64,000 nucleotides of DNA. Origin: an uncultured Nitrospiraceae bacterium. GTDB lineage: Bacteria > Nitrospirota > Nitrospiria > Nitrospirales > Nitrospiraceae. The notes under the pieces are model-generated. The model worked only from the letters and a program-made list of their open reading frames with translations. It was not told the origin of the DNA and made no database searches. Made by a program: the position numbers and the translations under genes. The stretch is from NCBI GenBank assembly GCA_963730935.1, contig CAVSTP010000002.1:640001-704000 (forward strand). The letters are read 5' to 3'. Of the stretch, positions 1 to 64,000 are shown piece by piece; the first letter of the stretch is position 1, and each line of letters begins with the position of its first letter.

Positions 1-456
1 AAAAAGTGGCCGTCTGGTGCACTGCGGTCTATTATCTTGCGACTAAACCGCTTTCATCACGGTCGAACGAATCCTCGATCTTTCGAATATATGAAAGAGG
101 TAGTTAATACCAGTCTTGGAAGTAGTGGATCGGCACCTGTGAATGATCTAGCGATTCTTCCTCCATTCGATAAGTTCGAACAAATCATTTTACTCTGGCC
201 GGACGGTAATGGTATGGGCTGGTTCGGCATCGAGCGGAAAGTATTTAGAGCGAAAAATGCCAATGCTCGGGTATATGTTCTGAACGGACGCAAGCGTTTG
301 TTTGAGCTCCAGCGGAGGCTTTGGCGAAGGTACAAACTAAGAAGGTTTCTGGAGAAAAGTTTTCTACTGGAAAGCGGCCTCTTAGTCGTGTTTTTGCTGA
401 CTGCTCCCGTACTCGCTCTCTGGGATCTTGCGTTTGGTGCCGACAGCAAGGCGTGA
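1..456 (+). CDS. Hypothetical protein, 5'-truncated by the window edge, with C-terminal hydrophobic segment
   Basis: Frame is open from base 1 to the stop at 456 and abuts the methyltransferase start. Confidence 0.6.
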   Translation, partial: KKWPSGALRSIILRLNRFHHGRTNPRSFEYMKEVVNTSLGSSGSAPVNDLAILPPFDKFEQIILLWPDGNGMGWFGIERKVFRAKNANARVYVLNGRKRLFELQRRLWRRYKLRRFLEKSFLLESGLLVVFLLTAPVLALWDLAFGADSKA

Positions 457-1365
457 GTGATGGCTGATACAGACAAGGGCAGGATCCGGAATTGGTGGGC
501 CCACCACCCGATGACTTATGGCGTACTACACGGAGAGCCGGTCTATCGCACAGAGAAAGGGGACTTGCTTACGGTAGAGTTTGGCAGTCGGGAATTTTTT
601 GAGCAGTTAGACAAGACCCTTTACAATAATTATCCTGAATTTGCGACGTCAAATGGATTTCTGGGTGCATTGTTTCCTTACGAGCGTTACAGGGGAAAGA
701 AAGTGCTAGAGATTGGATGCGGCATGGGTACGATGATCATGAATTGGGCACAGCACGGGGCGGAAGTGACCGCAGTCGATCTCAATCCGGTAGCCATCGC
801 CCAAACCAGGCGACGGTTTGAGATATTTGGTCTGACCGGAACCATCCTAGAGATGGATGCCAACACGCTTCAGTTCGATGATTCATCCTTTGATTATGTC
901 TATTCCTGGGGGGTATTGCATCATTCTCCGAACCTGCAAAAATCCCTCTCGGAACTTTTGCGAGTACTTCGACCCAAAGGGGAATATGGAATCATGCTGT
1001 ACAACCGTGCATCGATCTATTCATGGTATCTGATTCGATATCTTGAAGGGTTTCTACATGGAGAATCCCGGTTTCTTGATCCTCTAGCTCTGGCAAGTCG
1101 TTACACGGATGGAGATAAGGAGGAGGGAAATCCGCATACGTGGCCAGTGACAAAACGAGAAATGAAAGCATTTCTGTCGCCGCAGTCCTCTCATATGAAG
1201 GCCATCGCATTAGGACCGGTGGACGCATTTCCACCGAAGGTTGCTTCATTTCTTCCCCAACGACTCCTACAAGCTTGGGTAAGGCGATGGGGCTGGGGTC
1301 TATATTTAACTGGCATCAAACGTCTCGGTTCCTCACCTGCCTCTGACACCTCTGTAAGCGCTTGA
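457..1365 (+). CDS. Class I SAM-dependent methyltransferase
   Basis: VLEIGCGMG motif I, VTAVDL, FDYVYSWGVLHH, LRVLRPKG. Confidence 0.92.
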   Translation: MMADTDKGRIRNWWAHHPMTYGVLHGEPVYRTEKGDLLTVEFGSREFFEQLDKTLYNNYPEFATSNGFLGALFPYERYRGKKVLEIGCGMGTMIMNWAQHGAEVTAVDLNPVAIAQTRRRFEIFGLTGTILEMDANTLQFDDSSFDYVYSWGVLHHSPNLQKSLSELLRVLRPKGEYGIMLYNRASIYSWYLIRYLEGFLHGESRFLDPLALASRYTDGDKEEGNPHTWPVTKREMKAFLSPQSSHMKAIALGPVDAFPPKVASFLPQRLLQAWVRRWGWGLYLTGIKRLGSSPASDTSVSA

Positions 1366-1742
1366 GATTCCAACCGGCGAGAACAAATCGCGTCCTATAG
1401 TCTCGGGAGCTGAAGCGTTTTCAAATCTCGCTACCGATAACTTACAGTATTTTCTGGTGTGTTCTTGGAAGTAGGAATGGAGACAAGTACAAATGAATCT
1501 AGCGGTGCTGAGCCAACGTTATCAAGACTGGCTCGATATCCTTTGATGTAACCATGAAAAAAACCAACCAATACAACAAGACGACCGTGACCAAGGCGCA
1601 TATCACGGTCATGGTCCAAAGCTGTGTTCGGTATGTCATGTCAGTACAGCGGAGCTAAGGCGGTCGTTCAGATGCTGGGAAGTAATGCCCTAAACAGAAA
1701 GCATGGCTGCCACGATGACGAGGCACGCCGGTGATAGGTTCG

Positions 1743-3617
1743 TCAGCGGCAGGCTGCGACCGATAGATGTTGCTTTGACCATAGTTGGAACTGGGCGATG
1801 TTGAACAAGGGCGTGGAAAGATCTTGGCCGCCGCCATGTTGCTGCTCAAGGTCTCTCCGTATTGTCGTGAGGTTGTAGAGACCCGACTCTCTCATGTCTC
1901 GGCTCGACAGTAGATCTTGAAATGGACCATAGAATGCCTCCGACATCCATCGTCTTGCCGGGACCGGAAATCCCATTTTGTCATAACGGGTTCTTACACT
2001 CTCAGGAATACTTCCCGTCATTGATTGCCGCAAAATATACTTGTTCCAGGGGCCTTTCATTTTCCATTCTGAGGAAAGGTTGAAAACCAAAGTCACGAGA
2101 CGATGGTCGAGGAATGGCAATCTCGTCTCTATCCCGTGCGCCATCGAATTGCGATCTTCAATCCTTAGATATAGGGGGAGTGGTTCCCTGCTCACGGCCA
2201 CTTTGAGCGCGTCCTCAAGACAATGAATTTTTGTCGGCTTTTCTATTTTTAGGTGCGCCAGCAGTTCTGAGGTAAACCAGCGCCGTGAATTCAGTGTGGT
2301 GCGGTACTTCCAAGCCGAAGCCCGTCTGTAAATCGGCTGACGTGAAAGCCCGATCTTCAACACGGATACCATCGTATTGAAAAACAACATGTATGGGTTC
2401 AAACCCAAATGGAATCCGTGCTCCTTGTGCTCGTTCCACGCTCGAGACAGCTCTCCTCTTTGCAGCATTCTGTCCCAATGCACGCGAAAATAGGAGTGGT
2501 AGCCACCGATCGTCTCATCTGCTCCCTGCCCGTTCAGGACGACCTTCACTCCTGTTTTTGCGGCCAAGCTCATGAGTTCGAATCCAACAAGCGCGGTCAT
2601 ACTATGGATCGGTTCGTCGTGATGCCAGAGGACCTTCTCAAGCTTGCCTAGAAGAAGCCCGGGGGTGACAACCAGCTCGTTTAGATGTGCTCCGGTAAAC
2701 TTGATCGTGTCGGCAATGTATTGAGATTCGTTGTATTCGTCCGCCATGTACGAGAATGCTTCTACTGGTGTTGAGCTTCCCTTGGCTCTCGTCATGCTGC
2801 AAATAATTGACGTGGAGTCCATTCCGCCAGATAAGCATACTCCTATAGGAACATCGCTCCGCATGCGGAGGCGTACAGACTCCTCGAACAGTTCCTTGAA
2901 GGCTTCACAAGGATGCTTCACCTTAGCCGGCGCAATGTCATCGAGAGACCAGTACGACCACCGCTTCTGCCGGCCGTCCAAATAGAGCTCGAACGCGGAC
3001 CCTGCAGGCACTTGTTCGATCTCTGCATAAAAGGTCTGATTGTCAACATCCATGCGGTCTTCAATGAAGAACCGTGCTGCTACTTCCCAATTGATTTTGG
3101 CTTGATAATATCCGGAATTCACGATGGCCTTGATTTCCGACGCGAACACAAAGAGATTTTCCGTAGAATACCAATACAAAGGTTTCTCACCAAACCGGTC
3201 TCGGGATCCAAATATCTTTTTCTCCGTGACGTCATAGATGAGAAATGCCCACATTCCGTTAAACTTTGAGACACACGCTGTTCCCCATTCACGATACGCC
3301 GCAAGCAAGACCTCGGTATCTCCGGTCGATTCGAAGGTATGACCTCGTGCGGCGAGCTCGGCTCGAAGCTCGACATAGTTGTAGATCATGCCATTGAAGA
3401 CCAGGATGGCTTTCCCGTCGCGACTGATCTTGGGTTGATGACCGCTCGGAGAAGGATCTAGGATTGAAAGTCTTCGGAATCCGAAGCCGACGGAGCCTCG
3501 GATATAGGTTCCCGTATTGTCGGGTCCTCGATGTTGCAGACTAAATGACATGCGTTCGAGGGCATCCGCATCGACTCTTCGACCTTCCAGTCCGATAAGC
3601 GCAGCGATACCGCACAT
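1743..3617 (-). CDS. asnB: Asparagine synthase (glutamine-hydrolysing) family amidotransferase
   Basis: N-terminal MCGIA (ATG at 3617), HRGPD, FNGMIYNY, RDRFGEKPLY, LSGGMDS, GQGADE, RLPFLD. Confidence 0.95.
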   Translation of the reverse strand: MCGIAALIGLEGRRVDADALERMSFSLQHRGPDNTGTYIRGSVGFGFRRLSILDPSPSGHQPKISRDGKAILVFNGMIYNYVELRAELAARGHTFESTGDTEVLLAAYREWGTACVSKFNGMWAFLIYDVTEKKIFGSRDRFGEKPLYWYSTENLFVFASEIKAIVNSGYYQAKINWEVAARFFIEDRMDVDNQTFYAEIEQVPAGSAFELYLDGRQKRWSYWSLDDIAPAKVKHPCEAFKELFEESVRLRMRSDVPIGVCLSGGMDSTSIICSMTRAKGSSTPVEAFSYMADEYNESQYIADTIKFTGAHLNELVVTPGLLLGKLEKVLWHHDEPIHSMTALVGFELMSLAAKTGVKVVLNGQGADETIGGYHSYFRVHWDRMLQRGELSRAWNEHKEHGFHLGLNPYMLFFNTMVSVLKIGLSRQPIYRRASAWKYRTTLNSRRWFTSELLAHLKIEKPTKIHCLEDALKVAVSREPLPLYLRIEDRNSMAHGIETRLPFLDHRLVTLVFNLSSEWKMKGPWNKYILRQSMTGSIPESVRTRYDKMGFPVPARRWMSEAFYGPFQDLLSSRDMRESGLYNLTTIRRDLEQQHGGGQDLSTPLFNIAQFQLWSKQHLSVAACR

Positions 3618-3875
3618 CCGTCGATCATCCTTCGTCCGACAAGGGTAACACGTAAGTGCAGGACTGGCAGTATAGGTCATGATTAGAAGCGTTTTATAGT
3701 CGATGCTTGCCCTTAGCAAAATATATGTACATTGCTCTGCCAACGCCTGCTTGCGATCTAGCTGGGTGTCCTTTTCGGCGTGTTTCCTTCTTTGGGGAAA
3801 AAGGCTGGAATCGGAAGGGCGGGCCCCCCGGGTGGCGGAGAGCGGATGCTCATGCGCGACCCCGTAGGCATCGAG

Positions 3876-4019
3876 TCAAAAAAATAAAACCACTGCACTG
3901 ACCAGTAACACAACAAGCAGCAGCGCAATGCAGATGGCAACGACGGTCATTGACAGATTTTCTGGCGATGCTCCTGCGCCATGCAGTTCCTCCACCATTT
4001 TCTTTGCCCAATTAATCAT
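3876..4019 (-). CDS. Small single-pass membrane protein (47 aa)
   Basis: GAGG RBS before MINWAKK; hydrophobic C-terminus VVAICIALLLVVLLVSAVVLFF. Confidence 0.4.
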   Translation of the reverse strand: MINWAKKMVEELHGAGASPENLSMTVVAICIALLLVVLLVSAVVLFF

Positions 4020-4194
4020 GGCCACCTCGGATACAGCAGGATGTCTATTCCACCTTGGTCCCGTTTGAGGTCGGTGTGATACATACATCTAACCCGCCCG
4101 CTGAACAAGGTCCTAGCTTTAGTCCGGATTCTTGATCTGCGCTCGTCTAGGAATGCTTCAGTCGATCCTCTAGGAATACTTCCAGGTGCTATGA

Positions 4195-4482
4195 ATGGCG
4201 TTGAACTCTACAATTATGTTCAGCATGGCTAAGGTCCTTCTCGTTCCAATTAGCTGCTATAACTGCGGCCTCCGCTCCTGCGTAAGGTTGTCTCGCAAAA
4301 ACTTAAAAGATGTTTTCATGAGGGTGCTGAGGTGGCACCCGTGGTGGTGTACTGCCTGCGGAACACGCTTCTATCTGCGGCGTAAGGTAGCGGATGATCC
4401 ACAGGCGCTCGTCGGTCCTATGGTGAAACTGGATAGCATGACCGGTGCACACCGGAGTAGAAAACCGCCGGCGGGCCTTTAG
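4195..4482 (+). CDS. Small zinc-ribbon-like protein
   Basis: CYNCG...PWWCTACGTRFY, two CxxC pairs. Confidence 0.55.
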   Translation: MALNSTIMFSMAKVLLVPISCYNCGLRSCVRLSRKNLKDVFMRVLRWHPWWCTACGTRFYLRRKVADDPQALVGPMVKLDSMTGAHRSRKPPAGL

Positions 4483-4653
4483 TGTTCATCGAGAAACAGG
4501 TCTCGGTTCTCCATCACGATATCCCACCACGTGCAGCCCATCTCCTCAGCGATATGCTCAATGTGCGATTTGCGTTCTGGTCCCATTCATCCCTCCACTT
4601 ACTAAAAACCAATTCTGGAGAGATAAGTCCGAATCTTGGTTTTGTTGCATCTT

Positions 4654-4825
4654 CTAGATCTCGGCCCTCAGTAGGTCGGTAAAAGCTTGAACTGTCAACG
4701 GCGCGTTGCCCTCCAACCGATTGTTCACTAGCACATAGGCCCGTCGGTTATGCCCGATTGCATTCTTTATGAGCACGACCGCTTCCTTTCGCATGTCAGG
4801 TAGTTCGCCCACAATCTTGTCAATC
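4654..4825 (-). pseudogene. C-terminal fragment of a DUF72-family protein
   Basis: RRAYVLVNNRLEGNAPLT resembles the DUF72 C-terminal motif; no N-terminal part present. Confidence 0.6.
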
Positions 4826-4994
4826 TTGTCATTGCTTGGGCGAATTATGTACCGCCCTGGCTTAACTCCTATTTGCTCCCTCACTTGACAGTTACTTGAC
4901 AATGAACCCCTAGCGGTCACGGGACCAGATTTGTCTGGTGGTTAGAAAAAGCCATTGAATGCTGTAAGTAGTTGATAGGAACAGGATTGGTGGT

Positions 4995-5052
4995 TGGTGC
5001 CGAAGCCGGGATTTGAACCCGGACACCCTTGCGGGCGCTAGACCCTGAATCT
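4995..5052 (-). repeat. Distal att site: 58-bp duplicate of the 3' part of tRNA-Leu(CAG)
   Basis: TGGTGCCGAAGCC...CCCTGAATCT is identical to 22104-22161; the 5' part of the tRNA is absent here. Confidence 0.95.
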
Positions 5053-5179
5053 GATTAAAGGGATTGCTCAAGTCCTTGGTGGCTTGGGCAATCCCCTTGT
5101 TATTCGTGGTCTCCAGAATGATCGGCTCATCAGTTTTCGTCGGGTCTCGTCGGGGCCTTTCCAGTTACTTGGTGGCGTA

Positions 5180-5201
5180 GTCTAACACCTGTCTAACACC
5201 T
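5180..5201 (+). promoter_or_regulatory. Putative integrase arm-type binding sites
   Basis: GTCTAACACCT x2 in tandem; similar CTTAACACT/TCTAACACT pair at 22012-22031 near the other att. Confidence 0.65.
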
Positions 5202-5525
5202 GCAATCAGACAGAGGTTTCCAATACTGAACGGCTCGTCTAAGATTTTCAATCCACGACTCGATACAGATTGGCAGGAGAAAGCATATTACCAGAAAATC
5301 GTCGTTGGGCACCCCCCCCATAGGCCCGTTTGGGTCCCCTCCAATGGGTCCCATTGCCAGCCGGTACCATGACGGGGGTCGCTCATCTATTTCTTGCAAA
5401 TGGTACGCAGGAAGCGGAGGGGGTGGCGAGATTTGGATGAATTTGAGGGAGAGGGACACCCTATCAAACACGATCCGGCACGCTGGTTCCGCTACAGTTT
5501 AGCTTCATCTGAGGGAGGACGACGC

Positions 5526-5670
5526 CCCGCTGATTAAGAGTACCGTCGAAACCCTACCTCAGGACATCCGCAAGAGAAATCATCAGCAAAAGGCGAGGAT
5601 TCGTGATGGCACAGATCATCCTGGCTCATGGTGTGTCAGGGTGTTTTGGCACCAGCATGGCACCACAGCG
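5526..5670. repeat. ~145-bp non-coding element, copy 1 (copy 2 at 42389-42533)
   Basis: Shared blocks TGATTAAGAGT, CTCAGGACA, TCGTGATGGCACAGATCA, TCATGGTGTGTCAGG, TGTTTTG(G/A)CACCAGC. Confidence 0.85.
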
Positions 5671-5867
5671 CGAGGAACATCGAGCACGATTAGAAGATGA
5701 ACCGCGGTTTAGGAATTTCAGACAGCCCAAGCCCTCAGACAACAAGCAGTGGTTTCACTGGTATTTAGGATAGTTGACTGTGTAGATCTGCCGTGCGATA
5801 AGACTTCCAAGAGTAAGATAAAATTGGACAAAGTTTGGCCTGGTTGAAAACAACCGGATTACGATTT

Positions 5868-7148
5868 ATGTCCGACGAACGCGAGAGTTCTAGCCGTCCG
5901 ACGCTTCGTGGAGACGACGTTCTGCGGAGTGCGAACGAACAACTCACCCTGAGGGCGCTTCAGACGCAAGAGAAGCAAGAGGAGGCTGAACAGCGATGCA
6001 GTGACCTGCGCGAGTTGAACGAAGAATTAAGGAAGAAGCAGCGGCAATTGCAATCGCTGACCTCGGCGCTGGCGTTGACCGAACAACGCGAGCGCAAGCG
6101 TCTGGCCACGGAACTGCACGACTATCTGGCTCAAATGATGGTGGTGGGACGATTAAAGATCGGGCAAGCACGTCCTCGGATGGAGACAGTGGATCCGTCG
6201 CTCTGTCATATGATGAAGGACCTTGATGACATCTTCACCAAATCCCTTTCGTACACCCGGACACTCATGGCTGAATTAAGTCCACCGATGTTGTCTGAAT
6301 TGGGCTTGCCATCGACCCTCAAATGGTTGGCAGAGCAAATGCCTAAACAGCACCAAATGACGGTCGAGGTCATCATTGCACAGGAGCACATTCCCCTGTC
6401 GGAGGACCAGGCGTTGCTCCTTTACCAGTCCGTCCGGGAACTGTTGATCAATGTGGCGAAACATGCTCACACGTCTCATGCCACGGTGGCACTCACCATC
6501 GAACCGAACGATCAGTTGTGTATTGTGGTTCGGGACGACGGTCAAGGCTTTACACCGTCTCTTGTTGAGGCCAAGTCGGCAGAGCACTTCGGACTCTTTA
6601 GCATCAAGGAACGCATGGAGGCGATGGGCGGCTGGTTTCGAATGGACAGTGCTCCGGACCAAGGCGCGACGATGACCATCGCGTTGCCGTTAGGAGCGGC
6701 GCTGCGGTCGCCCGCGGGGCCCGCGGTAACCATGCAAAGCCGGAAAGAAGTCCTCTCGAACCAGAATGGGGCCAGCGTGCACCGGTTGTTGCTGGTGGAC
6801 GACCACCTAATGGTCCGTCAAGGTCTACGCGCGATTCTGGAAGGGTACCCGGCTGTATCGGTCGTCGGAGAGGCCACGAATGGAGTGGAGGCAGTGGCTA
6901 TGGCCAATGCACTCAACCCCACCGTTATCCTGATGGACATCAATATGCCGGAGATGGACGGCATCGAAGCGTCCAAATTAATCAAGGCGGTGCATCCATC
7001 GACCATCATCATCGGCCTTTCCGTGAATAGTTCCGCCCAGATGGTCGAGGCCATGAAGAAGGCCGGCGCCGTCGGGTTTGTCTCCAAAGACGCCGCCGCA
7101 GAAACATTGTACGAGACCATTACGACCTGCCATCCGCTTCTCCACTAG
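5868..7148 (+). CDS. Hybrid histidine kinase (HisKA_3 + HATPase + receiver)
   Basis: ERKRLATELHD H-box, ELLINVAKHA, DDGQGF, HFGLFSIKER; receiver LLVDDH...ILMDINMPEMDG. Confidence 0.92.
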   Translation: MSDERESSSRPTLRGDDVLRSANEQLTLRALQTQEKQEEAEQRCSDLRELNEELRKKQRQLQSLTSALALTEQRERKRLATELHDYLAQMMVVGRLKIGQARPRMETVDPSLCHMMKDLDDIFTKSLSYTRTLMAELSPPMLSELGLPSTLKWLAEQMPKQHQMTVEVIIAQEHIPLSEDQALLLYQSVRELLINVAKHAHTSHATVALTIEPNDQLCIVVRDDGQGFTPSLVEAKSAEHFGLFSIKERMEAMGGWFRMDSAPDQGATMTIALPLGAALRSPAGPAVTMQSRKEVLSNQNGASVHRLLLVDDHLMVRQGLRAILEGYPAVSVVGEATNGVEAVAMANALNPTVILMDINMPEMDGIEASKLIKAVHPSTIIIGLSVNSSAQMVEAMKKAGAVGFVSKDAAAETLYETITTCHPLLH

Positions 7149-7244
7149 GCACATCGTTGCTCCCCTTCGCCCTCCCGTCCGTGGTTCGGTCTATCTGGAA
7201 AGATTAGGACGCGCAGTCCTGACGAAGCCACCGTGGTCTTCGAT

Positions 7245-8474
7245 TCAGCTGACGCCGAGCGGCAGCGTCAACGTGGCCGTGGTGCCCTGGCCGGGAGCCG
7301 ACACCAGGTCAAAGCGGCCGTTCAATGTATGCATGCGTTCTCGAATACTGAACAGACCAAATCCCGACGTGGTGGCGGTGGCCCTACCAGCACTAGCAAG
7401 ATCACAGCCACATCCCTCATCCCGTACTTCGAGACACACATGGCCGGCTCCATAGCGAAGCCTCACCGTGGCCCGATCGGTCCGAGCGTGTTTGGAAATA
7501 TTGATCAACAGTTCACGAACAGATTGGTAGAGCAGCAACTTCTGCTCCTCCGGAATCGACAGGTCCGGGGATTCCGACACCTCGATCGTAACCGCCAGAC
7601 CGTACTGCTGCATCTGCTCGGCAAGCCAGCGTAATGCCGGGAGCATACCGGACTCGCGCAGTGCGGGCGGATTGAGATCGTCAATCAACGTTCGGATGTA
7701 GGCCAGCGACTTCGTGAGCACCTCTTCCGTTTGCTGGATGAGCCCGGCGCATTCGGGGATGAGTCCGCTGGTGTGCTTGGCCTGTCCCAGCTTCAACCGG
7801 CCTAAGACCAGCAATTGCGCGAGATGATCGTGTAGGACCGTCGCCAGTTTCGCGCGTTCCCGGTGTTCAGTCAGATTTAACCTGGTCGCCATCGCCCCCA
7901 ATTGTTTCCGGTCAGCCAGCAATTCCGCCGTTTGCTGCGTGACCAGCGTCTGAAGTGCCTCCGCTCGTATGGTATCATTGATATCGAGCAGCAACCCGCG
8001 GTACCGGGATCGTAGCTGCCTGTCCCGCCAAAAGTGTGCGATCATGGCCATCCAGAATAGGCGCCCGTCGGCGGCCACGCTCCGAAATTCCACTCGAAAA
8101 TCTCGCTGCTCTTTCGCAGCCAGCAAGCACTGGGTAGCGACAGTCGAACGGTCATCCGCATGGATCAAGTCCATCCAGAAGTTCGGCTCTGCCAGCCACC
8201 GTTCGACCGGATAACCGAAAATGACCTGGGCCCGTTGGCTGAGGAAGGTATATTGCCAGGGATCGGCCTCCGCCTCCCAGACGATTGCGTGCAATCCTTC
8301 CACCAGATCGCGATAGCGATCGGTACTCTCCTCGGCCTGTTCCTGGGCGTCGAGCGCCGCCAGCGTCAGCTGCGCGTTGGCCTCTTTGAGTTGGAACCGC
8401 GATGCGGGTCGGTCGGCAGGCCTGTTCGCCCGCCGGGCGTCTGTCGGCTTCTCCCCGTGTTCCATCGTTCCCAT
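7245..8474 (-). CDS. PAS-domain histidine kinase (HisKA_3)
   Basis: PAS (IVWEA...FWMDLIHADD...EFR), ERAKLATVLHD, ELLINISKHA, DEGCG, GFGLFSIRER. Confidence 0.92.
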   Translation of the reverse strand: MGTMEHGEKPTDARRANRPADRPASRFQLKEANAQLTLAALDAQEQAEESTDRYRDLVEGLHAIVWEAEADPWQYTFLSQRAQVIFGYPVERWLAEPNFWMDLIHADDRSTVATQCLLAAKEQRDFRVEFRSVAADGRLFWMAMIAHFWRDRQLRSRYRGLLLDINDTIRAEALQTLVTQQTAELLADRKQLGAMATRLNLTEHRERAKLATVLHDHLAQLLVLGRLKLGQAKHTSGLIPECAGLIQQTEEVLTKSLAYIRTLIDDLNPPALRESGMLPALRWLAEQMQQYGLAVTIEVSESPDLSIPEEQKLLLYQSVRELLINISKHARTDRATVRLRYGAGHVCLEVRDEGCGCDLASAGRATATTSGFGLFSIRERMHTLNGRFDLVSAPGQGTTATLTLPLGVS

Positions 8475-8494
8475 CCTTCTTTGCTCGGGGGTCG

Positions 8495-10000
8495 TTAGAC
8501 CTTCTTGGGCGCTGGGCTCTTCTGTCGTTTCGGGGTTCCCGTCATCAATCCTTCATATCCATGGAGCCCCTTGCCGATGACGAGGCCCTCATTGGTGATT
8601 TCATAGAGTCTGAGTTGCTTGCTATGTTGACTGCCACGCAATTTCACGACCGCGAGGACCCGTTTCAATTGGCCATCCAGTTCGACATAGCGCTGCAGAA
8701 TGATGCCGTCGGTTAAAAACGCCGTGCCATGGGGGCTGAACCGGAGATCGATGTACGAGTCCACCACTTCTACCGTCAAACACAACGTGATCCCCATAGC
8801 CGTGAGCATCGCGACCATGCGGTGGAGCGTTTCACGGAAGTCTTCGCGAAAGGCGGGCGCGAGCGCGAGTTCCAGACCAGAGAGGGAATCAATAACCACC
8901 CGTTTCACGCCATGGGCCAAGACCATCGTCCGCACTTCTTCCAGCGTTTCATCTAAGGAGAGGTCCAGCGGGCGCAGATACATGACGTGGAACAAGCCGC
9001 CGTCTTCCAGGTGCTGGGCGATGCCCAGAGGATTGGTCTTGAAATAGTCGGAGGGGCGTTTTTCGAACACCGCGAGGAGTCCCGGCTGACCCTGCCTGAC
9101 ACCGTCGAGCAGAAACTGCATCGACAGGATGGTCTTCCCGGACCCTGAGGGACCGGCCACCAACAGGGAGGAGCCGGTCGGGATGCCCCCCTCCATCATC
9201 GCATCGAGCCCCTGCACCCCGGTCGAGAGACGCTCGATCGGCGTGGAGGAGACACGGATCTTCTGCCGATCGAGGTCGCTAATTTCCTCTGGAATCGGCA
9301 GCCGTGGAAATACTTGCACGCCCTTTTCGGTGATGCGGAACGTGTGTAAGCCGGGCAACGGCGCTTGTCCACGGATCTTCACGACCTGCAGATTCCGCAC
9401 GATGGAACTTCGCTGAATACTCTGGTTGAGCCACAGGATGCCGTCGGCCACGGTGAAGATGGGATTATCATCCTTCTCGACGTCTTGGTATTCACCCACG
9501 AGGAAGGTCGTCGCCTGCCAGCTCGTGAGCTGCAGCGCAAGGCGCTGGACAAAGGCCTGGAGGTCCAGTTCGCCGCTCGGTTCAGGTCCCCGAGAGGCTC
9601 GGATCACTGAGCGGAACGAATCCACGATTACCAGTCTCGGATCGGCGGACTCGACTTCCGCAACGATCCGCTCCAACACCTTGCCAAGACCGGCTTCCAA
9701 GACATCGTTCGCAATGGAAAGAAAACGGATAGTGGAATTGACCTTGCCCGCATCGAAAAAGGTGAATTGTTGCTGATAGCGCAGCAGTTTGAGTGAAGGC
9801 TCACCGAGGACCGTCACGTACAAGGCTGGACGTTCGGGAGTCGCCAGGGCAAACGCGATCTGATGCACCAGGGTGGTCTTACCGGCGCCAGGCCCCCCTG
9901 CCAGAAGGTTGAAAGAATACTCAGGCAACCCCCCTCCCAGTACTTCATTGAGTCCTGGGACGCCGGTATCGAGCCTGACGATGGGTACCTTTTCGTTCAT
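8495..10000 (-). CDS. KaiC-like double-domain RecA-superfamily ATPase
   Basis: TGVPGL..GGGLP, Walker A GGPGAGKT and GPSGSGKT, Walker B IVDS and VIDS, VVKIRG and VVKLRGS motifs. Confidence 0.92.
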   Translation of the reverse strand: MNEKVPIVRLDTGVPGLNEVLGGGLPEYSFNLLAGGPGAGKTTLVHQIAFALATPERPALYVTVLGEPSLKLLRYQQQFTFFDAGKVNSTIRFLSIANDVLEAGLGKVLERIVAEVESADPRLVIVDSFRSVIRASRGPEPSGELDLQAFVQRLALQLTSWQATTFLVGEYQDVEKDDNPIFTVADGILWLNQSIQRSSIVRNLQVVKIRGQAPLPGLHTFRITEKGVQVFPRLPIPEEISDLDRQKIRVSSTPIERLSTGVQGLDAMMEGGIPTGSSLLVAGPSGSGKTILSMQFLLDGVRQGQPGLLAVFEKRPSDYFKTNPLGIAQHLEDGGLFHVMYLRPLDLSLDETLEEVRTMVLAHGVKRVVIDSLSGLELALAPAFREDFRETLHRMVAMLTAMGITLCLTVEVVDSYIDLRFSPHGTAFLTDGIILQRYVELDGQLKRVLAVVKLRGSQHSKQLRLYEITNEGLVIGKGLHGYEGLMTGTPKRQKSPAPKKV

Positions 10001-10440
10001 TGCTGGGTCTCCTCAGAGGGAACAGACAAGATGTCGGGCCACGCGAGATGCAACAGGTGCCGGGTTAATGGCTCACCAATAAACGTCGCCAAGAGTTCAA
10101 CAAAGCTCTTCGACAGAGCCATGGACGCCTCTGCGATTTCTTGCTCTCGTCGCAAACAGGCGCCCAGTGCGTTAAGGAAGCCGTCCTCTTCCGCGCCTCG
10201 CACCTCTCGGTAGCAGGGGAATGCGTGTTCTGTCAGTTTGAGACTTCGGCGCAAGAGTGCCAGGGAGCCCACGCTTCCCAAGATGGGGATTAAAACGGAG
10301 AGAAGCCTCTCGAACATCGCCACGGCCGCTGAAGCCAGCTCTTCCGGGTCCTGTCGTCTGCCGAGGCAGTCCACGTGTATCCGAGCCATGGCTTGGTGCA
10401 GCTGTGGAAACTTTTGCGCGCTATCCATTGCGGTCACCAC
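9997..10440 (-). CDS. Small helical hypothetical protein translationally coupled to the KaiC-like ATPase
   Basis: 147 aa; its stop overlaps the ATPase start by 4 nt (ATGA). Confidence 0.8.
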   Translation of the reverse strand: MVTAMDSAQKFPQLHQAMARIHVDCLGRRQDPEELASAAVAMFERLLSVLIPILGSVGSLALLRRSLKLTEHAFPCYREVRGAEEDGFLNALGACLRREQEIAEASMALSKSFVELLATFIGEPLTRHLLHLAWPDILSVPSEETQQ

Positions 10441-10540
10441 TTCTTATCCCTACGGGAAACGGGAGTGCGATTGGGATGCTCAGGATTCTCTCGGAGCAGT
10501 CACACAAGAGGTAAGGGACTCTACGCCTTCCCTTAAGGAA

Positions 10541-10566
10541 AGATAGATAGATAGATAGATAGATAG
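10541..10566. repeat. (AGAT)6 tetranucleotide microsatellite
   Basis: agatagatagatagatagatagatag read directly. Confidence 0.95.
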
Positions 10567-10685
10567 GGAATTCAGAATGGTATGGCCGAAGGATGAGCGT
10601 CGTCTGTTTGCCTCAACTGGAGATGCATCCAATATTCTACGGAAGGAGCCGCTTACCAGCGATCGCGCTTTCCGCCGCCGGCACC

Positions 10686-10895
10686 CTACGCTGCTTGGAT
10701 TTTCTGGACGAAGTAGTCGTAACACGCGGGGCAGAAGCTATTCGTCAGACGGCAGTTGATGGGATAGATCCCGGTTGCGTCTCGGCAGGCCTTTTCGCTG
10801 AGCCAGCCGCTTGCCCATGTTTCGTCATGCACCAGACCACAGAGATGACAGATCAGAAGTACCGGGGCGTCCGGTCCAGGGTGAGAAGTGGACAT
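10686..10895 (-). CDS. Small Cys-rich (probable zinc-binding) protein
   Basis: GAGG RBS; LICHLCGLVHD...W...SFCPAC pattern. Confidence 0.6.
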   Translation of the reverse strand: MSTSHPGPDAPVLLICHLCGLVHDETWASGWLSEKACRDATGIYPINCRLTNSFCPACYDYFVQKIQAA

Positions 10896-11319
10896 ATAAC
10901 CTCCCTCGGTGCAATGAAAGCAGACGACCTCTCATCAAGTGGCGCTGGCCAACTTCGACCTGTCACTGGCGTACCATCGACAATCACAGGCGTGACACAC
11001 GAGTAGCTCGACGGCTACGTCACTGTATACATCATTTCAGTCTCGGGGTGAGCATGCCGCCGCAGACCCTGAAGCGAGCGCAAGAATTTGCTCTCTAGGA
11101 ACATGGATGAATGGCCCTATGAGATGACCTATCATTCCGATGCGGTAAATAATTTTCCTACCTCTTCTAGGTAATAGCCTCGAGATCCCCCGAATATCTA
11201 AATTGACACGAATGGATGTGACGACGTGTCATTAGGTGGTCACACCAGTCAGGTTCTATTCGTGGGCATTTGAGACCCTGAAACGTTTCATATTTTGCAA
11301 TAATCTCTGGGAGACCATC

Positions 11320-11565
11320 ATGCTGATGTGGACACAACAGACGCCAAACAGACCTGGGTGGTATTGGATGCTGAGTCCCGCGAAAGAGAGTAGTCAACCA
11401 ACGGTTGTACAAATCGTGCCTGAGCGGGAGACTCGTCGTTGGTTGGTGCTAATTCCTGCCTCCCAATATCCAAAGACGTCGAGCACGGAGGTAGATCTTC
11501 AAAGTGTAGACGCCATGTGGGCCGGACCTATTGAGCTACCGAGGGTTTTGGCAGACGTTGCTTAG
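11320..11565 (+). CDS. Small hypothetical protein
   Basis: GGAG RBS before MLMWTQQTPNRPGWYW; phage-like WT..P..PGWYW start. Confidence 0.55.
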   Translation: MLMWTQQTPNRPGWYWMLSPAKESSQPTVVQIVPERETRRWLVLIPASQYPKTSSTEVDLQSVDAMWAGPIELPRVLADVA

Positions 11566-12624
11566 AAGATGCCTCATTTCTCCATGCCCTCCTCGCCTCA
11601 TCGTTTAGGGCCGTTTTTTGGGCAGTGACATTTTGCACCGCGAGCTGAAAATCGCCAGGCGCGAGCGCGCAGCGAGACCGAACGGCTGGCCCTCCAGCAG
11701 CGGGCGGCCCAAGGCTTCAAGCTCGGGCACCAGAAAATGCGCCAAGGCATCCGAGACCACCTGCTCCCGTTGGCGGCCTGGTGTCGCGAGTATGAAACGC
11801 TCCGCGAGGAGACGCGGGAGACGTTCGGCGTCCAGCTGCCGGATCTCCCCCACTTCGTTTTGAAGGAGCGCGATATCAAAGAAATGTGCGAGACGATTTT
11901 TTCGCAGAACCGCTTCGGCAGTTCGCCTTTGACCGACGAGGACAAGCGCATCTAAACGCAGGGTAGGATGGTTAAACGTGACGGAGGCGGCGCGCCACGC
12001 GGTCAACCCAGGCTGCGGCCCACCCCCTCTGACTGGCGCGAGTTCCCACGCAGACGCCTTAACCGCAGTTTGGGCGCCCTCGCCGCAAGGTTTCGCTTAA
12101 AACGCCGCTCACCTATCAATACATGAGAATTATTCAGGCTGCTCTGTATTTCTTTCATCTCTTTCCTAAGCCGTGCAAGCCTTTCCCTGATTTCCTTTTT
12201 GGTCGCCATAATCTCCCCTCAAGTTTAGTAGATGACCAGTACTAAAGTGCTGAAAGACCACAATCTCGCCAACAGATGGCAGCAGCACTAACCCCATTTC
12301 CCTATTCTTGTCTGAAAGAACAGGGGCAAAGTCTAGGCCAGTAGAACGGCCATAGCTGGTCAAAACTGATCAGGTTTCAGAAGCGGCAGCGGAAATAGGA
12401 GCAGGTCCGACAGCGCGTGCATTGCCATGGATACCATCCCAACCAGCTCAGCAGATGAGCCACCCATCGGCGACGCGTTACACGTTGCCATACGCACCGA
12501 CATTTGGGCTTGGACAGTGCTCGGCGCGATGTTGGGGGATGCTGTGGGATGCTGCCCTGCACACGAAACAGATCATCAGCGACGAGACGCTCGGCGGTAG
12601 TCTGCGGGCCTGACAGTGTCATGA

Positions 12625-13347
12625 CTAAAGGGGAGTATGTAGAAGTCGCTCGTACTCGCGCTTGATGTCGCCGTAGCACTCGCAACTGACGTTTTTAAGA
12701 TGCGGTCGATCTAACACGCGAATCTTTCCACCGAGGTAGGTAATAAGCTTAGCTTTCGACAACGTCTCTAGGGTGCTGGTAACGATTGCCTCAGGGACGA
12801 CGAGCATATACGAGATGAAATGATGCCCGAGGATAAACGACTCATCGTGCACTCGATCTTGGGTCATAAGAATCCATCGGGCACACCGTTGTTCAATACT
12901 ATGGACTCGGTTACACGCCGCGTTTTGCACGACCTGACTGAATTCCGCCTGAACGTACAGAAGCAGAATGTTTCGCAATCCGGTGGTGGCGTCCTCGATC
13001 ACGTTGTTGAAATCCTCTGCCGACATGGTGAGCGCTTCACCACCGATTTGTGCAATGGAATCCAATGGCTCTTTTTGACTTCCAAAAAACCGCGCCATCC
13101 CAACGAAGCCTTCGTTGCCAATGGTCGCGACTTCCATCGTTATGCCATCTTCCATGGTCTTGAGAGTGGAGGAAACAAAAGAAAGCGGGAAGTACACGGT
13201 AGAGGTTGGTCGAGCCGCGCGTAACAGGAATTGCCCTATCTCTACAGTCGCAAGATTCAGCATGGGCAGTAACCGTTGCTGAATCTCAGGCCTCAAAAGG
13301 CACAGGAGATAGTTGCGCTGGAGATCCGCAATGGAGGAAGCAGGCAT
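12625..13347 (-). CDS. Crp/Fnr-family transcriptional regulator
   Basis: VYFPLS, EVATIGNEGFVG, ACNRVHSIEQRCARWIL, C-terminal CECY. Confidence 0.9.
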   Translation of the reverse strand: MPASSIADLQRNYLLCLLRPEIQQRLLPMLNLATVEIGQFLLRAARPTSTVYFPLSFVSSTLKTMEDGITMEVATIGNEGFVGMARFFGSQKEPLDSIAQIGGEALTMSAEDFNNVIEDATTGLRNILLLYVQAEFSQVVQNAACNRVHSIEQRCARWILMTQDRVHDESFILGHHFISYMLVVPEAIVTSTLETLSKAKLITYLGGKIRVLDRPHLKNVSCECYGDIKREYERLLHTPL

Positions 13348-13717
13348 GGGCGCTGGCCTTCTGTCTGATGACTGCGCCTATTACCCAGGGCGTGCCGGAG
13401 CAACAAAAAGCGCACGGTCACCAAATCACTAAAAAGCGGTAGCGATCAGTGCGCCTTTGCGTCCAGAGGCTCTATGTGGAGGACAACTTTCGCGGAGTGT
13501 GTGATTATGAGGTAAGCTTGTCAGTCCGAGCTCTCTTATTGTACCCGACGGGTCCCAGGAGCACAAGAGCGGTAAACGTCGGCTGTCGGGCCTTCCAAGA
13601 GGCCATCGGCAGTTGTGTAGGGTGAGTGAAGTACGTTAGGCGCTCTAGAAGGCTGGGTCAAGTGGTCATTGGACCTGCCGACACCGCATCGCCGATCCCG
13701 AGATCAGACTATCAAAA

Positions 13718-13846
13718 GGAAGGGTGGGCGAGAGAACTGACAGCCCATACGAGGACAATGCGCGGAGTCCTCACTGGATCAAAATCAAGAATCCGGCGTA
13801 TAGTCAGAAGGAAGGACGGGCGGATTTGTTTAAGCGAACGGGGTAA
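13718..13846 (+). pseudogene. C-terminal fragment of an ATP-dependent DNA ligase-like protein
   Basis: DSPYEDNARSPHWIKIKNPAYSQKEGR (SPY..W.K.K ligase motif); upstream part frameshifted or missing. Confidence 0.6.
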
Positions 13847-13877
13847 GGCCGGAGGCGACTGATTGCGGAGGTGCCCT

Positions 13878-14270
13878 ATGTGGATACGATCGCTCCTGTG
13901 CTTCATGGTGCTCACGCTCACGCTTCCCACCTTGGCCCACGCTGACGAGTACGACACCGAAATGCGGATGCTTGATTTAGAACTGTCGAATATTTACCTT
14001 CGCCAGCAGGCGATCGACGCCGAGCTGTAACGCCCCCGAGCCCTCACGGACGTGAGCGGCAGCCTGATGCCCCGGCAGAGTATGAGTATCGAGGCACCAT
14101 TGGAAGAAGCGTACATCCCTCCCTCGGCGGCGCCTTCACGATCGATGCGGCCGCCCTGGCTTCAGCCCGTGGATCCCATGATCCCCATGCTGCCCGAGGA
14201 TCGGGCGCGGATGCACTGCCTTGGACCTCGCGATTGCTATTTGAATCAGACGGGACGGGAGCGGTTTTAG
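13878..14270 (+). pseudogene. Secreted hypothetical protein interrupted by an in-frame TAA
   Basis: GGAGG RBS, signal peptide ending LAHA-D, TAA at 14028-14030, same frame continues to 14270. Confidence 0.55.
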
Positions 14271-14311
14271 GATGTCTTCTGCCGAAGTTGGGAGGAGTTC
14301 ACCGAATCGCG

Positions 14312-15172
14312 CTAGTTCTGCGGTTTCAGAAAGTTCCATTTCGGCTGCTCGAAGTACTGTTCAAGGGCCGGCGCCCAATCTGGTTGTGGCCGTGGAAATC
14401 TTGCCAGCGCATGAATCATCGATGTTTTGAAAGCCAGTAAGGGATGATCCTCAGTGTAGCCCGTGTGGAAGTAGTCTTCCGGGGCGGCCGCTCCCGCGTG
14501 AACAGGCTTCGTATAAAGAAATCCTTTGCCCACAATAAAAAGCCCGTGTAGGTGGGTGGGGTTGCCAAGCCTCTTCGTATAATCCGCCATTCTCTGAGCA
14601 AGCCTCGGAAGGTCCTTAGTCACAGAGTCCGACGCCTCGAAGGCGAAGACGTACGATCGTATGGATGGAATCTGGGCCGCCCACTCACGAGGCATCACGA
14701 ATGTTTCCGTGCAGCTACTGGCGAATGGCAGGTGATACTTTCTGTCTTTCATCTTGCGCAATTCCCGGTTGTTTATCAGACATTGCTCGATCGAGTTTTC
14801 CGCTAACTCTTTTGCTTCATCGGATGAACTTCTTAATGTCGCCTTCACTTCGACGTAACCGTACACGGCTTCCAACGGGAAGACGTCACAGGTTTCTAGC
14901 GAGACGAGGGGACCACTTCTTAGCGCGTCGTAAATAATGATATCGAGTTGAGAAGAAAGTCGCGGGCCTTCGGGAGTGTGATACACCACAAAGCCAGTAG
15001 AGAGTCCGTACTCCGCCGGGAGAATCGATCGAAGCAGCGTATGCACTCCGTTTTCCAGGGCCCGGCCCTTCTCTCCGGCGTGAACAATGGCCGCTCGTAC
15101 CGCGTTGAGTTTGGCGAGAAGAAGGTCTTCTTCAATTGCGTTGAGGTCAGAAAAGTTTGGCGCTTTGTTCAT
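14312..15172 (-). CDS. DUF6602-like PD-(D/E)XK nuclease-fold protein
   Basis: HAGEKG..E, LP..YGLSTGFV, SSQLDIIIYD, FPLEAVYGYVEVK. Confidence 0.75.
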   Translation of the reverse strand: MNKAPNFSDLNAIEEDLLLAKLNAVRAAIVHAGEKGRALENGVHTLLRSILPAEYGLSTGFVVYHTPEGPRLSSQLDIIIYDALRSGPLVSLETCDVFPLEAVYGYVEVKATLRSSSDEAKELAENSIEQCLINNRELRKMKDRKYHLPFASSCTETFVMPREWAAQIPSIRSYVFAFEASDSVTKDLPRLAQRMADYTKRLGNPTHLHGLFIVGKGFLYTKPVHAGAAAPEDYFHTGYTEDHPLLAFKTSMIHALARFPRPQPDWAPALEQYFEQPKWNFLKPQN

Positions 15173-15194
15173 TGCAGGTCAGGCTTGAAAGCGA

Positions 15195-15884
15195 TTATTT
15201 ATTGTGCTTCTGGACTTGCGTCGTAAGGTCACCAACGCAGGAAGCAAACTTGTCGATGGCATCATCTGTCCGATACCGTTTAATGGAGCCGTCCGAAGCT
15301 GCGGCGGATGTTACGACGTGTAAATCTAAATCGCTTAGGACGTCCATACCGTCCTTATGCCGATTGAACCCTATGGTGACGGGCTGGCCGTTAAGTATGT
15401 CTTCGAGAACAGCCATTGAGCCTTTATCGAGCTCATAGACGAAAATCTTTGCTCCTGCCGTGTCCGACGCGGTGCTCAGCATCTTGCTTTTAGCCGTCGT
15501 GCCATGAGGGGTCTGTATATACGCATAGAAGGGCGCCTCCGGCTTTGCTGTCTTGCTGAAGCTGTCGACTGTGCCGATCTTTAATGACAGTCCAATCATG
15601 TCTTGGTTTTTGTTTGTGAAGTACGCGATGTTCCCCACGATTGTGATCAAGGTGCCGTTTCGATACACAAAATCTTGCTGAGCCACCCTGTACACCAGCG
15701 TACATCCTCCGAGGACCCCGGCCGCTTGCACCGGCTGAAATTCGACGGAAACTGTGCCCGCGAATTGAGACATATCTAGCGCCGTTGGCTGCTCCGCATA
15801 GGCCGCTCCGCTACTTAGCATCAGGAGAGCGATGAAGAAGACCCGTTTCATTTCCCCCTGTGCGCTCCTTCGCCGCCTGCTCAC
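15195..15884 (-). CDS. Secreted hypothetical protein
   Basis: Signal peptide MKRVFFIALLMLSSGAAYA; true start is probably the second Met. Confidence 0.7.
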   Translation of the reverse strand: MSRRRRSAQGEMKRVFFIALLMLSSGAAYAEQPTALDMSQFAGTVSVEFQPVQAAGVLGGCTLVYRVAQQDFVYRNGTLITIVGNIAYFTNKNQDMIGLSLKIGTVDSFSKTAKPEAPFYAYIQTPHGTTAKSKMLSTASDTAGAKIFVYELDKGSMAVLEDILNGQPVTIGFNRHKDGMDVLSDLDLHVVTSAAASDGSIKRYRTDDAIDKFASCVGDLTTQVQKHNK

Positions 15885-16156
15885 AGATTCGCTGAATCTC
15901 TCGCACCCGAGCCGGATCCGGTGGAGGCCCGCAGTCGACCATTCCTTTGAACGGTTCTATCGTCGCATCGGACATACCGAGTCGACGATCAAAGTGATCA
16001 TGGCATGGATGCATAAGTTTTGTGCATCCTATAGCTTCTCAAAGATCGGCCCATCCATCGGCTGCCGCATCCCGAGCATGAGCCCTTCGCGGGCGCGGAC
16101 GACGGGACGGTAACCGGTGATGAGTGTTTGAACCGGCTTATGTGTTCGATACATGT

Positions 16157-16414
16157 TCATTCTGCTTTGTGGGCTTTCCAATAATCACGCTTGAAATCGG
16201 TGAGTTCTTCCAGCACAGCTTCTAGACGCTGGAGGAGTAACAATAAGATACAGCCGACTCCTACAGTGGCCTGTGTTTCAGCCGATGCAGGAATGCCTAT
16301 GTATGCAAACATCCTTCCGCCGGACATGGCGGAAAAGAAAAGGAGGATCGCAACGAAACCGTAGAACATTGAGGTCTTATACCAGTCATGAGCGGTCCAG
16401 TTTGCTCCTGTCAT
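16157..16414 (-). CDS. Small two-TM membrane protein
   Basis: GGAGG RBS, two hydrophobic segments. Confidence 0.6.
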   Translation of the reverse strand: MTGANWTAHDWYKTSMFYGFVAILLFFSAMSGGRMFAYIGIPASAETQATVGVGCILLLLLQRLEAVLEELTDFKRDYWKAHKAE

Positions 16415-16652
16415 GAGCCCTCCTTCTCATGTATTTGGCGGCCTAATCATGGCACGCACGCTAACAGAGCCGCGCCTGTCCAGCAACCCTGTTTCAAAAG
16501 ATGTTGTAGGGGAAACTGTGGAGAGTGGGAGAAGGGCGGATCAAAGGACTCTACGCTCAGAAGTAACTTTAAAGAGGGATCTAAAGAGGGACCTGGCTAA
16601 GTGGGCCGTTCTGGTGAAGTAGAAAAAATGCTTGTGATTTAGAAGGGTTGGA

Positions 16653-16702
16653 TGGTGCCGAGGGACAGAATCGAACTGTCGACACCAGCCTTTTCAGGGC
16701 TG
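16653..16702 (-). pseudogene. 3' fragment of tRNA-Phe(GAA); att-like site
   Basis: Minus strand CAGCC-CTGAAAA-GGCTG anticodon arm, GACAG-TTCGATT-CTGTC T arm, CCTCGGCACCA end; no proper D arm. Confidence 0.85.
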
Positions 16703-16859
16703 ACGATAAGCGTATTATATTGAGTATCGGCGTAATATACCAATCCTGGCATTGTCACTGGGCATTGCCTGAGTTTAATTGGCTTTGTCGGATGGCAGAT
16801 AGTGCTCTTAGTATTGCAGAATAAGCGTTGAAACACCTACCTCACTGTGAGGGTGCCGT

Positions 16860-17132
16860 ATGAGTTGGAACGAGGAGGCTAACATCCGTTGTTTGTTGAG
16901 CTACGCTTGCCCTCAATTGTGGAGTCGACTTGGGGAGACTAATTCTCCTGATCGTCGCCATTGCGAAGAGTGCCATCGTGATGTGTTCCTAGTCCGCGAT
17001 GAGGAAGAGTTTGCTCGGCATGCCGGACAGGGCCACTGTGTTGCAGTACCCTTAGGAGGCGATGGGTCATTCTTTAAGGACGATGAGATGGTTATGGGCT
17101 CACCAGTAGTGCCATCCGAGTCGGAAGTGTAG
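16860..17132 (+). CDS. Small Cys-rich hypothetical protein
   Basis: CPQLWSRL..T....RHCEECHRDV...CVAV; GAGG RBS. Confidence 0.65.
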   Translation: MSWNEEANIRCLLSYACPQLWSRLGETNSPDRRHCEECHRDVFLVRDEEEFARHAGQGHCVAVPLGGDGSFFKDDEMVMGSPVVPSESEV

Positions 17133-17330
17133 AGCAGTAAGAAGTTCACTCCATCCTGTGCTGAGACAGGTCCCGGGCCTTCGTTAGTCCTCGCATCTCT
17201 GCAAAAACATTACATTGTGAATTTTGTCGGACGAACGTGGAGCTATCTGGGTTTATAATAAACATATAAGGTTTTCATCTTAGGTACTCAATAACTGATG
17301 TATCACGACACTTCTAAGGAGGCTCAAATT

Positions 17331-17528
17331 ATGGCGCGTAAAAAGCAATCTATCTCGATTCTTCGTCTCAAAGACCTTCAACACCGTGTCCCGCTATCAC
17401 GTAGCGCGATCTACGCCAAAATATCGGCTGGAGAATTTCCGGCACCAATCTCGCTTGGTCCAAGAGCAGTCGGATGGCTATCGGATGATATCGACAAGTG
17501 GATAGAGCGCCGACTACATACGCGATGA
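17331..17528 (+). CDS. alpA: AlpA-family phage regulator / excisionase-like HTH
   Basis: ILRLKDL...LSRSAIY..I..GEFPAPISLGPRAVGWL; AGGAGG RBS before ATG at 17331. Confidence 0.92.
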   Translation: MARKKQSISILRLKDLQHRVPLSRSAIYAKISAGEFPAPISLGPRAVGWLSDDIDKWIERRLHTR

Positions 17529-17561
17529 GCGCAACAATGAGAAGGAAACGCGGCCAAAGCC

Positions 17562-19832
17562 GTGCGGAGGAGGAAGTCGATAATGAATCATGCGAAGAGT
17601 CCTGACGTTGCCGATGCCGTTCAGAGGGTGTCTATCGCCGTCGGCACTAGTAGCGTGACTGTCCTACGTCATACCGCTCTAAATCTCGTCAAAACCTGGT
17701 GCTCTGATGGGACCATCAGGGCGTACGACAAGGGAAAGCACTTCGCTATAGAAGAGGTGCGCGTATCGGATATTAATGAATTGTCGGCCCTCCTTAGCCG
17801 CCTCGAACAAGATCTGCACGTGTGCATCATCCGTGGGGCCTATATTGGAAACGAGCCGGCCGGAAAGATCACCCGAAAGGGATGTAACTTCGAGGATCGT
17901 CCGCTTCACTTCATCTTGATCGAAGTGGACGAATTCGAGCCACTTTCAGAGGATCCAGTAATAGCGCCCGTAAGCTGCATTCGTGAATACATTATTCGGG
18001 AACTACCGCCGTTTTTTCAAGATGTGAGCTTTCATTGGCAGCTATCCAACAGCGCTGGTCATCCAAAGCATGCGGATAAATTAAAGGTTCACCTCTGGTT
18101 CTGGCTTGAACAGCCGTACACTAGCGCTGAACTTCACGAATGGGCAGAGAACATTCACCTCGCCAGTGATCATTGCGTTTTCAATCCAGTCCAAATCCAC
18201 TACACGGGGAGGCCGATATTTGAGGAAGGCATTCACGACCCTGTTCCCGTCCGGAGCGGTTATGTGAAGAATGCGTTAGACGCGGTTCCACTTCTTATCG
18301 ATAACGCGATCCTGAACGCAGTACATGCACGGACGCGCCCATCACGAACGCCGCTTATTGGCTATTCTGGTGAGGATCCCGTTGCCCAGTATCTCAAATC
18401 AAAAGATCTCGTCCTTGGCTTTACAGCGGACCGGCTCTACGTGAAATGCCCTTGGGACTCCGGCCATTCCACCGGTGTGCCTGGCGATAGCTCTTCCGCA
18501 TGGCTCTTGGCTGGGACGGGCAACTATGAGACGGGACACTATAAATGTCTTCATCAGGGTTGCCAGAACCGCACGGACGGGGACTTTTTCAATGCAGTGG
18601 GGTATCTGGCGTATCTGGCGGACGGCTTCCAGGATTTGACGCTAGAAGTTGTCGACGTGCCTGAGTGGCCTCAGTTGGATCGTACTTCTTCCGGAGGGAT
18701 CAAGGTCACTCTGGGGAATCTTGTGAAGATGCTTTCACGGCCAGATATCACTGACATGCGTCTTCGGTATGACGCGTTCCGTGATGAAGTGTTACTGGGA
18801 GATATCCCCCTCACGGACGTGGACTATACAAAACTTCGACTCCGGCTGGAGCGATTGGGTTTTCCTCAGATAAAACGGGACATGATACGTGATGTTGCCC
18901 ATTTCGTCGCGCATACGCAGACGTTTGACAGTGCCCAGGAATGGCTCAACGGGCTTGAGTGGGATGGTACGGAGAGGATCGAACGGTTCTACCCTGACTA
19001 TCTCGGCACGGAAGATACCGCGTATACACGGGCGGTCTCGCTCTATCATTGGACTGCCCAAGCCGGCCGTATCTTACATCCGGGGGCGCAAGCCGATATG
19101 GTCCCCGTGCTAATCGGCGAACAGGGTTCCGGCAAAAGTTCGGCGATTCGCGCTCTTGTGCCCGATGACGGGTATTACGCGGAACTTTCCCTCTCTGCGA
19201 AAGACGACGACCTTGCCCGCAGGATTAAAGGAGTTCTGGTGGCTGAGCTCGCGGAACTCCGAGGCTTGCGAGGTAAGGAAATCGAGCACATCAAGGCATT
19301 CATCACGAAGCGAGAAGAAGAACACATCCCCAAGTACATGGAGAAGAAAGTCCGGTACCCTCGACGGGTGTTTTTCGTTGGGACCACCAATCAAGACGAA
19401 TTCCTTGCGGATGAGACGGGGAATCGCCGTTGGCTGCCGGTAATCGTAGGGCGGCAGAACATCGCCGCAATCGAACGAGACTGTTTGCAACTCTGGGCGG
19501 AGGCGCGGGAGCACGCCATGCTCGAAGGTATTCAGTGGCGCAAGGCGGAGGAACTAGCTAGGCCCCGCCATGTTCGTCACATGACGTATGACCCATGGGA
19601 AGACCAGATTGAGTATTGGCTTCACCAACCAGATTGGAAGGGGGGTACCCCTGCTCAATCTAATTCTTTGAGGACTCCAGAGATTCTCCGGGATGCGCTC
19701 GGGTTTGAGTCCGGGAGGCAAACCCGAGGGGACGATATGCGGGTTGGTGGGATTTTGCGCAAGTTGGGGTACTCACCTGTCCGCGAGACAGTAGATGGGA
19801 AGCAGACCCGCGTCTGGAAGAAGACGACCTAG
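17562..19832 (+). CDS. Primase-like / Zn-finger / VirE(VapE)-family helicase replication protein
   Basis: KVHLWFWL, CPW...H...KCLHQGC, Walker A GEQGSGKS, ELAEL, FVGTTNQDEFLADETGNRRW. Confidence 0.88.
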   Translation: MRRRKSIMNHAKSPDVADAVQRVSIAVGTSSVTVLRHTALNLVKTWCSDGTIRAYDKGKHFAIEEVRVSDINELSALLSRLEQDLHVCIIRGAYIGNEPAGKITRKGCNFEDRPLHFILIEVDEFEPLSEDPVIAPVSCIREYIIRELPPFFQDVSFHWQLSNSAGHPKHADKLKVHLWFWLEQPYTSAELHEWAENIHLASDHCVFNPVQIHYTGRPIFEEGIHDPVPVRSGYVKNALDAVPLLIDNAILNAVHARTRPSRTPLIGYSGEDPVAQYLKSKDLVLGFTADRLYVKCPWDSGHSTGVPGDSSSAWLLAGTGNYETGHYKCLHQGCQNRTDGDFFNAVGYLAYLADGFQDLTLEVVDVPEWPQLDRTSSGGIKVTLGNLVKMLSRPDITDMRLRYDAFRDEVLLGDIPLTDVDYTKLRLRLERLGFPQIKRDMIRDVAHFVAHTQTFDSAQEWLNGLEWDGTERIERFYPDYLGTEDTAYTRAVSLYHWTAQAGRILHPGAQADMVPVLIGEQGSGKSSAIRALVPDDGYYAELSLSAKDDDLARRIKGVLVAELAELRGLRGKEIEHIKAFITKREEEHIPKYMEKKVRYPRRVFFVGTTNQDEFLADETGNRRWLPVIVGRQNIAAIERDCLQLWAEAREHAMLEGIQWRKAEELARPRHVRHMTYDPWEDQIEYWLHQPDWKGGTPAQSNSLRTPEILRDALGFESGRQTRGDDMRVGGILRKLGYSPVRETVDGKQTRVWKKTT

Positions 19833-19887
19833 ACCACTCCTTGCGTTGAGGTAGTCTAGCCCAGCGCGCCAACACCCGCGCGGAGGG

Positions 19888-20027
19888 GGACAACCTAGAC
19901 AACCTAGACAACCTTTTTAAGAGAGGGAGAGTGCTGGAACAGAAAGGCGGAGCGAAAAGGGGGAGAGAACAGGAGGAGTGTGGGGCACTACATAGGGAAA
20001 AGGTTGTCTAGTTGACTAGGTTGTCTA
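19888..20027. promoter_or_regulatory. Putative iteron-containing replication origin
   Basis: Three tandem (A/G)GACAACCT 9-mers at 19888-19914 and two inverted AGGTTGTCTA copies at 20001 and 20018, just downstream of the primase. Confidence 0.75.
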
Positions 20028-20077
20028 CACCTCCGCCTCGGCAACTCGGCGTAGAGCCAAGGGAGCCTAGGAATTAC

Positions 20078-20311
20078 ATGACTGTAGATAGAGATAGAGA
20101 ACGTGTGCAAAACCATCGCTCCCTGATGAAGGCGAATGGGTACCGCCGCATAGAGGTTACGCTCGGCGGCGGAATGATCGATCGGGCCCGTGAAGTTGCT
20201 CTAATGAGGCATTGGCCGCTATGGCGGGTGGTTGAGGAAGCCCTTGATGCGTACGTCATGACCAATGACGTGAATACAGGTAACGTCGCACTAACCGGAA
20301 ATGCGGGATAA
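20078..20311 (+). CDS. Small basic, ribbon-helix-helix-like DNA-binding protein
   Basis: RERVQNHR..MK.NGYRRIEVTL...VVEEALDAY. Confidence 0.55.
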   Translation: MTVDRDRERVQNHRSLMKANGYRRIEVTLGGGMIDRAREVALMRHWPLWRVVEEALDAYVMTNDVNTGNVALTGNAG

Positions 20312-20496
20312 GCGATGCCATTCCCTGTTGCCGACCCCAAGACAAATTACCGGAAATGCAGAGTATGTAGCACCCCAGAGCACTACGTAAATAATTGTGA
20401 AGGTAAAACACGGGAGAAGAGGGGGGAGAGTTCCTGCAATTAATTGGAATGCAATAGTTCGCCGGGCGAAGCGAGAGCCTTCGGTGAGGAATTGAC

Positions 20497-20724
20497 GTGA
20501 AAAGAATACATATGGACCAGGACGAACCCCCCTTGCGCCGTCTCGTAGACACTCAGGCCGTTGCAGATTACCTCAACATAGCCACGGACACGGTGTACAC
20601 GATGGTGAGCCAACGACGGCTCCCTCATGTAAAGGTGGGCCGACTACTCCGGTTCGATCTTACGGCGATTAACGCATGGATTGCTAAGAACACGGTTATG
20701 CCGATGCCGGAGAAAAGGGATTGA
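20497..20724 (+). CDS. Excisionase-family HTH (HTH_17) protein
   Basis: VADYLNIATDTVY.MV..RRLPHVKVGRLLRF. Confidence 0.88.
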   Translation: MKRIHMDQDEPPLRRLVDTQAVADYLNIATDTVYTMVSQRRLPHVKVGRLLRFDLTAINAWIAKNTVMPMPEKRD

Positions 20725-20729
20725 CCACT

Positions 20730-20747
20730 GTTCTCATATATGAGAAC
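20730..20747. promoter_or_regulatory. Perfect 18-bp palindrome, putative operator
   Basis: GTTCTCATATATGAGAAC immediately downstream of TTGACC and 9 bp before the XRE ATG. Confidence 0.7.
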
Positions 20748-20756
20748 GTCTTGGCC

Positions 20757-20990
20757 ATGACACTGCTACGGGGTATTCGGGAAGGAAAGGGGGTGAGTTT
20801 GCGAGGCCTCAAGAAAATTTCGGGCGTGGCAGTGGCGACTCTCGCCCGGATCGAAGCGGGGGGGTATGACCCTCGCCTGAGTACCTTGAGGCGGTTAGCC
20901 AAGGCCCTGAATGTTACCGTGGCGGAAATGATCGGCGAACAATCCTTCAAGAAAGGAGAGTCACTGGATGGGACTCACAAAACGCGGTAA
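20757..20990 (+). CDS. XRE-family HTH regulator
   Basis: LRGIREGKGVSLRGL..SGV..ATLARIE.G..DPRLSTLRRLAKAL. Confidence 0.88.
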   Translation: MTLLRGIREGKGVSLRGLKKISGVAVATLARIEAGGYDPRLSTLRRLAKALNVTVAEMIGEQSFKKGESLDGTHKTR

Positions 20991-22095
20991 GCACTGGTAC
21001 GTGGAGTTTCCAGTTATTGATGATGGCAAAATTCTAAAGATGGCTCCATATGGTTCTCGGTCAGTGGCAGGAATCAAGATGAAACGGTGGAAGTCGGGTC
21101 CAAGCAAAGAACTCGCCGAAAAGTTGGAGGCGAGCAAGCGGATCGAACTTGAAACAGTTGGGATACCCAGCACTAAGCAGGCGGCTCTCATGACATTCAA
21201 GTCGCTGACGGATGCGTACCTAGCTGACAAAAAGATTCAGCGCCAAGCGCTGTACAAATGCAAGAAGTCGTGGATTGAAAACCGGTTCATTCCGACATTC
21301 GGAGCCGGAACGTTAGCGGCGTCAGTGACGACTGACAAGGTAGAATCGTATCTGGAGAGGCGCCGGCAGGAAGTCGCACTGGCCACGGTTAACCGGGAGC
21401 TGGCTGGAATTAAGCATATTTTTTCCTGGGCAGTGCATAGAGGTCGGATGGACAGGAACCCACTGCAGCATTTGAGGCAGGAGAGGGAAGACAATGTGAG
21501 AGACGAAATTCTGGAACCAGTACAATTCGATGCCTTACAACGACACGCTCCCAGCTACCTGCGCTCGATCAATCTGGTGGCTTATCAGACGGCAATGCGT
21601 CGAGGTGAAATCCTGGAGCTGACCTGGGACAAGGTGGATGAGAAGAAAGGCTTTATTCGGCTGTCAGCTGAAGATACGAAGACGGACGAAGGACGAATCG
21701 TGCCACTCTCACCAGAACTCAAGGCGACCTTTGCAGAGTTACGAAGAACTAGGGCGCTCCACGAGAAACACGTTTTCCTTCGGGGAGGACAGTCTGTGGC
21801 AGACTTCCGACGCGCATTTGCGACCGCCTGCAAGTTGGCCGGAATCGAAGGCTTCCGCTTTCATGACTTCCGCCATACGGCGATCACGAATATGCGCCGG
21901 GCGGGGATTGACCCGCTCACCATCATGCAGATCAGCGGTCACAAAACGATGGAGTGCTTCACGCGATATAACAGCTTCCGGGAGCCAGATTTGAGTGCTG
22001 CGGCCGATAAGCTTAACACTCATCTAACACTAGCCCACCGATTGGCTTCCACAACGGCTGCGAGTGAGATGGAGAAAGCGAGTGCAAGTGCTTGA
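20968..22095 (+). CDS. Tyrosine recombinase / phage integrase
   Basis: TVNREL, TAMRRGEIL, TKT, FHDFRHT, SGHK, RY catalytic set; ends 8 bp from the tRNA 3' end. Confidence 0.96.
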   Translation: MGLTKRGKHWYVEFPVIDDGKILKMAPYGSRSVAGIKMKRWKSGPSKELAEKLEASKRIELETVGIPSTKQAALMTFKSLTDAYLADKKIQRQALYKCKKSWIENRFIPTFGAGTLAASVTTDKVESYLERRRQEVALATVNRELAGIKHIFSWAVHRGRMDRNPLQHLRQEREDNVRDEILEPVQFDALQRHAPSYLRSINLVAYQTAMRRGEILELTWDKVDEKKGFIRLSAEDTKTDEGRIVPLSPELKATFAELRRTRALHEKHVFLRGGQSVADFRRAFATACKLAGIEGFRFHDFRHTAITNMRRAGIDPLTIMQISGHKTMECFTRYNSFREPDLSAAADKLNTHLTLAHRLASTTAASEMEKASASA

Positions 22096-22103
22096 AAAAG
22101 GTA

Positions 22104-22190
22104 TGGTGCCGAAGCCGGGATTTGAACCCGGACACCCTTGCGGGCGCTAGACCCTGAATCTAGTGCGTCTGCCAGTTCCGCCACTTCGGC
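22104..22190 (-). tRNA. tRNA-Leu(CAG)
   Basis: GCCGAAG acceptor, CTAGA-TTCAGGG-TCTAG anticodon arm, long variable arm, GGTTCAAATCC, CCA end. Confidence 0.97.
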
Positions 22191-22295
22191 TTCTCGGGCT
22201 CTCGCTTCGTGAGGCAGGCCCTTGGGAGAGTGGGAAGGGGATTATCCAGAATTCCGCTCGCTCACGTCAAGCAACTCTCGGCAAACTCGTGCTGG

Positions 22296-23747
22296 TCAAC
22301 GTTGGCTCCACGCCATTTCGTCCATCTGCCAGCGACCGGCCGTGGCAATGTCCCGCTGATCACCCGTGAGCACGATCCGCTCGCGGACGAGTCCGGCGGC
22401 TCCGAGCAGACCTGGTACCGAAATCCATGGCGCGTTGTCGGCAATCAGGACATCGAATCGCACACGGCTGAAGAGCGGATCTGCCAGCACGCGGTCGGCC
22501 GTCGTGATCACGAGCCGCCGGTTTTGAATAAACGCCTGGCGATTGGTGTCTTCTTCGGCCGCAAGCAGTTCGCGGATCTTTTTCGTCCCCCCCAATCGCA
22601 CGATCTCCTCTTTTAAGTCTTCGAATTCCGACCGCATATCTTTGGGCACCGCGGCTTCGGGCACCAGTTCGTCGATGCGAGTCTTGGCAATGTCGAGTTC
22701 TTTCATCAACCCGGCGATTTGAGTCTCATAGAGGGCGAGGTACTGATGCAGGGAGTCCACGTTTTTCCCCACCGCCTGCATGGTGAGGCGGCGCAGGAGC
22801 GGTAGGTTTTCATATTCGGCCAGCGTGGTCTGCGCCTCTTTTTGTTTCGCCTGAAGGTCGCTCAACTGCGTCAATAGGCGCCATTCCAGTAATCGGACCT
22901 CATCGAGATCCTTTTGCTTATGCCCTTTGTACGCCAAAATCGGCGTGAGTTCCCGAAATCGTTCGTATTTCCGGCGGAGCGCGGCTTTGTCCGCCCGTGA
23001 CTTCGCATAAAACTGATGCATCTGCGTTTCGAAGCCCAGCTCGCGAATCGGTAAACCGAACGCCTGATGGGCCACCGTCATTTCATATCGGCTCACCCAG
23101 GTTTTGTAGACGAGGCCCCCGGCCTTCATGGCTCGCGCGATGGCCCCGCTGATTTCGTCTGCGGCGTGATGGTCTGGGCACACGAGCAGGATGCGCTTGT
23201 TCGCCCGAATGAGCCCGATCGCAGTCGCCGCCACTTTCTGTTGCCGCACGGACGGATCCTCCGACCACAGCGTCGTCAGGACGGAAGCCGAGGAACCGCC
23301 AATCTGATCAAATGAGCTCGACGTCCCGAACACAGGAGCCAGACGATCGGCGGGACCCAGCCGGTAGGAGTCGGGCTGCGCCAACATGTGAGCGAATCTT
23401 TCCGCCGCTCTTAAGAGAAACCCTCCCCGGTCGGGGACGATGGTCGCATTCGTAACAGTGGTTCCGATGGCGTCGAAGGTTTGCACCAAGGCCACGCCAT
23501 CCTTACAACTCAAGACCAGCCCTTCCGCCGGTTCGATCTCGTCGTCAGGAACGACCGAAACGGGTATATCGATAGCCAATACGCCATCAGGAGGGAGCCG
23601 AAACTCGTAGAGATAAAGGGTTCCGACAGCTTCCAAGAGACGTCCGCTCACTGGTGCCAGCGGCCGGTCGCCCTGCGAAATGCCAAGCTGCGCCTGCTCA
23701 GCGGTAAGTCGTGTGGCCCAATGCTCGATCAGTTCCCGTGCCGTCAT
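22296..23747 (-). CDS. Degenerate SF1 (Upf1/DNA2-like) helicase-domain protein with coiled coil
   Basis: RILLVCPDHHAAD, LVITT, FDVLIADNA, IVLTGD; start taken as MTARE at 23747. Confidence 0.7.
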   Translation of the reverse strand: MTARELIEHWATRLTAEQAQLGISQGDRPLAPVSGRLLEAVGTLYLYEFRLPPDGVLAIDIPVSVVPDDEIEPAEGLVLSCKDGVALVQTFDAIGTTVTNATIVPDRGGFLLRAAERFAHMLAQPDSYRLGPADRLAPVFGTSSSFDQIGGSSASVLTTLWSEDPSVRQQKVAATAIGLIRANKRILLVCPDHHAADEISGAIARAMKAGGLVYKTWVSRYEMTVAHQAFGLPIRELGFETQMHQFYAKSRADKAALRRKYERFRELTPILAYKGHKQKDLDEVRLLEWRLLTQLSDLQAKQKEAQTTLAEYENLPLLRRLTMQAVGKNVDSLHQYLALYETQIAGLMKELDIAKTRIDELVPEAAVPKDMRSEFEDLKEEIVRLGGTKKIRELLAAEEDTNRQAFIQNRRLVITTADRVLADPLFSRVRFDVLIADNAPWISVPGLLGAAGLVRERIVLTGDQRDIATAGRWQMDEMAWSQR

Positions 23748-23921
23748 GATGCAAAGATTGAAGAGTGTGCGGTCATGATACGGGCGCTCGCCAATGAGAG
23801 TCCAGCCACCAAGAGGCGGAGTTTGGGTACTCAGAACGCGCTCGCGAGAGCAATCCACGATTGACTTTTCTTCGGCCCCTCCAGTATCCTCTTTTCCTTT
23901 CCAACAGAAGGAGTTAGCGGT

Positions 23922-24389
23922 ATGAAAGTCATTCTGCAAGAGACGATGGAAGGGGTCGGTCACCTCGGCGACCTCATCGACGTGAAAAATGGATTTGCAA
24001 GGAACTTCTTGCTCCCCCGTAAGAAGGCCGTGGTCGCCAACGACCGGAATATCAAATCGTTCGAGCATACCAAGCGGGTCGCCGCCGAACGGGCCAAGAA
24101 GGAAAAGCTCGAGATCGAAGCCCATGCCAAGAAGATATCCACTGTCACACTCACGGTGGAGGCTCAGGTTGGGAAAGACGATAAGATGTTCGGGTCGGTC
24201 ACAGTCAAGGACATTGCCGAGGGGTTGACCGCACAGGGCTATACCGTGGACCGGCGGAAAATTCAGCTGCCTCACCCCATCAAAGAGCTCGGCACCTTCA
24301 CGGTCCCCGTGAAATTGCCGCGGGAGGTGACCGCCGCGGTCACGGTGCGTGTCGTCAAGAAACAGGACGCGGAAACCGCAACGGCCTAA
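23922..24389 (+). CDS. rplI: 50S ribosomal protein L9
   Basis: MKVIL...G..GD...VKNGFARNFLLP, KMFGSVT, PIKELG. Confidence 0.98.
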   Translation: MKVILQETMEGVGHLGDLIDVKNGFARNFLLPRKKAVVANDRNIKSFEHTKRVAAERAKKEKLEIEAHAKKISTVTLTVEAQVGKDDKMFGSVTVKDIAEGLTAQGYTVDRRKIQLPHPIKELGTFTVPVKLPREVTAAVTVRVVKKQDAETATA

Positions 24390-24427
24390 TTTCCTAGGTT
24401 TATCAACAATCGGACGAGGCACGTTCA

Positions 24428-25696
24428 ATGTCCATGAAAGATGCAGTGGGGTCGCTTGATGCGTTACAAGCCACGGATCCCGAGGTCTATGCCGCCATCG
24501 ATGCCGAGGAGGAGCGCCAGCGAAACAAGCTCCTCCTGATCGCCTCCGAGAACTTCGCCAGTCCTGCCGTCCTGGCCGCCCAGGGTTCCTTGATGACGAA
24601 TAAGTATGCGGAAGGGTACCCAGGCAAGCGGTACTACGGCGGTTGCCAGCATGTGGACCAAGTCGAAGACCTCGCGATTCAACGCTGCAAGCAAATTTTC
24701 GGCGCCGAGCATGTGAACGTTCAACCGCACTCCGGTTCGCAAGCCAATATGGCCGCCTACCTGTCGGTGCTCAAGCCCGGAGACACAATTCTCGGGATGG
24801 ACTTGGCGCAGGGAGGCCATTTGACCCATGGCAGCAAAGTCAATTTCTCCGGAATGATTTTTCGCGCGTTCTCGTACGGAGTCGATCGGCAGTCGGAAAC
24901 CATCGATTTTGACGCCGTCCGCAAGCTTGCCGAAGAATGCCGCCCTCGCATGATCGTGGTGGGCGCCAGTGCGTACGCCAGGACGCTGGACTTTCCAAAA
25001 TTTCAAGCCATTGCACAGTCAGTTGGCGCCTACCTCATGGTCGACATTGCCCACATCGCCGGCTTGATCGCCGCAGGCTTGCACCCGAATCCCATCCCCT
25101 ATGCAGATTTTGTGACCACGACGACGCACAAGACCCTCCGCGGCCCTCGCGGCGGTGTGGTGATGTGCAAGGCGGAACATGCCAAGGCCGTCGACAAGTT
25201 CGTGTTTCCCGGCATGCAGGGCGGACCCTTGATGCACGTGATTGCCGCCAAAGCGGTTGCCTTTAAGGAAGCCCTCTCACCGGCATTCAAGCGCTATCAG
25301 CAACAGGTCGTCGCCAACGCGCGTGTCTTAGCCCAGGGCTTGTTGGATCGCGGATACAAGATCGTGTCTGGAGGGACGGATACGCACCTCATGTTGGTGA
25401 ATCTTACCAACAAGGGCATCACCGGCAAGGAAGCGGATGCAGCACTGGACGCGGCTGGCATTATCGTCAATAAGAACGCGGTGCCCTACGATGAAAAGCC
25501 GCCGGCCGTGGCGAGCGGCATCCGGTTGGGCACGCCGATTGTCTCAACTCGCGGGATGAAGGAAGGCGAAATGCGAGAGATCGTCGTCCTGGTGGATCGA
25601 GTCCTGCAGCACCGGCAGGACCCGGCGGTTCTAGAGGAAGTCCGCAGCCAGGCGAAGGCACTCTGCAACCGTTTCCCGATCTTTCACTCCTACTAA
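24428..25696 (+). CDS. glyA: Serine hydroxymethyltransferase
   Basis: [42 protein letters not shown]. Confidence 0.99.
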
Positions 25697-25723
25697 CCTC
25701 ACAACAGGGCAGGATCACCGCCG

Positions 25724-26188
25724 GTGAAATGTCCCTTCTGCGATGAGCTGGAAGACAAAGTGGTCGACTCGCGCATGGCGAAGGAAGGCGAGCTCATCCG
25801 CCGCCGCCGGGAATGCCTGGGCTGCAAGCGCCGTTACACCACCTACGAGCGTGTGGAGGAAATCCTTCCGGTCGTGGTGAAGAAAGACGGACGGCGGGAA
25901 ACGTTTGATCGGTCCAAAATTCTGTCAGGGTTGAAAAAGGCCTGTGAGAAGCGGCCGATCAGTACGGCGACCATTGAGACCGTGACGGACCGGATCGAGA
26001 AGCGCATTCAAGAGATGGGCGAGACGGAGATTGAAAGCCGGATCGTGGGTGAGGAGCTGATGAAGGAATTGCATCAGCTCGATCAGGTGGCATACGTGCG
26101 CTTTGCGTCCGTCTACCGGGAGTTCAAAGACATCGACCAATTCATGGACGAGTTGAGAACCCTGGCCCAGCAGCGCCGCGAGCGGTGA
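25724..26188 (+). CDS. nrdR: Transcriptional repressor NrdR
   Basis: MKCPFC, VVDSR, IRRRREC..C.RRYTTYE, ATP cone, [10 protein letters not shown]. Confidence 0.98.
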
Positions 26189-26274
26189 AGACACGATCTG
26201 ATTCTCCGCTGAGGCGTCTTTCCTCTCTCCCCGTTCGTCGAGCCACCACGAGGAAGCCGACCAAAGAGGGGCAC

Positions 26275-27384
26275 ATGCCGGCCTCGCAGGCCAAACCGTC
26301 GAAACAGACTCGAAAGGGCGGCGCATCCGGCGTCACCCACGTGGCGATCATTGGAGCCGGACGGGGCGGCAAGGCGCTCATGGAGATCTTCGCCAACGAC
26401 CCGCTCGTCGACATCGTCGCCGTGGCCGAAATCGATGATTTGGCGCCGGGCATCGCCCTCGCGAAGCGGTTGAAAATTCCGGTCACCCAAGACTACCGCA
26501 TGTTGCTCAATCTGGAACGCGTCGACCTGATCATCGACGTGTCGGGCAGCGTGGAGGTCTGGCAGTCGCTGCAGGACTTTCACCGCATGGGCGTAACGAT
26601 CCTCGGCGGCGCCAGTGCCAAATTCATGTGGGAACTGATCGAAGCGCGGATCAGGGCGACCGCCGAGATTGAGAAGACCCTCAATAAATATCAGTCGCTC
26701 TACCGGCTTTACGTCAAGGAAACAGGGGCCGCCGTGACCGAGGAACGCACGAGGATTGCCTGCGAAATTCACGACGGACTCGTCCAGAGCCTCGCCGGCG
26801 TCGGCTTCAAGCTTGAACTGTCCCAACAACTGATCCGCAAAAATCCCAAAGCCAGCTTGGCAACCCTGCGAGAAAGCAAGGAGCAGCTCAAGCTTGCGAT
26901 TCAGGAAGCCAGGCAAGTTATTTTCAATCTCCGTCCGCTACAGTACGACAAGATGGAGCTCATTCCGGGACTCACCAACTATCTCAAATCGTACGAGACG
27001 CAATACCACATCAAGACCGACTTTACCGTGACCGGCGATGAGCAGATTCTGTTTCCCCGCACCAAGATCTTCTTGTTCCGAATCGTCCAGGAAGCCTTGA
27101 GCAATGTCGTCCAGCACGCCAAGGCCGACCAGGTGTCAGTGCAATTGACGATCGGCCTGGAGAGGCTCACAGTCACCATCTCGGACAACGGCGTGGGATT
27201 CAACATGGAGCAGGTCCTCCATAATCCTGAAAAATGGGACCACTTCGGCGTGCGGGGAATCGTCGAGCGAGCGAATCTCGTCGGCGGCGAGGCGAAAATC
27301 GATTCACAAAAGGGCCGAGGCACCCGGATTGTCGTCGAAGTGCCGCTCGGGAAAAAAGAGAGGGTGGACGATGGAGAAAATTAA
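26275..27384 (+). CDS. Cytoplasmic histidine kinase with N-terminal Rossmann-like domain
   Basis: VAIIGAGRGG, ERTRIACEIHDG, EALSNVVQHA, DNGVGF, HFGVRG. Confidence 0.9.
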   Translation: MPASQAKPSKQTRKGGASGVTHVAIIGAGRGGKALMEIFANDPLVDIVAVAEIDDLAPGIALAKRLKIPVTQDYRMLLNLERVDLIIDVSGSVEVWQSLQDFHRMGVTILGGASAKFMWELIEARIRATAEIEKTLNKYQSLYRLYVKETGAAVTEERTRIACEIHDGLVQSLAGVGFKLELSQQLIRKNPKASLATLRESKEQLKLAIQEARQVIFNLRPLQYDKMELIPGLTNYLKSYETQYHIKTDFTVTGDEQILFPRTKIFLFRIVQEALSNVVQHAKADQVSVQLTIGLERLTVTISDNGVGFNMEQVLHNPEKWDHFGVRGIVERANLVGGEAKIDSQKGRGTRIVVEVPLGKKERVDDGEN

Positions 27385-28042
27385 AGTGTTAATCGCTGAT
27401 GATCACCGCGTGGTGCGCGAAGGGCTGGCCGCCATTCTCAAAACTAAGGACGACCTCAACGTCGTCGGAGAGGCGCAGGACGGTATGGAAGCGGTCGAGA
27501 AAACGAAAACCTTGATGCCCGACGTCATTTTGATGGACGTCAGCATGCCACGGATGGGCGGTGTGGAAGCCACGCGTCAGATCAAGCGGGAGTTTCCCCA
27601 TATCGGCATCGTCGCGCTGACGATGTATGAAGAACAGCAATATATTTTTGATCTCGTGCGTGCCGGCGCCACCGGCTATCTCTTGAAGGACTCCGAGTCG
27701 TCCCAGATCGTTGCCGCGATCCGGGCCATCTCCCGAGGGGAGTCGCTGATCCATCCGTCGGTCGCGAGCAAAATCCTCGCCGAGTTTTCACTCATGGCCC
27801 AAAAAAAGGGGAAGAAACCAGGCTGGGTTGAGCACGATCTCACCGAGCGGGAAATCACGGTGTTGCGGCTCGTGGCAGACGGAAAGACCAACAAAGAAAT
27901 CGCCAACAGTTTGGACCTCAGCGAGAAGACCGTGAAAAATCACGTGCGGAATATCTTTCATAAGTTGCAGGTCTACGACCGCACCCAGGCAGCGATTTTG
28001 GCGATCCGGAAGGGACTGATCGAGCTGGATCCACGGCCATAG
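27371..28042 (+). CDS. NarL/LuxR-family response regulator
   Basis: IADDH, ILMDVSMP, LTEREITVL...NKEIA..L.LSEKTVKNH. Confidence 0.95.
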   Translation: MEKIKVLIADDHRVVREGLAAILKTKDDLNVVGEAQDGMEAVEKTKTLMPDVILMDVSMPRMGGVEATRQIKREFPHIGIVALTMYEEQQYIFDLVRAGATGYLLKDSESSQIVAAIRAISRGESLIHPSVASKILAEFSLMAQKKGKKPGWVEHDLTEREITVLRLVADGKTNKEIANSLDLSEKTVKNHVRNIFHKLQVYDRTQAAILAIRKGLIELDPRP

Positions 28043-28291
28043 AACCCAGACTGGCAACCGCCCATTAGGCTGCAACTCGGGGCCGCCGTCCGGGGTAACA
28101 GGCAGTACATCTCTATCTCGTTCTTAGCTTCGCGAGCGGGTTGAGTCACGATTTCTTACCCATCTCTTTACATAGATTCCCTCTGAAAGTCACACATGTC
28201 ACATTTACGCAACAGATGAGGAATAGAGATATCACGTTACCTTTTTGTTTAAATTCAATATCTTATGCATACTTTATCTATAAAATTGCGC

Positions 28292-28306
28292 TGGCACCCA
28301 AGTTGC
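28292..28306 (+). promoter_or_regulatory. Sigma54 (-24/-12) promoter upstream of lpxC
   Basis: TGGCAC-CCAAG-TTGC matches the consensus exactly, 33 bp before the start codon. Confidence 0.7.
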
Positions 28307-28339
28307 TGTGAACGACTGTGGTAACTGGAGGCTCCGTCG

Positions 28340-29278
28340 GTGAGACAACAGCAAACCCTCTCGAATCCGATTAGCTGTACAGGAGTCGGATTACATACAG
28401 GAAAACCGGTGACGCTCACGCTTCGTCCGGCGCCCACGGACACCGGCGTGGTGTTTGTGAACCGCAATGGGCATGCTGGAGCGACGTTGGCGGCGTCTGT
28501 TGATCATCTTGTTCCGACGGAACTCTGTACGGCAATCAGCGGAAACGGGTTCCAAGTCAAAACGATCGAGCACGTGCTGGCCGCGCTGGCAGGCTTAAGC
28601 GTCGATAACGTCTTTGTGGACATCGATGCCGCTGAAGCACCGGTGATGGATGGGAGCTCAGCCCCATTCGTCCGATTAATCCAATCAGCCGGTGTAAATG
28701 CTCAAAACCGTCGTCGAGCATTCTTGAAGATTACCCGGCCGCTGGAAATCGTCGATGGATCTCGGCGCATCCGGATCGAGCCGTCTTCCACGCCACGAAT
28801 CACCTATACGATCCAGTATGACCATCCGTTGATCCGAACGCAGACCTATACGTATGAGCATTCCACGCATGCGTTTGCGACCGAGATCGCTGAAGCAAGG
28901 ACATTCGGGTTCTTGCAGGAAGTTGAAGCGCTCTGGGCCCGTGGACTTGGTCGTGGCGGCAACCTCGAGAACACGGTCGTTCTTTCGCAAGACGGGATCC
29001 TGAATGAATCCGGTCTGCGGTTTGCCGACGAATTCGTGCGGCATAAAGTCTTGGACCTCATCGGTGACTTCTCCCTTTTGGGTCTGCCCTTTATCGGACA
29101 TCTGATTGCCGACCGATCCGGACATGCCTTGCATACCCGTCTGGTGAAGCAAATTCTCGATCATCCGGAATGCTGGGTGCTGCTCAACGCCGATCAGACG
29201 GTCTCACAAGCCGAATTCAGTCCCTCTCTTTCCTCGTCTCCAAGACCCGCAACAGCTGTTGCCCTCCAGGCTTCCTAG
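28340..29278 (+). CDS. lpxC: UDP-3-O-acyl-N-acetylglucosamine deacetylase
   Basis: GVGLHTG, TIEH, ARTFGF, EFVRHKVLDLIGD, GHALH. Confidence 0.97.
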   Translation: MRQQQTLSNPISCTGVGLHTGKPVTLTLRPAPTDTGVVFVNRNGHAGATLAASVDHLVPTELCTAISGNGFQVKTIEHVLAALAGLSVDNVFVDIDAAEAPVMDGSSAPFVRLIQSAGVNAQNRRRAFLKITRPLEIVDGSRRIRIEPSSTPRITYTIQYDHPLIRTQTYTYEHSTHAFATEIAEARTFGFLQEVEALWARGLGRGGNLENTVVLSQDGILNESGLRFADEFVRHKVLDLIGDFSLLGLPFIGHLIADRSGHALHTRLVKQILDHPECWVLLNADQTVSQAEFSPSLSSSPRPATAVALQAS

Positions 29279-29497
29279 TCATCGACTCGTATACCGGCGT
29301 TTTTGTTGTGGTACTGGTGAACGGGTGTGCTCTGCGTTCGTGCGGGGAACATCGATAACGTCGGGAGCGAGTGGCCTCGCCCCCGACGCTAGAATCGAGG
29401 CGGGACTTACTTCTTTTTCTTCTTCGCTGCTTTCTTCGTCGCCAAGACTCTCACCTCCCTTCGAAATACTCAGTCATTCTTGATGAAATGACGATTC

Positions 29498-30010
29498 TCA
29501 TACCGCGTGGCTCAAGACCTCCTCGGGAGCCTCGAAGGTGTTCGGGCCAACTTTGCGGAAGCGCTTATCCCGCTTTAGCGAAGTCGCCACAGACGTGAGC
29601 GGCGTTTTGCCCTTGATGTGCAGCCCGCCCTCGACCAGACGCTGGACGAGTTCCTTGGCATGCATGGCGCGGTTCGCCTCACGCAACACCTGATAGGCCG
29701 CTTCCGGAACGCTCTTCCCGGCATATTTACTCCGTCCTAGAAGAATTTCCCGTGATTGATCCGTGACATCGACAGGAAGGGCACGAGCGCCCTTTTCGTC
29801 GGTGATGAGCTGCGTCGACAGGGTCGCCAGCTTCGCCTTATCCGCCTCCACGCGATGCAGCGTCTCAGCGAGTTCCAAGTATTTCTTGATGGTGGCGATT
29901 TCGTCGTCGAGCCGACGACGTTTTTTTTCGTGTTCGTGGAGTCGATTCTTGTAGGCGTTGATGCGCTGTTCAAGTCCGACCAGAATATCGGTGAGCTCTT
30001 CCAAGGACAC
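29498..30010 (-). CDS. Coiled-coil plus HARE-HTH-like winged-helix protein
   Basis: EAAYQVLREANRAMHAKEL...GKTP..S.. pattern; GTG start at 30010 inferred. Confidence 0.7.
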   Translation of the reverse strand: MSLEELTDILVGLEQRINAYKNRLHEHEKKRRRLDDEIATIKKYLELAETLHRVEADKAKLATLSTQLITDEKGARALPVDVTDQSREILLGRSKYAGKSVPEAAYQVLREANRAMHAKELVQRLVEGGLHIKGKTPLTSVATSLKRDKRFRKVGPNTFEAPEEVLSHAV

Positions 30011-30128
30011 TCTCCCGAGAAAGCATACTTGCTTTATATGCTTGCTCGCAGAGCAAGTCAATAGCATGACTCAAGAAAATGGCTTGCATGCATCAATGAA
30101 CGAATCGTGTGCCATGTTAAGATCACGC

Positions 30129-30944
30129 ATGCTGCACTCTGAAGACGCTCAGGTCTCGACTGACCGCTTGCGTTCGGTTGCGGTAGAGGCCTCTACCGCC
30201 GCCGGCAAGGTGTTGCTGAACTACGCGCGGTCGGGATTCCACATTCAACGCAAGAACCCGATCAATTTGGTTACCGATGCTGACCACGCGGCGGAAGAAT
30301 GCATTATCGATCATGTCCGCCGGCATTTCCCGAGCCATCGCACGCTCGCGGAAGAACGAGGAGTCGGAGTGGACACACCATCGCGTTACCGCTGGATCAT
30401 CGACCCTCTGGACGGCACCACGAATTTTGCGCACGGATTTCCTTTCTATGCCGTTTCGATCGGGGTCGAATGCGATGGCGAATTGCTCGTTGGCGTGGTG
30501 TATGACCCCACGCGTGAGGAATTGTTTACTGCAGAAACTGGCCGGGGAGCCCGCTTGAACGGCGGATTAATTGCCGTCTCGCACACCGCGCAGCTCGAGG
30601 CGGCCCTCACCGTCACCGGCTTTGCCTATGACATCCGCGACACGCCCAACAACAACCTTGATCACTTCGCGCGCTTCGCGCTCAAGGCTCAGGGCGTGCG
30701 GCGCACCGGTAGCGCAGCTCTGGATCTTTGTTATGTCGCGGCGGGCCGCTTCGATGGATTTTGGGAGGTCAAACTCAGCCCCTGGGACATGGCCGCAGGA
30801 GCAGTGATCGTGCGGGAAGCCGGAGGACGCATCACCGATCTCTGCGGCAATACCCATTCGATCTATCAGCCGGAACTCGTGGCAAGCAACGGCCGGATTC
30901 ATCACGAAATGCTCGAGGTCATAGGGGAAAATCTGCGGTCCTAA
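30129..30944 (+). CDS. suhB: Inositol monophosphatase family protein
   Basis: LVTDAD, AEE, WIIDPLDGTTNF, RRTGSAALD, PWDMAAG. Confidence 0.93.
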   Translation: MLHSEDAQVSTDRLRSVAVEASTAAGKVLLNYARSGFHIQRKNPINLVTDADHAAEECIIDHVRRHFPSHRTLAEERGVGVDTPSRYRWIIDPLDGTTNFAHGFPFYAVSIGVECDGELLVGVVYDPTREELFTAETGRGARLNGGLIAVSHTAQLEAALTVTGFAYDIRDTPNNNLDHFARFALKAQGVRRTGSAALDLCYVAAGRFDGFWEVKLSPWDMAAGAVIVREAGGRITDLCGNTHSIYQPELVASNGRIHHEMLEVIGENLRS

Positions 30945-31042
30945 TGCTCGCCGTGGTACAGCGGTCTCGCAACAGATTGGCAATATACAGATCGAATCAC
31001 ACTGCGATATGATGAGAGAGGGAACTACAGGGAGTACAACGC

Positions 31043-31324
31043 ATGGCCACATCAACACCTCCGTCAGGCTCATCCAACGGCCAACCTCAATCCGCCGGAG
31101 CTGAAGCAACCTCATGGGACGTCGAGTTGCTTCGCGTCCTGGTCAGCCGCAACGGCTCACAGGTTGAGGCGCAATGGGCAATCCACCCGCAACTCAAACA
31201 GGATCTCCTGCCGCATGAATGGCAGGAAGTCAGCGATTTGATGGCGAAAGTGTCTGCCATTGTCGGAAGTCGGTTTTCCCAGGTCCTGTCTCAAGCCGAT
31301 CCGGAACCTCCAAGCAACGCGTAA
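31043..31324 (+). CDS. Hypothetical protein
   Basis: 93-aa ORF with GGAG RBS. Confidence 0.65.
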   Translation: MATSTPPSGSSNGQPQSAGAEATSWDVELLRVLVSRNGSQVEAQWAIHPQLKQDLLPHEWQEVSDLMAKVSAIVGSRFSQVLSQADPEPPSNA

Positions 31325-31367
31325 TCACTCGTCAACGCGGTCTATCCATTCACGAGGGGAGCGTCGT

Positions 31368-31700
31368 ATGGACACCTATTACCATCCGCATGATTTAAAC
31401 AAGTTTGCAGACATGGGCAAAGGCAATGCAGCGCTCTGGGACAAGTTCATGAGTTATTACAGCGCAGTCTTTGCCGAAGGAGCGTTGACCGAGCGAGAAA
31501 AGGCGCTCATCGCATTGGCAGTCGCCCACACGGTGCAGTGCCCCTATTGCATCGATGCCTACACACAGGCATCGCTGGAAAAGGGGTCGAACGTGGAGGA
31601 AATGACCGAAGCCGTGCACGTGGCTTGTGCCATTCGGGGCGGAGCCTCACTGGTGCACGGTGTGCAGATGCGGAACGTGAACGAGAAGCTGTCCATGTAG
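31368..31700 (+). CDS. AhpD/carboxymuconolactone decarboxylase family peroxidase-like protein
   Basis: GALTEREKALIALAVAH..QCPYCIDAY. Confidence 0.9.
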   Translation: MDTYYHPHDLNKFADMGKGNAALWDKFMSYYSAVFAEGALTEREKALIALAVAHTVQCPYCIDAYTQASLEKGSNVEEMTEAVHVACAIRGGASLVHGVQMRNVNEKLSM

Positions 31701-31730
31701 AAACAAAGGAGTGGCGAACCAGTGTGCCGG

Positions 31731-31898
31731 CGGGATGCTCAAAAACGCCGGTGGTTAGGCCGCAGGGACCTTGGACGCCGACGCGTACGGTTGTGGGTAC
31801 GTTGAGGCGGACAGGCGACTGAGGACGCAGCTCGGTGCAGGACGCGTCTCGGCGCGCCGGGGTGGGCGGGTGAGAAGGACGGCTTTTTCAGCATCCTG
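31731..31898. repeat. MITE/REP-like palindromic intergenic element, copy 1
   Basis: Ends GGATGCTCAAAAA and TTTTTCAGCATCC; core GCGTCTCGGCGCGCCGGGGTGGGCGGGTGAGAA shared with 36660-36835. Confidence 0.8.
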
Positions 31899-33743
31899 CT
31901 ACAGGTAAGGATGCTCTGGGATGGCAAGCGTGAAATACTTGCCACGCTCTTCGTATAGCACCCGCCTGGTGGTCAGGTCGACCAATGCCGATTCCAGTGG
32001 CTCTCGATCGGTCTTGGACTCATCGAGTGTTGCGCGGATCTGATCGAGACTCTTTGGTGACTCGTTGCACATCTCAATAAGGACGGCGGCCAGCCCATCG
32101 TACCGGCGTCGCGTGGGAGCCTTGGGGTTCCGCCCGTCGTATACCGTGACATACCCCAACGCCTTCGAATAATACAGAAACGGACGGTCATTCGAGGCAT
32201 GGAGCCGCTGCCATCCCTCGACCGAGGACACCAGTTCTTGGTAGACATGCGGATCGATCGGCCAGTTCTCTAATTCGTACTCGAAGTCGTACGCGATTTT
32301 CATCAAGTCCACCTGCAGGGCATCATACACATATTCATAGGCCAATCCCGGGCCCGTCATCCGCACGCCGTAATCGTGTGGTCTGGCATAGTACGGGCTG
32401 AACCGTTCCAACCAGAATTTCCCCGTGGCTTCCGGCGGCTGCAAATGGACTAAAGACGGAATCAAGTCGATTTGGTGCAGATAATCGCCGTTGGTTTCGC
32501 CGGGAAAGCCCAACAGAATATTCCAGGACACCGCAATCCGGTAATAATAGCTCCATTTGAGGCAAACGATGTTCTGCATCGGCGTGACGCCTTTGTCCAT
32601 CGCTTTGAGCTGAGTGGCGCTCAAGCTTTCGAGACCGGGCTGCATGCACTTCACTCCGCCCAGCGCCAAGGTCCTGATCTGGGATTTCTGAAGATTGCTC
32701 TTGGTCTCGATGAAGACGTCAAGGTCGCAGTGCTCGGCGGCAAACTTCCCGAAGAGCTGGTCGATGTATTTCATGTCGATGATGTTATCGACCAGTCGGA
32801 AGCGAGCCGTATCGTACCGGTGAGAAAGGTACGTCATTTCGCGAGCGACCTGATCGGGCGGTTTGGCGCGAAACCTCATACTTTGGGCATTGAGTCCGCA
32901 GAATGTGCAATGATGTTTTTCGCCCCACCAACAGCCGCGGGAACCTTCGTACAAGAGAATCCGATCGAGGCCTTGGGCCGTGTCGCCCAACTCAGCCAGC
33001 AAATGGTAATAGTCGTCATAGTCAGGCGGACCGGTCCGCGCAAAGTCGGTGAAAAGCGCGGGGGTCGGCGTCAGCCGGACTTGACCGTCCTGGCGAAACG
33101 CCACTCCCGGTGGACACACAGTGGAGCGTCCTGCCAGCACCTGCTGAGCGAGCTCCGGAAACGCGACTTCGCCTTCCCCCACGACCACGTGGTCGATGAA
33201 GGGAAACGCTCGAAAGTACTCCAATCCCATCTCTCCATCGTAGTTGGCTCCTCCGAACACGATGGTCACTTCGGGGTAGAGATCTTTGATCAGCTTGGCC
33301 ATCGTGAGACTCGCCACGTTCTGATCGAACGTGGAGGTGAACCCGACGAGCTTATAGCGGCCCCAATCGATCGCGGTCAGTGCCCACGTCAGAAACTGCG
33401 GCGCGATTTTCGTGGCCATTTCCTCGAAATAGCCGATCGGCTGTCCGCTCTGTTGGGCGATTTGTTCGAAGACGGGCTTGAAGACTCGTGGGTATTCCGC
33501 TCGCTTGGGGTTGTCACGGAACAGCAGGTAGGAAAACAGCCATTCGCCGAAGAGCGCGCGCTTCTCACAAATGAGCTCGTACAGCGGCACGCCGATCTTG
33601 TGAGCGAACCGTACGTTCAAGTGGTGGCAATCGACCGCGATACCTTGGGATTTGAGCAACGCCGAAAGGGTGCCGAGCTGGATGGACGGATATTTCGAGA
33701 AGCTGAACGGCATGTTGACGAGCGCCACCTGCGCGTCGTCCAT
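31899..33743 (-). CDS. B12-binding radical SAM enzyme, RiPP-maturation type (TIGR03975-like)
   Basis: MPF...PSIQLG.L, FGGAN, SRGCWWGEKHHCTFCGLN (Cx7Cx2C), QPGLES, WNILLGFPGE, ERFSPY. Confidence 0.9.
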   Translation of the reverse strand: MDDAQVALVNMPFSFSKYPSIQLGTLSALLKSQGIAVDCHHLNVRFAHKIGVPLYELICEKRALFGEWLFSYLLFRDNPKRAEYPRVFKPVFEQIAQQSGQPIGYFEEMATKIAPQFLTWALTAIDWGRYKLVGFTSTFDQNVASLTMAKLIKDLYPEVTIVFGGANYDGEMGLEYFRAFPFIDHVVVGEGEVAFPELAQQVLAGRSTVCPPGVAFRQDGQVRLTPTPALFTDFARTGPPDYDDYYHLLAELGDTAQGLDRILLYEGSRGCWWGEKHHCTFCGLNAQSMRFRAKPPDQVAREMTYLSHRYDTARFRLVDNIIDMKYIDQLFGKFAAEHCDLDVFIETKSNLQKSQIRTLALGGVKCMQPGLESLSATQLKAMDKGVTPMQNIVCLKWSYYYRIAVSWNILLGFPGETNGDYLHQIDLIPSLVHLQPPEATGKFWLERFSPYYARPHDYGVRMTGPGLAYEYVYDALQVDLMKIAYDFEYELENWPIDPHVYQELVSSVEGWQRLHASNDRPFLYYSKALGYVTVYDGRNPKAPTRRRYDGLAAVLIEMCNESPKSLDQIRATLDESKTDREPLESALVDLTTRRVLYEERGKYFTLAIPEHPYL

Positions 33744-33783
33744 CGCATGCCCTGTCGAATTCGCGTCGTGAGTCACTCTGTGA

Positions 33784-34137
33784 TCACCCACTCGCCATCG
33801 CTCGAAACGGTTCAAATTCCCTGTCGGCCTTTGCCGCCAGGTAAAAATCGCTTTCGGTTAGTCCATTGATCTTATGCGTCCAGATTTCAATCTTGCATTT
33901 TCCCCACGACAAGTGGAGATCGGGATGATGGCCCTCGGCTTCGGCCACGGCACCCACCTTGTTGACGAAGGCCAAGGCCTGCGCGAAGTCTTTGAAGGTA
34001 TACAGTCGTTCGAGATGGCCTTCAGGGCTCAAGGACCACCCGCGGCCGAGTTCCTTCAATAACGCCTGTACCCGATCATTGGGAAGCGGGGGCACACCGC
34101 CGCGGCAGGGGACACATTTGTTGTCAGCAAGACCCAT
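33784..34137 (-). CDS. phhB: Pterin-4a-carbinolamine dehydratase
   Basis: AEAEGHHPD, WTHKINGLTESDF.LAAK. Confidence 0.93.
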   Translation of the reverse strand: MGLADNKCVPCRGGVPPLPNDRVQALLKELGRGWSLSPEGHLERLYTFKDFAQALAFVNKVGAVAEAEGHHPDLHLSWGKCKIEIWTHKINGLTESDFYLAAKADREFEPFRAMASG

Positions 34138-34199
34138 AGCGGCCTCCCGGGTTAGCAGCGAGTGATTATTGTACGGGGGGTTTTACGAGAGAAACAAGT

Positions 34200-34228
34200 C
34201 GGGAAGCGGGAAGCGGGAAGCGGGAAGC
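34200..34228. repeat. Heptamer tandem repeat (CGGGAAG)4
   Basis: Read directly, immediately after the stop codon of the ParB-like gene. Confidence 0.9.
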
Positions 34229-34229
34229 G

Positions 34230-35222
34230 CTACTCGGACTCGTCCGGCGCGCCTCCCGATCTGGCAAGATCGTCCATCTTGATCTTGTCTGGATTGAATT
34301 TAGCAGCGGCCTGCATCATGCGGTCCAGAGCGTCGTCGAAGGAGAGAGGAGGGGCATCCTTGGGCCGGAAACGGACCGGATTGACTCGTGCGACGACGAA
34401 GCTTTTAAGGTAGGGACTGGTCAGCCCTTTTGCCTTGAGGATCTCGACCTGTTTGACAATGCTATCGTCCAGCCCCAAGAGCTTCCGAGCCCGTTCATAC
34501 CGCGACTCGATGGCCGTCCGCAACGGCTTCTTCAGAAATTCCTCGACCCGTTTGAGCACGGGATGGTAGGCCCCTCCGCTGAATCGCGGCCGTTCTTCAT
34601 AGCAGAGTCCCAACGTGATCAACGCCGGCTCCTCGAATTCCAACGCATACGCCTCTTCGGTCGCATGGTCCAATTGCATGAGCTCCTTGTACATGCGAAT
34701 CACTTCGAGGGCCTTTTCACGGAGGTTATGGGCCTTCTCAGTATTGAGCGCCAGAATCTGATAGGCGGCGGCCGGTTCCGGAACCACGAGCGACACTATG
34801 GTTTTCGCTCCCAGGGTGCGCATGGCCGAGAGACGATGGTGCCCGTTCGGCGTCCAATATTTTGCCGCCTGGTCCTTCGGCACACGGACCGAGATAATCG
34901 GATCGAGGAACCGGCCGAGCTTTCCGATTACCGCTTCAAGTTTTCTCACATGGGTATCGGACAGGTTGCGCTGATACGGCGTCGGCTCCACCAGGGCGAT
35001 CGGCAGTGCCGCAAGCACGAGCCAATGACCTCCATACGGTTCCCGGTACACCGCGAGGGCCTTGCCGCCATCCTCTTCGATCGCCCGGTGCAGCTCTGCC
35101 ACTTCGCCTGGGGGAGCCGCCGCTTGCAGTTCCGTGGCGGCCAGGCCGGTGGACTGCCCGGCCGGCTTCCGTCTGCGCCTGGCCCCGGCAGCGGGAGCCT
35201 TTTTCTTCGGCTTCTCAGCCAT
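34230..35222 (-). CDS. ParB/Srx N-terminal-domain protein
   Basis: PTPYQR, FLDPII, NGHHRL, LNTEK; basic N-terminal tail. Confidence 0.8.
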   Translation of the reverse strand: MAEKPKKKAPAAGARRRRKPAGQSTGLAATELQAAAPPGEVAELHRAIEEDGGKALAVYREPYGGHWLVLAALPIALVEPTPYQRNLSDTHVRKLEAVIGKLGRFLDPIISVRVPKDQAAKYWTPNGHHRLSAMRTLGAKTIVSLVVPEPAAAYQILALNTEKAHNLREKALEVIRMYKELMQLDHATEEAYALEFEEPALITLGLCYEERPRFSGGAYHPVLKRVEEFLKKPLRTAIESRYERARKLLGLDDSIVKQVEILKAKGLTSPYLKSFVVARVNPVRFRPKDAPPLSFDDALDRMMQAAAKFNPDKIKMDDLARSGGAPDESE

Positions 35223-35267
35223 CAGCGGATATGGTAGGAGAGTCGCCCGACAAAAGAAAGGCCCGAC

Positions 35268-36608
35268 GTGCCTCCCTTCAGCACACGCATCGACACCATC
35301 GGCTGGTTTACCGCGAGCTGCCTTCTCATCAGCAACATCATCGGGGGCGGCATCTTCACGACCACAGGGCTGTTGGCGAGAGATCTCGGCGATCCGATGC
35401 TGATTCTCTTGCTCTGGAGCGTGGGCGGCTTCTTTGCGATCGGCGGTGCGATGGTCTACGGCGAGCTCGGCTCGCGGCTTCCACATGCTGGAGGCGATTA
35501 TGTATATCTGCGCGAAGCCTATGGACCGTTGGTGGCCTTTCTCAGCGGCTGGACGTCGTTTACGATCGGCTTCGGCGCGGCCGTCGCCGCGTCCGCCATC
35601 AGTTTTTCCGCCTATGCCTTCAGAATCCTTCCCGTCATGGACGAGACTGGTTGGCGGGCCAAAGGGCTATCGCTGGCGTTGTTGTGGCTCGTGACGCTGG
35701 TCCATTGCAGAGGCCTGGCTGGCGGCGGCCGGTTGCAGCGCATGATTACGAGCACCAAGGTGCTGGCCATCGGAGTCCTGATTCTGGGCGGCTTATCGGC
35801 GAGCGCTGGGCATTGGGGCTGGTTGTCGGACCGGCAAGTAGTCGAATCTCCGAAGGTGGGGTCCCTCGCCGTCGCGCTCGTGATCGTGATCTATTGTTAT
35901 CTCGGGTGGAACGTGGCCGGGTTTATTGCCACCGAAATCGCCAACCCTCGCCGTACGCTGCCGAGAGTGATGATCGGCGGTACGGCGTTCGTTGCGGCCA
36001 TCTATGTACTGTTGAACCTCGTGTATCTGTCCGCCTTGTCGGTCGCCGAGTTAGCGCAGGAACCCATCGTGCCGGTCGCCGAGAAATCTGCGGCGGCCTT
36101 ATGGGGAGCAGATAGCGGACACTTAGTCGCGGCATTACTCTGCCTTTCCATTGCCGGAGCGGTCAGCGCCATGACCTGGGCCGGCCCACGTGTCTACTGG
36201 GCCATGGCGCAAGACGGCGCGATCACCCCATGGCTGGCCTACCGCCATCCCGAAACCGGCGTCCCCGCACGTGCGATTCTCTTTCAAACGCTCTGGGCTT
36301 CAGCGCTGATCGTGAGCGGCACCTTCGAGCAATTGATCATCTACAGTGGAATGGTGCTAGCATTCTTCATGGGGCTGACCCTGTCGGCCATCTTCCCTCT
36401 TCGTTCGAGAAGTCAGGATCCGTGCCCCGCCTACCGTAGTCCGTGGTATCCGGTGTTGCCGGCTCTGCTCGTCTCCGGGGCCATGTTGGTGGTGGGCTCG
36501 AGCTTCTTGCAGCGACCGGTCGAAGCCTTCTATGGAGCGCTGACCGTGGTGGGCGGCCTTCCGCTTTATTTTTATTGGAGACGAAGGAAGGCGCTACATG
36601 GGCAATAG
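35268..36608 (+). CDS. APC-family amino acid permease
   Basis: IIGGGIF, YGELG..LPHAGGDYVYL, multiple TM helices. Confidence 0.92.
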   Translation: MPPFSTRIDTIGWFTASCLLISNIIGGGIFTTTGLLARDLGDPMLILLLWSVGGFFAIGGAMVYGELGSRLPHAGGDYVYLREAYGPLVAFLSGWTSFTIGFGAAVAASAISFSAYAFRILPVMDETGWRAKGLSLALLWLVTLVHCRGLAGGGRLQRMITSTKVLAIGVLILGGLSASAGHWGWLSDRQVVESPKVGSLAVALVIVIYCYLGWNVAGFIATEIANPRRTLPRVMIGGTAFVAAIYVLLNLVYLSALSVAELAQEPIVPVAEKSAAALWGADSGHLVAALLCLSIAGAVSAMTWAGPRVYWAMAQDGAITPWLAYRHPETGVPARAILFQTLWASALIVSGTFEQLIIYSGMVLAFFMGLTLSAIFPLRSRSQDPCPAYRSPWYPVLPALLVSGAMLVVGSSFLQRPVEAFYGALTVVGGLPLYFYWRRRKALHGQ

Positions 36609-36659
36609 GGGTGTAATAGTGAAACTCCGGCGTCCCGTTTCATAAAATGGAGATGCTGA

Positions 36660-36835
36660 GCGGATACTCAAAAAGGCCGATATTCTCACCCACCCGATCC
36701 CACCGCGTCCAGGACGCGCCTTCCCAGGCAAGGCCGCAACGAGAGAGAGCGATGTGAAAACGAAGCTCGGTGAAAGGCGCGTCTCGGCGCGCCGGGGAGG
36801 GCGGGTGAGAATGTCAGGCCTTTCTCAGTATCCGC
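36660..36835. repeat. MITE/REP-like palindromic intergenic element, copy 2
   Basis: Terminal inverted repeats GCGGATACTCAAAAAGGCC / GGCCTTTCTCAGTATCCGC plus internal inverted arms. Confidence 0.8.
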
Positions 36836-36881
36836 AAAAATGACACGGGCGACCTTGCACTATGGTGGGAGGTCGCCCGTG
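36836..36881 (-). terminator. Intrinsic terminator
   Basis: CACGGGCGACC/GGTCGCCCGTG stem followed by TCATTTTT on the minus strand. Confidence 0.7.
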
Positions 36882-36885
36882 GTCG

Positions 36886-37272
36886 GCGCTTAGGACGCCG
36901 GAACTGCTATTGAATTGTTGCGGCCCGAAAGACCCGCCCGAGGCCAGGTTCTGCGAGTTTCCAGTCGGGGGAGACGTCGTCAATCCCAGGCGCTTATGTT
37001 CCTCGCGCCGCGACGAATGCTCCGACGAAGCAGGCTGATATCCAGTTGGTCTATGGTGCCTTCACGGCACAGCCAGCGGAGATCCGGCTAGCGCGACCGA
37101 CGAGAAACCCGCCCTCGCATCGGCGGGCCTGACAAGCCAGGTGGAGTCGCGTCGTCCATGTCCACCCTCCTCTCTTGGTGAAGTCAACGGGAGACCTGGA
37201 TGACAGCCGCGCGGTCTGTCCGATCTCTCGCACTTCAATGGGGCTTCAGGGCCGCAGTTCCCGTCCTACGCT
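36886..37272 (-). ncRNA. Candidate large structured non-coding RNA of unassigned family
   Basis: Nested end-to-end helices and at least five internal hairpins, upstream promoter-like motifs, downstream terminator, no long credible ORF. Confidence 0.6.
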
Positions 37273-37366
37273 CATTAGATGATCGTGTCAATGGGGGTCA
37301 GAATTTTATTGCCTGTCGCCATGACGCATATCCCGTACCAAACGATATGGGGTCAGAATTGAGGAT

Positions 37367-38194
37367 TTAGACAATCCGGAGTTTGGAAAAATCGACGCCG
37401 GGGAGAGGGGGTGGTAGCTTCAGTTTCATCTCGGCGAGCGCATGGAGGACGCGATCCGCAACCACCAGGTTGCGGAACCATTTTCGGTTAGCCGGCACGA
37501 TGTACCACGGGGCGCAATCGGTACTGGTTACCGATATCACGTCTTCAAACGCCCTCATGTATTTTCCCCAGAACTTCCGTTCTTCGAGGTCACCGGAATT
37601 CCACTTCCAGCGTTTCTCCGGGTCTTGAATTCGCTCCTCCAGCCGCTTCTTTTGTTCTTTCTTGGAGATGTGCAGGAAAAATTTCAGTACGGCCGTGCCG
37701 TTTTCCACCAACATTTCCTCGAATTCTCGAATTTGGTCGAACCGGCGTTTTACCACTCGGTCGGGTACCCAGCCGTGCACGCGCGTTATCAGCACATCTT
37801 CGTAATGAGATCGATTAAAAATGCCGATAAATCCTTTCGGCGGAACCTCTCGGTGTACACGCCACAAAAAGTCACGAGCCAGTTCGTCCTTAGACGGGGC
37901 TTTGAACGAGACGACTTTGCAGCCCTGCGGGTTTACCCCGGACATCACATGCTTGATCGTGCCGTCTTTTCCGCTCGTATCCATGCCTTGCAGCACGATC
38001 AACAACGACCGGCTGCTATTCGCATACAGCCGTTCTTGCAGTTGGCCAAGTCTGGCGACCCACCGTTCAACCTCTTTTTTTGCAGCCGTTTTCCCATCGT
38101 CGTTCTTCTTGTAGTCGCCGGTGTCATCGGGATCATAGTCTTTCAATCGCACCCGGCTGTCAGGCTTCACCCGATAACGGTTCATCGCGCTCAT
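37367..38194 (-). CDS. ppk2: Polyphosphate kinase 2 family protein
   Basis: QGMDTSGKDG, FNRSHYEDV, KFFLHISK, PWYIVPANRKW. Confidence 0.95.
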   Translation of the reverse strand: MSAMNRYRVKPDSRVRLKDYDPDDTGDYKKNDDGKTAAKKEVERWVARLGQLQERLYANSSRSLLIVLQGMDTSGKDGTIKHVMSGVNPQGCKVVSFKAPSKDELARDFLWRVHREVPPKGFIGIFNRSHYEDVLITRVHGWVPDRVVKRRFDQIREFEEMLVENGTAVLKFFLHISKKEQKKRLEERIQDPEKRWKWNSGDLEERKFWGKYMRAFEDVISVTSTDCAPWYIVPANRKWFRNLVVADRVLHALAEMKLKLPPPLPGVDFSKLRIV

Positions 38195-38346
38195 CCTTTA
38201 CGGAAAGGCGTTCGGTGCCGATCTGCAGTGCGCCCCACTATACTTCCGAGGAGCAACCGCTTCTACCACTTTTCGCAGCCGTCCCTCTGACGACCTGAAC
38301 TGCACACGCCACCATCGCGTATGACCTCTGGAGATAGGGATGGGGG

Positions 38347-39396
38347 CTACGGCTGTTTGGGGACGTCTTGTGCACAGCGGAAACCTACGTTTGGATCGTG
38401 TTCGGTGGGATCGCCCTTAGTCCGGAAGGAAGAACGTAGTCGGTAGGCGCCGTTGATGTAAGACCCACCTCGCTGCACTTTGGCCGTCCCTTCGAGTGGC
38501 CCTTTCGGATTGATCGCCGGATTTTTGGAATAAAACTCTTCGTCGTACCAATCTGTCGTCCATTCATACAGATTTCCCGCCAGGTCATGGACTCCGTACG
38601 GACTCTTGCCCTTGTCACGATTCCCGATCGCCGAGACCGTGTCGGACCCCTCCTTCAAACCAAAAACGGCGTGGGCTGAGGTCGGAGCATCGTTGCCCCA
38701 GGGGTACACTCGACCGTCGGACCCGCGCGCGGCTTTTTCCCACTCTGCCTCCGTCGGCAACCGTTTTCCCGCCCAGAGGCAATAGCCGATCGCGTCCATC
38801 CAGTTGACCCAGCGCACGGGCTGATCTGGACGAATCACCGGAGTCTCCTTATCGGCGAACCCCCACGGTGGCTCGCTTTGGATGGCTTCGACGAATTTCG
38901 CAAAACGCCCATTCGTAACCTCGAACCTATCGATATAGAAACCATCGAGAAAGACTTTGTGGATGGGCTGCTCATCGTCGTCCCCTTTGTCGCTGCCCAT
39001 CGTGAATTCTCCGACCGGGATCAGCACCATGGGCGCTCCGTCCTTCCCGACGATCTCTCCCGGAGGCTGTGGCATCGTGGCTGCCTTGGGCGGCGTGTTG
39101 CCGTTGGACGGATGCGTCGCTTTTGCCGGCGGTTTCGCCGGCCCAGGTGTCGCAGAGGGCGGCTGCTCCTTGCTGCCCTCCTGTGAAGGCGGGGACTTGA
39201 CGGGCGGTTTCACTTCACCGTCTTGCGCATGCTGCTTGGGGACGGCTGGAGGTTGTGGGGGAGCCGGTACTTGAGGCGTCTGCGTCTGACCGGAATCAGA
39301 TTTGGGTGCGACCGGTTCAACCGCGAGCGCCAAGCCGGTGAGGCTGAGGCCGGCCAGCATCATGCCTGCAACCGTGTTCTTCCATGCCATAGTCAT
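38347..39396 (-). CDS. Formylglycine-generating enzyme (SUMF1/FGE-sulfatase) domain protein, secreted
   Basis: Signal peptide, Pro-rich linker, FTMGS, EVTN, RLPTEAEWEKAARG, GNLYEW, RGGS, GFRC. Confidence 0.92.
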   Translation of the reverse strand: MTMAWKNTVAGMMLAGLSLTGLALAVEPVAPKSDSGQTQTPQVPAPPQPPAVPKQHAQDGEVKPPVKSPPSQEGSKEQPPSATPGPAKPPAKATHPSNGNTPPKAATMPQPPGEIVGKDGAPMVLIPVGEFTMGSDKGDDDEQPIHKVFLDGFYIDRFEVTNGRFAKFVEAIQSEPPWGFADKETPVIRPDQPVRWVNWMDAIGYCLWAGKRLPTEAEWEKAARGSDGRVYPWGNDAPTSAHAVFGLKEGSDTVSAIGNRDKGKSPYGVHDLAGNLYEWTTDWYDEEFYSKNPAINPKGPLEGTAKVQRGGSYINGAYRLRSSFRTKGDPTEHDPNVGFRCAQDVPKQP

Positions 39397-39567
39397 AAGC
39401 TGAACGCACCTGCAAATGGAGTTCCTGATGTGGGGCTCTTTAGGGTACTCAAAGATATGCCAATAAATCCAGAGCAGTAACGTCCCTTGGTGAATCAGGG
39501 GGGGGTGGTTCCCCGTAGGGAACGGCCTACGGCCAAGGAAAGTCATTGAGGGAAAAGGGGGTTTTGA

Positions 39568-39846
39568 TCAGCGGCCTATCTTGTATCCGTAGAGCCACCG
39601 TGAGGTGGTCTTCCCGCGGTTTCTTACGCTGTGAACGACGCCGGCGGGAATGAATACCTCTTCACCGACTGGCGGGCGAAGCACGTTACCGTCGATTTCG
39701 AATTCGACGTCACCCTCCATCGTCATCACGACCTCATCGGCCGTGTGCGTGTAATCCTCCCAGATTTGGCCGGGAGGATCAGTCCATATGTCGCAACTGA
39801 AGCCTCGGGACCGCCAGTTGGACCGAACGGAAGTGACGTCTACCAT
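39568..39846 (-). CDS. Cupin domain protein
   Basis: HTADE....EG, GEEVFIPAGVVHSVRN. Confidence 0.85.
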   Translation of the reverse strand: MVDVTSVRSNWRSRGFSCDIWTDPPGQIWEDYTHTADEVVMTMEGDVEFEIDGNVLRPPVGEEVFIPAGVVHSVRNRGKTTSRWLYGYKIGR

Positions 39847-39862
39847 ACAAATGCTGCGTCCA

Positions 39863-40135
39863 TTATTCTCCACGAGCTGTGACGCACTCCCTTCCCCACC
39901 CATGAAATGAGTTCACGTGATACTCGACACTCCGCACTGTTGCTATATCGCCAAGCCGCATCGCCTCTTTGCCGGTCAAGTCAAGCTTGCGACCAAGTCC
40001 GAACAAATCGAAGAGACACTCTTGACCCTGTTTCGAATCGCTAAGTGGAGGGTTCGCATATATCAACCACGTATGGGACTGGCAGCCCTCGAGCACGGGC
40101 AGCAGCATCGCGATCAGCATCAGTGATCTCTTCAT
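39863..40135 (-). CDS. Small lipoprotein, TRL-like
   Basis: Lipobox LEGC; K.G.EC...LFGL...V..VEY...C...RGE. Confidence 0.6.
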   Translation of the reverse strand: MKRSLMLIAMLLPVLEGCQSHTWLIYANPPLSDSKQGQECLFDLFGLGRKLDLTGKEAMRLGDIATVRSVEYHVNSFHGWGRECVTARGE

Positions 40136-40235
40136 GGCTCCCTTCTTTCCAGAAAGGGGACCCAACCGTTGTTGGCACCCTTACTCCGCTTTGAAATTGC
40201 AGGTGTTGCTTTCGCAGCCTGACTCGCGACCAAGA

Positions 40236-40421
40236 CTATGTTGAGTGCCGGTGCTGATGTTCACCGTGCTCGCCACTGTGCTGATGGTCATGGCGTTCGG
40301 TGTCGGTGCCATGCTCGTGAGCATGGGCATGCTCGTGCTCATGTTCATGTTGGTGAGTTTGAGCCGATCCATGCCTGTGTTCATGGCTGTGGACGTGCTT
40401 ATGGGAATGGGAACCCTTCAT
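40236..40421 (-). CDS. 61-aa histidine-rich putative metal-binding protein
   Basis: AAAGGAG RBS; 22 His in alternating H-X runs. Confidence 0.75.
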   Translation of the reverse strand: MKGSHSHKHVHSHEHRHGSAQTHQHEHEHEHAHAHEHGTDTERHDHQHSGEHGEHQHRHST

Positions 40422-40712
40422 GGGTGGTACTCCTTTCAAACGGTTTCTTGAAATAGTACCACCCTTTCTTGAGTCATGGAATACGTGGCCGTCCACAAGT
40501 GACATTCATTGACCCGCGACTTGCTTGTTCGCGGACCATCCCTGGGCCATTGAGAATTGTTTGATTCAATAGTCGAAAAATGGTGGAGGCGAGGGAACAA
40601 CCATCGTTGACACCAATACTACACTTTGAATTACGAAGGATGGACAGCCGTCAATGAAATGATGAAAAGTGATTGGAAATGAGTGTTCGCATTCGAGTAG
40701 GCTCGAGAGGCC

Positions 40713-42104
40713 ATGGCCCCCACTGTGCAAACGCCGCTGCATGAAGTCATATCGCGACGCGTGCGGCAAAGATTCATGAACGTCTCAAACGCGGCAGTTC
40801 CTTTCCGACGAGCAGGGGTTTACGCTTCGGCCCGCTGTCTTGAGTGGGCTCTTGTCTGTGCGCTCCTGGTAGCCTGTTCGGCACCCAAAGAGCGAGAACC
40901 CCTTCCATCCCCATCGCCAGGACCGCTTGGATGGGAAGTGCCTCCTCTCTTCTCTGCAGCGGGGCTGCTCACACCGGACTGGCTCAAAGGGCCACACCAC
41001 TCAGTCCAAGACGAACTGGTGAACGATGGCGCCCAGCACCATTTTGTGGTGAGCTCTGACTTCGGGACATTTCCTGCCGTCGGTATGCCTATGCTTCGAA
41101 CTCGAGTCGTAGAAATCGAGGCCATTGCGGCGATGAAGGATGTACGCCAATCGGAGGTGTTCGTCGATGCCCTCAGCTTCCAACTTCTCCACCCACTGCG
41201 CGGGTTGAAGATGCTGCTCACAGAGCCTCGACGTGTCGGGACTAGTGTCGGGGGTGGACTCTTGGAGTTTCTTGCCATGCCCGGACAATTTAGCAAGTTT
41301 GAGGGGAGCGACCGGGAAGATTCCATGACGAAATCGGCAATCGGTTTTTCTTATCTGAAGCGAAAACTAGCCTTTCAATTCGGGGTAGATCCCTATTCAT
41401 CCAATCCCACCTTGCAGGACGAACTGAATGAATTGACCTGGATCGCCTTCACTGCTGACCTGGCCCCTCAGATCGGGTATATTTTTATGCCAGCCAGCGC
41501 CATTATGTGGATGACCTTTAGTGCGACGCGCTGGACGTCGTACCTCGATGAACAAGTCCGCGACTATTCAGCGAACGATCTACGGGCATTGAACCGGGAC
41601 AAATTCTTGAAGATGGGAATCAGTGAGGAGGAGATCCATCAGTTCTTCCTCAACGCGCTCTATTCACCGAGACACGAGACGATCATTACCACCGCGCTAG
41701 ACGAACTCACCGGTGTTGATGGCCGGGAGGCCTTTTTATCCGTAGCCGAGGAGGCAAACTCTGAGGAACTGGTCTTATTCTACCAGCACGTGGTGGAAAT
41801 GATGCGCGGCTATCATGTGCACATAGGCGCCGTTGATCGACTGCTGGTACTGCCGCGTGTACCGGCTCTCTATACCAAGAATAAGACGCTCGTCGTGATG
41901 CTGCCCGTCGATTATTTGTTTTGGACCTCGCGCGTCGCGTCGGTCGCTCAGGCCCTGACGACGCATGTGCCCAGTCGACCTCGTATTGCCCAGCGAGAAC
42001 TCTGGATCGCCGGTAATGTCTCGCCGCGCGCCAGGCAGGAACTTGAATCGCTTGGATGGACAGTGTACGAGCAAGTCTCGGCAAAGCTTAATCCAGGGTC
42101 GTGA
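40713..42104 (+). CDS. Hypothetical lipoprotein
   Basis: Long ORF with LLVAC lipobox; true start probably 40776 or later. Confidence 0.75.
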   Translation: MAPTVQTPLHEVISRRVRQRFMNVSNAAVPFRRAGVYASARCLEWALVCALLVACSAPKEREPLPSPSPGPLGWEVPPLFSAAGLLTPDWLKGPHHSVQDELVNDGAQHHFVVSSDFGTFPAVGMPMLRTRVVEIEAIAAMKDVRQSEVFVDALSFQLLHPLRGLKMLLTEPRRVGTSVGGGLLEFLAMPGQFSKFEGSDREDSMTKSAIGFSYLKRKLAFQFGVDPYSSNPTLQDELNELTWIAFTADLAPQIGYIFMPASAIMWMTFSATRWTSYLDEQVRDYSANDLRALNRDKFLKMGISEEEIHQFFLNALYSPRHETIITTALDELTGVDGREAFLSVAEEANSEELVLFYQHVVEMMRGYHVHIGAVDRLLVLPRVPALYTKNKTLVVMLPVDYLFWTSRVASVAQALTTHVPSRPRIAQRELWIAGNVSPRARQELESLGWTVYEQVSAKLNPGS

Positions 42105-42208
42105 CGCTGTCCCATCTCCTTAACACCTATATGAGACCTGATGAAGTGTGAAGGAATCGGTACGACTGGGGCAACCTGAAGCTTCAAGGTTCAAACCGCT
42201 CAAAAAAA

Positions 42209-42265
42209 TGGTGGCGGCGAACCGAGTTATAAATTATTTTCGCCGACGATTCACGTCCCCCTGCG
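42209..42265 (+). repeat. att-like repeat, copy 1 (others at 44944-44996 and 45915-45960)
   Basis: TGGTGGCGGCGAACCGA..AAATTATTTTCGCCGACGATTCACGTCCCCCTGCG; the last 34 bp recur exactly at 45927-45960. Confidence 0.85.
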
Positions 42266-42388
42266 GCCTTCCAAGACCCTGAAGACATCTTAACCGAACT
42301 TTGGGTGGAATAGGCTGAAATGGGCCAGAGTGAGGTGGAGTTGAGCACAAGAGAGATCCAGCCACGGCGCTATCAGTCATTTCATGGT

Positions 42389-42533
42389 CCCGTTGATTAA
42401 GAGTCCGGACGAAGACCCATCTCAGGACACCCAGCAGAACCAATCAGCAGCAAAAGACGAGGAATCGTGATGGCACAGATCAGCATGGATCATGGTGTGT
42501 CAGGCTGTTTTGACACCAGCTTGCCACCATCGC
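42389..42533. repeat. ~145-bp non-coding element, copy 2
   Basis: Colinear with 5526-5670. Confidence 0.85.
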
Positions 42534-42589
42534 TTGCCCCATCGCGCCGATCATTACCGCATCGTCATGTTGCAGTGTGTGTGCAATAA

Positions 42590-42622
42590 GAAAGGCACGG
42601 TCTCGACAAAACCGTGCCTTTC
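42590..42622 (-). terminator. Hairpin terminator after the TOBE gene
   Basis: GAAAGGCACGGT/ACCGTGCCTTTC 12-bp stem. Confidence 0.7.
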
Positions 42623-42654
42623 AAAATGCGAAGATCGACCAATTACGATGAACG

Positions 42655-43095
42655 TTATGCTTTCTGAAGCATTACTTCGCTCGCCTTGAAGAACGCTGTC
42701 ACTTGATCCCCTTGGGTAAGTTGGAGTTCGTCGATAGCTTGCCGTGTGATTGTCGACGTGAGTTTCAACTGTCCTGCGTCCACCGTGACGCTTCCCATGG
42801 CTGTTCCCTTCTGAATGTCTGTCACCCGTCCACTCACTCTGTTTCTTGCGCTTATCTTGATTGCGCCAGCGTCTCCTTTGACAAGCATAGCTTCCGTCGA
42901 TTTGACGAATGCCACGACGGGGTCGTTCTTCCTAAGCCCCAGTTCCTGTACGGCCTGATTTGTGATCGCGGAGGTGATTCGTTGTCCTTGGGCCTGCACG
43001 GTAACGACGCTCATTGCCGTACCAGCCTGGATTTCGGATACAGTCCCACTTATCTGATTCCTCGCACTGATTTGACTCATTGTGCTTGTCGCCAT
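42655..43095 (-). CDS. Tandem TOBE/Mop molybdate-binding protein (molbindin)
   Basis: Two ISARN..G repeats, SAIT/STIT, VKSTE and FKASEV. Confidence 0.92.
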   Translation of the reverse strand: MATSTMSQISARNQISGTVSEIQAGTAMSVVTVQAQGQRITSAITNQAVQELGLRKNDPVVAFVKSTEAMLVKGDAGAIKISARNRVSGRVTDIQKGTAMGSVTVDAGQLKLTSTITRQAIDELQLTQGDQVTAFFKASEVMLQKA

Positions 43096-43559
43096 TCTGT
43101 CCTCCCATATGTTGAAATGTACTCACAACAACATACGTTATCCATGGTCCATCTGATACAGGGAATAAGCCCCATGACCCGCTGATTGGGTATCAGCGCG
43201 TGATTACATAAGCTGGCTTATGCCAAGGTTTTTTTAGTCCGGTGCGCCTTTGGCGCCTAGCATCAAGTACGCGAGGGAACTGCCCAACGCAACACGCGAT
43301 ACCACCACCCCCCGGCGCCAAAAAAATCGACGTGGCGAGTTCGCGATACAACTAACTGCGACGCGGCACCAAGTTTCGACGCTGTGGAGGGTTAGCACTA
43401 GGCGTTCCCCAGTGGTCCCGCGACGCGGTAACGAGCTAAACTCCCGTGAGTCAGCAGGACTGCTCCTGCGACGGGTTACCCATAATCTCGCGCTTGGCTG
43501 TGCTGGCCGCGGGGTTGACATCTGCATGCCATGTTGATACTCGACTGTTCGGTTGACTC

Positions 43560-44585
43560 ATGGATGAACGCATCCCAATCACGGCGGCGGCACCCTGGGC
43601 CGAGAGCAGGGTGAATGGCAGCGGCCCGATCAGCCATGCGGACGTGGCAGAGGAGATCTGGCAGGCGCTCAGCCGGAAAGCCGCCGGTGAGCGTGATGTG
43701 CCGCCCCTCGGGCTCGTCGTGCAGGGCGGCGGGATGCGGGGCGTCTATTCCATGGCCGTGTTAGCGGCCTTCGAAGAGATGGGCTGGACCCGTTGCTTCG
43801 ATCACGTCGCGGGGGCGTCCGCCGGAGCCATGAACGGCGCTCATTTCATCACCGGGCAGGCCCGCTATGGCGTCGAGACGTATATCGACTATCTGAGCAA
43901 CCGGAAGTTCATCGATTTCTTCCGCCTGAGGAAGCTCGTGGACATGGACTACATGATCGACGACCTCGTCCGCCACGTGCGACCTTTCAATCTGCCGGCC
44001 TTGCTGGAGGCGTCCACCGAGTTGCACATTGCCCTCGCCGACGCCGAAGACGCCTCCGTGCATTACGTGACGAACCGATCAGAGGATGTGGACCTGTGGG
44101 AAGCGTTTCGCGCCACGGGTGCGCTGCCGATCCTTTACAATCGGTTCGTCAAGGTTGGCGACCGGTTGTATCTGGACGGGAGCCTCAGCGACGGCCTCCC
44201 GCTGCCCCGCCTCCTGGCGCTCGGGTGCCGCTACATCGTGGTCGTCTTGACGAAACCGCTGTCGTTCCGGAGTCAGCGGGTGAGCCGGCCCGTTCGCACG
44301 CTGGCCTGGTGGGCGACGCGCCAGTACAGCCCGGCACTGAAGCGCGCCCTCTTTGACGTCAACCTGGACTTCAATCGTACCATGTCCGTACTGGCCGCGC
44401 CGGCACAAGCACGCCTCCACGAGGCAGTTAGAATTTTGGTCATTGCGCCACGCAGTAAGGAGCACCTCGTGCGGTGTGTCACGACGGACCCGCGACGGCT
44501 GAGACGGTGTGCGCGGCAAGGGCGAGCGGACGCGTGGCAAGCCTTCGGCCAGCGGCCCCCTGCCACGACGCATCCATTCCAATGA
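43560..44585 (+). CDS. Patatin-like phospholipase
   Basis: GGGMRG, GASAG, YLDGS. Confidence 0.9.
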   Translation: MDERIPITAAAPWAESRVNGSGPISHADVAEEIWQALSRKAAGERDVPPLGLVVQGGGMRGVYSMAVLAAFEEMGWTRCFDHVAGASAGAMNGAHFITGQARYGVETYIDYLSNRKFIDFFRLRKLVDMDYMIDDLVRHVRPFNLPALLEASTELHIALADAEDASVHYVTNRSEDVDLWEAFRATGALPILYNRFVKVGDRLYLDGSLSDGLPLPRLLALGCRYIVVVLTKPLSFRSQRVSRPVRTLAWWATRQYSPALKRALFDVNLDFNRTMSVLAAPAQARLHEAVRILVIAPRSKEHLVRCVTTDPRRLRRCARQGRADAWQAFGQRPPATTHPFQ

Positions 44586-45099
44586 GACCACGCGTCGTCC
44601 GGTCTCTTCTCCTTCTCTGAAGCAGTCTATATGGTCTTCGGACCTAAGACGGCCTTTCTCGAAAAAGGCTTGTGGTGTGCATTTAGGGAATCTCCCAGTC
44701 AAACCTTCCCACGCTTCGTCGTATAAGTTACGCCTCTTGAGAGGCGCACTGTAGTCTGATGGGTGCACCAACTCATAGTAAGGCTGGACTTCGCGCCCAC
44801 CGAAGTCGGGCCTTCTTATTTATCCGGACAGGCTGAACTCAAATAGAACCGACCTATCCTGTGCGCCTGTCCCCCCGCTACCGCTTCACGGCAACCGGGA
44901 CATTTGACCACCTATTGACCGGGGCGACCTTGGTCAACGATGGTGTTGGCGGCGAACCGATACCTAAATTATTTTGCGCATCGATTCGCGTTCCCTAACG
45001 ACCTTCTAAGGCCTCGAAAACAATCTAACCAGGACGCGATGGAGACGGTCAAGAACCGGACAGCTGCATTCACTTTAGAAGCAGCTGGGTATTGTCGGA

Positions 45100-45882
45100 T
45101 TGACGTTTTTTGCGAATCTCTTTATGAGAAAAGTCCAAAAAATGTCACAAAGGAGGATTACCGTCATGACGATGGAATTACTTGAAGTGCGTCTGCGTAG
45201 CTTGGAGCGGCGAAACGCTCGGCTGAGGATTGCTGTTATGCTCGTCGCCGTGCTAGCCGTCGGAGCGACCCTCGTCAGTGTGTCAGAGAACCTCTGGGCC
45301 GATCTTCCTGCGCCGTTCTGGGCCGATGCTCCTCAGACGATGGTCCAAGATACCGTAAAGACAAAACGAATCGAAGTGGTCGATACGGATGGTAAGTTAC
45401 TGGCCGTTCTCGGCAAGTTGACCGATGGCCTCAACCGGACGAGCACCGGCCTTGCTCTCGTCTCCAATAACAAACAAGTAGTCCGATTGACGCTGGATAC
45501 GGACAGCGATGGCTCATTGAACCACGCGACATTGACGGTTTCAGATCCCAAAGATGCGGAACAGAAAGAGTTGTTCAGAGTGGGGGTGACCTCAGTCGGC
45601 GAGGGTATTGGATTATTCCCTGGACTGCTATTCGAGAATCGAGATTACTTCACAAGGATGGAGCCGGACGGTCTGAAAATAGCAGTGAAGACCGAGAAAG
45701 ATGAATATGCGGAGGCTATTTCGCTCCGGGCTAACGAGGACAGTTCGGCAACGCTCACTCTCGGCGGGCTTTTCAAGCCTTTCAAGGTCCGCGCAATCGC
45801 AGAAGCTGACAAGCCGAGGCTCGTGTTAGAGAAAGGCGAAGGGAAAAACCGAAAGATTAAGACCTACGGCTTAGCCCCATAG
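45100..45882 (+). CDS. Membrane-anchored hypothetical protein
   Basis: LEVRLRSLERRNARLR followed by a TM helix and IEVVDTDGK; start probably ~45166. Confidence 0.7.
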   Translation: MTFFANLFMRKVQKMSQRRITVMTMELLEVRLRSLERRNARLRIAVMLVAVLAVGATLVSVSENLWADLPAPFWADAPQTMVQDTVKTKRIEVVDTDGKLLAVLGKLTDGLNRTSTGLALVSNNKQVVRLTLDTDSDGSLNHATLTVSDPKDAEQKELFRVGVTSVGEGIGLFPGLLFENRDYFTRMEPDGLKIAVKTEKDEYAEAISLRANEDSSATLTLGGLFKPFKVRAIAEADKPRLVLEKGEGKNRKIKTYGLAP

Positions 45883-45986
45883 CATCGACGGGCTATAAAG
45901 ACGACGGATCCCATGAACCGATACTGAAATTATTTTCGCCGACGATTCACGTCCCCCTGCGTCCTAGTTCAAGGGGTGGCCGCCCG

Positions 45987-46160
45987 TTCCGGGGGATCCT
46001 GCGCGACTTGATGGGCAGGGAGATCGCCCTACACCCGATCGCCGACGCAGCCGAGCGCTACTTGACCGCCGAGGTGTCAGGGGACTACGCAGGGCTCTTT
46101 CGGCTCATCGCCGGGAAACAGAATGCCAAAAATAATTTTGGTGGAGGCGAGGGGAGTTGA
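45987..46160 (+). pseudogene. Probable C-terminal remnant of a large serine recombinase reading into the tmRNA 3' end
   Basis: RGILRDLMGREIALHP...ERYLTAEVSGDYAGL...NNFGGGEGS*; position overlapping the att site is typical of such integrases. Confidence 0.6.
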
Positions 46161-46484
46161 ACCCCTGTCCGAAGATCGTCAACACACCGCATCTACATGT
46201 GTAGCCGACAATTTAACTTCGCCGCCATCCACGCCCATCGGCAGGCTTAGAACGGCCGCTAGCCCAGAAAGTTCTCGTCCTCAGCCGCTGAGCACCGGCC
46301 TTGGACCAGCCCGCTGCATCGCGCCCTTCCACCCCCGCGGGCCTCAGATGGAAGAACGTCACAGCTGATTAAGCTGCGAGTGCCAGTTCTTGATTGGCAG
46401 TTGCATTTTCCCGGAGTTAACGAGTCCCCGAGAGCTCGACATGCCACGGTGGTATCAGTATCCCCGTCGAAACCGGTCGCCCCC
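46139..46484 (-). ncRNA. ssrA: tmRNA, tag peptide (A)ANQELALAA
   Basis: 5' GGGGGCGACCGGTTTCGAC, 3' GGTTCAACTCCCCTCGCCTCCACCA, G3-U pair, tag ORF at 46369-46398. Confidence 0.97.
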
Positions 46485-46491
46485 TTTCCGT

Positions 46492-46698
46492 CAGATGTTG
46501 AAAAAGCTGAACGGCCAAGCTGCCGAGATGAGGCAGGCTATCTCATGCCGATCCAGCTATTCTCCTAGATGGTCATGATACCGCAGGGGCCCGGGGGATG
46601 CCAGCGTGAAGGGCCATCCGGGAAAGCGCCTTGGAGCGATGCGTTGGCGCACCTCGGCACGCACGGGCAGGTGAGACAAGCCGTGCTTCAACTTCCTG
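46492..46698. repeat. Degenerate copy 3 of the MITE/REP-like element
   Basis: CAGATGTTGAAAAAG start; ...GGGCAGGTGAGA...CTTCAACTTCCTG end. Confidence 0.5.
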
Positions 46699-48390
46699 TT
46701 AGGCGCTCTTGAAGCGGGTGATCCGGGCGAACAGAATCGCGGCAAAGGGCAAGGCCAATCCCAGGAGCATCTCGGCGATCAATAGATCCCCGAGCTGACT
46801 ATAGTCGGCCGGGGTTTCGATGGCGCCAGATGTGGGATTCCTGACCTCGCGGGTGACGACATACACATCGTTGAGATATTTCGTGCCGAGCTGGCTCAAG
46901 GAAAGCGCAAGGTTCGTAAACGAGGCCATCACCGCAAAGAACGTGGCTTTGAGGTGTGCAGGCGCCGAGTTGGCGATCCACACGAGCATCGGAATCATCG
47001 AGATCTGGCCGAGCGGAGATTCCAATGCCGTATCGATCAAGGCGATAAAGCGGGCGTCGACCACTCCGCCGGTCAGGCGCGCCGTCCATTCGTGAAGCCC
47101 GTAGTACATGCTGACGACCGGCAGGGAGAGAATGGTTCCCACCAGCGTGAGGAATCCCACGACATACGCGATGGACCGTTCGGCCATGAAGCGCCGGAAC
47201 ACAAACATGCCGGCCAGGGTCAGCGTGCTGCCGATCAAAGACAGGACGGACAAGAACTGCTGGTCGAACTTCAGTTCGTCGATCATCCACCAGGTGGTGC
47301 CGGGCCCCGTTCCCGGAATCGCCCGGAAGATAAACACGACCACCGCCGTACCCACCAAGGTAAACCGCTTATCAGGCTCCAGTTCCTGCACGAGCCTTGC
47401 CATGAGGAAGAGCACGATCGCCATGGAGCCGGCAAAGACAATCTCTTCGCTGTAGGGAAAGCCGCCAAGTCCCACGATCAGGGTGAAGAGCCCGAAGGCC
47501 AGACTCCCACCCAGAATCCACCAATTCGGACGCGTCGGCTCGGCCGGCTCGTCTCGCACCTGCACCAATCGCCTGGCCTCTTCCGCCGTAAATCCTTCTC
47601 GTTTGAGCCGGGACAGATGTCGGCGCTTGATCCACCAGGCGAGTCCGACCCCGAGCACCGACACGAGGGGAACGATCAATGCCATCAGATAGATGTCCTG
47701 ATACAGCCGGACCACTTCCGTCTGCGGACGGCCTTCGACGCCGCTGAAGACAAACACATTGACCAGTGCCACGAGAATGCCCCCGGCGATGATGGCAACT
47801 CGTCCGAGCGTCTGCATCGTGGCGTGCATGAGTTTGCGCGTCGCGTCGTTGAACGGCTGGCCGCGGTCATCCACACGCGGGACCGCCTCAACGGTCATGG
47901 CGTCGGCGACGGCGTCTTGGATGACATACCCGATGGGTGCAAGAATGACACTCAGGACGAACCAAACCTCCGCCGGCATGACGGCCGTCATGGCTTCACG
48001 GTGGCCAATCAAGGCCGCCATGATGCCCAAGCTGATGGCGAGCAGCAGGGCACCGACCCCGATCAGCCAGCTCTTCCATCTCCACAGGAGATCCACGGTG
48101 TGACCGATGGGCATCTTGAGCGCCCAAGGAATCCCGGCCCAAAACCCGAGGGCGGCCAGGAACGACGCGGAGAGGCCAAGATAGTCCTTGACGAAGAAGG
48201 TGCCGACGATGCTCGTGAGACCGGAAATCCCGTAGGCCGCATAGACCATGAGCGGCGGCAAATACGAGAGCCGCATCTCCCGCCCGATGGAGAGGATGTT
48301 TCGATCAATCCAGCGCAGGATGGGATGCAACGTGCCGCCGGCAGGCGTCACATCGCCGACAGAATTACTCCCGATTTGAGAATCAGCCAT
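46699..48390 (-). CDS. MFS transporter, BT1 folate/biopterin-like
   Basis: PWALKMPIG..VD, DAVADAMTVE, ATFFAVMASFTN; many TM helices. Confidence 0.8.
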   Translation of the reverse strand: MADSQIGSNSVGDVTPAGGTLHPILRWIDRNILSIGREMRLSYLPPLMVYAAYGISGLTSIVGTFFVKDYLGLSASFLAALGFWAGIPWALKMPIGHTVDLLWRWKSWLIGVGALLLAISLGIMAALIGHREAMTAVMPAEVWFVLSVILAPIGYVIQDAVADAMTVEAVPRVDDRGQPFNDATRKLMHATMQTLGRVAIIAGGILVALVNVFVFSGVEGRPQTEVVRLYQDIYLMALIVPLVSVLGVGLAWWIKRRHLSRLKREGFTAEEARRLVQVRDEPAEPTRPNWWILGGSLAFGLFTLIVGLGGFPYSEEIVFAGSMAIVLFLMARLVQELEPDKRFTLVGTAVVVFIFRAIPGTGPGTTWWMIDELKFDQQFLSVLSLIGSTLTLAGMFVFRRFMAERSIAYVVGFLTLVGTILSLPVVSMYYGLHEWTARLTGGVVDARFIALIDTALESPLGQISMIPMLVWIANSAPAHLKATFFAVMASFTNLALSLSQLGTKYLNDVYVVTREVRNPTSGAIETPADYSQLGDLLIAEMLLGLALPFAAILFARITRFKSA

Positions 48391-48402
48391 TGCCTCCCTA
48401 TC

Positions 48403-49311
48403 TCACGACCGGCCATCAGAAAATGAGATGGTCGACCGACCGGCATGCGTGGACCGGCGCCTGACCAAATCCTGTAACGCCTCAGTCATCTCGGTAGGGG
48501 AGAGACGAATGCGGTCTCCATGCCCGGCGAGCACCCATTCAAAGCGGTAGTTCAGCAGCTTCTCAATGGACTGGACCATCGCCCGCGATCTCCAGACCAG
48601 CCGCCTCGGTGTTTCGAGCGATCGAGCCTCGGGATCCCACCAGAGGTGGTCGCCGGTGAACAGAAACCGACGATCGTAGAGCAGTGCAATGCTGCCCGCG
48701 GTGTGGCCCGGCACAGGGATGAGCTCGAATCCTGGAGCGAGGCCGACGGTCTCCAGCCCATCGATGATCCGTTCCGCATCCGGCATCGCTTCCGCATCTG
48801 CACGGTGGATGATGCGCGTGGCGCCGAATCGTGCGGCGTATCGGGCAGCATCGGCAACATCGTCTTCATGCGTCAAGAAGATGTACCTGAGCCCTCCCAT
48901 GCGCTCGAAGGCATCGGTCAGGTGTTTGATGTAACGCGGCGAGTCGACCAGCCAGTTTCCGTCAGGATGCTGGATGAAATAACTGTTCGCGCCGAACGAT
49001 TTCTCAGAATTAAAGCCGCAGTAAAACACACCTGCTTCAAGGAGCAGAGGGAAACTGGACATCGCCTGTTTCAAGCGGGTGTGGTCACTGCGCTCAGTGC
49101 CGATCGAACCCACGGGACAGGCGAGCAGCGCCTGGTAGGCCTGATGGAGACGCTCGTCACCCTCCGGCTGGGCTGTCACGGCGGAAAACTCGCCGACTTC
49201 CTGAAAGCTGCGGGACGCCAGCTGGCGGCAGGTGTCGCAATTGATGCAGGTCGCGTCGACAAAGAAGTTGCCCGGCACATTGCTGTCGAGACGTTTTTTG
49301 GAGTCCGCCAT
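48403..49311 (-). CDS. Ferredoxin-fused metallo-beta-lactamase-fold hydrolase
   Basis: CINCDTC...CPVGSI; LTHEDD, PGHT.GS, FTGDH, GHG. Confidence 0.88.
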   Translation of the reverse strand: MADSKKRLDSNVPGNFFVDATCINCDTCRQLASRSFQEVGEFSAVTAQPEGDERLHQAYQALLACPVGSIGTERSDHTRLKQAMSSFPLLLEAGVFYCGFNSEKSFGANSYFIQHPDGNWLVDSPRYIKHLTDAFERMGGLRYIFLTHEDDVADAARYAARFGATRIIHRADAEAMPDAERIIDGLETVGLAPGFELIPVPGHTAGSIALLYDRRFLFTGDHLWWDPEARSLETPRRLVWRSRAMVQSIEKLLNYRFEWVLAGHGDRIRLSPTEMTEALQDLVRRRSTHAGRSTISFSDGRS

Positions 49312-49314
49312 ACG

Positions 49315-50040
49315 TTATCCGTTGAGCTCCGAAGCCGCCGCTTTCCGTCTGGCCCCATCCGCCGCCCGCCACAGGTACCAGGATGCAACTGTCCGATAGG
49401 GCTTCCAGCGCTCTCCATAGCGTAACATGGCTTTGGGGGTCGGCAGCGCGCGCCGGCCATAGGCGATCCGGAACCCGTTTCGCACTCCGAAGTCGTCAAC
49501 CGGGAGCACATCCGGACGGCCCAGATGGAAAATCAACAACATTTCCGCCGTCCAACGGCCGATGCCCCGAACGACCAGCAAGCGTTGGACGATCGCTTCA
49601 TCATCCAGCCGTTTGATTTCCCGATTCGTCGGAACCGTGCCGTCGAGCGCCTTTGCGGCAAGATCCTTCAAGGCTGTGATCTTGGGGCGAGAAAATCCCG
49701 CACGTCTCATGATCCGCCAATGTGTCGCGAGGATGTCGGCCGGACACGGAAAGCGGCGTCCGGGAAAAAGCGCGACGAGGCGCTTGAGGATGCTCGCGGC
49801 AGCCTTGTCGTGAAGCTGCTGATAGGCAATGGCTCGGACCAACGATTCAAACGGAGAGCACCCGACCCGCGGAGTCAGCGTACAGGGGCCGACCGCCTCA
49901 AGGAGATTCCTCATGACGGGATCGACGTTCGAGAGATGCGCGATTGCGGCGGAGGAGCGTCCCACCGTTTCACCGCACGAGAGGCGACGGTCGGTTCCAG
50001 CTGGAGGAAAAGACAAAATCACTGATCGGCTGACGCTCAC
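49315..50040 (-). CDS. alkA: DNA-3-methyladenine glycosylase II (AlkA family); start uncertain
   Basis: FESLVRAIAYQQL, VRGIGRWTAEM, DVLPVDDFGV, WKPYRT. Confidence 0.88.
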   Translation of the reverse strand: MSVSRSVILSFPPAGTDRRLSCGETVGRSSAAIAHLSNVDPVMRNLLEAVGPCTLTPRVGCSPFESLVRAIAYQQLHDKAAASILKRLVALFPGRRFPCPADILATHWRIMRRAGFSRPKITALKDLAAKALDGTVPTNREIKRLDDEAIVQRLLVVRGIGRWTAEMLLIFHLGRPDVLPVDDFGVRNGFRIAYGRRALPTPKAMLRYGERWKPYRTVASWYLWRAADGARRKAAASELNG

Positions 50041-50572
50041 GAGGGTTCAGTTCGCGTTCTTGCAAATAATCCGGAAGGATCGCTGGATCGCCCGGATATC
50101 CCACGGCAATCATCGCCACCGGCTCGAAGCCCGACGGAATTTGACATTCCCTGCGGGCCTTTTCCACATCGTACCCGGCCATCTGATGCGCCTGCAATCC
50201 CAGGCCGGTCGCTTGGAGAACAAGGTTCTCGACGGCCATGCCGGTGTCATGCAAGGCATGCCGGTTTGGTGTTCCATCGTCCTCAAAAAACAGACTTGCA
50301 ACAGAGAGGATCAAGACCGGCGCACGGAACGCCCACTTCAGATTCCTTTCGGAGAGGCACCCGAGCAGCCTGTCGTAGTCGGGTCGGTGGTCCTTGGTGG
50401 CCGCAAGAAACCGCCACGGCTGTTCATTGTTCGAAGAGGGCGCCCAACGCGCCGCCTCGAACAGACTCTTGAATTTCTCCGGTTCCAGCGGTCGTTCCTC
50501 GAAGGCGCGCGGACTCCAGCGGCGTGCAATGAGGTCTACGATGTGGTGCTGCGCCGGCGCCGGTTTTTCCAT
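49970..50572 (-). CDS. Nitroreductase family protein
   Basis: RRWSPRAF, EAARWAPSSNNEQPWRF, HQMAG, AVGY. Confidence 0.92.
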   Translation of the reverse strand: MEKPAPAQHHIVDLIARRWSPRAFEERPLEPEKFKSLFEAARWAPSSNNEQPWRFLAATKDHRPDYDRLLGCLSERNLKWAFRAPVLILSVASLFFEDDGTPNRHALHDTGMAVENLVLQATGLGLQAHQMAGYDVEKARRECQIPSGFEPVAMIAVGYPGDPAILPDYLQERELNPRERQPISDFVFSSSWNRPSPLVR

Positions 50573-52002
50573 GCGGTCAGCTGTCCTTCTTCTCGCGGAT
50601 TCTCCGGATTCTCCGCCATCTCCGGAGACCATCCGCCGCCGAGCGCCTTGTACAGTTGGACAACCGACACCAGATGCAACCGTCGCGAGCCGGTCATGGC
50701 CAATTCGGCCTCGAAGAGACTGCGCCGCGCCACGAGCACATCGAGATAGTTCGCCAGACCGCCTTTGTAGCGGAGTTCGGCGAGACGAAGCGCGGATTGC
50801 AGTGCATTGACTTGCTGTTGCTGCGCCTCGTTCTGTTGGCGGGCGGTTCTGGCGGCCACCAAGGCATCTTCGACCTCGCGAAACGCCGTCAGCACCGTTT
50901 GTTGGTAGTCCGCTAGCGTTTGCTTGGCCTGCGCCTCGACGGCGTCCTGCTGGAATCCCAGCGCTTGCGCGTTGAACAGGGGAAGCGTGAACCCGGCGCC
51001 GGCCGCTCCGAAGGACGACACGTCGGAAAAGATCGATCCCGTATGGGGATCTGCTGCACCGATCAGCCCCGTGAGCGAAATTTTAGGAAAGCGGTCGGCC
51101 TTGGCCGCGCCGATCCGGGCGGTCGCGGCGTTCAACGTTCGATCCGCCTGCAAGATGTCCGGGCGCCGCTGGAGCAGTTCGGAAGGGAGGCCCGGCGGAA
51201 TTGTCGGAGGCAGTGTCTGCTCCACGAGCGACTTCCCGCGGGGAATCTCGAAGGGCTTTCGACCGAGTAGGACGCTCAGCTGGTTTTCCGCCTGAATCAT
51301 TTGCCGCTCCAATTCGGCGGTCCGTGCCGCGGCATTCGCCCGCTCGGCCTCAAACTGATCGGCATCCAGTTTCGACGTCATCCCTTGGCGCAAGCGCGCC
51401 TGGGCAATGCGGACCGATTCCTCCCACGATTGCAGCGTGCGCTTGGCGATCGTCACCTGGGTGTCGAACTGGAGAAGGTTGAAATAGGCTTCCGCCACCG
51501 CACTGACCAGTTCCAGCACGACCGCCCGTCGGCTTTCTTCTTTCGCGAAGAGATCCGCGCGGGCCGCTTCATTGGCACGCCTGATGCGCCCCCACACATC
51601 CACTTCCCAGGACAGATTGCCCTGGAGGTAGTAGTTGAAGGGGTTGGGAAACCCTGGAACAAGGAAGACCGTCTTGCGGCCGAACGAAGGTGCATTGCCG
51701 GATGCCGTCATGTTGGGAAGAAAGTCTGATTTGGCGACCCAGGCCCTGGCCTGAAACTCCTCAACAGTGGCCGCGGCCTTTTGCAGATTTTTATTTTCGG
51801 CCAGGGCGGTGCGGACCAAGTGTTGAAGCTGCTGATCTTTCAACAGCTCCCACCAGGGCAGATTGGCCATGGAGGGCGCATCAGCACCCGCTTCGGCCAT
51901 GCGAAACCGGTCGTCCGTATCGCCGGGGGGGCGCTCATAGTCGGGGCCCATGGCGCAGGACGTCAACAGAACGGACAGGACAACGATGGCGTAGGGGCGC
52001 AT
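50536..52002 (-). CDS. RND efflux outer-membrane lipoprotein (NodT/OprM family)
   Basis: LTSC..GPDY, SWEVDVWG, PSELLQRRPDI, LYKALGGGW. Confidence 0.93.
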   Translation of the reverse strand: MRPYAIVVLSVLLTSCAMGPDYERPPGDTDDRFRMAEAGADAPSMANLPWWELLKDQQLQHLVRTALAENKNLQKAAATVEEFQARAWVAKSDFLPNMTASGNAPSFGRKTVFLVPGFPNPFNYYLQGNLSWEVDVWGRIRRANEAARADLFAKEESRRAVVLELVSAVAEAYFNLLQFDTQVTIAKRTLQSWEESVRIAQARLRQGMTSKLDADQFEAERANAAARTAELERQMIQAENQLSVLLGRKPFEIPRGKSLVEQTLPPTIPPGLPSELLQRRPDILQADRTLNAATARIGAAKADRFPKISLTGLIGAADPHTGSIFSDVSSFGAAGAGFTLPLFNAQALGFQQDAVEAQAKQTLADYQQTVLTAFREVEDALVAARTARQQNEAQQQQVNALQSALRLAELRYKGGLANYLDVLVARRSLFEAELAMTGSRRLHLVSVVQLYKALGGGWSPEMAENPENPREEGQLTAWKNRRRRSTTS

Positions 52003-52003
52003 G

Positions 52004-55000
52004 TCAGGTTTCTCCTTTCGGAAGCCGTGAGGGTTCGTGCACTCCTCGCGACGGCACCGGGATCCGGCCCGTGAGCTTCCTGATCAACACATAGAACAAC
52101 GGCACGAAAAAGATCGCCAAGAACGTGGCAGCGAGCATGCCACCCAACACCCCGGTGCCGATGGATTGCCGGCTCGCGGCGCCAGCCCCGGTCGCAATCA
52201 CCAGGGGAAACATGCCGAAGATGAAGGCCATCGACGTCATAATGATCGGCCGAAAACGCAGTCTGGCCGCTTCAATCGCCGCGTCAATCAGCGGCATCCC
52301 GGCTTCATACCGAGTGTTGGCAAATTCGACGATAAGAATGGCGTTTTTTGCCGAGAGTCCGATGAGTGTGACCATGCCAATTTGAAAGTAGATGTCGTTT
52401 GAGAAGCCCCGCAACCATACGGCCGACAGGGCGCCAAAGATCGCGAACGGGACGGCGAGGATAACCGCGAAGGGCACCGCCCAGCTTTCGAATTGTGCCG
52501 CTAGAACGAGGAAGACCATCAACAAACCGATGAGAAAGACAACATTTGATTGGCTTCCAACCCGACGCTCTTGAAAGGAAATATTGCTCCAGTCGATGTC
52601 ATAACCTTGCGGGAGCAACACTTCATTGGCCGCCCGCTCCAAGGCCTCGAGCGCCTGCCCGGAACTATAGCCTCGTGCGGCCGAGCCAAGGACCAGCGCC
52701 GTGTTATATCCATTGAAGTGGTTTACGGGATCCGGTCCGCTTTGATATTCCGTGGTGACGATCGTGTCGAGTGGAATCATGCTCGTCCCCTGTCCGTTCT
52801 GCGCACGGATATAGATCTTGGAAATATCCTGAGGCTTCGACCGGTATTCCGCATCTGCTTCGGTCTGTACATGGTAGATTCGACCGAATTTTAGGAAGTC
52901 GTTGATATAGAAAGTGCCGAAGTACGCTTGCAAGGTATCAAAGGCGTCGGAGATCGGTACCCCGAGGGCTTTGGCTCGTTCGCGATTGACATGCGCATAG
53001 AGACGCGGCGCAGATACCCGGAAGTTCGTTCCCACCTGGCCGATGGCCGGCTCCTTTTTCGCTCGCTCGATAAATTGTTGGGCGACAGCCGCGAATTTCT
53101 TGAAGTCTCCTCCGTTCGGATCTTGTAACTGAACTGAAAACCCGCCGACCGTGCCCACACCGCGAAGGGACGGCGCATTAAAGGCTAGGAGAAGCGCTTC
53201 TGGGATCTTGGCAAACTCCGCATACGCCATCCCGATCAGCGATTGGACGTGATATTGCGGTTCTGTGCGTTTGTCCCATAGATGCAGAGGCACAAACATC
53301 GTTGCGGCATTTGGACCTCTCGTGCCGAAGACAAAATTCTGCCCGGACATGGCATCGGTCGAATGAACGGCCGGATTGGCCTGAAACACCTTTTCGATCC
53401 GCTCGAGCACCGCGTCTGTGCGCTGCTTCGACGCCCCATCCGGAAGCTGCACCACCACAATAAAGTACCCTTGATCCTCCTCAGGCAGAAAACTGCGCGG
53501 CAAGCTGACGAACATGCCGGCCGATAACAGCACGACGAGACCGAACACGAGCATGACCCGGATGGGCCTTACGACGAGCTTACCCACGATGCTGGTATAG
53601 CCTCGCTGAGTGCCGCCGAACACACGGTCGAACCATTTCCAGAACCCGCCGCGCTCTCCTTCGTGGTGCACGAGAAACATGCTACAGAGCGCAGGGCTTA
53701 AGGTGAGGGCCACGAAACCTGAAACCGTGACCGAGATCGCGATCGTTGCGGCGAATTGTTTATACAGAGCACCGGTAATCCCACCAATGAAGCCCACCGG
53801 GACGAAGACCGAGACCAACACCAGCACGATCGCGATCACCGGAGCGGTGACTTCGGACATGGCGCGCTTCGCGGCCTCTTTGGCCGAGACGCGATCCTCC
53901 CGCATGTGCCGTTCGACGTTTTCCACCACCACGATGGCGTCGTCCACGACAATGCCAATCGCCAAGACCATCCCAAACAAGGTAATGGTATTGATCGAAA
54001 AGCCCAGCGCATAGAGACCGGCGAAAGTCCCGATCAATGACACCGGCACGGCAACCGTCGGAATAATCGTCGTCCGCCAACTCTGAAGGAAGAGATAGAC
54101 GACCAGAATGACCAGGGCCATGGCCTCCGCAAGGGTTTTGACGACTTCCTTGATGGACACTTCGATAAACCGGGTGGTGTCATAAGGAATGTCGTAGGAC
54201 ACGCCCGGGGGAAAGTCTTTGGCAAGCTTGTCCATGACCACACGAGTCGCGCGGACGGTATCTAACGCGTTCGCACCCGGCGCGAGAAACGTCACGATGA
54301 ATGTGGTTGGGCGGCTGTTCCACCGGCCTTCCAACGCATACGATTGGGCGCCGAGTTCAATACGGGCCACGTCCGTCAAACGCACAAGGGATCCGTCCGG
54401 CAGTGCACGGACGATTAACTCCTCAAAATCCTTCACATCCGTGAGCCGGCCCTTTGTAATGACGGGGATCGTCAACTCAGTGCCTTTCATGGCTGGTTCC
54501 CGGCCGATCAAACCGGCCGGATAATCGCGGTTCTGCTCTCGGATGATCGCGGCGATGTCGGTGGGCGTCAGGCTCAACCGCGCCATCATCAACGGATTCA
54601 GAATGATCCGCATGCTGTAGTTCTGCTGGCCGAAGACCATCGCATCGCCGACACCTTTCACGCGGCGGACGTTGTCGACCAGTCGCAGAATGGCGTAGTT
54701 CGAGAGGAAGACGGCGTCGTGGTTTGGATCGGTGGATTTCAGGGCAATGACCCCCACGAGATCGGGGGACATTTTCTTCACGCTCACCCCTTGCCTGATG
54801 ACTTCCGGCGGCAGTTGCGGCTCCGCGAGTTTTTCGCGATTCTGAGTTTGGACCTGGGCAATGTCAGGGTCGGTGCCGATTTCAAAGGTCAGTTTGATGG
54901 TGACATGGCCGTCGTTGCTGCTCGTGCTGTCGAAGTACACGAGGTTGTCGATGCCGGGTAGCTGAACTTCGATGGCCCGAGCCACCGATTCCGCAACGAC

Positions 55001-55168
55001 CTCCGCGCTCGCGCCCGGATAATCGGCATCGATTTGGACGACCGGAGGAGTGATTTCAGGAAACTGTGCGATGGGCAGGAACTGGACGGACAGCAGGCCC
55101 ATGACCACAATCACGAGGGACACGACCGAGGCCATGATCGGCCGATCGATGAAGACATGGGAGGTCAC
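52004..55168 (-). CDS. RND efflux permease (HAE1/AcrB-like)
   Basis: FIDRPI, GIVVDDAIVVVENVER, AKNAILIVEFA, RFRPIIMTS. Confidence 0.96.
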   Translation of the reverse strand: MTSHVFIDRPIMASVVSLVIVVMGLLSVQFLPIAQFPEITPPVVQIDADYPGASAEVVAESVARAIEVQLPGIDNLVYFDSTSSNDGHVTIKLTFEIGTDPDIAQVQTQNREKLAEPQLPPEVIRQGVSVKKMSPDLVGVIALKSTDPNHDAVFLSNYAILRLVDNVRRVKGVGDAMVFGQQNYSMRIILNPLMMARLSLTPTDIAAIIREQNRDYPAGLIGREPAMKGTELTIPVITKGRLTDVKDFEELIVRALPDGSLVRLTDVARIELGAQSYALEGRWNSRPTTFIVTFLAPGANALDTVRATRVVMDKLAKDFPPGVSYDIPYDTTRFIEVSIKEVVKTLAEAMALVILVVYLFLQSWRTTIIPTVAVPVSLIGTFAGLYALGFSINTITLFGMVLAIGIVVDDAIVVVENVERHMREDRVSAKEAAKRAMSEVTAPVIAIVLVLVSVFVPVGFIGGITGALYKQFAATIAISVTVSGFVALTLSPALCSMFLVHHEGERGGFWKWFDRVFGGTQRGYTSIVGKLVVRPIRVMLVFGLVVLLSAGMFVSLPRSFLPEEDQGYFIVVVQLPDGASKQRTDAVLERIEKVFQANPAVHSTDAMSGQNFVFGTRGPNAATMFVPLHLWDKRTEPQYHVQSLIGMAYAEFAKIPEALLLAFNAPSLRGVGTVGGFSVQLQDPNGGDFKKFAAVAQQFIERAKKEPAIGQVGTNFRVSAPRLYAHVNRERAKALGVPISDAFDTLQAYFGTFYINDFLKFGRIYHVQTEADAEYRSKPQDISKIYIRAQNGQGTSMIPLDTIVTTEYQSGPDPVNHFNGYNTALVLGSAARGYSSGQALEALERAANEVLLPQGYDIDWSNISFQERRVGSQSNVVFLIGLLMVFLVLAAQFESWAVPFAVILAVPFAIFGALSAVWLRGFSNDIYFQIGMVTLIGLSAKNAILIVEFANTRYEAGMPLIDAAIEAARLRFRPIIMTSMAFIFGMFPLVIATGAGAASRQSIGTGVLGGMLAATFLAIFFVPLFYVLIRKLTGRIPVPSRGVHEPSRLPKGET

Positions 55169-55171
55169 GCG

Positions 55172-56395
55172 TCACCCTTGTTTCGGCGCCCCGGAAGGAG
55201 ACGCGGTGGCCGGCGGCGCCTCTCCGGCAGGGACGGCCTTCACCAAGGCACCGGGACCGATCTTCATCAATCCGTTGACGACGACACGGTCGCCGGCTTG
55301 AATGCCCTCGTCGATGAGCCACTGATCGCCCTGCCAGGTCGAGGCCTGAACCGGGCGCATCTGCACGTGCTCGTCGGGACCCACGATGTAGACGAACGGG
55401 CCCTGCGGCCCTTGGAGCACGGCGCGTTGCGGGATCAACACGACATTGGGTTTGGTGTCCCCCTTGAATTTCACTTTCACGAATTGTCCCGGCAGCAGCT
55501 CCCGTTTCGGGTTGGGAATCGTGATGCGCACGACGCGTGCCCCCGTTTCCGTCCGGAGGCCGGGCTCCATTAAATCCAGCACCCCTTCGTGGGGATAGGT
55601 GGTGCCGTCCAGCAACATCATCTCGCCTCGAAGCTGGTACACGCCGGGATGGGCAATCCGTTTCTCTTCGATGTCGCGTCGGCGTTTAAGGAGGAACTTC
55701 TCGGGGATACTCACCACCACGTACATGGGATCGACCCGATGCACCATGGTGAGCAAATCGGTTTGAGCCGACACGAGCCGTCCTTCGTAATACCGTGTCC
55801 GTTCGATCAACCCGTCGATCGGAGCGGTGATTAGGGTATTGTCCAAATCGAACTGAGCTTTCATGAGGTCCGCCTTGGCGCCCTGCAAGGCCGCTTTGGA
55901 CGAGAGGTCTTCGGCCACGGCGTCGTCCACGTCCTTTTGACTGACCGCTTGCTCGGCCAGGAGCGGCTTGACGCGGGCCAAGTCCTGCCTGGCTTGCACG
56001 ACCTTCGCTTCCGCTTGCGCAATCCTGGCCTTCGCGCTGGCTGCCGCGGCTTGGAAGGGGACCGGATCGATCTGATAGAGGCGGTTGCCCTTCTTGACGT
56101 CGCGCCCCTCTTGATACAGCACCGCTTTGATCAAGCCGGTGACTTGCGAACGGATCTCAACCGGTCGAGAGGCTTCTGCTTGGCCAAGGAATTCCGGCTC
56201 GTCAGGAACGGTCGTGGTGCTCGCCGTGATCACCTCTACCTGGGGTACCTGAGGTGAGGGAGCCGAGCCTGCATCTTGTTTACACGCCGCGAGGCCCACC
56301 AGGGCGAGCGCACCGAGCAGCCCCCAGGCCAGATGGCGTCTGGATTCTGCCCTGAGAGCAATGGACTGCGACATACGATCCATCCTTGTCATCAT
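55172..56395 (-). CDS. RND periplasmic adaptor subunit
   Basis: LAAC lipobox, EIRSQVTG, ITAPIDG, LLPGQF. Confidence 0.93.
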   Translation of the reverse strand: MMTRMDRMSQSIALRAESRRHLAWGLLGALALVGLAACKQDAGSAPSPQVPQVEVITASTTTVPDEPEFLGQAEASRPVEIRSQVTGLIKAVLYQEGRDVKKGNRLYQIDPVPFQAAAASAKARIAQAEAKVVQARQDLARVKPLLAEQAVSQKDVDDAVAEDLSSKAALQGAKADLMKAQFDLDNTLITAPIDGLIERTRYYEGRLVSAQTDLLTMVHRVDPMYVVVSIPEKFLLKRRRDIEEKRIAHPGVYQLRGEMMLLDGTTYPHEGVLDLMEPGLRTETGARVVRITIPNPKRELLPGQFVKVKFKGDTKPNVVLIPQRAVLQGPQGPFVYIVGPDEHVQMRPVQASTWQGDQWLIDEGIQAGDRVVVNGLMKIGPGALVKAVPAGEAPPATASPSGAPKQG

Positions 56396-56455
56396 TTTCG
56401 CATCTTAGTGGGCGGTAGACTTCCTTAGCAAGCAAGGCTTTGACGCCTTTCCGCC

Positions 56456-56734
56456 TTACCTGACCTGCTTTTTCGCGTCCTCCACGATGGACCTCATGCA
56501 GCATCCGCTGGCGAGCAGGTCGGCGCCCGCCCGGTACATTCGCGTCAACAGCGCCTTGCCTTCCTGTTCGACATACGTGACACCGGTCAGATCGACAATT
56601 AATCGCCGGCCGGCAGCGGATTGTTCCGAATCCCGCCAGCATTGTTCAAGTTCTCCAATCCAGGGACCCACCAGGCGACCCTCGAGAGTGATTCTCGTCG
56701 AATCGTCCGACCTGTGGGTGGTGATCTTCAGCAT
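56456..56734 (-). CDS. STAS-like small protein
   Basis: MLKIT..LEGRL.GPW..EL..VDLTGVTYVE..G..LL. Confidence 0.75.
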   Translation of the reverse strand: MLKITTHRSDDSTRITLEGRLVGPWIGELEQCWRDSEQSAAGRRLIVDLTGVTYVEQEGKALLTRMYRAGADLLASGCCMRSIVEDAKKQVR

Positions 56735-56772
56735 GGTATGAATTCTTCTCCTTTGTGCAACGTTATCGTGGC

Positions 56773-59700
56773 TCAGGCCTTGGCGCCAGCCACCAACAGC
56801 TCGTCATCCTCGACGAGGTCTTCCAGGTCGTCCCGCAAGGCGTCCGGCTGATGCTCTGCGGCGATCAGCGAATAAAACACCGGCACGACGAACAGCGTGA
56901 ACAGGGTCCCGACCGTCATGCCGGTCACGAGCACCATGCCGATGCTGTTTCGCGCCGCTGCGCCCGGTCCCGTCGCCAGCACCAGGGGAAGATGGCCGAA
57001 GACCGTGGCCGCCGAGGTCATGAGCACCGGCCGCAAACGGGTCAGGGCTGCCTCCCGCACTGCCACCGCACGTGCAAGCCCGCTGGCTTGAAGCTGATTG
57101 GCGAACTCGACGATCAGAATTCCGTTTTTGGCGATCAGTCCGACCAGCGTGATCAGCCCCACCTGCGAGTAGATATTGATGGTCGTCAGGTCGAGAAAAC
57201 TGAACACGAGTGCGCCGGAAATCGCGAGCGGGACGGAACCAAGCAGCACGATCAAGGGGTCACGAAAGCTTTGAAACTGGGCCGCCAGCACGAGATAGAT
57301 AAGGACGACCGCAAACCCGAGGGTGACCGTCAGCGCACCACCTTCCTGACGAATCTGCCGAGACTCGCCGGCATAATCGAGCACGACCGGCGGTCCTCCT
57401 GCCGTTGCCGCGGCGGCTTCGAGCACGCGGAGGCCTTCCGCCTTGGTCACGCCCGGCTTCACGCCGCCGAAGATGCGGACGGCGTTGCGCTGCTGGAAGC
57501 GGTTGAGCGTGCGGGGTGCGGTGCTCGTCTCGATGTGCGTGAAGGTCGAGACCGGCACGAGTTGACCGGCTGGAGTCTTGATCTTGAGGTCGAGGAGCGG
57601 TTCCACGGTCGCACGGTCCTTGTCGCCGATCTGCGGAATCACTTTGTAGCTCCGGTCGAAATAGTTGAAGCGGTTGACGTAGGCCCCGCCGAGGAGCGTG
57701 CCGAGTTCCCGGCCCACGCCGGCCAAATCGAGCCCCAGATCGGCCAGACGCTCGCGGTCGAGGACGACACGCGCTTCCGGTAGATCGATTTTCAGATCGG
57801 TGTCCACATACAAAAACTTCCCGCTCTGCCACCCTGCGCCGAGGACGGCGCCGACCGTTTGCAGCATCTGGTCAGCCGGAACATCGCTCTGCAAGACCAA
57901 CTCCACGTCGTACTGACCGGGGGTGGGGAGCGGCGGGTCCAGACGGGGGAATACGCGCAGGCCGGGCACTTGCGACACAGCGCCAAAGACCTGGCCATAC
58001 ATCTGCTCGGTCGAGCGCTCCCGCACATGCCAGTCCTTTGCGACGAGTCCCCCGAAGCCGCCCCATGCGGTAGTCAGCGACCAGGTGAACTCGGTTTCGG
58101 GAAAGGACCTGACGGCATCCACGATCTGGAGATGCTGGCGGTTCGTGGCGGCCACGGTGGAGTCGGGCGATGCTTCGAAGAAGAGACTGATATGACTTTG
58201 ATCCTCGACAGGTGCGAGTTCCTGCCGAGAGAACAGATAGAGAGGCCAGGCGGCGACCATGATCAGCACGGCCGCGGCGACGATGCCCCAGCGCATCTCC
58301 AACGCGCCGTCGAGCAGCCGTGCATATCCTCGGCGGACCAGCTCGAACGTCCGGTTCACCAGCACGGCCATCCGGCCTTCCTTGCCCTGAGGGTGGACGA
58401 ATCGTGAACTCATCACCGGCGAGAGCGTCACGGCGACGACACCCGACAACACCACGGCCACCGCGAGCGTCATGGCAAACTCGAGAAACAGAGAGCCGGT
58501 CAAGCCACCCTGGAATCCAATCGGCGTGTAGACCGTCGCCAGGGTAATCGTCATCGCAATAATGGGACCGATCAGCTCGCGAGCTCCTGCCAACGCCGCC
58601 TCGATCCGCGATTTGCCCTGCCGGACGTGCCGCTCGACGTTCTCCACCACCACGATCGCATCATCGACCACCAAGCCGACCGACAACACAATGGCGAGCA
58701 GCGTCAAGAGATTCAGGCTGAAGCCGAACGCGAACATAAAGAGGGCTGCTCCGATCAGTGACACCGGTATCGCCACCAACGGCACGAGCGCCGTGCGCAC
58801 GGAGCCCATGAAGAGAAAGACGACCAGCGCGACGATCAGAATCGTTTCCGACAAGGTCTTGGTGATTTCGGTCAGCGCATTCCGCATGAACATCGTGCCG
58901 TCCCAGACGAGCCGCATATCGATGTCCTTCGGCAGTGTCGGCCTGATGCGCTCCATTTCATCTCGCAACCGTTTGGCCACGTCGATTTCGTTCGCCCCGG
59001 GGACTGGCCAGACGCCCAGATAGACGCCTTCCGTGCTGTTGTACTTCGCGACCATGTCCGCCTCTTCGGCCTCACGCTCGACCTTGGCAATGTCTTTTAG
59101 CCGTACAATGGCGCCACCGCGATCGGCAACGATCAGGTCTTCGAACTCTTCGGTGGAACGGAGGTCGGTATTGGCGAGCAGATTGACCTGTACCAGATTG
59201 CCCTTGGTCCGGCCGACCGCCGCTAAATAGTTGTTCCGTCGGAGCGCGCCCTGCACGTCTCCTGGCGAAAGATTGAAGGAGGCCAACCGGTCGGGATCGA
59301 TCCAAATGCGCATCGCGATTTGGCGGCCACCCTCGATCGTCACCCGCTGGACACCCGACAGCGTCGCGAGTTGCGGCTGCAGCGTGCGCAGCAGCCAGTC
59401 TGTCACCGCGGGGACGGTCCGCTCGCTGGAGGTGAAGCTCAGATAGAAGGAGGCGTAGGGCCGATCGGCGCGCTGCACTTCGACGACCGGCGGCTCGGCT
59501 TCTGCCGGCAGCTCTGAGCGCACTTGTTGAAGCCGCGCTGTCACCTCGGCCAACGCCGCCGTGCTGCTGTGGTTCAATTTCAAATGCACCGTGACCGTGC
59601 TCACGCCGCCACGGCTGGTGGATTCCACGTAATCGACCCCGCCGATTGCCGACGCGACCCGCTCGATCGGCGTGCTCAGAAACCCGCGGACGGTCTCTGC

Positions 59701-59874
59701 GCTTGCGCCGTAATACACGGTGGTGATGATCACCGACGAGCTCTCGATCTTGGGATACTGCTGCACGGGCAGCGTCGTCAGCGCCCGCCAGCCGGCCAGC
59801 ACGATCATGAGATTCACGACGATCGCCAGCACCGGATGTTTGATGAAGATGTCGGTGAATGAACGCATCTGCAT
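56773..59874 (-). CDS. RND efflux permease (second copy)
   Basis: FIKHPVLA, GLVVDDAIVVVENVER, AKNGILIVEFA, RLRPVLMT; start taken as MQMRSF at 59874. Confidence 0.95.
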   Translation of the reverse strand: MQMRSFTDIFIKHPVLAIVVNLMIVLAGWRALTTLPVQQYPKIESSSVIITTVYYGASAETVRGFLSTPIERVASAIGGVDYVESTSRGGVSTVTVHLKLNHSSTAALAEVTARLQQVRSELPAEAEPPVVEVQRADRPYASFYLSFTSSERTVPAVTDWLLRTLQPQLATLSGVQRVTIEGGRQIAMRIWIDPDRLASFNLSPGDVQGALRRNNYLAAVGRTKGNLVQVNLLANTDLRSTEEFEDLIVADRGGAIVRLKDIAKVEREAEEADMVAKYNSTEGVYLGVWPVPGANEIDVAKRLRDEMERIRPTLPKDIDMRLVWDGTMFMRNALTEITKTLSETILIVALVVFLFMGSVRTALVPLVAIPVSLIGAALFMFAFGFSLNLLTLLAIVLSVGLVVDDAIVVVENVERHVRQGKSRIEAALAGARELIGPIIAMTITLATVYTPIGFQGGLTGSLFLEFAMTLAVAVVLSGVVAVTLSPVMSSRFVHPQGKEGRMAVLVNRTFELVRRGYARLLDGALEMRWGIVAAAVLIMVAAWPLYLFSRQELAPVEDQSHISLFFEASPDSTVAATNRQHLQIVDAVRSFPETEFTWSLTTAWGGFGGLVAKDWHVRERSTEQMYGQVFGAVSQVPGLRVFPRLDPPLPTPGQYDVELVLQSDVPADQMLQTVGAVLGAGWQSGKFLYVDTDLKIDLPEARVVLDRERLADLGLDLAGVGRELGTLLGGAYVNRFNYFDRSYKVIPQIGDKDRATVEPLLDLKIKTPAGQLVPVSTFTHIETSTAPRTLNRFQQRNAVRIFGGVKPGVTKAEGLRVLEAAAATAGGPPVVLDYAGESRQIRQEGGALTVTLGFAVVLIYLVLAAQFQSFRDPLIVLLGSVPLAISGALVFSFLDLTTINIYSQVGLITLVGLIAKNGILIVEFANQLQASGLARAVAVREAALTRLRPVLMTSAATVFGHLPLVLATGPGAAARNSIGMVLVTGMTVGTLFTLFVVPVFYSLIAAEHQPDALRDDLEDLVEDDELLVAGAKA

Positions 59875-59902
59875 GGTCTTTCCCGTCCTTCTAATCATCG
59901 AT

Positions 59903-61030
59903 TCAGTGGAGACTGATCGCCTGCCGCCGCTCGTCCTCGGCGGTTCCGGCGCCGGCAATGGACACGAGCGCCGCCTCGCGCAGCTTGAAGGATCCTGATG
60001 CCGCGACCTGCTCACCTGCCGTCAGTCCTGAATGAATGACAATCTCGTCTCCGAACATCGCGCCGCTTTCGACCTGCTGAACGTGCGCCCTGGCGCGGCC
60101 GTCCTTGTCCTGAGTGATGACGAAGACTTGATCTCCCTGCGGGCCTTTGCGCAACGCACTCACCGGCACGGCAACCGCCTTGCGTGGTGTGCCTACCGGC
60201 ACGCGCACGCGCACCGAAGAACCAGGAGAGGGCGCATGGGCTGCGCCCTCGATTCGCGCCCGCACGACCGCATTCCTGGTCGCGGGGTCGATACGCGAGT
60301 CGAGCGCCACGATCTTGGCGGTGACAGGAGCCGACGTGCCCGCGGAGACCTCGACCAGTTCGCCTTCTCGTAGATCTGCCGCGACCTGCTGCGCCACGGT
60401 AAAGTCCACGTGTGCCGCATCGTCGATCCCCTGAAGTGTCGTCAACAAGGTCCCTTCGTTCAGATATTGGCCTGGATGGACGTCGGCGATGCCGACGCGC
60501 GCACGAAATGGCGCGCGAATCGTCTTGCGGGCGATGATCGCCTTGGTGCGGGTGATTTGCGCCCGGGCGACGTCCAGATCGGCCCGCGCCCGATCGACTT
60601 CTTCCTGTGTGGTGGCCATTTCGTGGTTCAGATTCTGTCGGCGATCGAGCACCGTCTTGGCGAGGGCAGCTTGCGCCTCCTGAGCTTTCAGCTCGGCCTC
60701 TTCGACGGAGACATCAAGCGCCACTAGGACCGTCCCGGCTTCGACGATTTGTCCCGGCGCGAGGCGCACCTGGCGCACCGTGCCGGCAAGTTCGTTCTTT
60801 AGGGTGATCGAGCGCAGTGCCAGGACCGTCCCGATCGATGTCGTGCTCTGGCGATGCTCGATTTCCTTCGCGAGAGCGACCGTCACCGTCTCCATAGGTT
60901 CAGGCTGCTTTGCCGAGGCCGCCTGGCCCTCTTGGATGGCGTCGTACTTCCAAGCCGCGAGGCCCACGCCCATCACGATCACCATTATCGGGAGTACAAC
61001 CGAACCGACCCAGTGATACCAACGCTTCAT
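59903..61030 (-). CDS. RND periplasmic adaptor subunit
   Basis: N-terminal TM anchor, IRAPF, GQYL..G, VPVSAL; GGAGG RBS before ATG at 61030. Confidence 0.92.
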   Translation of the reverse strand: MKRWYHWVGSVVLPIMVIVMGVGLAAWKYDAIQEGQAASAKQPEPMETVTVALAKEIEHRQSTTSIGTVLALRSITLKNELAGTVRQVRLAPGQIVEAGTVLVALDVSVEEAELKAQEAQAALAKTVLDRRQNLNHEMATTQEEVDRARADLDVARAQITRTKAIIARKTIRAPFRARVGIADVHPGQYLNEGTLLTTLQGIDDAAHVDFTVAQQVAADLREGELVEVSAGTSAPVTAKIVALDSRIDPATRNAVVRARIEGAAHAPSPGSSVRVRVPVGTPRKAVAVPVSALRKGPQGDQVFVITQDKDGRARAHVQQVESGAMFGDEIVIHSGLTAGEQVAASGSFKLREAALVSIAGAGTAEDERRQAISLH

Positions 61031-61083
61031 GGAAGACCTCCGCGCTTGTCTGACGTAGCTCTCACCCTTTATTAGGAAGAACA

Positions 61084-61227
61084 GCAACGTTCGTTCCTAG
61101 CCTTGCACCCACGACCAGTTCGCCTAACTATCGAAGGAACCTAGAGAATTTATGACGTGGCCAGGAAGAGGCGTCGAGGTGCCGATAGCGATTCGCCGCC
61201 TAATCGGCAGGTGCCGAAGGATCGGCA
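61084..61227 (-). promoter_or_regulatory. Sigma54 promoter with tandem enhancer palindromes
   Basis: AGGAAC-GAACG-TTGC at 61084-61098; YGCCGM-N4-TCGGCA sites at 61194 and 61212. Confidence 0.65.
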
Positions 61228-61241
61228 TCGCCTTGTGAGTG

Positions 61242-62234
61242 TCATGCGGGGCTTCCAGCCATTTCATGCGGCGGGCGCACGGTGAGAAATGCTTCGACAG
61301 GAAGGATGTTGTACCGCCGCCTGAGCTCTTCGACCTGCTCGCCCATGACAGGCCAATAGTCCCATCCGCTGTTGAGGTCGACGGTCATCGCCGCGCCACG
61401 CCGGATGGCGATCATGGCTTTCACCGGATCGAAAAATCCCGTTCTCGCTCCTGTGATGGGGGTCAAGCGGATGCCGACATGGAATTGCAGCAGCACGAAG
61501 AACACGAACGCCCAAGGGTCGCGCCGTTGAAAGCCCGCACTAAAGCAGGCCACTTGCACTTCTTCATCGGGCGTCGTCCCATATCCGGATAGGACATGCG
61601 CGCAATCGTGAAACAGGACTTGCTCTGCCGCTCCTCCCTTTTCACCGGGCAAGGGAAAGCCGTTCTTCCGGCAGTATTCCCAATAGGACCGACCCAACGA
61701 TCCGGCAGGATAATGCTCCAGGGCTTGATACCGACGAGCGAGGGCGGCATCTTCGTACCGTCCTACCATGCCGCGCGCGAATTTCAGGAGTCCCCGAACA
61801 CCTTCATTTTCCCAGATTTCCTTCACTTTCTCCCTTAACCAAAACCGCCGTGCCAGATCGAGACGAAGGCGCAACATCTCACCATTGAGTAGATAGCGGA
61901 GGTCGTGTACTTCGGGAGCGTCCACTTCCAACGCCCGTGCAAATTGTTCAACCGTCTCGGTCTCATGCTCGTTGGCTTTCCCATCGATCAACGAGACGAC
62001 GATCAACCCTTGGACCAGTTGATACCTGATTTGTCGGTCAGAGAGTCCTGAGGCCAGCTCCTCCGGCGTGATGGGCGTGAGATCTTCGACCGCATAGTTG
62101 GTCCCCAGGATCGTCTGCACCGACGTGAGCATCTGCCGCTCCGCGTCGTCGAGCGCGCCGTCTGCCAAGGCGACGGTTTTCATGGCACGCAGCCCCCAAC
62201 GGGCTTGTTCTGGCGTGGGCATTTTCAGTTCCAT
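61242..62234 (-). CDS. TerB-like plus Coq4-like domain protein
   Basis: VALADG.LDDAE repeats; P.GSLGRSY, HDCAHVLSGY...EE. Confidence 0.7.
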   Translation of the reverse strand: MELKMPTPEQARWGLRAMKTVALADGALDDAERQMLTSVQTILGTNYAVEDLTPITPEELASGLSDRQIRYQLVQGLIVVSLIDGKANEHETETVEQFARALEVDAPEVHDLRYLLNGEMLRLRLDLARRFWLREKVKEIWENEGVRGLLKFARGMVGRYEDAALARRYQALEHYPAGSLGRSYWEYCRKNGFPLPGEKGGAAEQVLFHDCAHVLSGYGTTPDEEVQVACFSAGFQRRDPWAFVFFVLLQFHVGIRLTPITGARTGFFDPVKAMIAIRRGAAMTVDLNSGWDYWPVMGEQVEELRRRYNILPVEAFLTVRPPHEMAGSPA

Positions 62235-62282
62235 CTGATCTCTCTCCTTGGAGTTAATTGTCGAAGTAGGGCCGGTTGAACT

Positions 62283-63242
62283 TCATGCCGGAACAATGTG
62301 AGGGTCGGACATCTGCACGGCCGTCGATGAATGAGCAGCAGCGACGTTCCAAGCCCCAAGACCTCCGGCCAGTGGCCACACGCGTGTGAATCCCAGCTTG
62401 CGGAGTCTTTTCGTCCCTTCGACGCTCGATGCATCCATTGGGCAGGCGCAATACAGGATCACATCGCGATCGCGAGACAGTTCATGCTGTCTTGTGACGA
62501 GCTCGTCGAGGGCCAGCGGGAGGGCGCCGGGAACGCCCGGCTCTTCCTGGCGCGCTGCGAACGAACGAAGGTCCACGATCACCGGAGTTTCTCCGGCCGC
62601 AAGTTTGTCGGTCAGCTGGCGGACCGTCATGCGTGGAACGCGATGGTCTGCACGATACCGATTGACCGCCTTGTAGACGACATACCCGATGATCGCCGTG
62701 AACACAGCCAGACCGACCGTCGGACCGATTTGGGCACTCATGACCAAGGCCTGCTCGAGCTGGTCGCTGAACGCCATCCCCAGAGCGATCCCTGTTCCAA
62801 CCCACAGCAGGGTACCCAGGCCATTGAACAGGAGGTACTGCGGCACCGAGAGTCCCACAATGCCAGCGAGCGGCGGGGCAATCGTGCTGAAGCCAGGGAC
62901 GAATTTCGCGACGATCAGCGAACGGACACCATGACGTGCAAAGAAGTCTTCCGTCCGGCGGACGCAGCTCGTCGGCTCCAACGAAATGCGGCAAAGCCAG
63001 TTCAACACCAGCCGGCCTCGGCGGCGGCCGAGTTCGAACCAGAGTTGATCACCCGCCATCGCGGCGAGAATGGCTGAGACAACAGCCATGCCCAGCCCCA
63101 TCTGCCCCGTGCCAACCAAGGCGCCTGCGGCAATCAAAAACGGCAACGCCGGTAGGGGAAGTCCGATCTGCTCGGCGAAAACTGCCGCCGCAAGTACCAG
63201 TGCACCATGTTGGCTCAGAAAGCTTATGGTCTCGTTCATCAT
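62283..63242 (-). CDS. DedA/VTT membrane protein fused to a rhodanese domain
   Basis: EQIGLPLP, GD..WF.LGR, AKFVPG; VILYCAC, LAGGL.AW. Confidence 0.92.
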   Translation of the reverse strand: MMNETISFLSQHGALVLAAAVFAEQIGLPLPALPFLIAAGALVGTGQMGLGMAVVSAILAAMAGDQLWFELGRRRGRLVLNWLCRISLEPTSCVRRTEDFFARHGVRSLIVAKFVPGFSTIAPPLAGIVGLSVPQYLLFNGLGTLLWVGTGIALGMAFSDQLEQALVMSAQIGPTVGLAVFTAIIGYVVYKAVNRYRADHRVPRMTVRQLTDKLAAGETPVIVDLRSFAARQEEPGVPGALPLALDELVTRQHELSRDRDVILYCACPMDASSVEGTKRLRKLGFTRVWPLAGGLGAWNVAAAHSSTAVQMSDPHIVPA

Positions 63243-63258
63243 GGACTCCCTTAACTCA

Positions 63259-63699
63259 TCAGAGGAATTGTTCAGCGGCGTAACGGGCAATCGCGCCAAT
63301 TCGATGATCGTCGTTCGGACGGCCCGGCAGGCCGCTGATCAATCGTGATCGGTTCAATTCAACAATGACGCGTCCCAACACCCATTGGACGCTGCTTGGA
63401 TCCAGTTTGGACACTCCCTCGAGGAGCTGCGCGGCGCTTCCGGCTTCAATGGAATGCTGCCGGATCAGCGCATCTTCGACGATGGCCTGCCCCAGTATCG
63501 GCTGAATCCAGCGCATTGTGAGGTTGTAGTCCGAAGAACGTTCGATCATCACGTTTGTCTCCATCGCGCCAAACGTCACCGGCGTAAAGAGAAAGAACAG
63601 GCACACCAAAATGCCGGCAATCGTGGCCATCATGCCGACCAGCGTGAACAGATCCGTTGTAGGGCTAATCCGGTCCATACGTCCTCCGTCGTCTCGCAT
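63259..63699 (-). CDS. Hypothetical membrane-anchored protein
   Basis: One TM helix; internal repeat QPILGQAIVE / QWVLGRVIVE. Confidence 0.65.
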   Translation of the reverse strand: MRDDGGRMDRISPTTDLFTLVGMMATIAGILVCLFFLFTPVTFGAMETNVMIERSSDYNLTMRWIQPILGQAIVEDALIRQHSIEAGSAAQLLEGVSKLDPSSVQWVLGRVIVELNRSRLISGLPGRPNDDHRIGAIARYAAEQFL

Positions 63700-63732
63700 C
63701 TCAACTCGACTCTGCTGACAATGGGGCCTTCA

Positions 63733-63890
63733 GCAAGTCACGTTCCACCGACGTAGACATATTGCCTAGCGATACAAATTGCTGATCTTGCAGAGGAAGA
63801 AGTTGGTGCGGGCTTACTGGGCGTGAGAGACGAGACGAAGCGGAAGGGCTTTTGGTGCCGAGATCTCGGCGCGCTGCCGAAACCTCGGCG
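63733..63890 (-). promoter_or_regulatory. Sigma54 promoter with tandem enhancer palindromes
   Basis: TGGAAC-GTGAC-TTGC at 63733-63747; TGCCGA-N4-TCGGCG at 63856 and 63875. Confidence 0.7.
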
Positions 63891-64000
63891 TCACTGTGGG
63901 CGCATGATGCCGAGCTTCTGCATCTTGGACTGGAGCGTCGTGCGCTTCATGCCCAGTTTGGCTGCCGCGCCAGCAGAGCCGCCGATCGTCCACTTCGCTT
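63891..64000 (-). CDS. C-terminus of a sigma54-dependent activator (FhlA-like Fis HTH), truncated by the window edge
   Basis: WTIGGSAGAAAKLGMKRTTLQSKMQKLGI. Confidence 0.88.
   Translation of the reverse strand, partial: AKWTIGGSAGAAAKLGMKRTTLQSKMQKLGIMRPQ

Follow-up and report, generated by a model that had tools for sequence, protein, structure and literature searches.

The window analysed here (a 64,000-nt stretch of DNA from an uncultured Nitrospiraceae bacterium) carries on its minus strand an element which, judged by comparison with its relatives, is a real stand-alone RNA gene with a promoter, a structured body of ~420 nt, a 3' hairpin and a terminator. The predicted RNA lies at 36836..37255 (-), a conserved block whose start we place from promoter spacing. 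Its region folds with a minimum free energy of -215 kcal/mol (z -2.8), and 0 of 100 shuffles were as good. A sequence-only reading of the window had already proposed a stand-alone structured RNA that has a promoter and a terminator of its own; the motifs it quoted are all where it placed them, and the proposal holds up in 84 homologs, in which the element is conserved and covarying. Its view of the RNA as purely non-coding has to be given up, because the most conserved part of the element is a ribosome-binding site (Shine-Dalgarno sequence, SD) plus a mini-ORF which, from its pattern of codon changes, is under peptide-level selection. We propose that the element represents an undescribed, order-wide RNA family, which would be a stand-alone variant of the upstream-ORF (uORF) ribosome-sensing switch.

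A PPK2-family polyphosphate kinase gene (37367..38194, minus strand; PF03976, TIGR03709) lies upstream, outside the RNA. Downstream is an amino-acid permease gene (35268..36608, plus strand; PF13520), which is convergent and therefore cannot be regulated by the RNA as a leader. Neighbours of this main copy vary freely across the 30 closest loci: a convergent gene faces it in at least 20, a co-oriented ORF follows in six, and four are ambiguous. Elsewhere in the window, a B12-binding radical SAM gene (31260-33815; PF04055, PF02310) adjoins a small ORF that we take to be CMD/AhpD-like.

Homologs were gathered by profile, giving 208 matches and, from these, 140 full-length copies (a promoter and a 3' hairpin were required, and 68 partial matches were left out), 131 of them unique and 84 kept at <88% identity (mean 61%). 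The promoter and hairpin were thus selection criteria, so their conservation was checked in independently picked metagenome copies. A covariance model of the core matched 135 of 151 genomes of the order (by family: f1 58/62, f2 55/63, f3 19/21, f45 3/5). Twenty weak matches, drawn from families other than f45, were inspected, and 19 proved to be genuine homologs carrying the promoter, the SD and the mini-ORF, in most cases with the 3' terminator hairpin as well. The twentieth, L274 (G134:C1:2840600-2843800), was rejected as false, being an array of long imperfect repeats. By blastn, 78 of the 86 genomes from the family have the element, and titles of ORF-pattern matches are nearly all Nitrospira, Nitrospiraceae or Nitrospirota among the 80 of 121 matches listed. 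Outside the order, 118 other phylum genomes and 71 other class genomes yielded no convincing match to a sequence-only model of the head; partial matches (15/118 at E 0.009-0.1; 1/71 at E 5e-4) were counted as not found. Neither of two apparent range extensions was accepted: a Hydrogenedentota-labelled contig (L146) is probably misbinned, because its copy matches the Nitrospira paralog L049 by eye, and an archaeon-labelled pattern match (L137) has the hairpin only.

Genomes of the order hold 1-5 copies, with tandem pairs in several genera, and inheritance looks vertical. The alternative of a MITE or other mobile repeat, raised earlier, was rejected: the source genome has two copies only, and none occur in the viral contigs or plasmids searched. 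The second copy (L002, G000:C4:941372-941771) is 5'-shortened, has its own sigma54-type box and promoter, and is followed by a same-strand CBS-domain gene. Another genome (G133, complete) carries near-identical CBS-linked paralogs at distant sites (L054 and L055), and their near identity implies a recent duplication.

The predicted sigma70-type promoter (37263..37291, minus strand) consists of TTGACA at 37291-37286, a 17-bp spacer and a -10 box, TAGGAC, without the last T. Four of the 84 close copies have that T, as do 23 of the 24 distant ones in which a promoter was matched and 67 of the genome's 97 TTGACA-17-TA sites. Among metagenome copies chosen by ORF pattern alone, TTGAC-16/18-TA stands upstream in 101 of 108. 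Farther out, 49 nt upstream of the -35 box, is a predicted sigma54-type GG-N10-GC box (37326..37340, minus strand); the earlier suggestion of such a box is borne out by its occurrence 47-52 nt upstream of TTGACA in 43 of 84 copies, where three control offsets gave 2, 3 and 6, and RpoN is encoded in the source genome. At the other end, a terminator-like 11-bp hairpin with a modest U-tract (36836..36881, minus strand) is 97.5% paired, and 7 of its 11 pairs are compensatory; the stem had been recognised from the single sequence and is 98% paired in the 84 homologs. The U-tract has 4-6 T of 9 in 65 of 82 scored copies. A simple promoter/terminator scan detected neither the promoter nor the terminator of the RNA.

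A discrete transcript had been named as a check on the gene, and the element is indeed carried by RNA-seq contigs from four studies (36837-37244, 36836-37247, 36817-37222 and 37009-37244), which as assembled contigs do not resolve strand, ends or level. Two of the RNA contigs extend ~20 nt or more beyond the terminator hairpin. Contigs of three studies end at 37244-37247 without loose ends, ~10 nt inside the sigma70-predicted start, and this shared end near the predicted start is a weak hint. More broadly, 19 of 22 listed sequencing runs contain the element, the RNA-labelled ones coming from six studies. Flanking genes are almost uncovered in the RNA runs, which we did not count as evidence: these are contigs only, and the runs were chosen for containing the element, four of the 22 being compared. 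We take the element to be an unannotated transcript in soil metatranscriptomes.

The mini-ORF (P0001, 37088..37159, minus strand) has 23 codons here, with peptide selection confined to codons 1-8 (37159-37136) and Pro-Pro-Gly at 37144-37136. The SD lies within 37166..37183 (GGAGG at 37170-37166, minus strand) and is partly masked by an upstream anti-SD hairpin. GGAGG occurs 4-9 nt upstream of the start codon in 82 of 84 copies, and the head, i.e., SD-start-x4-Pro-Pro, is found in all 84 non-redundant and all 131 full-length copies. Its consensus is SD-AUG-x-[DE]-x-[TS]-Pro-Pro-[G/D], with acidic residues at codons 2-3: codon 3 is D/E in 80 of 84, codon 5 is T/S in 82 of 84, and codon 8 is mostly G (56), otherwise D (27) or V (1), with K and N as further residues in distant copies.

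Tree parsimony counts 70 synonymous and 56 non-synonymous changes at codons 2-8, a dN/dS of 0.28, where the other frames give 1.91 and 1.78; the ratio rises to 0.98 over codons 9-14 and to 1.46 over codons 15-23. Pro6/Pro7 underwent 15 synonymous and 0 non-synonymous changes; the selection count is rough and the Pro pair belonged to the search pattern, though no copy failed it. All four Pro codons are seen at position 6 (which prefers CCA, 74/84) and three at position 7, making 9 codon pairs. The commonest pair, CCA-CCT, makes up 140 of 273 element heads, yet just 40 of the 1687 Pro-Pro pairs counted across long ORFs of the genome. Among copies, Ser is encoded as AGY and TCC, and Leu as CTN and TTG. 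ORF lengths are 8, 14, 16, 20, 23, 28 and 41 codons, with 9 in a distant genus; the stop position varies (after codon 8, 9, 14, 16 or 23), so the tail of the product is irrelevant. Because the selection signals differ along the ORF, we conclude that selection acts on the peptide in the first eight codons and on the RNA in the remainder.

The RNAalifold consensus is a long rod closed by pairing of two segments, X and Z, then a 5-bp hairpin, then the terminator, and on this model the base of that rod can be exchanged for a local hairpin. The 76-pair model is 85.8% paired, and 49 of 76 pairs change on both sides, with 0 of 500 shuffles as high and slid controls at 40-45% paired; these totals include one mis-registered 4-bp helix (34% paired), and relatedness inflates the pair counts. 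An unsupervised mutual-information (MI-APC) scan mainly picked up the division between paralog clades and was not used. In the main clade, and only there, the body is closed by P1, whose 5' strand (37249..37255, minus strand) has its partner at 36920-36926 (72% paired in the 84). The 5' hairpin P2 (37190..37229, minus strand) has compensatory changes in helices 3-4 and a self-complementary loop 8-mer at 37207-37214, in which one symmetric double change preserves the palindrome. The loop palindrome is present in 36 of 84 copies, and some palindrome of at least 6 nt in 65 of 84 (raw counts without a chance baseline); it could make kissing dimers, or just be a tetraloop stem. The anti-SD helix is 88% paired with compensatory changes.

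Segment X (37120..37129, minus strand) starts 30 nt downstream of the first base of AUG, an offset kept across three families even with a stop at codon 10, and codon 11, which lies in X, is GGC in 82 of 84. Its local partner Y (37107..37114, minus strand; the early hairpin) is 94% paired, with 3 of 7 pairs changed on both sides, and its distal partner Z (36931..36941, minus strand; the base of the rod) is 98% paired, with 4 of 9. As predicted helices, X-Y and X-Z are mutually exclusive, both covarying, and overlap the ORF. For example, at one position of X there is triple covariation (local pair GC 57, AU 15 and GU 10 of 84; distal pair GC 52, AU 13 and GU 6 of 75), and the same substitutions recur in X, Y and Z. 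Folding predictions form X-Y in 64 of 84 truncated transcripts, and in full-length RNAs they form X-Z in 60 and X-Y in 13 of 84. Z was not recognisable in 9 of 84 copies; both partners of X reach at least 7 bp in 14 of 26 distant copies (a raw count without a chance baseline). The rod interior (36964..37101, minus strand) comprises 37101-37097/36968-36964 and 37096-37090/37009-37003 plus side hairpins, and its helices 7-8 are 91% paired with 9 of 12 pairs compensatory. After an A-rich linker comes a near-invariant 5-bp hairpin with a CCUAA loop (36885..36899, minus strand), 100% paired in the 84-copy set, for which it was a selection criterion; of the 99 independently chosen metagenome copies that reach far enough, 84 have it. 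It is a candidate protein site or 3' protector.

The helices proposed from the single sequence fared unevenly. Among the hairpins, CCCGCC/GGCGGG (94% paired), GTGCC/GGCAC (84%) and GACAG/CTGTC (78%) stand, and GGCGC/GCGCC (37009/36989; 69%) is unsupported. GGTGG/CCACC is 85% paired and never changes on both sides, its 3' strand being the Pro-Pro codons. Of the nested outer helices, GCGGCCC/GGGCCGC survives, in the main clade only (72%), and the other four are unsupported and partly coincidental: GGAACT/AGTTCC (39%), TGCGAG/CTCGCA (47%) and TCCAG/CTGGA (65%) are not conserved helices, and TAGGACG/CGTCCTA is 62% paired without compensatory change, its 5' strand being the -10 box and its 3' strand lying inside a 100%-paired local hairpin.

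We found no earlier description of the element in the literature within our scope, outside which lay subscription papers and the supplement of a 50-genome ncRNA survey (PMC11109978), whose main text has 0 mentions of 'nitrospir'. Rfam 15 gave no match at the gathering threshold for the window or for 17 homolog loci, distant ones included, in line with the earlier failure to assign a family, and in evalue mode the window gave three chance-level matches only (E 0.64-8). RNase P, SRP, 6S and tmRNA had been set aside from the letters, and rightly, as each is located elsewhere in the genome (6S as a partial match, over the cut-off). CsrB/RsmZ sponges combine many GGA loops with a CsrA partner; GGA here numbers 8.6 vs 7.7 in shuffles, and the 99.9%-complete genome has no CsrA. 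Hammerhead- and group II-like words seen by eye are not conserved in alignments and have no Rfam match. RAPP/RGPP arrest peptides have Arg two residues before Pro-Pro and lie upstream of protein-export genes; the mini-ORF has Arg at codon 4 in 5 of 84 copies, and its neighbours differ.

Among known leaders, mgtL and mgtP are proline-rich. The element shares with uORF attenuators a short SD-led ORF under peptide-level selection and mutually exclusive helices overlapping that ORF; the trait it lacks is a controlled, co-transcribed downstream gene, and some paralogs fit in layout only. The closest case is mgtQ of Salmonella, an 8-aa uORF in which Asp2 and Glu5 impede translation and drive alternative stem-loops (PMC8092293). 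Like mgtQ, the element has a very short ORF with early acidic residues and proline, overlapped by two mutually exclusive stem-loops, and in the mgtQ type it is the behaviour of the ribosome, not the product, that matters (PMC8092293). Unlike mgtQ, which controls the next gene in cis, the main Nitrospirales copy is terminated, stands alone and faces a convergent gene; it also has a covarying rod of ~200 nt as well as the conserved 3' hairpin, and the sequences are unrelated.

Two further comparisons are instructive. Targets of the nuclease Rae1, for which cleavage 12 nt upstream of a stall at SPP is described (PMC12407103), likewise have a short ORF or SPP pause (spyA/S1025, bmrX, the SPP of fliY) in an organism encoding Rae1/YacP, but the known ones sit in polycistronic mRNAs, whereas the Nitrospirales RNA is only a putative target. 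The raiA motif, OLE, ROOL and GOLLD are, in the available descriptions, also stand-alone, several hundred nt long, covarying and of a function not known; unlike them, the element has no Rfam match. To our knowledge, no RNA of this type is built round a translated Pro-Pro mini-ORF.

Paralogs of the RNA adjoin CBS, MscS-like and ClpX genes. The 5' module, without 3' hairpin and terminator, stands directly upstream of clpX (L061-L063) and amoC (L072, L080); copies upstream of clpX paralogs keep the terminator at L057 and L103 and are without it at L061-L063. We examined 30 amoC loci, from 35 matches in 14 of 121 genomes. The 5' module is directly upstream in 2 of 30 and the 3' module directly downstream in 6 of 30 (one weak); one locus has both, and all module-bearing loci are from one genus. 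The remaining 23 are without either, including the loci in which an amoA-like gene follows amoC. The genus concerned (g6) has extra amoC genes flanked by the 5' module and/or the 3' hairpin-terminator, in a cluster with CBS genes (L080, L207, L211, L214, L215, L228, L230, L232); this flanking by RNA halves suggests that amoC was inserted within an RNA copy. At L205, a strong promoter, an SD and a short ORF without Pro-Pro lie ~200 nt before amoC, and the 5' flank resembles the leader of the paralog. The source genome has no amoC, and the available part of PMC13602936 contains nothing on leaders.

We read the element as a stand-alone, ribosome-pause-gated RNA switch, mgtQ-like, which would act as a sensor of translational stress, and we consider this reading about equally likely to be right or wrong. 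The best-kept part of the element is a Pro-Pro mini-ORF just before a switchable helix, so its mode of action probably involves a paused ribosome. Gene boundaries, the peptide-selected head, the fixed spacing and the two conformations come from comparison; the ribosome steps we infer. Ribosomes would load on the nascent RNA before the SD becomes masked, and the acidic/Pro-Pro head would slow them or make them abort. A ribosome with Pro7 in its P site would, by footprint geometry, have its mRNA entry channel at about the base of X. Whether the ribosome pauses or reads through would then select X-Y, the early hairpin, or X-Z, the long rod, and the chosen fold might set RNA stability (possibly via Rae1) as well as exposure of the 3' hairpin and linker. 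The signal may be EF-P, prolyl-tRNA or ribosome integrity under stress, and derived copies may use the same 5' module as a leader before clpX, CBS or amoC genes.

The folding order, X-Y and then X-Z, counts for the pause-gated switch. PPD, PPG and PPK are among EF-P-dependent pauses, with upstream residues tuning their strength (PMC4140641), and EF-P and Rae1/YacP are both encoded in the source genome. The Rae1/YacP-family nuclease gene (G000:C4:1224204-1224575) has its own TTGACA promoter. Counting against the switch, most PPX motifs give no strong pause even without EF-P (PMC4140641), and the source genome does encode EF-P. In the finished RNA the SD is predicted to be mostly paired (mean unpaired probability 0.22), so translation may be rare. 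Also counted against it are the convergent next gene, i.e., no regulated output at the window locus; the 5' module before only 2 of 30 amoC genes, where decayed promoter-donating copies would look alike; and, on the structural side, kinship-inflated pair counts, a clade-dominated mutual-information scan, 9 of 84 copies without a recognisable Z, both partners of X reaching 7 bp or more in just 14 of 26 distant copies, and full-length X-Y in 13 of 84. A bolder form of the proposal is tentative, and we would expect it to fail somewhat more readily than to hold: the element would found a new class of RNA gene that captures a ribosome at a programmed acidic/Pro-Pro pause before a switch helix, as a Nitrospirales stress sensor or ribosome reserve, and whose portable 5' and 3' halves were co-opted by comammox bacteria for extra amoC.

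An unlikely but serious rival is a stoichiometric parking RNA, which in starvation would hold 70S ribosomes (with short peptidyl-tRNA-Pro), EF-P or tRNA-Pro before the stable rod; it would be a reserve or throttle, and the fold a roadblock and protector instead of a switch. Its model is CreT, a toxic, CRISPR-repressed RNA that works together with the ribosome and depends on one particular rare codon (PMC8501985). The layout is alike, with a strong SD, AUG, two slow codons for one amino acid in the mini-ORF (here codons 6-7) and a stable stem downstream (PMC8501985). The CCA-CCT pair, rare in the genome yet commonest here, fits as well, as CCA strengthens pausing in E. coli (PMC8129111), and so do the stand-alone form, the copy number, the near-universal presence in the order and paralogs beside CBS, MscS-like and ClpX genes. 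However, CreT's rare codon is essential, whereas the Pro codons swap synonymously; moreover, the genome already has two HPF-family genes, and a pure roadblock needs no second covarying partner for X. CreT also differs from an RNA that is near-universal in an order, and the neighbours scanned (PPK2, permease, CBS, ClpX, MscS-like, AmoC) showed no Cas link.

Less probable is a micropeptide mRNA, in which the first 8-9 residues would bind a target protein and the structures would merely regulate and stabilise the message. Order-wide retention of residues 3-7 (D/E, L/T/A, T/S, P, P) and the existence of complete 8- and 9-residue products would suit it, but any tail sequence of 0-33 extra residues is tolerated, and a free peptide needs no fixed AUG-to-X spacing, which is kept even beyond the stop. 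We think it more doubtful still that the family consists of cis-acting leaders (uORF attenuators) for stress genes, with stand-alone copies as orphaned leaders. Terminator-less 5' modules before amoC, clpX and other genes, and the own-genome paralog preceding a CBS gene, speak for it; against it, the most conserved, near-universal copy usually faces a convergent gene while its neighbours change freely, no antiterminator was seen, and the terminator is almost fully paired alone.

A toxin message of the type I toxin-antitoxin kind is very unlikely. Type I toxins are small hydrophobic ORFs; the peptide here is hydrophilic (GRAVY -1.16) and truncatable, and a hydrophobic 18-mer was found in any ORF in just 5 of 84 copies. 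The RNA does resemble aapA/hok messages in its metastable co-transcriptional hairpins giving way to long-distance pairing, its masked SD and its tandem copies (PMC6733600), but differs from them in having neither a hydrophobic toxin ORF nor a conserved antisense promoter (9 scattered matches in 84 copies), and its vertical-looking inheritance, with no viral or plasmid matches, also tells against a toxin. Least credible is a purely non-coding RNA, with the ORF-like head serving as an RNA motif. RNA structure has clearly shaped codons 9-23, and the SD is mostly paired, but the synonymous excess at codons 2-8 is frame-specific, AGY/TCC Ser and TTG/CTN Leu interchange, and SD-AUG spacing is invariant. 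No single known kind fits, because the element fails one defining test of each: a controlled gene for mgtQ, a rare codon for CreT and a hydrophobic toxin for type I systems.

Nitrospirales oxidise nitrite and perform complete ammonia oxidation, and they endure long periods without substrate. The order has in this element a near-universal, undescribed RNA gene with a fixed AUG-Pro-Pro-helix geometry and two covarying conformations, and hence an order-specific marker. It also offers a handle on the regulation of extra amoC copies in one comammox genus. If the pause-gated switch proves true, ribosome sensing by uORFs would extend from cis leaders to stand-alone RNAs.
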